A DNA stretch of 41,012 nt from IMG/VR virus record IMGVR_UViG_3300037070_000655, positions 1 through 41,012 of that record, one strand, 5' to 3'. The notes under the pieces are model-generated. The model saw only the letters and a list, made by a program, of their open reading frames with translations, searched no databases and had not been told where the DNA came from. Shown here in pieces: positions 1 through 41,012 of the stretch. Both the position numbers and the translations under genes were made by a program. Source of the DNA: a virus. Lineage: Duplodnaviria; Caudoviricetes. Position 1 is the first letter of the stretch. Each line of letters begins with the position of its first letter.

Positions 1-146
1 TTGCCAAGCATGGCGGTGCCGATGTCGACCGGATCAATTGGGTGTCTGTCGTCGCTGCGGTGCAACGCATCGTGCAGGAGTGGAACGCTGCGCGGCGTGA
101 GGCACTCTATCTAGAGCAGCCAGCGACGCCGATCACAATCCAGTGA
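1..146 (+). CDS. 3' end of a hypothetical protein entering from the left edge
   Basis: Open frame from nt 3 (AKHGGADVDRINWVSVVAAVQRIVQEWNAARREALYLEQPATPITIQ) to TGA at 144-146; no start in the window. Confidence 0.35.
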   Translation, partial: AKHGGADVDRINWVSVVAAVQRIVQEWNAARREALYLEQPATPITIQ

Positions 147-240
147 GGGGGGCGTGGGTGGCGGGGGGAGCCGGCTTTCGAGTGACGGGGGTTACCCCCC
201 TATACCTCCACACCCTCGCAAACGCGCCAGCCAGAAATCC

Positions 241-341
241 AAATTCCGAAATTTTTTGAGCCCAAATTCCGAATTTTTTTGATCTGAAATTCCGAATTTT
301 TTTGATCCCAAATTCCGAAATTTTTTGACCTAAAATTTCCC
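241..341. repeat. Four tandem 23-bp AT-rich repeats plus a degenerate partial fifth; candidate packaging or protein-binding site
   Basis: Units at 241, 264, 287, 310: AAATTCCGAAATTTTTTGAGCCC / AAATTCCGAATTTTTTTGATCTG / AAATTCCGAATTTTTTTGATCCC / AAATTCCGAAATTTTTTGACCTA, then AAATTTCCC at 333. Confidence 0.95.
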
Positions 342-344
342 TCT

Positions 345-671
345 GTGAAAATCCTCCCCTTCGTCGCCAAGCGCAAAAAGCGCACACCGCCCGACCACGT
401 CGCAGGAGAGTTGATTCAGCTTGAGGACCACAAGCCGCACTACAGCGGACTGGCGCGCTGCCTGCAATGCAAGCACGAGTGGATGGCAGTTGCGCCTGCG
501 GTGAGCGCGTACCTGCAGTGCCCGAAATGCGATCTGCACCACGGCGTGTATGTCGGTTTGCATCACCGCAGCGAGCCCCACTGGAACTGCAAGTGCGGCA
601 ACGGGCTGTTCGCGGTGACGCCGAACGGGGCATACTGTCCACACTGCGACACTGACCAAGCCCTGCCGTGA
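345..671 (+). CDS. Small Cys-rich zinc-ribbon phage protein
   Basis: CLQC, CPKC, CKCG and CPHC motifs; stop overlaps the terS start (GTGA); real start may be the in-frame TTG at 411 after GGAGAG. Confidence 0.7.
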   Translation: MKILPFVAKRKKRTPPDHVAGELIQLEDHKPHYSGLARCLQCKHEWMAVAPAVSAYLQCPKCDLHHGVYVGLHHRSEPHWNCKCGNGLFAVTPNGAYCPHCDTDQALP

Positions 672-1360
672 GCGTACAACTCGCCAGAACGAATCACGAT
701 CTTTTCCTGCACGAGTACATCGCGCGGGGCGCACGTCTCTCCCTCGCGGGGGCTGCCGCAGAGGCAGCGGGCCTGGAGCCACGCTCCGCACAGTCCACGC
801 TGGCTCTGCCGCACGTCAAGGCAAGGTTGCAGCAGATGCTGCTGGAGCACTTCGGCGAGTTGGAGATCACCGCCAAGCGCACCTTCGAGGAAATCGCGCG
901 CATCGCTTTCAGTGATCCGGCAGAGTTGTTCGACGAGAACGGCGACATGCTGCCGCTGCACAAGATGACGCCGTCCCAGCGCGCGGCGATCGCCAGCATC
1001 GACTTCGAGACCGTCCTGCGTGGCCGCGGGAACGCCGCCATGCCGGTGACTACCGTCAAGATCAAGTTGTGGGACAAGCCGGGGGCGCTGAAGGTGCTGG
1101 CGCAGCACTACAAGATCATCAACGACGACAAGGAAGGGCTCAACGCGCTGGCCGGCGAGTTGGCCGTGCAGTTGCGCGCGGGGCGCGAGCGGGCTCAGAC
1201 GGCACGGCGGGCTCCCACCCCGATCACCCCCCTCACCTCGGTCGTCGATACCTCCCTCACCGCTGTCGAGGACGCGCGCATAATCCCGCCCGTCAACCCC
1301 GCTACCTCTGCTACCTCTGCCACCCCCGTCAAGGAGACCGAGCATGAACAGATCTGGTAA
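668..1360 (+). CDS. terS: Terminase small subunit
   Basis: EEIARIAFSDPAELFDENG...KIKLWDKPGALKVLAQHY matches the common Terminase_2-type TerS; lies upstream of terL. Confidence 0.88.
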   Translation: MSVQLARTNHDLFLHEYIARGARLSLAGAAAEAAGLEPRSAQSTLALPHVKARLQQMLLEHFGELEITAKRTFEEIARIAFSDPAELFDENGDMLPLHKMTPSQRAAIASIDFETVLRGRGNAAMPVTTVKIKLWDKPGALKVLAQHYKIINDDKEGLNALAGELAVQLRAGRERAQTARRAPTPITPLTSVVDTSLTAVEDARIIPPVNPATSATSATPVKETEHEQIW

Positions 1361-1586
1361 CTCCACTGGCCCGCGCTGGGCGACCGACCCCGCGTGCTTC
1401 CGCGCGCTGGCCACGGGCAGCGCCATCGGCGGCGTGTCGATCGGCTCGGCCAACCAGATCGAGGCGGCTGGCGAGGTGCGCAAGGCGCGCGTCATCCGCA
1501 CCGCGGAGAGCCGCAGCACCGTCGACATGGCCCCGGTCGACGAGGGTCTCGCGCCGTACGCACCGACCAATCGGGTGTGGCGGTGA
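1344..1586 (+). CDS. Hypothetical protein (80 aa)
   Basis: Strong SD AAGGAG before the ATG; stop overlaps the next GTG. Confidence 0.65.
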   Translation: MNRSGNSTGPRWATDPACFRALATGSAIGGVSIGSANQIEAAGEVRKARVIRTAESRSTVDMAPVDEGLAPYAPTNRVWR

Positions 1587-1729
1587 TCGGCACCGCGTTC
1601 CTGATCGCAGCACTCGTGCTGTTCATCCTGGCCACCGTCGGCGTGCCCAGCCCGCCCCGGTTCCAGCTACTGGCCGCAGGGCTCGCCTGCTGGGTGGCGG
1701 CGTCACTGGTCGGGCCGCTGTCGCGATGA
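1583..1729 (+). CDS. Small membrane protein (48 aa, two hydrophobic segments)
   Basis: GTGA coupling at 1583; MIGTAFLIAALVLFILATVGVPSPPRFQLLAAGLACWVAASLVGPLSR. Confidence 0.7.
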   Translation: MIGTAFLIAALVLFILATVGVPSPPRFQLLAAGLACWVAASLVGPLSR

Positions 1730-1842
1730 GCGCGTGGACGGCTTGGTGGATTGCCATGGGGGTCTTCACGGCCCCTGTGGTCCTGTTCGTCGTGGATGTG
1801 TGGGGTCCACCGAAGTCGCTGAAGCCGCCACCGAAGGACTGA
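1726..1842 (+). CDS. Small membrane peptide (38 aa), below the ORF-track cutoff
   Basis: ATGA coupling at 1726; MSAWTAWWIAMGVFTAPVVLFVVDVWGPPKSLKPPPKD. Confidence 0.55.
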   Translation: MSAWTAWWIAMGVFTAPVVLFVVDVWGPPKSLKPPPKD

Positions 1843-1847
1843 CACCC

Positions 1848-1931
1848 ATGTTCTGGGTGGAAGCGGCTGTCATCTTCGTCGGGATCCTCGCGATCCCGGT
1901 GATCATCGTGCTCATCGAGCGGTGGTGGTAG
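1848..1931 (+). CDS. Small membrane peptide (27 aa)
   Basis: AAGGA upstream of ATG 1848; MFWVEAAVIFVGILAIPVIIVLIERWW; fills the gap up to the next gene. Confidence 0.5.
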   Translation: MFWVEAAVIFVGILAIPVIIVLIERWW

Positions 1932-1932
1932 C

Positions 1933-2214
1933 GTGCCGCTGATCAGCAAGGACGGGCGCGGCCTGACCGACAAGGCCGGCGTTCCGATGCTTGAGCAGAA
2001 GTCGGGCAAGCCGTACGCCTTCTTCACCGACGTCGAGATGTCGGACAGGTCCATGCGCAAGCTGGCGCTGGCGCTGGCCGGCGCGCACGCCGTGATCGTC
2101 AGCGAGGATGGCGTAGCCGTTGCCCACCACCTCTCTCAGTGGTTGTGCGCTGAAGCCGAGATGATCTGCTTCATGCTGCGCCTGCGCGACCCGACGTGGC
2201 CGCTGAGATGCTGA
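1933..2214 (+). CDS. Hypothetical protein (93 aa)
   Basis: GC3-rich codons; packed between the peptide genes and terL. Confidence 0.65.
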   Translation: MPLISKDGRGLTDKAGVPMLEQKSGKPYAFFTDVEMSDRSMRKLALALAGAHAVIVSEDGVAVAHHLSQWLCAEAEMICFMLRLRDPTWPLRC

Positions 2215-3710
2215 ACCGCGCAGTCGTCAGCCCAGGGCTCACCCAGCTATTCGAGGATCTGTCGCGCTACGCGGACGACCCGCTGGGGTTCGTCATGTGG
2301 GCGTTCCCGTGGGGTGTCAAGGGCACGTCGCTGGAGAACCGCTCCGGACCCGAGCCGTGGCAGCGCGAGCAGTTGCACCGGCTAGCACTGCGGCTGCAGG
2401 ACGCGAACGGGGAAGGTGTCGTCATCGAGGAAGACGTCGCCAGCGGCCACGGGATCGGCAAGTCAGCCGAGGTGGCGTGGCTGATCCTGTGGGCGATCTC
2501 GACGTTCGAGGACACCCGTGGCGTGGTGACGGCGAACACGGAAGGGCAGTTGAAGACCAAGACCTGGGCCGAGCTTGGGAAATGGCACCAGTTGTTCGTG
2601 GCCAGGGATCTGTTCACCCTGACCGCCACCGCGATCTACGCCGCCGATTCGGAAGCCAAGGCCAAGACTTGGCGCATCGATATGATTCCCTGGACGAGGG
2701 AAAAGAGCGAAGCTTTCGCTGGATTACACAACCAGGGCAAGCGAATCATCGTCATTTTTGACGAAGCGGCGGCGATCGACGACCAGATCTATGAGGTGAC
2801 CGAGGGCGCGCTCACCGACGCTCAGACCGAGATCCTCTGGATGCGCTACGGCAACCCGACCCGCACCACGGGCAGGTTCTTCCAGAACTGCGTGCGCCCC
2901 CGCCGCAACCACTTCACCCGCGTCGACAGCCGCACGATCAGCTTCACGAACAAGGGGCAGCTTGCTGCCTGGGTCGAAGAGTACGGGGAGGACAGCGACT
3001 TTGTACGTGTGCGCGTGCGAGGTGAGTTCCCGCGCGCCGGCTACAGCAACTTCATCAGCCCGGAACTGGTCACCGCCTCGCGCAAGCGTGGGCGCGAGGG
3101 CATGCCCCCCGTCACCGCTTATCAAGCCTTCCAGAAGGTGCTGGCAATTGACCCAGCCCGATTCGGCGACGACTTCTCCGTAATCACATTGCGGCAGGGG
3201 CTGAAGGTCCACTGGCAACTCAGCCTGTCGGGGTTCGACGGACCGGATCTCGCGGGGCGGGTGTTCGAACTCATCCGCAGCCACACCAATGTCTCCTGCA
3301 TCGTGTATGACGCAATCGGCAACGGTGCCGACCTCGATAGCGCGCTGAAGCGCCTGCCGCGGTTGAATGTACCTCTGATACCCGTGATGTGGGGCCAGCC
3401 TGCCAAGGACGAGAAGCAGTATTTCAATCAGCGTGCCGAGTGCTGGGGCCGCATGCGCGACTGGCTGGCCAACGGGGCGATCCCCGATGACGACGATCTC
3501 GACATGCAACTGACGTCGCTGGACTACGGTCACGATGCGCGGTTTCGCATCCAGCTTCAGAGCAAGAAGGACATCAAGAAGAACGGCGGCAAGTCACCCG
3601 ACAAGGCCGACTCGCTTGCACTCAGCTTCGTGCCTGAACTGATCGACCGCAAGATCACGACGGCGCGCGTGCGCCCGGTGCAGCGCCGGACCGTGGTGTG
3701 GTCCCGGTGA
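2196..3710 (+). CDS. terL: Terminase large subunit
   Basis: Walker A SGHGIGKS, Walker B IIVIFDEA, coupling motif GNP, RNase H-like LAIDPARFGDD and SPDKADSL; alternative ATG at 2208. Confidence 0.95.
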   Translation: MAAEMLNRAVVSPGLTQLFEDLSRYADDPLGFVMWAFPWGVKGTSLENRSGPEPWQREQLHRLALRLQDANGEGVVIEEDVASGHGIGKSAEVAWLILWAISTFEDTRGVVTANTEGQLKTKTWAELGKWHQLFVARDLFTLTATAIYAADSEAKAKTWRIDMIPWTREKSEAFAGLHNQGKRIIVIFDEAAAIDDQIYEVTEGALTDAQTEILWMRYGNPTRTTGRFFQNCVRPRRNHFTRVDSRTISFTNKGQLAAWVEEYGEDSDFVRVRVRGEFPRAGYSNFISPELVTASRKRGREGMPPVTAYQAFQKVLAIDPARFGDDFSVITLRQGLKVHWQLSLSGFDGPDLAGRVFELIRSHTNVSCIVYDAIGNGADLDSALKRLPRLNVPLIPVMWGQPAKDEKQYFNQRAECWGRMRDWLANGAIPDDDDLDMQLTSLDYGHDARFRIQLQSKKDIKKNGGKSPDKADSLALSFVPELIDRKITTARVRPVQRRTVVWSR

Positions 3711-3721
3711 TACACTGAGGC

Positions 3722-3794
3722 ACCGCGCCTGCATCGCGGTTTCCATGGTTTGACCTCCTTGAGCGCCCCGGCAACCCCTGGGGCGTTTTCTTTT
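3722..3794 (+). ncRNA. Candidate 3'-UTR-derived anti-RBS small RNA
   Basis: Hairpin ACCGCG/CGCGGT (3722-3740), unpaired TTCCATGGTTTGACCTCCTT (anti-AUG plus anti-SD), then an intrinsic terminator. Confidence 0.4.
3763..3794 (+). terminator. Rho-independent terminator after terL
   Basis: Stem GCGCCCCGG / CTGGGGCGT (two G-U pairs), 6-nt loop, followed by TTTCTTTT. Confidence 0.85.
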
Positions 3795-3860
3795 GTGCAG
3801 CGCAATAGAGTGTCGTCCAGACGGGATTACGTTGACACTGTTGCATAATCGGCCCCCAAG

Positions 3861-6275
3861 ATGGCCGTGCCGCAGACACCCCCGCCGCGATCGTTTGGGT
3901 TCAACCCACCCCGCACGGGAGGCAATGCCACCCCCACCGCTGCTGGCGGTGGTGCCTCTGCGATGTCGCAGACCGGGCAGGCACAGGGACCGCGGGGCCT
4001 GAACCCGCAGGCGCCCGCCACGCCGATGGCCAACGGGAACACGGGTGCACGCGACTACCCGCTGGTGCGCCGGCTGAACCTGCAGCAGGTGCTGCAGCGC
4101 GACGAGCCCCCGCCGCCCGAGGTGCAGGACATCCCCGAGGAGTTCGACAACGAACTCTCTGGGCACGTGCGGCTGTCCTGGCAGCGCAACAAGCTGGCCA
4201 AGGAGCGCGTCGACCAGAAGCTGCTGCGCTGCCTGCGCGCACGACGCGGCGTGTACTCGCCGCAAGAACTCAACGACATGCAGCAGACGTCGGGCGGCAT
4301 CAACATCGTGTGGGCGCCGCTCACCGAGGTGAAGTGCCGCGCCGGCTCAGCCTGGACACGTGACGTGGTCCTGCCGGTTGGGGAGCAGCCGTGGGGTCTG
4401 GAGAGCACGCCGGTTCCGGATATCCCGATGCCGATGAAGGTGCAGATCGTCAAGAAGGCGGTCGTGCAGGCGCAACAGACGATGAAGCAGATCGCCGACG
4501 CGGGCGGCGGCGTGATGGAAGAGGAAGAGTTCAAGGAACTCGCTGTCGCGCTGGGCGACAAGCTGCGCGAGGAAGCGGAGTCGACGATCAAGAAGATCTC
4601 CGACAAGCGCACCGAGCGCATGCAGACCACGATCGCGGACCGGCTCGCAGAGGGCAATTTCTACACCGCGATGGACGCGTTCATCGAGGACTTCACGACC
4701 TACCCGTCAGCCATCCTCAAAGGCCCGATCTACAAGCGCAACAAGGTGCTGAAGTGGGGCACGGGCTGGAAGCCCGAGGTGGTGAATCACGCAGTGCAGT
4801 GGTGGGACCGCGTCTCGCCGTTCGACTGCTACCCCGGTCCCGGCACGAGCAGCCCGCAGCAGGGCGAGTTCATCGAGCGCATCCGCTTCCAGCGCACCGA
4901 GCTATACGACCTCAAGGGGCTCGACGGCTGGCGCGATGATCAGATCGACGGCGCGCTGAAGGACTACAGCGCCGGCCACCTCGAAGGCTGGCTGTGGACG
5001 GAAAGCGAGCGCCAGCGGCTTGAGCAGGAGACGATGTACCTGTTCCTGTCACCCAACGGCATCATCGATGCACTGAACTACTGGGGCCGCATCCCAGGCT
5101 GGAAGCTGATGACCTGGGGTGTCCCCGGCATCGAGAACGAGACCCAGGAGTACGAAGCCAACGTCGTCGTGTGCGGCAGCTACGTGCTCTACGCGGCGCT
5201 GAACCCGAACCCGCTCGGGCGCCGCCCGTACCGCAAGGCGTGCTACGACGAGATCTCCGGTGCGTTCTGGGGCCGCTCGGTGCCCGACCTTGCGGAGACT
5301 CCGCAGAAGATGTGCAACGGCGTCGCGTGCGCGGTGGCCGACAACCTTGGCCAAGCCAGCGGGCCGCAAGTGTGGGTGCACGTCGACCGTCTCGCTGATG
5401 GCGAGCAGTCGATGGAGCAGGCACCGTGGAAGGTGTGGCAGTTGAAGAGCGATCCGACGCAGGGTGTGAACCCAGGCATCGGGTTCTTCCAGCCGCCGAG
5501 CAACTCGCCCGAGTTGATGGCGCTGTACGAGAAGTGGGAGATCCGCGCCGATGACGCGACGGGCATCCCGCGCTACACGTACGGCAACGAGCGCGCGGGC
5601 GGCAGCGCCGACACCGCCACCGGCCTGCAGATCCTGATGAGCAACGCAGCCAAGGGGTTGCGGCGCGGCATCTCGAACATCGACGCCAACGTGATCGAGC
5701 AGACGATCTACGACACGTTCGTCAACGAGATGCTCTACAACCCGGACGAGTCGATCAAGGGCGACTGCCGCGTGGTGCCGCGTGGTGCCGCGATGATCCT
5801 GATCCGCGAGAGCGCGCAGCAGCGCCGCATCCAGTTCCTCGGCATGACCGCCAACCCGATCGACGCCGCGATCATCACGCCGAAGTACCGCGCCGCACTG
5901 CTGCGTGAGACCGCGGCTGCGATGGAACTGCCGGTCGACGAGTGTGTGCCGTCCGACGAAGCGATCGACGAGCAGCAGGCCCAGCAGATGGAGATGCAGA
6001 AGGCGCAGGCCGCTGCACTCGTGCAGGCCGAGCAGACACGCGCCGACGGCGAACTCAAGATCGAGATGATGAAAGAGCAGGCTGTTGCCGACCGTGAGAA
6101 GGAAGGCAAGACCGCCGACATCATCGGCAACATCGTCCAGAAGGCCATCGAGCAAGCGTTCGCGGCCAAGGATGCAAAAGCCGAGGGCGAGAAGAAGGCT
6201 GCCAAGAAGGTCGTGAAACACAAGTACGACGAGCAAGGCAATCTCGCTTCGAGTGAAGTGGAAACTGGAGCCTGA
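3861..6275 (+). CDS. Portal protein
   Basis: 804 aa directly after terL; podoviral portal-like segments (FWGRSVPDLAETPQKMCNG, ADDATGIPRYTYG, TATGLQILM) and a Q/E-rich C-terminal helix. Confidence 0.85.
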   Translation: MAVPQTPPPRSFGFNPPRTGGNATPTAAGGGASAMSQTGQAQGPRGLNPQAPATPMANGNTGARDYPLVRRLNLQQVLQRDEPPPPEVQDIPEEFDNELSGHVRLSWQRNKLAKERVDQKLLRCLRARRGVYSPQELNDMQQTSGGINIVWAPLTEVKCRAGSAWTRDVVLPVGEQPWGLESTPVPDIPMPMKVQIVKKAVVQAQQTMKQIADAGGGVMEEEEFKELAVALGDKLREEAESTIKKISDKRTERMQTTIADRLAEGNFYTAMDAFIEDFTTYPSAILKGPIYKRNKVLKWGTGWKPEVVNHAVQWWDRVSPFDCYPGPGTSSPQQGEFIERIRFQRTELYDLKGLDGWRDDQIDGALKDYSAGHLEGWLWTESERQRLEQETMYLFLSPNGIIDALNYWGRIPGWKLMTWGVPGIENETQEYEANVVVCGSYVLYAALNPNPLGRRPYRKACYDEISGAFWGRSVPDLAETPQKMCNGVACAVADNLGQASGPQVWVHVDRLADGEQSMEQAPWKVWQLKSDPTQGVNPGIGFFQPPSNSPELMALYEKWEIRADDATGIPRYTYGNERAGGSADTATGLQILMSNAAKGLRRGISNIDANVIEQTIYDTFVNEMLYNPDESIKGDCRVVPRGAAMILIRESAQQRRIQFLGMTANPIDAAIITPKYRAALLRETAAAMELPVDECVPSDEAIDEQQAQQMEMQKAQAAALVQAEQTRADGELKIEMMKEQAVADREKEGKTADIIGNIVQKAIEQAFAAKDAKAEGEKKAAKKVVKHKYDEQGNLASSEVETGA

Positions 6276-6276
6276 C

Positions 6277-6714
6277 ATGCCCACCTCAGCGTTTTTCAAG
6301 TTCTTCGACTACGTCGAACAGGTGAACAAAGCCGTCCACAACTGGTCGACGCACACCTTCAAGATGGCGCTGACCAACACGGCGCCCAACGACGGCATGA
6401 CCGTGCTGGCCGACATCACGCAGATCGCGGCCACTGGCGGCTACACCGCGGGCGCGGGCGGTGGCTACACGCTGGACACGGTGACGCTCACCGAGTCCAA
6501 CGGCGAGGCGAAGGTCACGATCGCCGACGAGGTGATCACTGCCTCGGGCGGCAATGTCGGACCGTTCCGGTATCTGGTGGTCTACAACGACACCGCGTCG
6601 TCACCCGCCGATGCGCTGTGCTTCTACTTCGATTACGGCTCAGCGATCACCCTGGCTGACACCGAAACGCTCACCTCGGACTTCCCGGCTGGTGGCGTGT
6701 GGACGATGCAGTAA
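6277..6714 (+). CDS. Putative virion structural (decoration or fibre-base) protein
   Basis: GGAG SD then ATG 6277; FKMALTNTAP...GGYTAG...TASGGNVGPFRYLVVYND...DYGSAITL pattern typical of phage structural modules. Confidence 0.65.
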   Translation: MPTSAFFKFFDYVEQVNKAVHNWSTHTFKMALTNTAPNDGMTVLADITQIAATGGYTAGAGGGYTLDTVTLTESNGEAKVTIADEVITASGGNVGPFRYLVVYNDTASSPADALCFYFDYGSAITLADTETLTSDFPAGGVWTMQ

Positions 6715-6726
6715 TTGGAGAACAGC

Positions 6727-7005
6727 ATGGTCAAAGTCTCTCAATCCAAGAAGCTCCTGCTCGATCACTACTGGGAGTTGTGCGCCAAGCGTGATGCGGT
6801 CTACGAGAAGACCAAAGGGCTGCAGGAACAACTCGACGAACTCGTCAACGAGGGCGAGCGCCTGCGCGTGCTCGCGATGGACAAGAAGGGCGATATCGAA
6901 GCCGAACGCGACGGTCCGGCGTGGCTGGACCTGAAGAAGGAGATCGCCGGCTTGGCTGCGGCGCTGCGCTTCACGCCGAAACCCGGCACCTACGAAACCG
7001 AGTGA
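6727..7005 (+). CDS. Hypothetical coiled-coil protein
   Basis: GGAG SD, ATG 6727; charged helical sequence. Confidence 0.7.
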   Translation: MVKVSQSKKLLLDHYWELCAKRDAVYEKTKGLQEQLDELVNEGERLRVLAMDKKGDIEAERDGPAWLDLKKEIAGLAAALRFTPKPGTYETE

Positions 7006-7008
7006 CCC

Positions 7009-7812
7009 ATGCTCGTCGGTAGCAGCACCAGCCATCTGCTGCGTGTCATCACGTCGGCGTCGACCGACATCGAAGTTACCGCCTCGGTGATCGCTGTCAG
7101 CACGGCCACACCGCCCGTGGTCGACGGCGCGCAGTTGCTGCCTCTCATCATCGCCAGCATCACCGGCACGACCACGACGACGATCGTCACGGGTGCTGCG
7201 TCGCTGATCAAGCGCGTCATGGAGATGACGCTGCGCAACAACCACGCCAGCACAAGCTGCGACGTGACGATCACGCGCGAGGACGGCACCAGCACCAACA
7301 CGGTGGTCAAGGTCACGCTGCTGGCCGGCGAGTGGCTCACCTACAACGGAGCAAGCTCCTGGCTGCACTACGACAGCAACGGTGGCCTGTACCCAAGCGT
7401 CGGCAACTCGGCGACGCAAGCCGAGATGGAAGCGGGCACCTCGACGAGCAAGTACGTCACTCCACAGGGTATCAACTGGCACCCTGGCGCTGCGAAGGCG
7501 TGGGCCAAGCACGCGGTATCGGCCGGCGTGCCGCAGATGACGGTCTCGTGGAACGTGACCTCGGTGACCGACAGCGCGGTGTGTCGCGTCGCGCCGGTGA
7601 TTGCCACCGACTTCAGCAGCGCGAACTATGCGATCACGTATGGGTTTGAAGCCAACACCACGACTTACAGCGCAACAACGACCGCGCTGATCCAGTGTGT
7701 GCGCAACGCCACGCAGGCGGTTGGCGGCTTCACGATGGACCTCGTGGAAATCGACATCGGCCAGACCACAGACCCCGCGTCGTGGTACTGGGTTGCGTAC
7801 GGAGACCAGTGA
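7009..7812 (+). CDS. Thr/Ser-rich fibre-like structural protein
   Basis: ATQAEMEAG...YVTP fibre motif followed by AKAWAK...WNVTSVTD...DFSSANYA, resembling fibre C-terminal domains. Confidence 0.6.
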   Translation: MLVGSSTSHLLRVITSASTDIEVTASVIAVSTATPPVVDGAQLLPLIIASITGTTTTTIVTGAASLIKRVMEMTLRNNHASTSCDVTITREDGTSTNTVVKVTLLAGEWLTYNGASSWLHYDSNGGLYPSVGNSATQAEMEAGTSTSKYVTPQGINWHPGAAKAWAKHAVSAGVPQMTVSWNVTSVTDSAVCRVAPVIATDFSSANYAITYGFEANTTTYSATTTALIQCVRNATQAVGGFTMDLVEIDIGQTTDPASWYWVAYGDQ

Positions 7813-8330
7813 TGTTCAGCATGTTCAAGCTCGAACAAATCAGCATCGCACTCAGCCGCAAGGACGGTGGCGTGTCGATCATGGCGTTCCTCACCGTAGG
7901 TCGAGGCAGCGTGCTGCCGTTCGGCGCGCAGTGGCTCGAAGATGGTTGGTGGGTGCGTCCCCCAACCGATGCCAACATCAGCAACGAAATCCGCGCGATC
8001 CCTGAAGGTCCAGACATCGTGTCGTGGGTTGTGATCACCCCGGACCAGATCCCGAGCGGGGACCGCACGTACCGTGACGCCTGGACCCTCAACGGCAAGA
8101 TGATCGAGCACGACATGGTCAAGGCGCGTGAAGTGCACCGTGGTCGCGTCCGCAAGGCCCGCGCCGCAGCGTTGAAAACCTTGGACGGGGAGTGGATGCG
8201 CGCCATCGGTCAAAGCCAGCAGATCGTGGCCGATGAAGTCGAGCGCAAGCGCAAGGCGTGGCGTGATGCGCCCACCGACCCGCGAATCGACGCAGCACAG
8301 ACAGTCGGCGACCTGAAGGCACTGTCGTGA
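7812..8330 (+). CDS. Putative fibre assembly chaperone
   Basis: TGATG coupling; IPSGDRTYRDAW...DMVKAREVHR...LDGEWMRA...WRDAPTDPRIDAAQTVGDLK resembles chaperone-like genes that follow fibres. Confidence 0.5.
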   Translation: MFSMFKLEQISIALSRKDGGVSIMAFLTVGRGSVLPFGAQWLEDGWWVRPPTDANISNEIRAIPEGPDIVSWVVITPDQIPSGDRTYRDAWTLNGKMIEHDMVKAREVHRGRVRKARAAALKTLDGEWMRAIGQSQQIVADEVERKRKAWRDAPTDPRIDAAQTVGDLKALS

Positions 8331-8692
8331 CGATCATCGTCAACAACGCGCCGTTCACGATTCAATCCGGTGACTCCGAGATCGGCCCGGTGGATCTGCC
8401 TACTGGCACGAAGAATATTCAAGTTACCTACGAGTGCGCAGCGTGGCCAGTCGATCCCGATGGTCAGTTCACCGTGACGTTGAAGATCAGTGAACAAGGT
8501 AACAATTTCGTTGACGCGTGGTCAGACACGTTCCAGCACCAGCGGCTCGCGCGTGTGGGTGTCGTGCGTCCAAACGCGAGTTTCGGTATCGGTCTGGAGA
8601 AACCGTTCGGTCAACAGACCAAACTGCGTGTGGCGTTCCAGAGCACCGTGCCTGGAGGTGTCGCCACGACGGTGACTGTGCAGGCGGTTTGA
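8327..8692 (+). CDS. Hypothetical beta-rich structural protein
   Basis: GTGA coupling; alternating hydrophobic pattern suggests a beta-sandwich. Confidence 0.6.
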   Translation: MTIIVNNAPFTIQSGDSEIGPVDLPTGTKNIQVTYECAAWPVDPDGQFTVTLKISEQGNNFVDAWSDTFQHQRLARVGVVRPNASFGIGLEKPFGQQTKLRVAFQSTVPGGVATTVTVQAV

Positions 8693-8693
8693 A

Positions 8694-9419
8694 ATGGCAG
8701 CGCTGTTGGGGGTCACCACCGGTAGCGCGGATGCTGGTGCCAACTCGATCGCGACCGGGGCGTTGACTACGCTTCCAAGAACCACGCGTTGGATCGGCAC
8801 CAAGTGGGAGTGGACTGGTGTAGGTACTCGACCAGACGTTCTTAGCGTCACAGATACCGCTGGCAATGTCTACGAGTTGGAGCAAGAGAGTGATCCGATC
8901 ACGGCCTCCTTTCCAGGTGGTGCAGTCTGGGTGTGCCGTAACGCCCTTGCCCACGCGGCAAATGTCGTAACCGTTACGTTTGTTGTTGGATCCACAGCGC
9001 AATTCCGCCGCGTTTGGCAATTGGAGTGGGACGGACTCGCACGCAAGGCGCAGAACAACTTTGGGAGTGGTTCCAGTGCGGTGTACAGCACTGGTGATCT
9101 TGACCCAGAAGGCCCTGGCCTCATGATCGCGTTGCTCGCAGGGTTCGCGACTCTTACCAACATCACGGCTGGCGGAAATCCTCCAGCACAACTGCTATCG
9201 CAAACACTTGGCGAAGCGTTCGTTGTTTATCGTATCGCGACTGCAGCCGGGTTGATTACACCGGGGGCGTCATCGAGCATTTCAAGTGAGTGGAAGATGA
9301 TTGCGACGACGTTCACTGACATGCCCTTCGCGTTCACTCACGACATCACCCGAGCAGCCTTGCTCGCTCAACCCGGCATCCCCAACAGCGCGATGCGTGA
9401 CGCGAGGAGTTGGTTTTGA
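8694..9419 (+). CDS. Putative structural protein, Ala/Gly/Thr-rich
   Basis: SVTDTAGNVY motif as in phage beta-sandwich virion proteins; more A/T-ending codons than its neighbours. Confidence 0.6.
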   Translation: MAALLGVTTGSADAGANSIATGALTTLPRTTRWIGTKWEWTGVGTRPDVLSVTDTAGNVYELEQESDPITASFPGGAVWVCRNALAHAANVVTVTFVVGSTAQFRRVWQLEWDGLARKAQNNFGSGSSAVYSTGDLDPEGPGLMIALLAGFATLTNITAGGNPPAQLLSQTLGEAFVVYRIATAAGLITPGASSSISSEWKMIATTFTDMPFAFTHDITRAALLAQPGIPNSAMRDARSWF

Positions 9420-10870
9420 TCGGTGACTACCTGCTCATCGAGAAGTGGTTCGCCGACGAGCTTGAGCCGGCTGCGGCAGGCTCGCCGTTCACGCTCACGA
9501 TCACCGCTGGCGTCTACACGCTGACCGGCAACCCGGTCACGCTGCGCGCTGCGCGCCAGTTGGTGATCACGAAGGGTCAGTACACATTCAACGGCAACAA
9601 CATCAGCCTGGGGGTCGGCTACAAGCTGGCAACGACCACGGGTGTCTACTCGCTGGTCGGCAACCAGATCACGCTGCGCGCCACGCGCCAGTTGGTGACC
9701 ACGACAGGTGCCTACCGCTTCACCGGCAACAGCATCGGGCTCTCGGTCGGCTACAAGGTGGCGACCACCACGGGCGTCTACCGGCTCACCGGCAACAGCA
9801 TCGAACTGCGCGCGTCGCGCTCGCTGGGCATCACCGCGGGGCGTTACACCCTCGTTGGCAACAACGTCGATCTGCGCACCGCGCGCCAACTGCAGACGAC
9901 CACGGGCGTCTACTCGCTGGTCGGCAACGACGTCACACTGAACAGGACTGGTGGCGCCAAGCTGCTGGATACGGTCACCGGGGTCTACTCGCTCGTCGGC
10001 AACGACGTCATCCTGCGCGCGACGCGGCAACTGCTGGTCGACACTGGGCGCTACACGCTCACCGGCCAGTCGATCACGCTCAGCGTCGGGCGCCAATTAC
10101 TAGCCCAACAAGGAGAGTATCGGCTCGTCGGGAACGACATTACGCTGCGCACGGCACGTAATCTCGTCATCACGGCGGGTCGCTACGAGCTTGTCGGCAA
10201 CGCCGTCGACCTGATCGCGGAGACCGGTGGCCATCGCACGCTAACGATCACCACCGGGCGTTACACGCTGACCGGGCACGACGTCGTGCTGACGGCGCAG
10301 CAGGCTACGCCCGAGCCAGCCGCCGACGACTTCACGCAGGCCAAGTACCTCGCGCACCCGAACATCAAGTTCAAGCCGCTGAAGCCCGAGCGCACGGTGA
10401 TGAAGGCGCCGCTGCCGGCGCAGATCACCAACATGCCCGACGCGCCGATCCTGGCGCCGCGCCGCGGTCCATTGATGGAGATCATGGAGACGCTCTACCG
10501 AGAGCCTCTCCTGCGCAAGCCCAAGCCGCCCGAGGCGCCCGCTGCGCCGGTCGTCGTTCCCACCCCGGCGCCCAAGCCGAAGCCCAAATCCAGGGTTGCG
10601 GCTGCACCTGTTGTTGAGGCGCCACCCGCGATCGACTACGAGGCGGCGATGCGCGCCCTGCACGAGTCGCACGAGCGCGAGCGTGCGGAGATGGAAGAGC
10701 AGCTTGCATCTCTCCAGGCGCGGCTCGCCATGGCCGACGCGATCGCCGAAGCCGAGCGCGAGCGGGGGCGGCTGGAGCGCGCGGAGACTGAGCGCAAAGC
10801 CAAGAAGCGCCTCAAGAATCAACAACTTGCGGCAAGATTGTCAGCAGAATTGCTGGCTGACGACATTTGA
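9416..10870 (+). CDS. Repeat-containing fibre or filament protein (12 x 22-aa repeats, Pro-rich linker, C-terminal coiled coil)
   Basis: SD GAGGAG at 9404-9409, TTG at 9416 overlapping the upstream TGA; repeats such as LATTTGVYSLVGNQITLRATRQ. Confidence 0.75.
   Translation: MIGDYLLIEKWFADELEPAAAGSPFTLTITAGVYTLTGNPVTLRAARQLVITKGQYTFNGNNISLGVGYKLATTTGVYSLVGNQITLRATRQLVTTTGAYRFTGNSIGLSVGYKVATTTGVYRLTGNSIELRASRSLGITAGRYTLVGNNVDLRTARQLQTTTGVYSLVGNDVTLNRTGGAKLLDTVTGVYSLVGNDVILRATRQLLVDTGRYTLTGQSITLSVGRQLLAQQGEYRLVGNDITLRTARNLVITAGRYELVGNAVDLIAETGGHRTLTITTGRYTLTGHDVVLTAQQATPEPAADDFTQAKYLAHPNIKFKPLKPERTVMKAPLPAQITNMPDAPILAPRRGPLMEIMETLYREPLLRKPKPPEAPAAPVVVPTPAPKPKPKSRVAAAPVVEAPPAIDYEAAMRALHESHERERAEMEEQLASLQARLAMADAIAEAERERGRLERAETERKAKKRLKNQQLAARLSAELLADDI
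9494..10303 (+). repeat. Twelve degenerate coding repeats of about 66 bp
   Basis: Consensus Lxx(T/I)(T/A)GxYx(L/F)(T/V)GNx(V/I)xLxxxxx counted 12 times; two units carry short insertions. Confidence 0.9.
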
Positions 10871-10888
10871 AGCATACAATTCCGGATC

Positions 10889-11158
10889 ATGGTGCGTCTG
10901 AACCCAGAACAAGTTGCCTTCTATCAGCGGCTCTCGAAGTCGCCGGATGGCAAGTTCCTGATCAGCGTGCTGTGGGCTGAACTCGCTGAGATCGAGCACG
11001 CAATGCGCAATAGCGACGGGGCAGAGATGCACCGGCAGCAAGGCGAAGCGCGTTGTCTCGATCGGCTGATCGCAAACATCAGCAACGGCGGTCAACAGCC
11101 AACCAGAGGCGTCGTGACGCGACCGTTGCGGGTAGTGTCGAGCGTGCCTTTGGAATGA
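10889..11158 (+). CDS. Small conserved head-region protein (Bbp19-like)
   Basis: PDGKFLISVL...HRQQGEARCLDRLI pattern and position directly before the scaffold gene. Confidence 0.6.
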   Translation: MVRLNPEQVAFYQRLSKSPDGKFLISVLWAELAEIEHAMRNSDGAEMHRQQGEARCLDRLIANISNGGQQPTRGVVTRPLRVVSSVPLE

Positions 11159-11220
11159 GGGAATCGTGAGCCTCACATCCCTCAACGACAACGAACCCCA
11201 GCTTCGCTGGATCGTGGAGA
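11156..11220 (+). promoter_or_regulatory. Structured leader of the scaffold gene (two hairpins abutting the SD)
   Basis: TGAGGGA..GTGA/TCAC..TCCCTCA (11156-11184) and ACGA..CCAGC-TTC-GCTGG..TCGT (11191-11215), then GGAGA at 11216. Confidence 0.4.
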
Positions 11221-11228
11221 CCTAGAAC

Positions 11229-12245
11229 ATGCAACAGGCTTCCCAAGCCTCGAACGAAGTGCGGCTCCCCCGCGCGATTCGCGAGCGTAGCGAGAGGATC
11301 AACCTCAAGCTGAGCGCGCTGAACCCGCCAGGAGCAACTGACGGACCCGTGGACCCCAACGCAATCCCGGTCACCCCGGATGCGAATGGCGCCACACCCG
11401 CCGCAGATCCGGCACCGAATCCTCCAGCGTCACTCAAACCCGTCGACCCCCGTCACGCCGATCCGAAGTATTGGATGCAGCGCTTCGAGGTGATGATGGG
11501 TGTGCTCACCAAAGAGCGCACCGAGCATGGCCAGGAGATCGGGCAGTTGGAAACGCGGTTAGCTGAGTTGGAGACCCAGGTTTCCACCTTGGAGGCTGAG
11601 AACACCACTTTGAAGCAGAACCCCTCACCGTCGAGCAGCATCGACATCGGGCAATTCCTTGACCCGGAAACTGTCGAGCGGATCGGTGAAGACGAAGCCA
11701 CGGCGATCGTTGAAGTCGCGATGAAGGCCGCGCAGCAAGCAGTCGAGAAGGCTGTGAAAACTGCACCCGCATCGCCGACCAAGCCCGCTACCACCCGTGA
11801 AGACCGTGAAGCCGAACGCGAGCGCAAGCAAGCGAAGCAGGCATTCCTCGACCAGTTGGTCGAGGCGCACGTGGACTTCTTCGAGATGGACGTGGATCCG
11901 CGTTGGGGCGAATGGCTTGCCAAGTCGGTGAAAGAAGGCAGCAAGAAGACACGTCAAGACGTGCTCGATCAAGCCTGCCGTAGTCTCGATCACGAGGCAG
12001 CGGTGGATCTGATGACCGAGTTCAAGGCGACGTTGGTTTCTGCGCCCCCTCCAATCACTGCCCACGCTGAAGGTGGACAGATCGACGACAGCGGTGCACC
12101 CGCCTCGGGAGGCGCGAACGCGCTCCGAGCGCCCACCAATGCGGAGGTCAAAGCCTTCTATGCACGCGCAGCACTCGGCAAGGTCACTCCGGAAGAACGC
12201 AAGTCATTCGAGGCGAGGCAGAAGCTCCGCACCGCACTGCGGTGA
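11229..12245 (+). CDS. Capsid scaffolding protein
   Basis: Disordered N-terminus, coiled coil and basic C-terminal helix; immediately upstream of the capsid gene. Confidence 0.75.
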   Translation: MQQASQASNEVRLPRAIRERSERINLKLSALNPPGATDGPVDPNAIPVTPDANGATPAADPAPNPPASLKPVDPRHADPKYWMQRFEVMMGVLTKERTEHGQEIGQLETRLAELETQVSTLEAENTTLKQNPSPSSSIDIGQFLDPETVERIGEDEATAIVEVAMKAAQQAVEKAVKTAPASPTKPATTREDREAERERKQAKQAFLDQLVEAHVDFFEMDVDPRWGEWLAKSVKEGSKKTRQDVLDQACRSLDHEAAVDLMTEFKATLVSAPPPITAHAEGGQIDDSGAPASGGANALRAPTNAEVKAFYARAALGKVTPEERKSFEARQKLRTALR

Positions 12246-12277
12246 AAGTCTTCAACCTTCCTTTGGAGTGAACTCAA

Positions 12278-13204
12278 ATGGGCGTTCCACGCAACACAGG
12301 CATTCCGGACCCAGGTCCGAATGGCCTAATCAATTACGACCCCGAGGTCTACTCGGGCAAACTGGTCGAGAAGTTCTATAAGACCACCGTCTTCGGTGAG
12401 ATCTGCTCGACCGACTACGAGGGTGAGATCGCGGGCTTCGGCGCCCAGGTCAAGATCCGCACCGTGCCCGACATCACTGTCGTGGACTACGTGGTGGGCA
12501 ATGGCCTGAATCCGCTGTATCCGTCGTCGAACTCGGTGACGCTGGCCATCGACCAAGCGAAGGCTTTTGCCATCGCGCTGCAACTGGTCGACATGCGCCA
12601 ATCGGACATCGACATGGCCGATGTGTTCGCCAACGATGGCAGCATTCAGTTGCGCATCGCTGTCGACGCGGAAGTGCTGGAGACGATCCCCGCCGACGTG
12701 TCATCCGACAACCAAGGCGCGACCGCTGGCGTTGACTCGAACCTGAATCTCGGCACGGCCAACGCGCCGTTCGGGTTCAGCAAGACGACCGCCGTCGAGT
12801 TCGTGGTCGACCTGGGCACCGTGCTCGACGAGCAGAACGTGCCCGACGAAGGCCGCTGGCTGGTGCTGCCCCCGTGGGCCATCGCAGCGATCAAGAAGAG
12901 CGATCTCAAGATCGCGTCGTTGGCAGGCGACGGCACGTCGATTCTGCGCAACGGTAAGGTCGGCGACATCGATCGGTTCACGATCTATCAGTCGCGCAAC
13001 CTGCTTCGTCTGACGTCGCCCGGTCCCGCGTTCTACGCCATGTTTGGCCACTCAGCCGGTTTGACGTTCGCGGCCCAGATCATCGAGTGCCAGATGATCG
13101 ACAATCCCAACGACTTCGGGTACATCATCCGTGGCCTGATGGTTTTCGGTTTCGAGGTGATCGAGTCGAAGTACGTCGGGACGGCGGTGATCACACCGGC
13201 TTAA
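12278..13204 (+). CDS. Major capsid protein (HK97 fold)
   Basis: PEVYSGKLVEKFY, TDYEGEI...GAQVKIRTVP, LDEQNVPDEGRWLVLPP, IRGLMVFG motifs of podoviral capsids; GGAG SD. Confidence 0.92.
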   Translation: MGVPRNTGIPDPGPNGLINYDPEVYSGKLVEKFYKTTVFGEICSTDYEGEIAGFGAQVKIRTVPDITVVDYVVGNGLNPLYPSSNSVTLAIDQAKAFAIALQLVDMRQSDIDMADVFANDGSIQLRIAVDAEVLETIPADVSSDNQGATAGVDSNLNLGTANAPFGFSKTTAVEFVVDLGTVLDEQNVPDEGRWLVLPPWAIAAIKKSDLKIASLAGDGTSILRNGKVGDIDRFTIYQSRNLLRLTSPGPAFYAMFGHSAGLTFAAQIIECQMIDNPNDFGYIIRGLMVFGFEVIESKYVGTAVITPA

Positions 13205-13227
13205 GTCGCAACGACAGGAGAGTGACG

Positions 13228-13425
13228 ATGAAGACGAGCAATCCGTATGGTCCGGGCATGCCTGTGAAGACCCCGCCCGAAACCATCACCAGCCAGACGT
13301 CGAAGGCCGACGGCAAGGCAAAGGCCCGCTATCCCAGTGGCACGTTCTCGAAGGGTCAGAAGTCTTCGAGCGCGGGCAGTGGGGGCAAGCGGGCCTACAC
13401 CCCCGGTGGTCCCGCAGGCTCGTAA
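13228..13425 (+). CDS. Small basic disordered protein (65 aa)
   Basis: SD AGGAGAG, ATG 13228; rich in K, S, G and P; lies before the capsid terminator. Confidence 0.7.
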   Translation: MKTSNPYGPGMPVKTPPETITSQTSKADGKAKARYPSGTFSKGQKSSSAGSGGKRAYTPGGPAGS

Positions 13426-13450
13426 GGGCTGAAGGATCGCTGACCCCAGG

Positions 13451-13480
13451 AGCCGGCGCCCACAAGGTGCCGGCTTTCAT
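13451..13480 (+). terminator. Intrinsic terminator after the capsid genes
   Basis: Stem AGCCGGCGCC / GGTGCCGGCT, loop CACAA, short T-tail (probably leaky). Confidence 0.65.
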
Positions 13481-13498
13481 CTATCTACGAGGTGACCC

Positions 13499-13945
13499 GT
13501 GATTACTGACGCTCAAGAAGCAAAGATCGCAGATGCGCGCACTCGCAGCGCACAAGACAAAGCGAACCCTTTGTTGATCAACATCGACGACGGTCGGCTG
13601 ATGCCGAACGTGCGGCGCGTGCTTCGCCACAAGAGTGGCAAGTACGTGATCTACAGCGGCGACCCCAAGGCATCCTTGGAGAACCGCATGCTGTGGCTGC
13701 AGTCGATGGGACGGCAACCGGGCGCACGTCGCATCATCAACACCGCGATCGAGGAAGAAGTTGTCGATCTCGGCAAGCTGACGAAGGAAGACTTGGTCGA
13801 ACTCGCGATGGTCGAGTACCAGACCGAGTTGCCGATGAACATCGATGTGAAGGAAATGCGCAAGCGCGTGATGGCACTGGCAGCCGCACATCAGCAGTCG
13901 CACGACAACATGAAGCGCGTTCCGTCAACGGAGCAACTGGGCTGA
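13499..13945 (+). CDS. Hypothetical protein (148 aa)
   Basis: SD GAGGTG then GTG; C-terminal LGKLTKEDLVELA resembles a small helical Rho-N/SAP-like motif. Confidence 0.7.
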   Translation: MITDAQEAKIADARTRSAQDKANPLLINIDDGRLMPNVRRVLRHKSGKYVIYSGDPKASLENRMLWLQSMGRQPGARRIINTAIEEEVVDLGKLTKEDLVELAMVEYQTELPMNIDVKEMRKRVMALAAAHQQSHDNMKRVPSTEQLG

Positions 13946-13946
13946 C

Positions 13947-14588
13947 ATGCTCGCATCCGTCCCGATCAATGAGGTCCGTCGGCTCCTGCTCGATGCAGGG
14001 TCGACGGCGTACTCCGCGGCTGATCTCCTGGGCTTCCTGAACGAAGCCCTGGCGGCGACCGCCAACGTGAAGAAGGACTTCTACGTTGTGCACGGAGTCA
14101 TTGATCTGGTGGCGGGGATCCTCCAGGCGCTGCCGGAAGATGGAGTAGCGTTGATCGACATCACGCACAACATCGGCAGTGGCAAGGTGTGCACCCAGGT
14201 CGACAAGGATCTGCTGCAGGAAGCCAACCGCTTCTGGCCGGTCGACGAAGCCGAAGAGGACGTCGAGAACTGGGCGTTCAGCCCCAAGGATCCAACACGT
14301 TTCCTCGTAACCCCACCGAACCTCGGAGGCTCAGCCGTGGCGCTCTTCGGCGCGTATGGCGCAGTGCCGCCCGAGGTGACGGACCCCAGTCAAGACATGC
14401 CCGTGGGACGCGAGAACCAGCACGCGCTGGTGAACTTCATGCTGGCGCGCTCATATGCGATCAGCAGTAAACGGTACGACCCCACCAAGGAGGCGTACTA
14501 CATGAACGAGTGGAAGCAGATCCTCGGCCTGAAGTCCACCTCGACGATCGCGGTGTCGCCCAAGGTTTCCGAGTCACCGGGGATGTGA
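13947..14588 (+). CDS. Head-tail adaptor (DUF6682-like)
   Basis: VRRLLLD...YSAADLLGFLNEA...LVAGILQALP...FLVTPP...ALVNFMLARSY pattern and position after the capsid genes. Confidence 0.7.
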   Translation: MLASVPINEVRRLLLDAGSTAYSAADLLGFLNEALAATANVKKDFYVVHGVIDLVAGILQALPEDGVALIDITHNIGSGKVCTQVDKDLLQEANRFWPVDEAEEDVENWAFSPKDPTRFLVTPPNLGGSAVALFGAYGAVPPEVTDPSQDMPVGRENQHALVNFMLARSYAISSKRYDPTKEAYYMNEWKQILGLKSTSTIAVSPKVSESPGM

Positions 14589-14591
14589 TCC

Positions 14592-15266
14592 ATGGAGTTC
14601 GTTGACACCTTCACCCAGCTTCGCGAGGTCGCGCAGATCGTGCGCAAGTGCCCGACAGCGACACTCAAACGTGCATTCATCAACGCCGCTCGCGACTTCG
14701 CCGGTCAGTCGCACTGGCTGCGCATGCACGTGTCGATGTCCACCACCGACATCCAGAGTGGGCTCGACGGCGACTACGAGATCAATCTCGACGGCAACGA
14801 GGCGCAATACCTCGAAGTGGTCGGCATTCGTGACGACATCATCGGCATCGATACCAGCGGCAGCCAGGAGCAGGAGTTCAGGATTCGTCCTGGCGACGAG
14901 AGCAAGTGGCGCATGCTGCAGGATCCCTCGCAGCCGCGCTACTACGCGTACAAGCCCGAGGGCATGTTCAACCTGACGCCGCCACCCGACATCACGTACC
15001 TGCTGCGCATCACCGCTGTCGTGCAGCCACAGGATGGCGCCGAGCGCATGCCGAGCGATCTGTTCAAGCGGTGGAGCACACCGATCCAGGCCGGCGCTCT
15101 GGAGTATCTGCTCATGCTTCCTGGCCAGCCCTGGACCGATAAGTCCGAAGCCGTCGTACAGGGCAAGGTATTCCGTGCGGGCATCAACAACGCGAAAGCC
15201 GACGCTCAGCGTCGATTCAACACGGGTTCACAGCGCATGGCGCCTCGGCGCTTTGTGCGAATCTGA
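14592..15266 (+). CDS. Second adaptor or tail tubular A-like protein
   Basis: CPTATLKRAFINAARDF...QPRYY...LTPPPD...IQAGALEYLLMLPGQPWTD typical of podoviral adaptors. Confidence 0.7.
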   Translation: MEFVDTFTQLREVAQIVRKCPTATLKRAFINAARDFAGQSHWLRMHVSMSTTDIQSGLDGDYEINLDGNEAQYLEVVGIRDDIIGIDTSGSQEQEFRIRPGDESKWRMLQDPSQPRYYAYKPEGMFNLTPPPDITYLLRITAVVQPQDGAERMPSDLFKRWSTPIQAGALEYLLMLPGQPWTDKSEAVVQGKVFRAGINNAKADAQRRFNTGSQRMAPRRFVRI

Positions 15267-15275
15267 GATGAATGA

Positions 15276-18236
15276 ATGCGAATCGCCGCCGAGTCCTTCC
15301 GAGGTGAAGCTCCCCGAGTAACCCCGCGCGAGCTACCTGAGAACGCTGCTCAGCTTGCGATCAACGCGCGGCTGCAGTCTGGCGATCTGGAGACATGGCG
15401 CCAGTTCGTCCTGGCCAAGGAACTGCTCAACGGGGCCACGGTCCGCACGATCTATCTGCTCAACGACGAGTGGCTGTCGTGGACGGAAGACGTCGATGTG
15501 GCGCGCGGCGCGATCCCCGGTGACAACACGTTCCGCGTCTACCTGACCGGACCCGAGGTCTACGACCAGCCGCGGTTCACCAACTACGCGCTGGCCACGA
15601 CAGGCGCCGAGCCCTTCCCAGTCACCACGCGCCCGCTGGGTGTCCCGGCGCCCGACTCGCAGCCGACGCTTGAGTCGGGCGTCTCGACAGCGCCGAGTTC
15701 AACCACGCTTGAAGTGATCGACGAGGGCGACGAGCTTGCGCTGTCGTGGTCGACGAGTTCTCCGACATCCAACGCGTTCACGCGTTCGATCGTCTCGCAA
15801 GAAGCTGCCATTGGCAACGGTGCACCGAGCTACTCCCTGCAGTCGAACGAGAACGCCACGCTTCCTGCGTGGATGCTTCGCGACTTCGGTGTCGGCGACT
15901 CACAGGTGGTGTTCTTCAGTGTCGACGTGATGTTCAACACGTCACCGCTCAAGCGCATGTTCCTCGACCTGATGGCGTCGTCGACCGGCGCCGGTATCGG
16001 GGTCATCTGGACGGAGACCGGTGGCTTCCAGATCGGCATCATGGCGGGCGCTTCCGCTCAAGGCTTCTCTTCGCTGGCCGGCGTTGCTGCGCTGGTGCCG
16101 GGACCGGGCGTCTGGTACACGGTGACCGCGACGATCATCCAGAACGCTGCGGGCACCAAGACCGTGACCGCGACGCTGTACCAGGGCAGCGCGCAACTGG
16201 CCACGGTGACGGTCACCAACGCATTCACGAACAGCGGTGGCTTCATGGGGTTCGTCGCCGAGGTCGCTGAGCCGACAGCGCCGGACCCCGTCGTCTACTA
16301 CGACAACATTCTGGTCCGTGGGACGTCGCCGACAGCAGCGCTGCAGCAGACCGCCACCAGCTACGTTTACACGTTCGTCAACGACCTGGGCGAAGAGTCG
16401 GCACCGAGCCCACCGAGCGCGACAGTGCTCAAGGACGACGGCACCGCGATCACGGTGACGTCTGCCACTGCGGTGCAGTCAGGCTTCAGCGACGACTACA
16501 GCGTCACGCACAAGCGCATCTACCGGGCGACCAGTGGTGCCACTGGTACGGTTTTCCGGTTCGTGGCTGAGACCCCGCTCGCGCAGGCTGAGTACGTCGA
16601 TGAGTTGACCGATGCCGAGCTTGGCGATCCGCTGGAGACCGAACTCTACGCGCTGCCACCGGACGATCTGCGCGGCATGCTCGCGCTACCGAACGGGATC
16701 ATGGTGGGGTTCCGTCGCAACCAGATCTGCTTCTCTGCGCAGAATCGCCCGCACGCGTGGCCGGTCGAGTGGCGGCTGAACACCGATACCGACGTCGTTT
16801 GCATCGGCAACATCGACACGACGCTCGTGATCGGCACGGAAGCGTTCCCGTACCTCGCGATCGGCAACGACCCTTCAGCCTACAGCATGACCAAGCTGGA
16901 GGTGCCGCAAGCTTGCGTGTCCAAGCGTTCGGTGGCGTACCTCACCGGCATTGGTGTGATCTTCGCATCGCCCGACGGTTTGGTTGCAGTGAGCGGCAAC
17001 GGCAAGGTCAGCAACCTCACTGAGCAGATCTTCACGCGTCGGCAGTGGCAGGCACTGGTCCCCGAGTCGATCCTCGGGATCGCGCACGACGACGTGTATC
17101 ACTTCTGGCCAGGGACCGTCACCTACGAAGTGCTTGGCACTCCGCTGACGTTTGATCCAGCCACCGCGGAATTGGTGGGCGACTGGACTTTCTCGGACGG
17201 TAATCGCACAGCCTCGGTAGTTCCAGGGACCAGTGTGCCGAACGTGCGCAGCGCCGCTAGCTCCGCGCGTTCGTCAGGCAAGCACTACGTCGAGTTCAAG
17301 TGGCTCGGGACGAGTCTCGCGTTCCCCGACGGCGTGCGGCTGGAGGTCGGGCTGGGGGATCCCGCTGGCACCGACGAGCCCTCTGTCGACGGTGTGGGCT
17401 ACCGCTTCAGTGGGACCGTGCGACGCGCTGGCAGCGCCGCTGCACAGTTCACAGGCCCTGCAGTTGCGACCAACGACATCATCGGGTTTGCCTTCGACAT
17501 CGACACCGGCAACTGCTGGATCGCGATCAACAACGTGTGGTTCAGTGGTGATCCCGCCGCGGGCACATCTCCGACAGTTGTCGTGACCGACCTGTCGCAG
17601 CCGTTTGTGCCGATCGTGTCGTCGGAGTCGCCGGTCCAGAACTCGTGGACTCTGTACGGCACGACAGAACTGTTCAACTACAACCCGCCGTCTGGCTTCA
17701 GCGCGTGGGGCGTGGACGGGGCCATCACGACGGTCGGCGGCGAAGACGGTGGGCTCATGCTCGATGCGAAGCCCACCGGGTTCGGGCTCGCGCGCTCGGG
17801 GTTCCACGTCGCAGCCGCGCATGCCGATCCGCTGACCGATCAGTTGTACCTCGTGCTCGATGCGGTGAACGAGCCCCTGGACACCTATCTACCACAGCCC
17901 AGCACCGCTCCCGAGGTGATGCCGCCCTTCGTCGACATCTATGCGTTCGACTCACCGAACGCGTACACCGAGATGGTGTACCAGTACAAGGGCAAGCTCA
18001 ACCTGCTGCCACGGCCAACCGCGTTCGTCTACTGCCAGATCAAGGCGCAGGACTACTCGAACCTGATGCTGAATCTGTTCGTGGACGAAGAGTTGTTTGC
18101 TTCGATGCCAGTCACCAGCAAGGAGCCGTTCACGATCCCGCTGCTCGATGAGTACGAAGCCTTCGAGTTCGAGCTAGTCGGCACCTCGCGCGTGAGGACC
18201 GTGCAGTTCGTCGAAGACATCAGGGAGTTGACCTGA
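15276..18236 (+). CDS. Tail nozzle or stabilization protein (tail tubular B / P22 gp10-like) with inserted lectin-like and SPRY-like domains
   Basis: FRGEAPR...ENAAQLAIN N-terminus, YVYTFVNDLGEESAPS, RIYR, CFS...PHAWP, QACVSKRS, ASPDGLV beta-propeller motifs. Confidence 0.75.
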   Translation: MRIAAESFRGEAPRVTPRELPENAAQLAINARLQSGDLETWRQFVLAKELLNGATVRTIYLLNDEWLSWTEDVDVARGAIPGDNTFRVYLTGPEVYDQPRFTNYALATTGAEPFPVTTRPLGVPAPDSQPTLESGVSTAPSSTTLEVIDEGDELALSWSTSSPTSNAFTRSIVSQEAAIGNGAPSYSLQSNENATLPAWMLRDFGVGDSQVVFFSVDVMFNTSPLKRMFLDLMASSTGAGIGVIWTETGGFQIGIMAGASAQGFSSLAGVAALVPGPGVWYTVTATIIQNAAGTKTVTATLYQGSAQLATVTVTNAFTNSGGFMGFVAEVAEPTAPDPVVYYDNILVRGTSPTAALQQTATSYVYTFVNDLGEESAPSPPSATVLKDDGTAITVTSATAVQSGFSDDYSVTHKRIYRATSGATGTVFRFVAETPLAQAEYVDELTDAELGDPLETELYALPPDDLRGMLALPNGIMVGFRRNQICFSAQNRPHAWPVEWRLNTDTDVVCIGNIDTTLVIGTEAFPYLAIGNDPSAYSMTKLEVPQACVSKRSVAYLTGIGVIFASPDGLVAVSGNGKVSNLTEQIFTRRQWQALVPESILGIAHDDVYHFWPGTVTYEVLGTPLTFDPATAELVGDWTFSDGNRTASVVPGTSVPNVRSAASSARSSGKHYVEFKWLGTSLAFPDGVRLEVGLGDPAGTDEPSVDGVGYRFSGTVRRAGSAAAQFTGPAVATNDIIGFAFDIDTGNCWIAINNVWFSGDPAAGTSPTVVVTDLSQPFVPIVSSESPVQNSWTLYGTTELFNYNPPSGFSAWGVDGAITTVGGEDGGLMLDAKPTGFGLARSGFHVAAAHADPLTDQLYLVLDAVNEPLDTYLPQPSTAPEVMPPFVDIYAFDSPNAYTEMVYQYKGKLNLLPRPTAFVYCQIKAQDYSNLMLNLFVDEELFASMPVTSKEPFTIPLLDEYEAFEFELVGTSRVRTVQFVEDIRELT

Positions 18237-18682
18237 TGCCTATCACCGGCAAGCCAGGGATCGGGACTGTTCGAGACAGCACGCGCTCGACGATGGGCGC
18301 GATCGATGCCATCCGTGCGCGCATCGAAGCGATCGAGGCAGTGCTGCGCGACACGGAGTTGACTGCGGGCAACGCGTTCAACAAACTCAACGCCAACAAC
18401 GCATCACTCAGCTTTCTGCAGTCGCAGATCAACCAGTTGGTCAGCGAGATCAGCGTGCTGACCGATCTGCTCTCGCAGGACGACGGGCTGGTGGTGTTGG
18501 TCGATGGCGAACTGATCACGCGCGAGCTTGAGGCTGGCGACAACATCACCATCGACAACCCGGATGGCGCCGACGGTAACCCGATCATCAACTCCAGCGG
18601 TGGCGGCTACCCGTTTCTTACCACCGAACTCGATGACGATCTTCTGACCGAAGACGGTCATCGCATCCGAACAGAGGCTTGA
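18236..18682 (+). CDS. Tail-associated coiled-coil protein
   Basis: TGATG coupling; coiled coil plus AGDNITIDNPDGADGNPII and LLTEDG fibre-type motifs. Confidence 0.6.
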   Translation: MPITGKPGIGTVRDSTRSTMGAIDAIRARIEAIEAVLRDTELTAGNAFNKLNANNASLSFLQSQINQLVSEISVLTDLLSQDDGLVVLVDGELITRELEAGDNITIDNPDGADGNPIINSSGGGYPFLTTELDDDLLTEDGHRIRTEA

Positions 18683-18685
18683 GCT

Positions 18686-19315
18686 ATGCCACGCATTACT
18701 GAACTAGGTGGTGCTTCAAGTGGACCGCTGTTCGGCGACGAACTGGTTCCGATCGTTCAACTCGGTGAGACTGTTCACACCACCGTGCAGGACATCGCGA
18801 ATCTCTCAACCGGTGGTCCTGCGGGGGATGTCGACTGGAACACCGACATCCAACTCATCTCCGAGCTACCCAGCACCAGTGGTCTCGATGGCGATGAGCA
18901 CGTGGTGGTCGAGAAGGGCAGCACGTTCATCCAGACAACGAGCCTGTTTCTGGCGCGTCTGCTGACGTCGGTCACCAACATCTTCTATCGCAACCAGAGC
19001 GTCAACCCTGTTGCGTTGACCGACGGTGCCAACATCGCGACCAATGCTGCGCTGAGCAACATCTTCAAGGTGACGCTCGGTGGCAACCGTACGCTGGACA
19101 ACCCGACCAACCTGACGGACGGAATGATCCTGAACTGGATCATCAAGCAGGACGGCACCGGCACACGCACATTGGCCTACGGCTCGAAGTTCAAGTGGCC
19201 TGCCGGCACTGCGCCGACCGTGACTGCGACAGCGAATGCCGTGAGTTTCATCAGCGCTTGTTATGACGCAGGCAACGACATCCTGATCGCCAACTCATCG
19301 CTGGGCCACGCCTGA
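18686..19315 (+). CDS. Tail fibre protein
   Basis: Two (R)I(T/S)EL...G.E.V.(I/V) repeats and VTLGGNRTLDNPTN...IKQDGTGTRTLAYGSKFKWPAGTAP fibre domain. Confidence 0.7.
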   Translation: MPRITELGGASSGPLFGDELVPIVQLGETVHTTVQDIANLSTGGPAGDVDWNTDIQLISELPSTSGLDGDEHVVVEKGSTFIQTTSLFLARLLTSVTNIFYRNQSVNPVALTDGANIATNAALSNIFKVTLGGNRTLDNPTNLTDGMILNWIIKQDGTGTRTLAYGSKFKWPAGTAPTVTATANAVSFISACYDAGNDILIANSSLGHA

Positions 19316-20034
19316 TGTTCGCACTGCCACCCGCCTTCTTGTCCGCGCCCGCGGGTGGCGGTGGTGGAGACCCGTCGTACAACAGCGTCAAACTGTTGTT
19401 ACACATGAACGGCGCCAACAACGGCACCACGTTCACAGACAACAGCCCAATCGCGCGGACAGTGACTGCGGTGGGCAATGCCAAGACCAGCACGGCACAG
19501 AGTGTGTTCAACGGCTCGTCAGGTTTGTTCGACGGCACAGGCGACTATCTCAACTGCGGTCTCTCAGCCGACTACGATTTCGGCAGCGGTGACTTCACCA
19601 TCGAGGGCGCGATCCGCCCTGCGTCTGTCGCTGCCGTTCAGATTCTGATGACAAATCGGGCCAATGGTGGCGCCGACACCGGCTTCTTCTTTTACCTCGC
19701 TGCTGGTGGACAACTGAACTTCGCGGCCTGGAACCCAGCGGGCACGGTCGCCGTCAGTCTCGCTGGCGCGACGTTCAGCGCAGGCTCATGGCAGTGGTTC
19801 GCGGTGCGGCGCAGTGGCAGCGCCTTCACGTTGTGGAAGGATGCGGTCAACACTGGGAGCGCGACGTACTCAGGAGCGATCTCGGCTTCGTTCAACGTGT
19901 TCTCGACCTTCTTCGGCACTGACCCATCGACAGGTGGCCGCGACATCAACGGACATGCCGCCGAGGTTCGCGTCACCAAGGGTGTCGCGCGAACGATCGT
20001 CGTGCCTACGTCACCTTGGCCCGACTCACTATGA
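19315..20034 (+). CDS. LamG / concanavalin-A-like receptor-binding protein
   Basis: DPSYNSVKLLLHMNG..TFTDNS, FDGTGDYL, FGSGDFTIE, WQWFAVRR, EVRVTKGVAR. Confidence 0.8.
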   Translation: MFALPPAFLSAPAGGGGGDPSYNSVKLLLHMNGANNGTTFTDNSPIARTVTAVGNAKTSTAQSVFNGSSGLFDGTGDYLNCGLSADYDFGSGDFTIEGAIRPASVAAVQILMTNRANGGADTGFFFYLAAGGQLNFAAWNPAGTVAVSLAGATFSAGSWQWFAVRRSGSAFTLWKDAVNTGSATYSGAISASFNVFSTFFGTDPSTGGRDINGHAAEVRVTKGVARTIVVPTSPWPDSL

Positions 20035-20420
20035 TCGCCGGCACCGAATTCAACTTCGACGATCCCCAGGTGATCGCCCAGGCTTGCCTGGAGAAGCGCC
20101 CTGGGGATATGACCGTTTCCGAGATCGACGACCTGATGGCAGAATGCGACGCAGGACGGGCTGCCTGCTTGACTTGTGAGGATGGGCTGCTGGTGATCAG
20201 CGGCGAGGCTCACAACGGCGGGGGCATTGAGATGTTCGTGCTACTAGCCGTGGCTTTCAAACACGGTGCAGTCGAGCGACAAGACGCCGCGTTGCAGATC
20301 ATTGCACGCGATCTCGGAGCTAGGACCATTGCCTTTCGCGCACGCCGAAAGGGGTGGGCAAGGCGCCTGGGGCCAGAGTGGCAACGCCGCGGCACCGACG
20401 AGTTCGTGAGGGCTGTCTGA
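20031..20420 (+). CDS. GNAT-fold-like virion assembly protein
   Basis: ATGA coupling; IARDLGARTIAFRARRKGWARRL pattern; position before the ejection genes. Confidence 0.5.
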   Translation: MIAGTEFNFDDPQVIAQACLEKRPGDMTVSEIDDLMAECDAGRAACLTCEDGLLVISGEAHNGGGIEMFVLLAVAFKHGAVERQDAALQIIARDLGARTIAFRARRKGWARRLGPEWQRRGTDEFVRAV

Positions 20421-21079
20421 TGGCTGGCAAAAAGCAAGGTGTTGAAGAGACCCCGCAACAGCGGGCGATGAACGAGCACGCGGTCAACCAGTGGGCTGAC
20501 TGGAAGCAGCGATGGCTGCCCGTGCAGAAGAACCTGTCCAACAGCATCCAGCGGATGGGCAAGGAAGGTTCCTTCGAGCGCGAGACTGCCCAGGGGCGCG
20601 CAAGCACCGACTCGGCGATCCAGTTCCAGCGGGCCGAGGGCGCGCTGGAGAAGTCGCTTACCGACTCGGGCGCCAAGGCAGGCTCGTCGAAGTTCAACCT
20701 CGCGAGCGCGGGACTGTCCACCGACAAGGCGAAGTCCAAGGGGCTCGGGATGACGATGGCCGATCAGATGATCGACGATGCCTACATCCAGGGGCTGCAA
20801 TCCATCACCTCGATCGGACGGGGTGAGCGCGCCCAGGTTGCCGACTCGATGGGTGCGCAGGCAGCCGCAAGTTCGCGGCAGGCGAATGCCGATGCGGAAG
20901 CCTCACTGATGAATCGTGCGGGCAACGCACAGGTGATCGGTCAAGTCGCTGGCTTTGGTATCCAGCGCGGGCTCAGCGGCATCGGGACAAACAACCCGAC
21001 GGGCTCGGTCCCTGGCGGCTACGTCGCACCGGACGGGCGCCAGTTCAACAATCCGTCAGCCTACACCCCGCTGGGATAG
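20420..21079 (+). CDS. Internal virion (DNA ejection) protein
   Basis: TGATG coupling; A/Q/S/G-rich helical protein in the ejection-gene position. Confidence 0.65.
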   Translation: MAGKKQGVEETPQQRAMNEHAVNQWADWKQRWLPVQKNLSNSIQRMGKEGSFERETAQGRASTDSAIQFQRAEGALEKSLTDSGAKAGSSKFNLASAGLSTDKAKSKGLGMTMADQMIDDAYIQGLQSITSIGRGERAQVADSMGAQAAASSRQANADAEASLMNRAGNAQVIGQVAGFGIQRGLSGIGTNNPTGSVPGGYVAPDGRQFNNPSAYTPLG

Positions 21080-21083
21080 CACC

Positions 21084-21506
21084 ATGGCCACGAACCTCTT
21101 CGGTGTCGACACTCGATCCAAGACCTACGCGGGGGACACCTTCGCCGCGTTGACGCGCCAGCAGTGGGCTGACTACACCGCGACCTTTGTGCCGATCGAG
21201 AACCAACTGATCCAGTACGCGATGGATCCGGGCAAGGTCAAGGAATCGATGGCCAAGGCCAGCACCACCGTCAATCAAGCGTACGACGCCGCAGAGCAGT
21301 CGAGTGCTCGCCGGCTGCGAGGGCTGGGCATCGAAATGTCTCCTGAAGAGCAGGCTGCACAGCGCCGCTCGTTCGGGCTCAGCCGTTCGCTGGCGGATGT
21401 CCAGGCGCAGAACCTGAGCCGCGATTTGACGACACGCCGCCAGCAGGCGGTCCTGGGTAACCCGGCGCCCAGTGCGGCGACCGGTGGCGGCGCTGGAGGT
21501 ATGTGA
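21084..21506 (+). CDS. Internal virion protein
   Basis: ATG 21084; A/Q/R-rich helical sequence in the ejection cluster. Confidence 0.6.
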   Translation: MATNLFGVDTRSKTYAGDTFAALTRQQWADYTATFVPIENQLIQYAMDPGKVKESMAKASTTVNQAYDAAEQSSARRLRGLGIEMSPEEQAAQRRSFGLSRSLADVQAQNLSRDLTTRRQQAVLGNPAPSAATGGGAGGM

Positions 21507-21784
21507 TGGCAGGCTTTGGTGTCGGCGCGTCCTTGGCCAGCATGGGCCAGGATCAAAAGCGCGAAGCGGTGACCATGCTCAAGGGCGCTGCAGATGAAGA
21601 GTCGAAGCGCAACGCCGAGAACACGATGCTCGAAGCCCAGCGCAAGCAAGGCAACAAGCAACTGGGCGGCACGCTGGGCGCGATTGGCGGCATGGCGCTA
21701 GGAGCCGAGTACGGGTCAGCGATCGGCCCATGGGGCGCGCTGATCGGTGGCGCGATCGGTGCGGTCGCTGGAGGGCTCTTCTAA
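21506..21784 (+). CDS. Internal virion protein with a C-terminal glycine zipper
   Basis: SD GGAGGT; GGTLGAIGG...GPWGALIGGAIGAVAGGLF. Confidence 0.65.
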   Translation: MAGFGVGASLASMGQDQKREAVTMLKGAADEESKRNAENTMLEAQRKQGNKQLGGTLGAIGGMALGAEYGSAIGPWGALIGGAIGAVAGGLF

Positions 21785-23442
21785 TGGTACGCAGCGTCGG
21801 CGGCTCAGCCGCAGAAGGAATCGAGTCCGGCTTCAGCATGGGGCTGAAGATGGATCAGATCGGCGAAGAGCGCCGACGCACAAACCTGCGCGAGACAGAG
21901 ATGCACGCCGCTGGCGCGCGTGCGCAGGAAGAGATCGAGCTTCGTAAAAAGCGTGACGAGCGTGACGAGCGCAGGCTCGCTGATGCCGAGAAGCGTGATG
22001 CACGGCAGACTGCGTCCACGATGTTGGGCGCTCGTCAAAAGGAGATCATCGAAGCGCAGCGCGCCCGCCAAACCGCAGGGCTCCCGGTCGACGACGACTC
22101 CGTCAAGGAGTACGGCGCCAACGCTGAGCAGTTGGGCCGCATCAAGCAGGATGCCCTGGACTTCTGGTCGCGTGCACAGACGGGTCAGACCGATCTGGCG
22201 ACAGCCAACCCGAAGGATCTGTACACGCACCTCGTTGCGGCAACCGGCATGCGCCCCGAGGAACTGCAACTGGTGCCGCAGCACATCGCAGATGTGCAAG
22301 CGGGGATGGAGACTGGCAACCAGGGCCTGCTGCTCAAAGGTGTCAACGGCGTGATGGCGCCGCGCCTGCGCAAGGGCGTGGGCCAGCCGAGCCCGCACGG
22401 CGGCACGATCACGCGCAAGGAAGTCATCGGGCTGGACCCGGCGCGCGATGCCAACGGTGTCGACCACCCCGACAAGTTCATCCCGCGGCTGCGCGTCTAC
22501 GTGAAGATGCAAGACGGCAGCGAGAAGTATTACGACGCGCCCGCCACCGAGGGTGGCGGCACCGACCCCAATGACAAGGTCACTGCTGTCAACATGGGCA
22601 ACGCGATGGAGTTCATGGGCCAGATGGGCACGCTGGCCACGACGATGCAGCACCCGGTTCTGGCGAGCAAGCTCGCCGAGGGCGGCAAGCAACTGAGCAA
22701 GCAGGAGCAGAAGTACCTCGACGAACTCACTGCACTCAGCAAGCCGACGAAGGTCGAGACGACCGAGAACGTGCGGATCCCCGCTGATGGCGGCGAGACG
22801 CGTCGCTACACGAAGGACTCAACAGGTAAGGTGACCAAAAGTGAAACTATTAAGCACCCTGCGAGGACTTTTCGCCCGCCTAGTGGCGGCGCTGCGGTCG
22901 GCGTACTCAAAACTAAGCTCGAAGCGCTCGACGAAGAGTTGACCGAGAGCCTGGAGAACGCTGAGACCCAGGAAGAGAAAGACGCACTCAACGCCCAATA
23001 CAAGGAAGATCGCCGTGCGGTGATCGCCGGCATCAAGCCGAAGACCGGTGGCGCTGGTGCCAACAAAACCCCAAGCAACGCTGAACAGAACTCCGCTGTG
23101 AATGGTGCAGTGGAGATCGCCGCTGGCAAGCTTGGGCTGACCTACGAGAAGCTGACAGGCACCTACAAGAACGCCGATGGCACGTCAGCCACTCCGGAAC
23201 AGAAAGCGAAACTATCAGCGGCTCGTGCGGCTGCGACCGTGGCGGTACGCGACGCGTCGGCAGGCGAAGGAAACAAGCGCGTTCCTGGCGCCAAGCTCAA
23301 TGAGATCGCCACGACCGCGGTTGGCAGCGCTGCTGCCAAGTCGAAGTACGAGAAGAACAAGGTCTACACCAACGCCAAGGGTGAACGCGCCACATTCGGT
23401 GGTGTGGATGAGCAAGGCAAGAACATCTGGCTGGCACCGTAA
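21784..23442 (+). CDS. Internal virion or ejectosome protein (552 aa)
   Basis: TAATG coupling at both ends; coiled-coil N-terminus; C-terminal YTNAKGERATFGGVDEQG motif. Confidence 0.7.
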   Translation: MVRSVGGSAAEGIESGFSMGLKMDQIGEERRRTNLRETEMHAAGARAQEEIELRKKRDERDERRLADAEKRDARQTASTMLGARQKEIIEAQRARQTAGLPVDDDSVKEYGANAEQLGRIKQDALDFWSRAQTGQTDLATANPKDLYTHLVAATGMRPEELQLVPQHIADVQAGMETGNQGLLLKGVNGVMAPRLRKGVGQPSPHGGTITRKEVIGLDPARDANGVDHPDKFIPRLRVYVKMQDGSEKYYDAPATEGGGTDPNDKVTAVNMGNAMEFMGQMGTLATTMQHPVLASKLAEGGKQLSKQEQKYLDELTALSKPTKVETTENVRIPADGGETRRYTKDSTGKVTKSETIKHPARTFRPPSGGAAVGVLKTKLEALDEELTESLENAETQEEKDALNAQYKEDRRAVIAGIKPKTGGAGANKTPSNAEQNSAVNGAVEIAAGKLGLTYEKLTGTYKNADGTSATPEQKAKLSAARAAATVAVRDASAGEGNKRVPGAKLNEIATTAVGSAAAKSKYEKNKVYTNAKGERATFGGVDEQGKNIWLAP

Positions 23443-26400
23443 TGGCAGGCGAACGCATCAGCTTCGACGAGACCGAGGTCAAGCCCATCGCGGGCCGCGT
23501 CGACTTCGACGAGACGGACGTCCAGCCGATCAAGCAGATCGGCCACGTCGAGAGTGCACTGCGTGTAGTGGGCGACTCGGCGCGCAAGGGATTGCAGATG
23601 TGGGACGCTGCAGCCACCACGTTGGCGTCGGTGTTCAGCGAGAACGAAGCTGAGCGCGTGGCCAAGATGGGCATGGAGCGCGAGGCAGCGCTACGTGCCA
23701 AGGGCTTCCAGGGCGAGCAACCGCGCGAGCAGTTCAGTACCCCCGGCACGATCGTCGGTGGGGTGGCAAGCATCCCCTTCGAGATTGCTGGCGGCATGGG
23801 TGCGCAGCACGGGCTGGAGCGCGGCCTGGAGATCGAGAGCCGTGGTGGCACCCGCGCAGAAGCGATGCGCGGTGCAGCGGTGACTGGTGCGGTCCGCGGT
23901 GCGCTGAATCTGCTCCCCGTGAAAGCTGGTGGCGCTGTCGGCAAGGCTGTCGAAGGCAAGGTTGGCAGCGTGGTGGGTGGCGCGGCAACCGGTGGCGGGA
24001 TCGCCGCTGGCGGCGGCATCGTTGGCCGCGCGCTCGAAGACGCTGCGCTGCCCGAAGGCAAGCAGTTCGAGGATCTGAAGCAGCCCAACGACATGAACAC
24101 CATCGCGCTCGATGCAGCGATGGGCGCTGCGTTCGGTGGTGGATCCGGCGCCATGTCAGCGCGCACGACGCGCAAGAAAACGAAAGCCGCTGCCGAAGCC
24201 AAGGCGAACGAATTCCCCGCAGACAAGTTCGAGGACATGGGCGACGGCAACTACCGTGCGCCCAACGGCGCCATCGTCACCAAGGATATGTGGGACTCCA
24301 ACAGTCCGAAGGTGCGCGAGGGCTGGATGGAAGAGGCACCCAAGCCTCCTGGCGAGCCCAAGCTGCAGGAAGAGATCGAGCGGCTGCGCGAAGAGCATCC
24401 GACCGGTCCTGTGGCCACTGTCGTCAACGAGGTGACCAAGCAGCGCGAGAAGGTGGCCAAGACCAAGTCCGACGCTGCTGAACTGCGTAAGGCAGCCGAG
24501 CAGACCACGGACGCTGAACTGAAGAAGGCGCTTAACGCACGAGCCGAGAAGATCGACCCGAGCGAGAAGATTCCTGTCGGCGAGGTCAAGCAGGGTCAAC
24601 CGAAGATCGAGGCAGAGGCACCGAAGAAGATCCCCGAGGGCGAGGTCAAGGAAGGCCAGCCCGAGATCAAGACCGAGAAGGCCGAGCCGATCCCCAAGGG
24701 CGAAGTGATCGAAGAGAAGATCCCCGTCGGTGAGACCGACGAGGTGCCTGACGTCGGCGGCAAGATCCCCGTTGGTGAAGCCAAGGAGATCACACGCTCG
24801 GGTGTCGAGCCCACCGATGAACCGAAGCCGGGGTCGATCCCCAAGGGCGAGACCAAGGAACTCTACATCCCACCGGAGAAACGCAATGCCGCTGATCAAG
24901 TCCCCAAGCAAGAAAGCCTTCAGTCAAAACGTGTCGAAGGAGATGAAAGCGGGCAAGCCCCAGAAGCAGGCGGTGGCGATCGCGTACTCGACACAACGTC
25001 GAAGCCAGGGACGGAAGCGGTAGCTCGCGACTGGGGCACCACGTCCGCTGAAGCGGCGCAGAAAATCCGCGATCTGAAGACCAAGGGCGACATCACTGCG
25101 ATCGATGAAGCGAAGATGCTCAGCATCGCCGACAAGCACAAGAGCGATCCGAACCTGCGCACCACGAAGCTCAACAACTTCATGACGGATCGCGGCCAGC
25201 CGATCCCACCACGCACGACGAAGAAGCCTGCGGGTCCAGACCCAGCCGAAGCACCGGAGATCCCAGGCAAGGGCAAGTCGGCCGACATCGATGACGACAT
25301 CGCGTTCGATCCCAACGACCCGAAGTCATTGACGTTCCCCAAGATCGAGGCGTCGATGATCGACGCGTCGCAGCGTGAGACCGAGCGCAAGGCTGTCTAC
25401 AAGAGCACGCCGCGCGCTGACGATGGTCTGCGCATCGTCGGCAAGGACGACCGTGGCATCACCCAGGTTCGCACGGCGCTCAAGGAAGGCATGCGCGACG
25501 GCAGCGTCGACAAAGACGGTGGTGAGCTAGCGCTGTGGGCGCTGGAGCGCAATCCGAATCTTGCGCGTGGGCTGAAGCTGCGATCGACCAAGGACGAAGG
25601 TCCGGGCCGCGGCATGTACAACAACGCCACGCGCATCATCGACCTGTTCAAGCACAACGATCGCAAGACTGGGGCGCACGAGATCCTGCATCACAGCGAA
25701 CGCATGATGCCCGAGATCGTGCAAACCGGGATCCGTCGTGAGTGGAAGCGCGCGTTGAGCAAAGCGGTAGCTGAAGCCAAGACCCCAGTCGAGCGACAGG
25801 CGCTGAAAGACATCCAGGCATCGGCATTCCGTGGCGATGCCAACGCACGCAAGCGCGTGATGGACGCGATGATCGGCGACGAGAACAACCCTGCCGTCAT
25901 CGACAAGTACAAGTTCTATCACCTGATGAACCCCAGCGAGTTCTGGGCGGTGAACGCAGCGAACATCATGCACGAGCGCCACATTGCACGCGGCTCGTGG
26001 CGCAGCCAAGCCAAGCGCTGGCTGAAGGAACTGGTCGAGAAGGCCAAAGGCATCGTGGGCATTCGCTCGGAGGCACCGCTGCTCAAGGCGCTGGATGAAT
26101 TGCTGGACCCGAAGAAAGTGCGCGGTGAACGCAGTGGCGCGCGTGCACTGAGTGAAGGTGGTGGCCGCGCACCTGTGAAGGTGCCGCGCGACTTTCAGGA
26201 TCCAGACGACGGCTTGAAGAAGTTCAGCAAGAACCTCGGTGATCGAGTCAAAGCTGAAGTCGAGTACATGAAGTTGCGGTCACGTCAACATGAGTGGGCC
26301 TACAACGTCGGTGATGTGTTCCTGTCGACGAAGACGGGAAAGACCTACAAGATCACTGGTCGTACGTTCATGCCGCACGGTCCGATCAAGAACAAGGACT

Positions 26401-29400
26401 ACCAGCCAACCTACTTCTACGAAGGTGGTAACTCGAAGGGCACGATGCGCGAGAAGGCGCTTCGCGAGTCGACGACGATGAAGAATCTCACGACGCCGAC
26501 GATGCTCGACCCCAACGACCCGAATATCTCAGCAGCGCGAAAACAAACGGAGACACCTGAGTTCAAGCGGTGGTTCGGTGACAGCAAGGTGGTCGACGCG
26601 CAGGGCAAGCCGCTGGTGGTGTATCACGGTAGCGGCAAGCGATTCACGGAGTTCTCTCCCGACAAGCAGGGCGCACAGACCGACCAAGGCTACCTTGGCG
26701 CTGGCTTCTACTTCGGGAGTCGTCAACACGCCGGCATGTACGCCAACATGCCGATGCACCACGCTAAGAACGCAGCCGATGATGCCAACTGGCGTGGCGA
26801 TCCTTTCATTCCGATTGGTCAACGAAGTGCGTTGTACCCGGTTAACCTGTCGATCAAGAAACCACTCGTGCTCAAAGAGCGCCGGGATCCTGACACCCCG
26901 AACCGAACGCTCGATCGCGAGAAACACATCCGCGATGCGTTGAAGTTGCCACGCACGGCAAGCGCCAAGGAAGTCACTGCCGCGGCAAAGAGAGCAGGCC
27001 ACGATGGCGTGATCTTCGAGTACGAGAAAGGTGATCCGGACTCACCGTTCGGGCTCGATCGAGAGTTCGTTGCGTTTGAACCAACGCAAGTGAAAAGCGC
27101 CATCGGCAACCGCGGCACGTTCGATCCCAACGATCCGAACATCTCGCTTGCCGTCGGCCCAGGCAAGCCGATGAAGCGCACGCTGCCTGAAGAGACCGAC
27201 TTCCAGAAAGTCGAACGCGCGCTGTTCGATCGCTTCAACCGCGTGACGACGCTGCAGAAGACCGAGGCACCGAAGAAGGAAGGCGCCAACATCTATCTGG
27301 CCGACCAGTTGTTCCAAGGTCGTGCGCAGCACCGCGGCGACGTGCTGGAGCGTGACTTCGTCAAGCCGCTGGGCAAGGATCTCGAAGCTGCCAAGAAGCT
27401 CGGACTCAAGGTCACCGACGCCGACGACTACCTGATGGCGCTGCACGCACCAGAGCGCAACCGCGCGATCGCGGCGATCAACCCGAAGATGCAGGACGGT
27501 GGCTCGGGCCTGACGAACAAGCAGGCGCAAAAGATCATCGACGGTTTCAGCCCCGAGCAGCGCAAGGCGCTGGACGCGATCGCCAAGCGCGTGCACGACA
27601 TGCACCGCAAGAAGCTCAACGACATGGTCGACGACGGGTTGATTACCGCCGACGCTCGCGACGCGCTGAACCGCAAGTTCAAGAACTACGTGCCGCTGAA
27701 GACGATCGATGAAGAGGAAGCCTTCACTGGCATCGGCCAGGGCTACTCGATGCGCGCCACCGACATCAAGGAAGCGCTGGGTCGTAGCAGCAAGGCAGGC
27801 TCGCCGGTCGCCGCCAGCATGATGGATGCCGCACGCTCGATCGTGCGTGGCGAGAAGGCGCGTGTCGACCGCTCGATCTGGGAGTACGCGCAGGACAAGG
27901 CGGCGCACGACTTCATCAAGCCTTACGACCCCAACAAGCCGCCACCCGAGGTGACGAAGCAGGCCAAGGGACCGGACGGTCAGGTCAAGAAGGTCGTGGA
28001 TCCGAACAAGGTCCGCGACATGACGATCGATCTCGTGGTCGATGGCCAGCAGCAGAAGATCTTCGTGCCCGACCAACTGCTGCGTGACCAGATCCGCAAG
28101 CTGGCCACCGTCAACGATCCTGGCAAGGTGCTTGGCGCGATCGGCAAGGTGACCAGCGGCATCGGTCGCATGCTCACCGAATTCAACCCTGCGTTCACGT
28201 TGCCCAACGCGGTGCGCGACTCGATCACCATCGGCATGCGCGCGAAGGCGCATGGTCTGAGCCCCGCCAAGGTGGTGGGCGGGATCCCCGAGTCGTGGGG
28301 CGAGATCATCAGCTACAAACGTGGCGCCAACACACCGGGCGCCAAGATGTACGAAGAATTCCTCAGTGCTGGCGCCAAGACAGGCGCGTACGGCGTGACC
28401 GACGTGACGCAGACGATGCGCCGGCTCGAACGCATGGGTGCGCAGATCGGCGACAAGCGCTACGAGACCAACGCTCTGCGTCGCAAGGGTGGACAGGTGC
28501 TGCGCACCGCTGCGCAAGCGATGTCGGGCTTCAACGAGATCTTCGAGTACGCAGGCCGCTTCTCCGCGTTCAAGGAAGCACGTGCTGCTGGCAAGTCCGT
28601 GAAGGAGTCAGCCGCGATCGCCAAGGAGATCTCGGTCAACTTCAACCGCAGCGGTGAGCACACCCGCTGGATGAACTCGCTGTTCGTGTTCGCCAATGCG
28701 GCGCTGCAGGGCCTGCGCAACAGCGCGGTCTACGCTGCCAAGAGCAAGGCTGTGCGCCACGCGATGCTGGGCACCGTGGGCGTCGGCGCGATGGCGCAGA
28801 TGTGGAACGAGTTGATGGGTGGCATCAACGAAGACACAGGTGAGCCCAAGGCCAACATGCAGAACGACGCGATGGCCGACAAGAACCTGATGCTGATGTG
28901 GCCAGGGTCTGACAAGGGCATCAAGATCCCGCTGCCGCCTGAATACTCGTGGCTGTATGCGATGGGCCGGCGCGGCTACCGTGCGTTCTCGCAGGGCCAC
29001 TCGAAGAAAGAAGCCGCAGGCATCGCAGGCAACCTGCTCGATGCCGTGCTGCCCGTGCGACTGCCCGACACTGACAGCCACGTGGGCGCTGCTGCGAAGG
29101 CGCTGGTGTTCACGCCAGTCGTGCCGTTCGCTGATTTGCTCGGTGACAACAAGAACTTCTTCGGTCAGGACATCGTGCCTGATCGACACGACGACATCAG
29201 TCCCGCACCGTATGTCAAGTCCAGTCGCACGACCACATCCGATATCGCCAAGGGGATCTCGGAAGGCATGAACACGATCACTGGCGGCGACAAGATTCGG
29301 CCCGGTCTGTCAGAGAAGGCGCTAGGACCGTTGGTGTCACCCGAAGGCATCGAGCACATCACCGGCTTCTACACAGGCGGGATCGGTCAGCTTGTGATGC

Positions 29401-29768
29401 AATCGAAGAACTTGGCCAAGGCGGCGTCGAAGGGTGATCCCGTCGACATCAACAAGATCCCGATCGCCAATCGTTTCCTCTTCGAGGAACCCAAGAGTTA
29501 CACAAGTCGGCGTTACAAAGAGTTGCGACCCGAGTTCGAGTACGCGAAGGACTACATCAAAGCCGACCAAGAGAACAAGGTCGACCCGAAAGTCAGGCGT
29601 GCACTCGACGAATTCGTTGGCGCTGAGAAAGAATTGCGCGTTTTGTTCAAGCAATTGAAGACCGCTGCCTCTGAAAACAATGATGCCGAGAAGAAGGAAA
29701 TCGAGCAAAATATCAAGCGTGCACAGTCGCGGGTCATCCGCTCTTACTACGGGCAGCCACAGCAATGA
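23442..29768 (+). CDS. Giant polyvalent internal virion protein (HExxH zincin-like, ART-PolyVal-like ADP-ribosyltransferase, LPD38-like C-terminus)
   Basis: HEILH at 25677; FKRWFGDSKVVD..GKPLVVYHGS...GFYF...GHDGV...EFVAFEPTQVKSAIGNRGTF; AKEISVNFNRSG..NSLFVFANAALQG; last gene of the ejection cluster. Confidence 0.85.
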   Translation: MAGERISFDETEVKPIAGRVDFDETDVQPIKQIGHVESALRVVGDSARKGLQMWDAAATTLASVFSENEAERVAKMGMEREAALRAKGFQGEQPREQFSTPGTIVGGVASIPFEIAGGMGAQHGLERGLEIESRGGTRAEAMRGAAVTGAVRGALNLLPVKAGGAVGKAVEGKVGSVVGGAATGGGIAAGGGIVGRALEDAALPEGKQFEDLKQPNDMNTIALDAAMGAAFGGGSGAMSARTTRKKTKAAAEAKANEFPADKFEDMGDGNYRAPNGAIVTKDMWDSNSPKVREGWMEEAPKPPGEPKLQEEIERLREEHPTGPVATVVNEVTKQREKVAKTKSDAAELRKAAEQTTDAELKKALNARAEKIDPSEKIPVGEVKQGQPKIEAEAPKKIPEGEVKEGQPEIKTEKAEPIPKGEVIEEKIPVGETDEVPDVGGKIPVGEAKEITRSGVEPTDEPKPGSIPKGETKELYIPPEKRNAADQVPKQESLQSKRVEGDESGQAPEAGGGDRVLDTTSKPGTEAVARDWGTTSAEAAQKIRDLKTKGDITAIDEAKMLSIADKHKSDPNLRTTKLNNFMTDRGQPIPPRTTKKPAGPDPAEAPEIPGKGKSADIDDDIAFDPNDPKSLTFPKIEASMIDASQRETERKAVYKSTPRADDGLRIVGKDDRGITQVRTALKEGMRDGSVDKDGGELALWALERNPNLARGLKLRSTKDEGPGRGMYNNATRIIDLFKHNDRKTGAHEILHHSERMMPEIVQTGIRREWKRALSKAVAEAKTPVERQALKDIQASAFRGDANARKRVMDAMIGDENNPAVIDKYKFYHLMNPSEFWAVNAANIMHERHIARGSWRSQAKRWLKELVEKAKGIVGIRSEAPLLKALDELLDPKKVRGERSGARALSEGGGRAPVKVPRDFQDPDDGLKKFSKNLGDRVKAEVEYMKLRSRQHEWAYNVGDVFLSTKTGKTYKITGRTFMPHGPIKNKDYQPTYFYEGGNSKGTMREKALRESTTMKNLTTPTMLDPNDPNISAARKQTETPEFKRWFGDSKVVDAQGKPLVVYHGSGKRFTEFSPDKQGAQTDQGYLGAGFYFGSRQHAGMYANMPMHHAKNAADDANWRGDPFIPIGQRSALYPVNLSIKKPLVLKERRDPDTPNRTLDREKHIRDALKLPRTASAKEVTAAAKRAGHDGVIFEYEKGDPDSPFGLDREFVAFEPTQVKSAIGNRGTFDPNDPNISLAVGPGKPMKRTLPEETDFQKVERALFDRFNRVTTLQKTEAPKKEGANIYLADQLFQGRAQHRGDVLERDFVKPLGKDLEAAKKLGLKVTDADDYLMALHAPERNRAIAAINPKMQDGGSGLTNKQAQKIIDGFSPEQRKALDAIAKRVHDMHRKKLNDMVDDGLITADARDALNRKFKNYVPLKTIDEEEAFTGIGQGYSMRATDIKEALGRSSKAGSPVAASMMDAARSIVRGEKARVDRSIWEYAQDKAAHDFIKPYDPNKPPPEVTKQAKGPDGQVKKVVDPNKVRDMTIDLVVDGQQQKIFVPDQLLRDQIRKLATVNDPGKVLGAIGKVTSGIGRMLTEFNPAFTLPNAVRDSITIGMRAKAHGLSPAKVVGGIPESWGEIISYKRGANTPGAKMYEEFLSAGAKTGAYGVTDVTQTMRRLERMGAQIGDKRYETNALRRKGGQVLRTAAQAMSGFNEIFEYAGRFSAFKEARAAGKSVKESAAIAKEISVNFNRSGEHTRWMNSLFVFANAALQGLRNSAVYAAKSKAVRHAMLGTVGVGAMAQMWNELMGGINEDTGEPKANMQNDAMADKNLMLMWPGSDKGIKIPLPPEYSWLYAMGRRGYRAFSQGHSKKEAAGIAGNLLDAVLPVRLPDTDSHVGAAAKALVFTPVVPFADLLGDNKNFFGQDIVPDRHDDISPAPYVKSSRTTTSDIAKGISEGMNTITGGDKIRPGLSEKALGPLVSPEGIEHITGFYTGGIGQLVMQSKNLAKAASKGDPVDINKIPIANRFLFEEPKSYTSRRYKELRPEFEYAKDYIKADQENKVDPKVRRALDEFVGAEKELRVLFKQLKTAASENNDAEKKEIEQNIKRAQSRVIRSYYGQPQQ
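24886..25023 (+). CDS. Nested +1-frame small basic protein (45 aa)
   Basis: SD GGAGA at 24875, ATG 24886; MPLIKSPSKKAFSQNVSKEMKAGKPQKQAVAIAYSTQRRSQGRKR; GC3 bias follows this frame; resembles the widespread phage MPL..S.K..S.N...E..AGKPQKQAVAIA family. Confidence 0.75.
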   Translation: MPLIKSPSKKAFSQNVSKEMKAGKPQKQAVAIAYSTQRRSQGRKR

Positions 29769-30136
29769 GTTTAGACAGCGGACATGGTTGGGATGGTCAA
29801 GAACGACGAAGACCAAGCCAGACAAACGGCGGTGCTGCGGGGGTCGAGCGGCACATCACGACCGTACTGGTGGGGGTGATGACGGCGATCACCGTCTGGG
29901 TCGGGTTCTCGCTGGTTGATCTTGGCAAAGAGCAAGTGAAAACCAGCACGCAGCTATCGCAAGTCCGCGAAGACATGCGGCAGGTTCAGGACCAGTATTC
30001 GCGTGGCACGAGTGATCGCTACACAGCGAGCGAAGCGCGCCGCGACTTCAGCACGATCAGTGCACACATCCAGAAGCTGGAAGAGCGCATCGATCGATTG
30101 GATCGTGAACTGCGAGCGGCACCACGCACCAAATGA
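29765..30136 (+). CDS. Single-TM coiled-coil lysis-region protein
   Basis: ATGA coupling; TM ITTVLVGVMTAITVWVGFSLV followed by a coiled coil. Confidence 0.65.
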   Translation: MSLDSGHGWDGQERRRPSQTNGGAAGVERHITTVLVGVMTAITVWVGFSLVDLGKEQVKTSTQLSQVREDMRQVQDQYSRGTSDRYTASEARRDFSTISAHIQKLEERIDRLDRELRAAPRTK

Positions 30137-30513
30137 ATCCTGAACAGCACAAGACATACATCGAGGCCCTAGCGGCCTCGCTGACTATCAACGTCTTGGT
30201 GCCGCTGTTGATCCTGCTGGCGATCTTCATTTGCGTGTGGGTGCTGTTCTCCCGCGCGCAATCGAACCCCAGCTTCCACATCGAAAACGTGCTGCGTGAC
30301 GAAGCTGGCAAAGAGAGCGCCGCACGTGTGATCATGTTCGGCTGCTTCGCTGTTACCTCATGGGCGTTGGCTGTGATGGTGTTTGCGTTGCCCAACCAAG
30401 TGGGCGACGCGCTGCTGTACTACCTGCTGTTCTGGTCTGGTACTGATGTCGCTAAAGAGCTAATTCAAAAATGGAACGGGCAGATGCCGTTCACCAAAGG
30501 TCCGACACAATGA
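30133..30513 (+). CDS. Putative holin (2-3 TM segments)
   Basis: Hydrophobic segments VLVPLLILLAIFICVWVLF, VIMFGCFAVTSWALAVMVFAL and ALLYYLLFW; upstream of the endolysin. Confidence 0.6.
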   Translation: MNPEQHKTYIEALAASLTINVLVPLLILLAIFICVWVLFSRAQSNPSFHIENVLRDEAGKESAARVIMFGCFAVTSWALAVMVFALPNQVGDALLYYLLFWSGTDVAKELIQKWNGQMPFTKGPTQ

Positions 30514-31106
30514 AAACCATCATCGCTCTGCTCCTGATGTGGCCGATGCTGGCCAGCGCCACCACGTTGTGCGCCGACCCATACCCTGCCACCAGCGATG
30601 TCAGTTCCGCGGTGATGAAGATCAACGGCGTGGTGTCGGGCAGTTGCTCGATCATCACCAAGCCGACCGGCAAGGTGCCGACGTGCACGTTCAACCCACC
30701 GATGGTTGCCGGTGCCTACGCGATCAGCATGGCTGCGTGCCGTAGCGCGACAGACTGTTCCGCTGAGACGTCGAAAGCCTACGCCGTGACTAACGAGTGC
30801 AAGGCTGTCGACAAGACCAACTCGCAGATCGTGTGCGTCGTCACGTTCGGTCCTAGTCCCCCCGAGCCTATGCCAGCAACCTACTGTGGTGATGCAGCGC
30901 CGGCAGACGTCTTCATCGTGACCGGTAGCCAAGCCTTCCCGCTGAACCCCAACGGCACGCGCAGTCTGGTGCCGATCGCGCAAGTGCCGGTCAAGGGCAG
31001 CACCTGTGACTGCACCAACCCGATCATTCAAGTGGCCCGGTACTGCAGGGTACAGATCCCTGGAGTCACGGTGGCGGTGGTAGCCGGATGCAGCTTAAAA
31101 AGATAA
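30510..31106 (+). CDS. Exported Cys-rich protein (198 aa, 12 Cys)
   Basis: ATGA coupling; Sec signal MKTIIALLLMWPMLASA; 12 cysteines. Confidence 0.75.
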   Translation: MKTIIALLLMWPMLASATTLCADPYPATSDVSSAVMKINGVVSGSCSIITKPTGKVPTCTFNPPMVAGAYAISMAACRSATDCSAETSKAYAVTNECKAVDKTNSQIVCVVTFGPSPPEPMPATYCGDAAPADVFIVTGSQAFPLNPNGTRSLVPIAQVPVKGSTCDCTNPIIQVARYCRVQIPGVTVAVVAGCSLKR

Positions 31107-31267
31107 GAGACCGCATCGACGCATGGAAGTATCAGCACATAGCCGCTGAGCACCAAGAGCCGTTGATCAAACCGACCAACTGCAATCCGCCTCTCGACAA
31201 AAAACTTAGCATCGAAGAACTGGCGAAAATGTACGGTCTGAAGTACGATAACGGTCGCGTTGGATGA
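31088..31267 (+). CDS. Hypothetical protein (59 aa), below the ORF-track cutoff
   Basis: MQLKKIRDRIDAWKYQH...KYDNGRVG; overlaps the upstream stop and its TGA overlaps the next ATG. Confidence 0.5.
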   Translation: MQLKKIRDRIDAWKYQHIAAEHQEPLIKPTNCNPPLDKKLSIEELAKMYGLKYDNGRVG

Positions 31268-31599
31268 ACTTGATGGACATTCACATTCATGTCACAGGTC
31301 CGGTCACCGTCAACTACGGGCTCCCCGACGAAGACCGCGAATTCCTCCGTGGGAGCCTGACCTCTTTGTTGGAAGGACAATCGAAAATGAGCGGCGAACT
31401 GGACACCCTGACCACCGAAGTTGCTGAAATGAGCGGCGTGGTCGACAGCGCAATTGCGCTGATCCAAGGTTTGAAGGCACAACTGGACGCAGCCGGCACC
31501 GACCCGGTCAAGCTGAAGGCGCTGTCGGACGCACTGGACTCGAAGGCACGTCAACTCGGCGATGCTGTCGCGGCCAACACCCCGTCGGCCCCGGCGTAA
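31264..31599 (+). CDS. Helical phage protein with a possible internal second start
   Basis: MSGELDTLTTEV...VDSAIALIQGLKAQLDAAGTDP..L...AVAANTP; internal GGAAGGA SD before the in-frame ATG at 31388. Confidence 0.7.
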   Translation: MNLMDIHIHVTGPVTVNYGLPDEDREFLRGSLTSLLEGQSKMSGELDTLTTEVAEMSGVVDSAIALIQGLKAQLDAAGTDPVKLKALSDALDSKARQLGDAVAANTPSAPA

Positions 31600-31613
31600 C
31601 TGTCGTTGCTAGT

Positions 31614-31650
31614 AAGAAGGGCAGCCCCGACAATTGGGGCTGCCCTTTCT
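31614..31650. terminator. Strong hairpin, possibly a bidirectional terminator, just upstream of the endolysin
   Basis: AAGGGCAGCCCC-GACAATT-GGGGCTGCCCTT perfect 12-bp stem; TTTCT tail on +, TTCTT tail on -. Confidence 0.7.
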
Positions 31651-31664
31651 CATTGGGAAAAGCA

Positions 31665-32306
31665 ATGATCACGCTGGCTCAACTCATCGCATGCGGCATC
31701 GGCCCCACGCCCGCCCGTGCGTTTCTCGATCACTTGAACACCACGATCGAACGCTTCGAGATCGCCAGCCCCGCGATGTTCATCGCCCAGGCCGCGCACG
31801 AGTCGGTGGGATTCACCAAGCTCGAAGAGGATCTCTACTACAAGGATCCGGTGCGGCTGTCGCGTGACATCTTCCGCAGCGCGTTCGACGTTGACCACGA
31901 CAAGCTGATCGACAACGAAGAGATCGAGTTCGCAAAATTCTACACACGCAACCCTCAGGCGCTGGCCAACCGGGCGTACGCCGACCGCCTGGGCAACGGC
32001 GACGAAGCCAGCGGTGATGGCTGGAAGTACCGGGGCCGCGGGATCTTCCAACTGACTGGCCGCAACAACTACACCGCAGCCGCAGCGGCTCTGAGCGCCG
32101 ATCTGGTGGACAACCCGGACCTAGTGGCGCAACCCGAGATGGCCTGCATCACGGCTGGCTGGTTCTGGGCCAGCAATGGGCTGAATCAGTTCGGCGAAAG
32201 TCTCACGGTCGAGATGGCCACTCGCAAGATCAACGGTCCCCGCCTGCTCCACCTCGACGAGCGCCGTGTGGCCTACATCGAGGCGCAGCACGCGCTGGCG
32301 GCATGA
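31665..32306 (+). CDS. Endolysin, glycoside hydrolase family 19 (chitinase-like)
   Basis: FIAQAAHES..F..LEE, ANRAYADRLGNG..SGDGWKYRGRGIFQLTGRNNY, TRKING. Confidence 0.92.
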   Translation: MITLAQLIACGIGPTPARAFLDHLNTTIERFEIASPAMFIAQAAHESVGFTKLEEDLYYKDPVRLSRDIFRSAFDVDHDKLIDNEEIEFAKFYTRNPQALANRAYADRLGNGDEASGDGWKYRGRGIFQLTGRNNYTAAAAALSADLVDNPDLVAQPEMACITAGWFWASNGLNQFGESLTVEMATRKINGPRLLHLDERRVAYIEAQHALAA

Positions 32307-32818
32307 TCTTCGGTCTGATTCCCCTACGGGTGTGGCTCGCGCTGGGTGCCGTGGCAGCCGCTGGGCTGCTCCTGTGGGGCTGGGGACTCCACCGCTACAA
32401 CACAGGCGTCAAGAACACCACAGACAAGTACGAGGCTGCTGCGGCTATACAGCGCGAGGTGAACGCGAAGGCGACGTTCCGCGCGGTCGAGAACACCGCC
32501 AAAGAAGTCGAGGCATTCACTAAGGTCGAGGTGATCAGGGAGACCGTTCATGTCAAAGACAAGGCTGCTGTTGATGCTGTGTGGCGCTATGCTGACCGGT
32601 TGCGCGACGAGCTTGCCCGTCGTAGTGCCGCCCCCGTTGAAGCCACCAGTGCCTGCGCAACTGAACATCGACGACTCCGAGCGGCTGAGAGCATTGTCGG
32701 AGAGTACGTCGAAGTTGTTGCTACGTGCGCAGGAGTTGCAGTCGAAGGTCGAGACTTGGCTCAAGGACTGAGCAACAAGCTCGATCTCTGGAAGGGCTAC
32801 GTCAAGTCCCTACCTTGA
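32303..32818 (+). CDS. Rz: i-spanin (Rz-like)
   Basis: N-terminal TM plus periplasmic helix with Cys; follows the endolysin and contains an embedded lipoprotein gene. Confidence 0.8.
   Translation: MIFGLIPLRVWLALGAVAAAGLLLWGWGLHRYNTGVKNTTDKYEAAAAIQREVNAKATFRAVENTAKEVEAFTKVEVIRETVHVKDKAAVDAVWRYADRLRDELARRSAAPVEATSACATEHRRLRAAESIVGEYVEVVATCAGVAVEGRDLAQGLSNKLDLWKGYVKSLP
32550..32771 (+). CDS. Rz1: o-spanin lipoprotein (Rz1-like), embedded in the +1 frame
   Basis: SD GGGAG; lipobox LTG-C; Pro-rich VVPPPLKPPVP. Confidence 0.85.
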   Translation: MSKTRLLLMLCGAMLTGCATSLPVVVPPPLKPPVPAQLNIDDSERLRALSESTSKLLLRAQELQSKVETWLKD

Positions 32819-33509
32819 CGTGAGCAGCGGCTGCTGCCCGCAGCCACAGGTCGTCGTGCACAGCGCTCTTCCAGCCTGGGATCCACGGACCGCCAAGCGT
32901 GAAGTGCGCAAGGAACAACGGATCAGGTTTCGTCTGCTCACCGACGAGCCAGTTCCACCCCACCGGCAGATCGCCGATCTCGGCATCGTTGAGCCAGTAG
33001 AACGCATGCAGATCGCGACCGGGTCGGTGGTTGATGTCGTGCAGCGTGAGCCGCCAGTTGGCGGGGTGATGACAATCGAAGAGCATCACGCTTGACCAGT
33101 TCTTGCGGGGGTAGACGGTCTGCCGCTGGTTGACCATCTTCCACTCGTCGTGCGGGATGTAGTCGTGCTTGACCACGTAGACCGCCTTGCCCTTTTCGAG
33201 CTTGCTCAAGATGTCGCGTGGGTCAGCGAAGAAAACGACATCGCAGTCCGCGAACAGCGCCCACCGATGCTGGCAGATCAGTGGCACGAGGAACCGGCTC
33301 ACAGCGAACTCGGTGGACTTCGGTGCGTTGCTATGCAGATCGTAGGGCTGGCCACCCCGCTTGTCGGTGATGCGCGTCAGCAGCCCCTGTGCGGCGAGCT
33401 TGGGCGCTGACAGCAGTTCAGCGTCTTCTCGTGTCTCACCTCGCACACTGTCCATTGCGACCATGGCGGCGGCGTGTTCGCCGTGGTCGTAACCGATGTA
33501 GACCTTCAC
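32802..33509 (-). CDS. GT-A glycosyltransferase, GT8-like, resembling the CDI-type family
   Basis: YIGYD, STEFAVSRFLVP, ALFADCD (DxD), VVKHDY, YPRKNWSSVMLF, WNWLVG, HFTLGGPW. Confidence 0.82.
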   Translation of the reverse strand: MKVYIGYDHGEHAAAMVAMDSVRGETREDAELLSAPKLAAQGLLTRITDKRGGQPYDLHSNAPKSTEFAVSRFLVPLICQHRWALFADCDVVFFADPRDILSKLEKGKAVYVVKHDYIPHDEWKMVNQRQTVYPRKNWSSVMLFDCHHPANWRLTLHDINHRPGRDLHAFYWLNDAEIGDLPVGWNWLVGEQTKPDPLFLAHFTLGGPWIPGWKSAVHDDLWLRAAAAAHVKVGT

Positions 33510-34270
33510 CGCGCGTTCCTCCAGTATTGCTCGCCACGTCGCACCCGCAAGTCTATGCGACGCGATCGCCCCTCCTGCTTGCGGTTACCCTTCAGGTGAT
33601 CCATCACAGCGCCGAGTGGTCCGTTGATGAACGGATGACCCGTGTTGCTGAAGCGGCCCGACAGTGACGCCCACGTGATCTCGCGTTCCGTGACCACGTG
33701 CTGCAGCGTGTGACAGTCTGTCCAGTGCTGCAGATTGAACACGGTGTCCTGGGTGTAGAGATCACGCCAGTCTGAGAACAGACCACGAATCGCGGGATGC
33801 TGCATGTTGAACATCACGAAGCCGCACTCGGGGTACTTGTGCGGGCGATCGAGCCACGCCATGGCCTTGTGCTTGGGCAGAAGCTCATCGAGGAACTCTC
33901 TGGGCACCGACGTATGCGTGACCACGTCAGCGTCAATCCAGATCAACACATCTGCCGTAGTGTCGAGTGCTGCGTCGCACACGGCACCAACCTTGTGACT
34001 GAAGCGCACAGCATCGAACAGCAACTGGTAGGGCCGATCGGGCAGCACCCCATTGCGAAGCGGCACCCCGAGGTGCCGCTGCTTGAACTGGTACTGCCAC
34101 GCTGGCAACGTGCGGACGTCCTTCAGCGCGATATCAGGCGTGAAGCCTTCAGCGTAGAGAGTGAACTGGATGCCAGCAGGCCAGTAGTGCATCAACGTCT
34201 TGACCATGCGTCGGCCATAGACCTTCCATCCTCTCTCGTGGCAAGTGGTGACGACTTGGTATGTTGTCAT
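33506..34270 (-). CDS. GT-A nucleotide-diphospho-sugar transferase
   Basis: DAVRFSHKV, LIWIDADV (DxD), YPECGF, WTDC, DHLKG. Confidence 0.78.
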   Translation of the reverse strand: MTTYQVVTTCHERGWKVYGRRMVKTLMHYWPAGIQFTLYAEGFTPDIALKDVRTLPAWQYQFKQRHLGVPLRNGVLPDRPYQLLFDAVRFSHKVGAVCDAALDTTADVLIWIDADVVTHTSVPREFLDELLPKHKAMAWLDRPHKYPECGFVMFNMQHPAIRGLFSDWRDLYTQDTVFNLQHWTDCHTLQHVVTEREITWASLSGRFSNTGHPFINGPLGAVMDHLKGNRKQEGRSRRIDLRVRRGEQYWRNAR

Positions 34271-34273
34271 TGT

Positions 34274-34582
34274 TCAACCATCCGAGAAAGCGTCGATCAC
34301 CGCGAAGGTTTCACGATCGTTGTAAATGCGAGCGCCAAGCATGATTTTCTTTTTGTAGAACTCGATCCACTGTTCGAGTGTTGGTTTCATAAGCTGGCTG
34401 GGAGCACGACCCGTGCACACGTCGTCGCACTCATCAGTGCGGCAGACCACCCGCCAGTGACCGTCGAAGTTGATCTCCAGATGTTTACCCCACCACGCCA
34501 TCGTGCCGATCCGGTACTCGGCGCGATCCATGATGCCGTGCGCTTCCTTCACGGAGACATCGACGTAGGCTGGCACAGTCAC
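34274..34582 (-). CDS. Hypothetical protein (102 aa)
   Basis: GTGA coupling at 34582; fills the gap between the FkbM and GT-A genes. Confidence 0.55.
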   Translation of the reverse strand: MTVPAYVDVSVKEAHGIMDRAEYRIGTMAWWGKHLEINFDGHWRVVCRTDECDDVCTGRAPSQLMKPTLEQWIEFYKKKIMLGARIYNDRETFAVIDAFSDG

Positions 34583-35271
34583 GCCGGCACCATCACGTAG
34601 TCGCCAGCCAACTCCTGCACGACGCGGTAGTTGTGCGCCTGCTCCAGATATTGGATCGCGCCCTTGGGCTGCAGGCCGAACTTGGTGGCCATGTCGCGCT
34701 TCTGCTCGACGATGATCGTGGGGCGCCACTGGCGGATGGTGTTTTCCGCGCCGCGGGCGATGTTTTCCTCGTAGCCCTCGGCGTCGAGCTTGATGAAGTC
34801 GACGTCGATGTACCCGAAGCTGTCGATGGTCAGCATCTCGACATCGTCGGACTTGGTCGCGGTGTGACCATCGATCGTGCGCCGCGAGACAGCGTCACTC
34901 AGATAGCTGTCACCCGAAGCGTAGGTGTTGCTGAGCATGCTGACTCGACTGAACTCTTTGCCCAGCGCGCACTCGTTGAGGCTGTGCTTGTTGCTGTCGT
35001 AGTCAACATTCAGCAGCCAGCACTCGCGCAAGCGCGCGACGGGCTCGAAGCACTCGACACGGTCGAAGCGTTTGTCCAAGTGCATCGTCCACAGACCGAT
35101 GTGCGAACCCTGCTCGATGCAGCGCCGGAAACTCTTGCAGTGGTGCAGCGCGGCTTCGATCTTGGCGTACTGGTACGTGCCCTTGCCGTTGACCAGTTGT
35201 CCGTTGCGGCCCATCCACATGACAAGCTCTTGCTCTTCGGTCGGCATCCAGATGCCTTGGTACTGTTTCAT
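34579..35271 (-). CDS. FkbM-family SAM-dependent O-methyltransferase
   Basis: IEQGSHIGLW, VECFEP, CALG, IDSF..IDVDFIKLDAEGYE, PTIIVE. Confidence 0.88.
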   Translation of the reverse strand: MKQYQGIWMPTEEQELVMWMGRNGQLVNGKGTYQYAKIEAALHHCKSFRRCIEQGSHIGLWTMHLDKRFDRVECFEPVARLRECWLLNVDYDSNKHSLNECALGKEFSRVSMLSNTYASGDSYLSDAVSRRTIDGHTATKSDDVEMLTIDSFGYIDVDFIKLDAEGYEENIARGAENTIRQWRPTIIVEQKRDMATKFGLQPKGAIQYLEQAHNYRVVQELAGDYVMVPA

Positions 35272-35600
35272 TGCTTCTCCAAGTGGTCAGCGATCAGACT
35301 GAGCGCTTTGTGCACATGCTCATCCATGAAATCCTTGCTGATCTCTGCGCGGATGTCTGCGGCTGCCTTTTGCGCGGGGGTAGCCTTGTCAGGACGCGCC
35401 CACAGATCTATGCCAAAGACCTGACCCATGAACTTCGGAGGCTCACCGGGCTTTGGTTCCGATACTCCTGACGAAACCCCTGACCCTGATTCCAGATGGA
35501 TTTGTCTGTAGGTGGCGATGCTCACTTCGATTAACTTGACCGAGACTTCGAGGGCTTCAAGCTTTTCGTAAGCGTCGATGAGCGCTTCAGTGACCTTCAT
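35268..35600 (-). CDS. Hypothetical protein (110 aa)
   Basis: ATGA coupling at both ends; GGAG SD. Confidence 0.6.
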   Translation of the reverse strand: MKVTEALIDAYEKLEALEVSVKLIEVSIATYRQIHLESGSGVSSGVSEPKPGEPPKFMGQVFGIDLWARPDKATPAQKAAADIRAEISKDFMDEHVHKALSLIADHLEKQ

Positions 35601-36121
35601 GGCGTCTCCACGAGATGGAACGGAATCTGCAGACCCATGGCGCTGCGCACTTCCTCGAACTTCGCTTCCCACCACGGCAGCGGCTGGATCGTGACGTGCA
35701 GGTTGATCTCGGTGTTGGGGAACACCTTCTTCGCTGGTCGGCAGCATACCGACGCCCACACGGCTTTGCTGGCGAAGAAGAACAACTCACCGATCACATC
35801 CTCGACCTGATCCTCGGGGATGTGTTCGAGCACGTCGCTGCACACGACGAGATCGTGCTTGCCCAACGGTCGTTCGTCGAGCCGCTCGAACGCAGGGTCG
35901 TACAGCTTGACGTCCCACCACTTGAGACCCCAGTCGGCGTGGATGCGGTGCGGCGCCTTGTACTGGTCACCGCGCCCGCAGCCGTAGTCGAGGATCTTCT
36001 TGACGTCGTACTGCTTGACCAGCTTCTTGATGTCCTGCGAGTGCGTCATGATCGCCGTGCCGGGGAAGTGGATGCCGTCGGCAGCCATCTCCTTGTAGCG
36101 GGGCACAAGGTCTTCGCTCAT
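35597..36121 (-). CDS. Class I SAM-dependent methyltransferase
   Basis: ILDYGCGRG, YDP, DLVVCSDVLEHIP; ATGA coupling at 36121. Confidence 0.88.
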   Translation of the reverse strand: MSEDLVPRYKEMAADGIHFPGTAIMTHSQDIKKLVKQYDVKKILDYGCGRGDQYKAPHRIHADWGLKWWDVKLYDPAFERLDERPLGKHDLVVCSDVLEHIPEDQVEDVIGELFFFASKAVWASVCCRPAKKVFPNTEINLHVTIQPLPWWEAKFEEVRSAMGLQIPFHLVETP

Positions 36122-36678
36122 CCTGTTCTCCGGTAATAGCCGACCCACTCATCGAGGTAGCCGGGTGTCCAGTGGATCTGCGTGAAGCCGTTGCTGGTGA
36201 ACGCAGACTTCAGATTGATTCGTTTGCTGCCCGACCGCGCGTCGTGCACGACCGGGTTGTCTGACCGCGGGGGCAGCCGCAGCACCGCGAGATCGCGGCA
36301 CCGGTACAGCAGCTTGTCGAGAACCGTCAGTGGATCCTTGAGCTTGTGCAAGATCGCCAGCATCACAACCACGTCGTAGTTGCGCTGCGGCAGCCAACTG
36401 TTCATGTCGCCCTGCTCGAACGTGATCGGCAGATCGCCGCGCAGTGCGTTGGCATCGGTCACCGCCTGCGGGCGGATCTCGATGCCGTGCAGCGCAGTCG
36501 CGCCAACCTTGGCCATCTCGATTGTGATGAGCCCTTCGGCGCAGCCGACGTCGAGCACGGTGGCGTTCTTGACGCTGCGCATCAGCAACCCCAACCCGAG
36601 CATCTGCTGGTCAAGTGTGCGGTCCCCCTCACGACCGTCAAACTTGAACCAGGGCCTTATCGGTTTAACCATTTCCAC
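36118..36678 (-). CDS. Class I SAM-dependent methyltransferase
   Basis: VLDVGCAEG, GIE, YDVVVMLAILHKLKDP; alternative ATG at 36672. Confidence 0.88.
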   Translation of the reverse strand: MEMVKPIRPWFKFDGREGDRTLDQQMLGLGLLMRSVKNATVLDVGCAEGLITIEMAKVGATALHGIEIRPQAVTDANALRGDLPITFEQGDMNSWLPQRNYDVVVMLAILHKLKDPLTVLDKLLYRCRDLAVLRLPPRSDNPVVHDARSGSKRINLKSAFTSNGFTQIHWTPGYLDEWVGYYRRTG

Positions 36679-37376
36679 GCTGCTCCCCCTCTGATCTCAT
36701 CAAGCGTCCACTGATTGTCCGCGAGAACCCCCAGGGGCATCAAGCGATCTTGCGTGCTGTCAAATTCGTAGAGCGCGTGCATTGGGTCGACCACGATGTT
36801 GACGCCCTCTATGATCGCTGTGACTGCAGCCGCCGACGTGTGCGTGATCAGGATCGAGGCTTCTTCGAGATCCTGCTTCAGCGTTTTCGACAGCGCGATC
36901 TTGTCGGGGTTCCACGCGCGCAGCACGACCGGGTTGTTCGGCCACACGAGGTTGCACTTGGCCACTGTGTCCTTCAGCCAGTTGCCCCTGTAGCCCGCGA
37001 TCATCTCCATGAAGATGTCGGACTGTGGGCACACGACGATGTGACCCGGACCCTCTTCCGGTTTCCACGGTTTCAGCTTGGGCGAGCCACTGAAGATCGC
37101 GCTCAGCCGCTCCATGCTCGACAGCCCCTTGGCCTTGCACTGGATTGCATTCTTCGTCACCCGGAAGTACGTTCCGCGCGTCTCGTCGAAGTAAGAGTTG
37201 TCGATGTAGTAGTACGTGCGGCCAGAGTCACGCACCTTGCGCCACGTGGCGTAGTTGCTCTCGTTGACGCCGTAGAAGACAGCGGCATCCTGGGTCTTGT
37301 TCTTGCAGCCGTCGAGAAACGCACCGCAGATGTCGAACGACTTGCGCTTGCCGAGAACAGGAAAGCTGGTTACCAC
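36657..37376 (-). CDS. GT-B glycosyltransferase-like protein (KpsC/KpsS-like), paralog of the upstream gene
   Basis: GTG 37376 overlapping the upstream stop; YIDNSYF, IVVCPQS, VVLR, LKQDL..ASILITHTSAAAVTAIIEGV, QWTLDEIRGG. Confidence 0.6.
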   Translation of the reverse strand: MVTSFPVLGKRKSFDICGAFLDGCKNKTQDAAVFYGVNESNYATWRKVRDSGRTYYYIDNSYFDETRGTYFRVTKNAIQCKAKGLSSMERLSAIFSGSPKLKPWKPEEGPGHIVVCPQSDIFMEMIAGYRGNWLKDTVAKCNLVWPNNPVVLRAWNPDKIALSKTLKQDLEEASILITHTSAAAVTAIIEGVNIVVDPMHALYEFDSTQDRLMPLGVLADNQWTLDEIRGGAAWKWLNR

Positions 37377-38140
37377 TTCGCGTCTCCCAGGTTGGCCAAC
37401 ATGCGGGCGAAGGGCTCGCCTGATTCGATCTCTTTGAAGTGCCACTGACCGTGCGCCATGAAGTTCATGCGCTCCGCTCGCGTGGCTTCGTCGACTGCAC
37501 CGGCACAGATCCAGTGCGGTGCGTCGAACTCGACAGGGATGCCTTCGACCAGCGCCTTGACACCCGAGCCGCTCGACCAGATGACGCAAGCCTTGGCACC
37601 CTTCAGGTCTTCGCTGAGCGGTGTCTTCGCAGGGAAGTTGCCGGGGTGCTGGCGCAAGCGCACGTTGAGTCCTTTGGCTGCCAGCGCCTTGGCCATCTTC
37701 TCAGCCCACAGGGCAGGGCTGGCCATCTGCGGGCTGCCGATGCCGCGCTGCCCGCACACAAGGTAGTAGCCGTCACGCTTGCCACCGCTCAGCCACGGCT
37801 TAAGCGTGAAGCCGAGCTTGCTGAAGCGATCCTCACTGGCGTCGTAGGGGAACCAGCCCGCGCCGTTGTGCCCGTGCACGCTGAGCGCGTAGGTGGTCTT
37901 GTCTTCCTTCTGGATGTAGCCGTTCTCGGCCACGATCACGGTGCCGCCGCGCCGCTCCCAGCCTGTGGCCTTCGCATCGTCGGCGCCACGCTTGCGGTTC
38001 CACAGCACCAGCAGATCGCGGCTGTCCGTCGGGTTCGTGTGAGCGGGGCTCATCTTGTACCCGTGACGTCCGAGCCCCTTCACGAAAGCATCGTTTCGAT
38101 AAACAGGTTCGGCTCGAATCTGAACAACCGCGATCGGCAT
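37370..38140 (-). CDS. GT-B glycosyltransferase-like protein (KpsC/KpsS beta-Kdo-transferase-like)
   Basis: SD AAGGAG, ATG 38140; AENGY, LVCGQ, RLRQHP, LSEDL..AKACVIWSSGSGVKALVEGIPV, QWHFKEIESG. Confidence 0.65.
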   Translation of the reverse strand: MPIAVVQIRAEPVYRNDAFVKGLGRHGYKMSPAHTNPTDSRDLLVLWNRKRGADDAKATGWERRGGTVIVAENGYIQKEDKTTYALSVHGHNGAGWFPYDASEDRFSKLGFTLKPWLSGGKRDGYYLVCGQRGIGSPQMASPALWAEKMAKALAAKGLNVRLRQHPGNFPAKTPLSEDLKGAKACVIWSSGSGVKALVEGIPVEFDAPHWICAGAVDEATRAERMNFMAHGQWHFKEIESGEPFARMLANLGDAKW

Positions 38141-38150
38141 GGTTTCTCCT

Positions 38151-38483
38151 TTACTTGCGTTTGGTGGCGTACCACCCATTGGGTGGTTTGTTCCGATTCC
38201 AAGTACCGTGTTCGTTGAGGTACTCCATCATCAACTCGCTGATCTTGTTGATCTCATCCCACCCAACCTTTGAGCCTTCGTTGGTGCACAAGTGGTAGGG
38301 GTAGATGACGTGGTCATAGATTTTGCCCGGTGCATCATCCCATTCAACCTGCCCTCTGTAAAACCAAACATCTTGTGAGTACCCTTCTTTTGGCGGATAC
38401 ACGGTGTGTCCGATAGCGGTGATCTTGTAGATCCTTCCACCATGCTTGTGAAAGGTCTCTTTTAGTTCGATTGAAAGTTCCAT
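38151..38483 (-). CDS. Lower-GC hypothetical protein (110 aa), moron-like
   Basis: GGAG SD; first gene behind the consensus promoter; about 45-52% GC in the lines counted versus about 63% in a typical helicase line. Confidence 0.75.
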   Translation of the reverse strand: MELSIELKETFHKHGGRIYKITAIGHTVYPPKEGYSQDVWFYRGQVEWDDAPGKIYDHVIYPYHLCTNEGSKVGWDEINKISELMMEYLNEHGTWNRNKPPNGWYATKRK

Positions 38484-38527
38484 GTTTGCTCCATTTGAAT
38501 GCCGTCAAACCGATTGGCGGCAGACAC

Positions 38528-38556
38528 ATTATAGCAAACACTAACTAACTTGTCAA
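38528..38556 (-). promoter_or_regulatory. Consensus sigma70 promoter with extended -10
   Basis: Minus strand TTGACA-agttagttagtgtttgc (17 nt)-TATAAT with TGn before the -10. Confidence 0.92.
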
Positions 38557-39185
38557 GTACCCCTGTTTTTGCCTAACTCGATTTCCAGGGTACTCATCGG
38601 CCAGCACGACAGCGCGCTGCCCGGTGTGCAGTTCACAACCTCCAGACCCAATCGCGCCGCGTCCTTGGCCATCGTCGCGAACTTGTGGATCCACTCACCG
38701 AACGTCTGCCCCTGCACCAGCGGCTTCGGGTGGTCGCCGTGCCAGTGCTTCTCCGCGTTCGGTCCCAGCTTCATGTCGTAGCCGGTGAGCAGCACGCGAC
38801 GCGACCCGAAAAGGTACGCGAGGTTGAGTGCCTGCGCTGCGCTGTTGCCGTTGATATGCAGGTACTGCGTGCCGAGCCCCGACTTGTTGACGCCCTTGAT
38901 GCGGTGGGCGCCGTAGCGCTCAGCGGCTGAGTGGTCGCACGTCCACTTCTCACCTTTGAACGTACGCGCCACCTCTTGGTAGTTGAACTTCCACCAGAGC
39001 ATGTCGCCTGCATAGAGCACATCGGCGTAGGGAAACAGCCGGTGCGTGGTGTTCACCACGACCAGCACGAACGGTTTGCCCTGCGCTCGCGCCTTGTGGA
39101 TCGGCAGCGCAGTGTCCTGCATGCTCGGACCGCTGGCGGCGATAACGACGGTGCGGTCTTTCCACCGCTGTGGGATGAGGCTCAT
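38553..39185 (-). CDS. Maf/DUF115 (MptE-like) or sialyltransferase-fold putative transferase
   Basis: IAASGPS, VVNTT..FPYADVLYAGD, GNSAAQALNLAYLFGSRRVLLTGYDM, HWHGDH, VVNCTPGSAL. Confidence 0.62.
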   Translation of the reverse strand: MSLIPQRWKDRTVVIAASGPSMQDTALPIHKARAQGKPFVLVVVNTTHRLFPYADVLYAGDMLWWKFNYQEVARTFKGEKWTCDHSAAERYGAHRIKGVNKSGLGTQYLHINGNSAAQALNLAYLFGSRRVLLTGYDMKLGPNAEKHWHGDHPKPLVQGQTFGEWIHKFATMAKDAARLGLEVVNCTPGSALSCWPMSTLEIELGKNRGT

Positions 39186-39538
39186 GTCTTGGTGAAGTCG
39201 ACGAGACGATCAACCGTTGCCTGCACGTCCAGTTTCTCCTGGCAGTCGGCGGCGCACGCAGCGTAGCCTGCGAGATCAACCAGCGAGTCGCGGTGCGTGG
39301 GGTTGGTGTTGAGCCGCGCCAGCTTCATCAGCGCCATCAGATACGCCACATCGACATGCCGCAGACCTTTGCAACCTTGATCGAGTATCTTCGCGTTGCG
39401 CATGTACAGCGTCCAGTAATCGGCGATCTGCTGGAAGTTGTCTTCCGGTGCACCGTACGCTTGGTTGCGGTCCTTGCTCGTGATCTCGCGCGCCTCGTCG
39501 AGCAGACGTTGCCGCGGATTCAGTTTCTCCCCCATCAT
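39182..39538 (-). CDS. DUF6378-like phage protein
   Basis: LLDEA..IT..DRNQAYGAPEDNF..IA..W...DVA..MALMKLAR......DSLVDLAGYAAC. Confidence 0.8.
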   Translation of the reverse strand: MMGEKLNPRQRLLDEAREITSKDRNQAYGAPEDNFQQIADYWTLYMRNAKILDQGCKGLRHVDVAYLMALMKLARLNTNPTHRDSLVDLAGYAACAADCQEKLDVQATVDRLVDFTKT

Positions 39539-40956
39539 CCTCTCCTCTTCATTGCGTCCATCAGGACATCTTGAACTGACTTTTTGCTGTCGATCCGAAG
39601 AATCACATCTTCGTCGATCGTGTCTTCAGCGACGATGTGGTAAACCCAAACAGGTCTCTCGTGCCCTGACTGCTTTTGCCTCATCGGGCCGATGCGTTCG
39701 AGGATTTGCTGTCGGGCTTCGAGAGCCCACCAGTGGCTGAAGTAGACGAGGATGTTTCCGCCATCCTGCAGATTGATCCCGTGGCCAGCAGAGTCGGGGT
39801 GCGAAAAGAGAAGCGGGATCTCTCCTGCATTCCACTGGGAAATCGTACTAGGCTTAGCGTCCAAGACCCGACCTTTAGGGAATGCTCTCTGTAGCCGAAC
39901 CAGATCGGACTTGAAGTGGTATGCCACCAGAACAGGGTTGCCAGCCGCCTCTTCAATGATTGACCGAAGAGCTTCAATCTTTTCATCGTGCACCTCCACC
40001 CACTGCTTGGCCTTGGGGTGATCATCACTGTCAACCGCCGGGTCGGTGTACATCGCACCGCTGGCGATCTGCAGGCACTTGAGATCGCGGCCCGCCACGC
40101 TGAACGCTTCGATGCCGTGCTCTTTCACCTCGGTGAAGAGCGCCTTCTCCATCTCACGGTAGTGCTTGCGCGCCTGGGGCGGCAGCTTCACCTTCACTGG
40201 GCGCACGATCGGTTCATCGAGGTCGAACCAGTCCTTCGGGTCCAGCGTCAGGCAGACGTCCTGCAGCAGCGCCTGGATCTCGGCCTGCGCGTGCGGGAAC
40301 ACGACACGCTTGACGAACCCCTGGTTGTGCTGCACCGCTGACCGGATGCGCTGGATGCCGAACCAGCGTTCCTCGAACGCGCTGTAGGTGCGGCCAAGCC
40401 GCTTGCCTTGGTCGATGAACCACGTCTGCCCCCACAGATCCTGCAGCCCGTTGGGTGCTGGCGTGCCTGTGAGGTTGATCCAACGACGCGTCTTGTTGAG
40501 TGTGGCGTTGGCCAACGTCCTGGCACGTGCGCCACCCTGGCGTGTGCGGTAGGACTTCAGGCGTGTCGACTCGTCGGCGATCACCATGTCGAATGGCCAC
40601 TTCCCCACGAGCGAGTCGGTGAGCCAGGGCAGGTTCTCGTAGTTGATCGTGTAGATGTCGGCCTTGGTGTCCAGTGCTTTGCGGCGCTCGTCGGCGTTGC
40701 CGGTGATGTGCAGGATCTTCAGGTGAGCGAACTGCTCCCACTTCTGTGCCTCGTCGGGCCACGTGCTGCGTGCCACGCGCAGCGGCGCCAGCACCAACGG
40801 CATCTTGGTCTCGCCTGCCATCAGCAGACCGTCGATCGCCATCAGCGCGGCGCTGGTCTTGCCCATGCCCATGCCAGCCCACAGCGCGCACCGCGGGTGG
40901 GTGAGTATGTGCTCCAGCATGATCTGCTGGTACTCGTGAGGTGTGAAGCTACGCAC
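39535..40956 (-). CDS. SNF2-family (superfamily 2) DNA helicase
   Basis: GMGMGKT, LVLAPLRVA, VIADES, LTGTP, GHGINLQ, QILERI..RQ. Confidence 0.93.
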   Translation of the reverse strand: MRSFTPHEYQQIMLEHILTHPRCALWAGMGMGKTSAALMAIDGLLMAGETKMPLVLAPLRVARSTWPDEAQKWEQFAHLKILHITGNADERRKALDTKADIYTINYENLPWLTDSLVGKWPFDMVIADESTRLKSYRTRQGGARARTLANATLNKTRRWINLTGTPAPNGLQDLWGQTWFIDQGKRLGRTYSAFEERWFGIQRIRSAVQHNQGFVKRVVFPHAQAEIQALLQDVCLTLDPKDWFDLDEPIVRPVKVKLPPQARKHYREMEKALFTEVKEHGIEAFSVAGRDLKCLQIASGAMYTDPAVDSDDHPKAKQWVEVHDEKIEALRSIIEEAAGNPVLVAYHFKSDLVRLQRAFPKGRVLDAKPSTISQWNAGEIPLLFSHPDSAGHGINLQDGGNILVYFSHWWALEARQQILERIGPMRQKQSGHERPVWVYHIVAEDTIDEDVILRIDSKKSVQDVLMDAMKRRG

Positions 40957-41012
40957 GTGGAGGCAGCCAGTCGTCGAGTTGCTCGATGGTGCTAACGACC
41001 GACACCATGCAT
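40949..41012 (-). CDS. C-terminal end of a probable VRR-NUC nuclease
   Basis: ...CMVSVVSTIEQLDDWLPPRA* resembles VRR-NUC C-termini; these genes commonly precede phage SNF2 helicases. Confidence 0.5.
   Translation of the reverse strand, partial: CMVSVVSTIEQLDDWLPPRA

Follow-up and report, generated by a model that had tools for sequence, protein, structure and literature searches.

A phrog_2423 gene nested out of frame in the linker of a giant phage virion protein gene, and its probable origin by capture

The 41,012-base virus record IMGVR_UViG_3300037070_000655 (Duplodnaviria; Caudoviricetes), analysed here over its full length and called the window, is estimated to be 72% complete and holds a phage late region with terminase, portal, capsid, internal virion protein, tail, and lysis genes. 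The sequencing runs listed as containing the window are mostly soil metagenomes, and no RNA run is among them. Inside one giant gene of this region lies a short second reading frame, which an earlier note described as an overprinted gene captured within a disordered linker and encoding a nucleic-acid-binding or DNA-condensing micro-protein. The locus raises the questions of whether the small frame is a gene, which of the two overlapping readings is the older, and what the small protein does. We consider it probable, taking all the evidence together, that a gene of the phrog_2423 family was captured in the linker and is kept by selection on the small frame, that it is likely translated, and that its product is likely packed in the head and binds DNA.

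The nested gene and its giant host

The features of the locus are listed below.

23442 to 29768, plus strand: host gene encoding a 2108-aa polyvalent virion protein, likely an ejection protein (by position and by likeness to phi24B gp47)
24537 to 25043, plus strand: predicted disordered host linker (about aa 366-534; pLDDT, FoldIndex) with IPxGE-type repeats, which includes the nested gene
24875 to 24879, plus strand: Shine-Dalgarno motif GGAGA of the nested gene, 6 nt 5' of the ATG
24886 to 25023, plus strand: nested gene encoding a 45-aa basic phrog_2423 protein, in the +1 frame relative to the host gene, with predicted helices at residues 9-21 and 26-44
25020 to 25023, plus strand: nested stop TAG (25021-25023), formed by the host codon GTA plus the next G; GTA is rare (5 of 121 host Val codons)
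25677 to 25691, plus strand: HExxH motif (host aa 746-750) resembling that of MPTases, within a helical domain; no Pfam match
26595 to 27122, plus strand: ART-PolyVal domain (host aa 1052-1227; PF18760, E 1.3e-22)
28866 to 29465, plus strand: LPD38 domain (host aa 1809-2008; PF18857, E 3.9e-25)

The GGAGA motif, the ATG at 24886 and the 45-aa +1 frame with 12 lysines or arginines and one acidic residue are all present in the sequence as the earlier note had it, and the net charge of the peptide is +11. The frame lies wholly inside the open frame 23442-29768 on the same strand with its own start signal and stop (TAG 25021-25023), and it is the sole ORF of at least 25 codons with a Shine-Dalgarno motif and an ATG in either off-frame of the giant gene. 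A shift in the codon endings of the host frame had also been claimed and was recovered: over the nested ORF, the third-position GC of the host frame drops to 0.46 (median 0.78), which is the minimum for the giant gene, and no 46-codon window outside the overlap reaches such a low value. The nested peptide matches phrog_2423 with an E-value of 4.6e-20 (residues 1-44 on profile positions 1-44 of 52). On a family profile that was built with the window ORF among its members, the real nested ORF scores 96 bits, and the off-frames of 200 codon-shuffled host genes used as a control score at most 10.8 bits. The nested ORF is thus far beyond chance expectation.

A 616-nt contig from another run (X4, possibly of the same campaign) covers 24796-25411 with zero differences, and five further distinct phage sequences show identical nesting; together these rule out an assembly chimera. 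A programmed -1 frameshift joining the peptide to the C-terminal part of the host protein was also rejected, as an X-XXY-YYZ heptamer occurs in one of the six nested copies and not in the window. RNA folding around the nested start is weak in the window and not distinctive over 5 copies, and a DNA pattern scan returned only 2 stretches, both known already.

The LPD38 and ART-PolyVal domains of the host both score above the Pfam cut-offs, and the gene comes after the capsid and internal virion genes. With at least two domains of polyvalent type and a late-gene context, the host gene encodes a phage polyvalent protein. It shares LPD38, ART-PolyVal, the HExxH motif and the late virion gene position with the polyvalent proteins with LPD38, ART and MPTase domains described in PMC5512222. 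The HExxH motif is kept in relatives, and no Pfam MPTase match was obtained for the window protein. The LPD38 protein gp47 of phage phi24B is present in virions and has been proposed to be an ejection protein (bioRxiv 10.64898/2026.04.10.717836); by analogy, the giant protein is likely an ejection protein. The accretion treated in PMC5512222 is of in-frame domains and not of out-of-frame genes, and the word "overlapping" is absent from its main text.

The disorder that the earlier note assigned to the linker is borne out by prediction: in a model based on a 3-row alignment, pLDDT is below 50 with no secondary structure over model residues 77-245, pLDDT is mostly 70-90 in the HExxH domain of the same model, and the FoldIndex of the nested stretch read in the host frame is -0.17. 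The IPxGE-type repeat units lie 5' of the nested gene at 24560-24870 and are kept in many relatives. The linker site also takes domain-sized in-frame inserts, including a small helical one at 25024-25330 of the window, an ART domain in protein P0159, and unnamed inserts in other proteins (P0146, P0160, P0170).

The only cultured relatives found for the host region are three Erwinia phages, which match the HExxH domain alone, and the searches turned up no cultured phage that carries the nested form. The only relatives from genome collections are L192 and L193. The latter, a contig of a Burkholderiales MAG, carries the nested gene, which hints at a betaproteobacterial host; the contig may be a binned phage. 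Elsewhere in the window, 38553-39185 and 34579-35271 (minus strand) encode a sialyltransferase-like protein (phrog_4603) and a methyltransferase (phrog_8156), which may serve to modify DNA or the surface.

Selection on the nested frame and the phrog_2423 family

Six distinct nested DNA copies (the window, L014, L005, L095, L180 and L193) were compared over 40 codons in 15 pairs. For the nested frame the uncorrected pN/pS is 0.08-0.44, whereas the host frame gives 1.47-5.21, and amino acid identity among the six copies is 57-90% for the nested reading as against 35-62% for the host reading. At nested codon positions 1, 2 and 3, respectively, 19, 11 and 28 of 40 columns are variable. All six copies have GGAG 5' of the ATG, and in five of them the stop TAG needs a rare host codon (5/121, 1/34, 4/72, 1/26 and 5/117 uses); the sixth copy, L014, encodes 77 aa and ends on a common host codon. 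Strain variants in contigs of other runs follow the same pattern. Each of the six variants within the nested ORF is synonymous for the small protein and alters the host residue; of the 32 variants outside it, 28 fall at host third positions (Fisher p 8e-5 for the contrast, with the six variants being linked and mostly from one contig at a depth below 5). The variant contig diverges 3 nt past the nested stop. Selection follows the small frame, as had been suspected from codon endings.

These results bear on whether the gene is a fossil, that is, a gene fragment absorbed as linker whose nested frame is no longer translated. No promoter-like site was found within 24300-25400, which would fit such a fossil. 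A pN/pS well below 1 in the nested frame alone, present-day strain variants that are nested-silent, and a Shine-Dalgarno motif, ATG and rare-codon stop that stay while synonymous sites differ at 31-72% all speak against it, and we regard a fossil as very improbable. Judging from the sequence, the nested ORF is very probably a real, expressed gene.

The earlier note likened the product to a widespread stand-alone phage micro-protein family (GKPQKQAVAIA motif). Such a family exists and is phrog_2423, which is of unknown function in PHROGs v4 and includes Pa193 gp21, F8 ORF019, RSB1 ORF47 and VEc3 gp56. The match to the nested peptide is over the full length, with the same basic two-helix fold. 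A search with the peptide gave 1722 homologues among 1757 candidates. Family matches occur in 494 of 50,697 annotated phage records, including those of Pbunavirus, Obolenskvirus, Vectrevirus, Bcep781 and RSB1, and in 4 of the 64 IMG/VR parts a scan confirmed 533 of 600 stretches, from which the family is estimated to occur in ~13,000 viral stretches. When the best 80 family loci were fetched, 78 were outside any long ORF and two (L005 and L014) were nested like the window. The annotated members examined are stand-alone or N-terminally fused, whereas the window copy is wholly inside another gene and out of frame. Divergent partial matches lie near or apart from giant host genes (L158:4864-4941 and G013:C1:1478-1543).

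Nine positions (P2, S6, A11, N15, E19, G23, A31, I32 and A33) are invariant in 89 rows that include the window peptide. The AF2 model of the peptide is a helix-turn-helix with a pLDDT of 90. The peptide matches no Pfam family, and no specific solved homologue was found in the PDB by Foldseek, VIA-align or sequence profile; the best structural Z, 5.9, is in the range of generic helical hairpins. In the ESM Atlas the matches were to clusters without names, with DUF6496 as a lead for 15% of the members of one of them. Homodimer prediction gave a score of 0.02 against a mark of 0.42.

Recurrence, exchange and origin of the nesting

Recurrence in other polyvalent genes had been suggested, and it was examined by a codon-level scan that tests host proteins for the capacity to encode a family member in +1, with best-case back-translation for proteins without DNA. 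The scores are bimodal: 29 of 120 host homologues score 106-148 and the remainder at most 44. These 29 include the window's own protein, and 14 of them form one cluster of near-copies. All 29 fall in one 63-row clade of a quickly built HExxH-domain tree (119 of the 120 rows) and require 11 gains or losses, at least eight of which are forced by strong branches. Additionally, a profile of the host-frame shadow of the nested gene, itself built from shadows, gave 55 matches among 1.84 billion representatives, and five of these were profile-building proteins. Of the other 50, all except one pass the codon scan (105-143 versus a second-best score of at most 36), and one of the passing proteins is the host of L095. 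Forty of the 49 have at least 300 aa and 33 have at least 900 aa; the nine under 300 aa may be spurious frames over stand-alone genes. For these proteins the analysis covered the protein sequence, and their nested frames are putative.

When the shadow is masked, 45 large hosts fall into 15 BLAST groups (of 22, 7 and 4 members, plus 12 singletons). Pfam matches were obtained in 9 of 30 shadow hosts scanned and include LPD38, SLT with SNF2 helicase, InPase and RadC. The out-of-frame shadow is present in 29 of the 120 host homologues and in another 40 large proteins, and the recurrence extends beyond LPD38 proteins. No shadow was found in the +2 frame or later, where the best scores are 36 (120 proteins) and 31 (96 long proteins).

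The gene is not universal among the relatives of this phage. In 50 related records (covering 50 of 79 loci), five have one nested copy, and no strong stand-alone copy was found; there is one weak partial match (E 3e-4). Ten of 12 near-complete relatives have no family copy at all, so the gene is dispensable here and is not an essential condensing protein. It is an accessory gene in this phage group.

The position itself can hold different genes. L185 and L187/L188 have closely similar sequences on both flanks and a common ribosome-binding motif, ATG and TAG. The slot in L185 holds a 45-aa family member, and the slot in L187/L188 holds an unrelated 38-aa basic ORF; the length difference of 21 nt leaves the host frame intact. 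The content of the slot has been exchanged between near-identical hosts. The additional nested ORFs are as follows.

L187:3801-3917, L188:3801-3917, L177:530-658 and L178:1568-1690, also in L186 and L190: second basic +1 ORF family, 38-42 aa, in the same slot
L177:389-529 and L178:1427-1567: further 46-aa +1 ORF directly 5' of the one from the second family, so that a pair of nested ORFs lies in tandem
L114:6471-6620 (also L116 and L130), L148:5949-6095, L160:6636-6803, L146:9294-9491 and L165:6619-6732: ORFs in more distant giant hosts, no PHROG match

The shadow of the second family is found in 11 of 120 hosts (nine strong, two weak) and never together with phrog_2423. This family has no PHROG match, two database homologues, and no stand-alone copy among the loci examined. 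The ORFs in the more distant giant hosts are Shine-Dalgarno-led, mostly basic +1 ORFs of 37-65 aa.

How the nesting arose can be approached from the distribution of the two frames. Most viral overlaps are said to arise by overprinting, in which the new frame has no homologues, and the wider-spread frame of an overlapping pair is taken to be the ancestral one (PMC8227390). By this distribution criterion the small gene is the ancestral frame, as its distribution is far wider than that of the host reading. A gene overprinted de novo should have a narrower distribution and lack homologues; the nested gene has 1722 of them, and all but two of the 80 fetched loci are non-nested. Like the de novo overprinted genes treated in PMC8227390, the arrangement is a same-strand internal +1 overlap with one frame predicted to be disordered. 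It differs from them in that the nested protein is widespread and the disordered, fast-changing reading is that of the host.

The stand-alone copies also show what the host-type (-1) reading of the family looks like outside a host. It is open in 5 of 78 stand-alone copies and has stops in the other 73, with a mean of 2.6 stops. Third-position T is 0-5% in nested copies versus 11% in 21 GC-matched stand-alone copies, and the net charge of the host frame is -3 to +1 in nested copies versus a mean of +2.2 in GC-matched stand-alone ones (p 0.009). A basic gene might be expected to read as acidic in the -1 frame by default, but this was found to be false (mean net charge +3.3 in stand-alone copies), so the host frame appears to be tuned as well.

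Classical overprinting, in which the ORF was born de novo in the linker and later escaped as a stand-alone family, has to be weighed against these observations. In most internal overlaps of viruses it is the +1 frame that is new (PMC8227390), and the second family at the slot is without a stand-alone copy in the loci examined. In addition, at two stand-alone loci (L017:2570-2670 and L028:3930-4030) an upstream ORF runs into the same -1 frame, and the 18-nt leader is that of nested L005, making them possible intermediates or escapees. These points favor overprinting, but they stand against the spread of a family that is estimated at ~13,000 viral stretches and is so rarely nested, the stops in the host-type frame of nearly all stand-alone copies, and a shadow shared by 15 host groups that BLAST does not connect anywhere else in their sequences. 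We consider overprinting quite improbable, and capture rather than de novo origin to be strongly favored. The earlier description of the gene as captured fits, but "overprinted" has the polarity reversed, since the small frame is old, widespread and normally stand-alone and the host reading is new.

In close relatives without the nested gene the two flanks are joined directly, and others hold domain-sized inserts at this point; therefore, the linker site tolerates insertions. Insertion into a tolerant linker would be the simplest route of capture, and read-through from an upstream gene may be an alternative route to nesting. As to whether there were single or multiple captures, a 114-nt tree needs three changes, and one clade is not rejected (p-AU 0.42).

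The Rz/Rz1 pair of lambda is a known system in which a small gene likewise lies wholly in the +1 frame of a larger one and in which the family also occurs in separated form (PMC6139136). That paper derives the embedded spanin genes from separated ones and found no spanin family in which embedded and separated members occur together; phrog_2423, unlike those spanin families, has both. The nested peptide differs from Rz1 in having no cysteine, in not being a lipoprotein and in having no lysis role, and the Rz-like gene of the window is elsewhere (32303-32818). Furthermore, the host here is a 2108-aa virion protein of which the nested gene covers 2%, there are many unlinked hosts with exchanged slot content, and no functional partnership of the nested and host products is known. 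Literature listings searched for overprinting, for phage genes that are nested or embedded and for microproteins, with few subscription papers covered, contained no account of such an arrangement.

Possible roles of the small protein

The family homologue Pa193 gp21 (L174:19739-19945), a 68-aa form from a Pseudomonas myovirus that was assigned by sequence, is among the virion proteins detected by LC-MS/MS with a Mascot score of 288 (PMC11456595). No second virion proteome with a family member was found in the literature searched. The gene neighborhood of the family was tabulated with related loci over-counted: among 77 loci, the next downstream ORF of at least 60 aa encodes a portal protein in 20 and GroES in 6, and the next upstream ORF of at least 60 aa encodes TerL in 6, portal in 2 and a phrog_10346-like protein in 15 of 78 loci. 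The family domain also forms the N-terminus of the head maturation protease of Obolenskvirus phage IME-AB2 and likewise of a BFVD row. Because of the head-gene neighbors, the protease fusion and the presence of Pa193 gp21 in virions, the peptide is likely to sit inside the head.

Three roles can be ranked: a DNA partner comes first, a scaffold or cargo tag second, and an injected effector third. DNA would be the most likely common partner because the protein is conserved across phages with very different capsids and has a net charge of +11. A DNA-associated head protein is our leading candidate on the basis of charge, fold, gene neighborhood and the homologue in virions, at somewhat less than an even chance.

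The second role, which is possible and less probable, accepts the gene as real and captured and makes the peptide a capsid-assembly factor, either a scaffold-like hairpin that attaches to the portal, the maturation protease or the inside of the capsid wall, or a tag that takes fused cargo into the prohead. This would agree with the portal, TerL and GroES genes as neighbors and with the N-terminal position of the domain in its fusions to the head protease, to a 781-aa protein encoded before a head protease, and to a phrog_10346-like domain (4 of 11 long family members tested). The nine positions invariant in 89 homologues, including an A-I-A helix face, point the same way. It is opposed by the ~50% identity that the family holds across myoviruses, T7-like podoviruses and portal-type podoviruses, the capsid proteins of which are very different. 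Scaffold capsid-binding domains are helix-turn-helix motifs (PMC11456595), which is in favor of this role; against it, the hairpin inside the Pa193 capsid is assigned to gp24, which has no match to the family profile. In a comparison with scaffold hairpins of the P22 gp8 and Pa193 gp24 type, a helix-turn-helix is predicted for the peptide, and structural searches gave generic matches only.

Several observations concern these proteins individually. The 781-aa protein (L043:3260-5605) starts with the family domain and contains many repeated short K/Q-D motifs, maybe protease sites. The C-terminal extension of Pa193 gp21 resembles, by eye, the gp24 capsid-binding helix (residues 286-326), and an unassigned trimeric 16-residue density has been described beneath the Pa193 hexons (PMC11456595).

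In the third role, the peptide would be packaged together with the DNA or the giant protein, enter the new host cell with it on injection and act there, for instance by protecting DNA against restriction or by attaching to a conserved protein of the host. We judge this to be unlikely. Polyvalent proteins, the class of the host gene, are proposed to act just after invasion (PMC5512222). Patchy presence and exchanged slot content are expected of conflict genes, and a homologue is present in virions. The stand-alone copies, however, reside in head modules, and the family is strongly conserved across distant phage groups. Most counter-defence proteins are not conserved in this way.

Returning to the favored reading of a captured gene with a DNA-associated product, the course of events would be as follows. 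A complete and old phrog_2423 gene would have moved from a stand-alone position into the insertion-tolerant linker, where synonymous changes would have removed the host-frame stops and turned the host reading acidic. The late mRNA is likely the template from which the nested gene is translated, with ribosomes initiating internally. The product, a basic helix-turn-helix, is likely packed in the head and would bind DNA there as an accessory protein.

More broadly, and tentatively, giant ejection-protein genes may carry a hidden gene layer in which small basic genes are captured, recoded and swapped from start to stop in a linker slot while the host frame stays intact. The peptides would be co-expressed so that the giant protein or the DNA takes them along on packaging and ejection, and they would act as chaperones, as shields for DNA or in counter-defence. 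If this is true, the slot would be a general route to overlapping genes by the capture of old genes instead of by overprinting. At this locus, the nested partner appears to be the old, widespread virion gene and the host reading the new one, with many different hosts and evidence of exchange, and this offers a second route to overlapping genes that can be put to the test. A further consequence is that many environmental phages encode a conserved virion microprotein that annotation overlooks and that some of the "conserved linker motifs" of giant phage proteins are the shadows of hidden genes.
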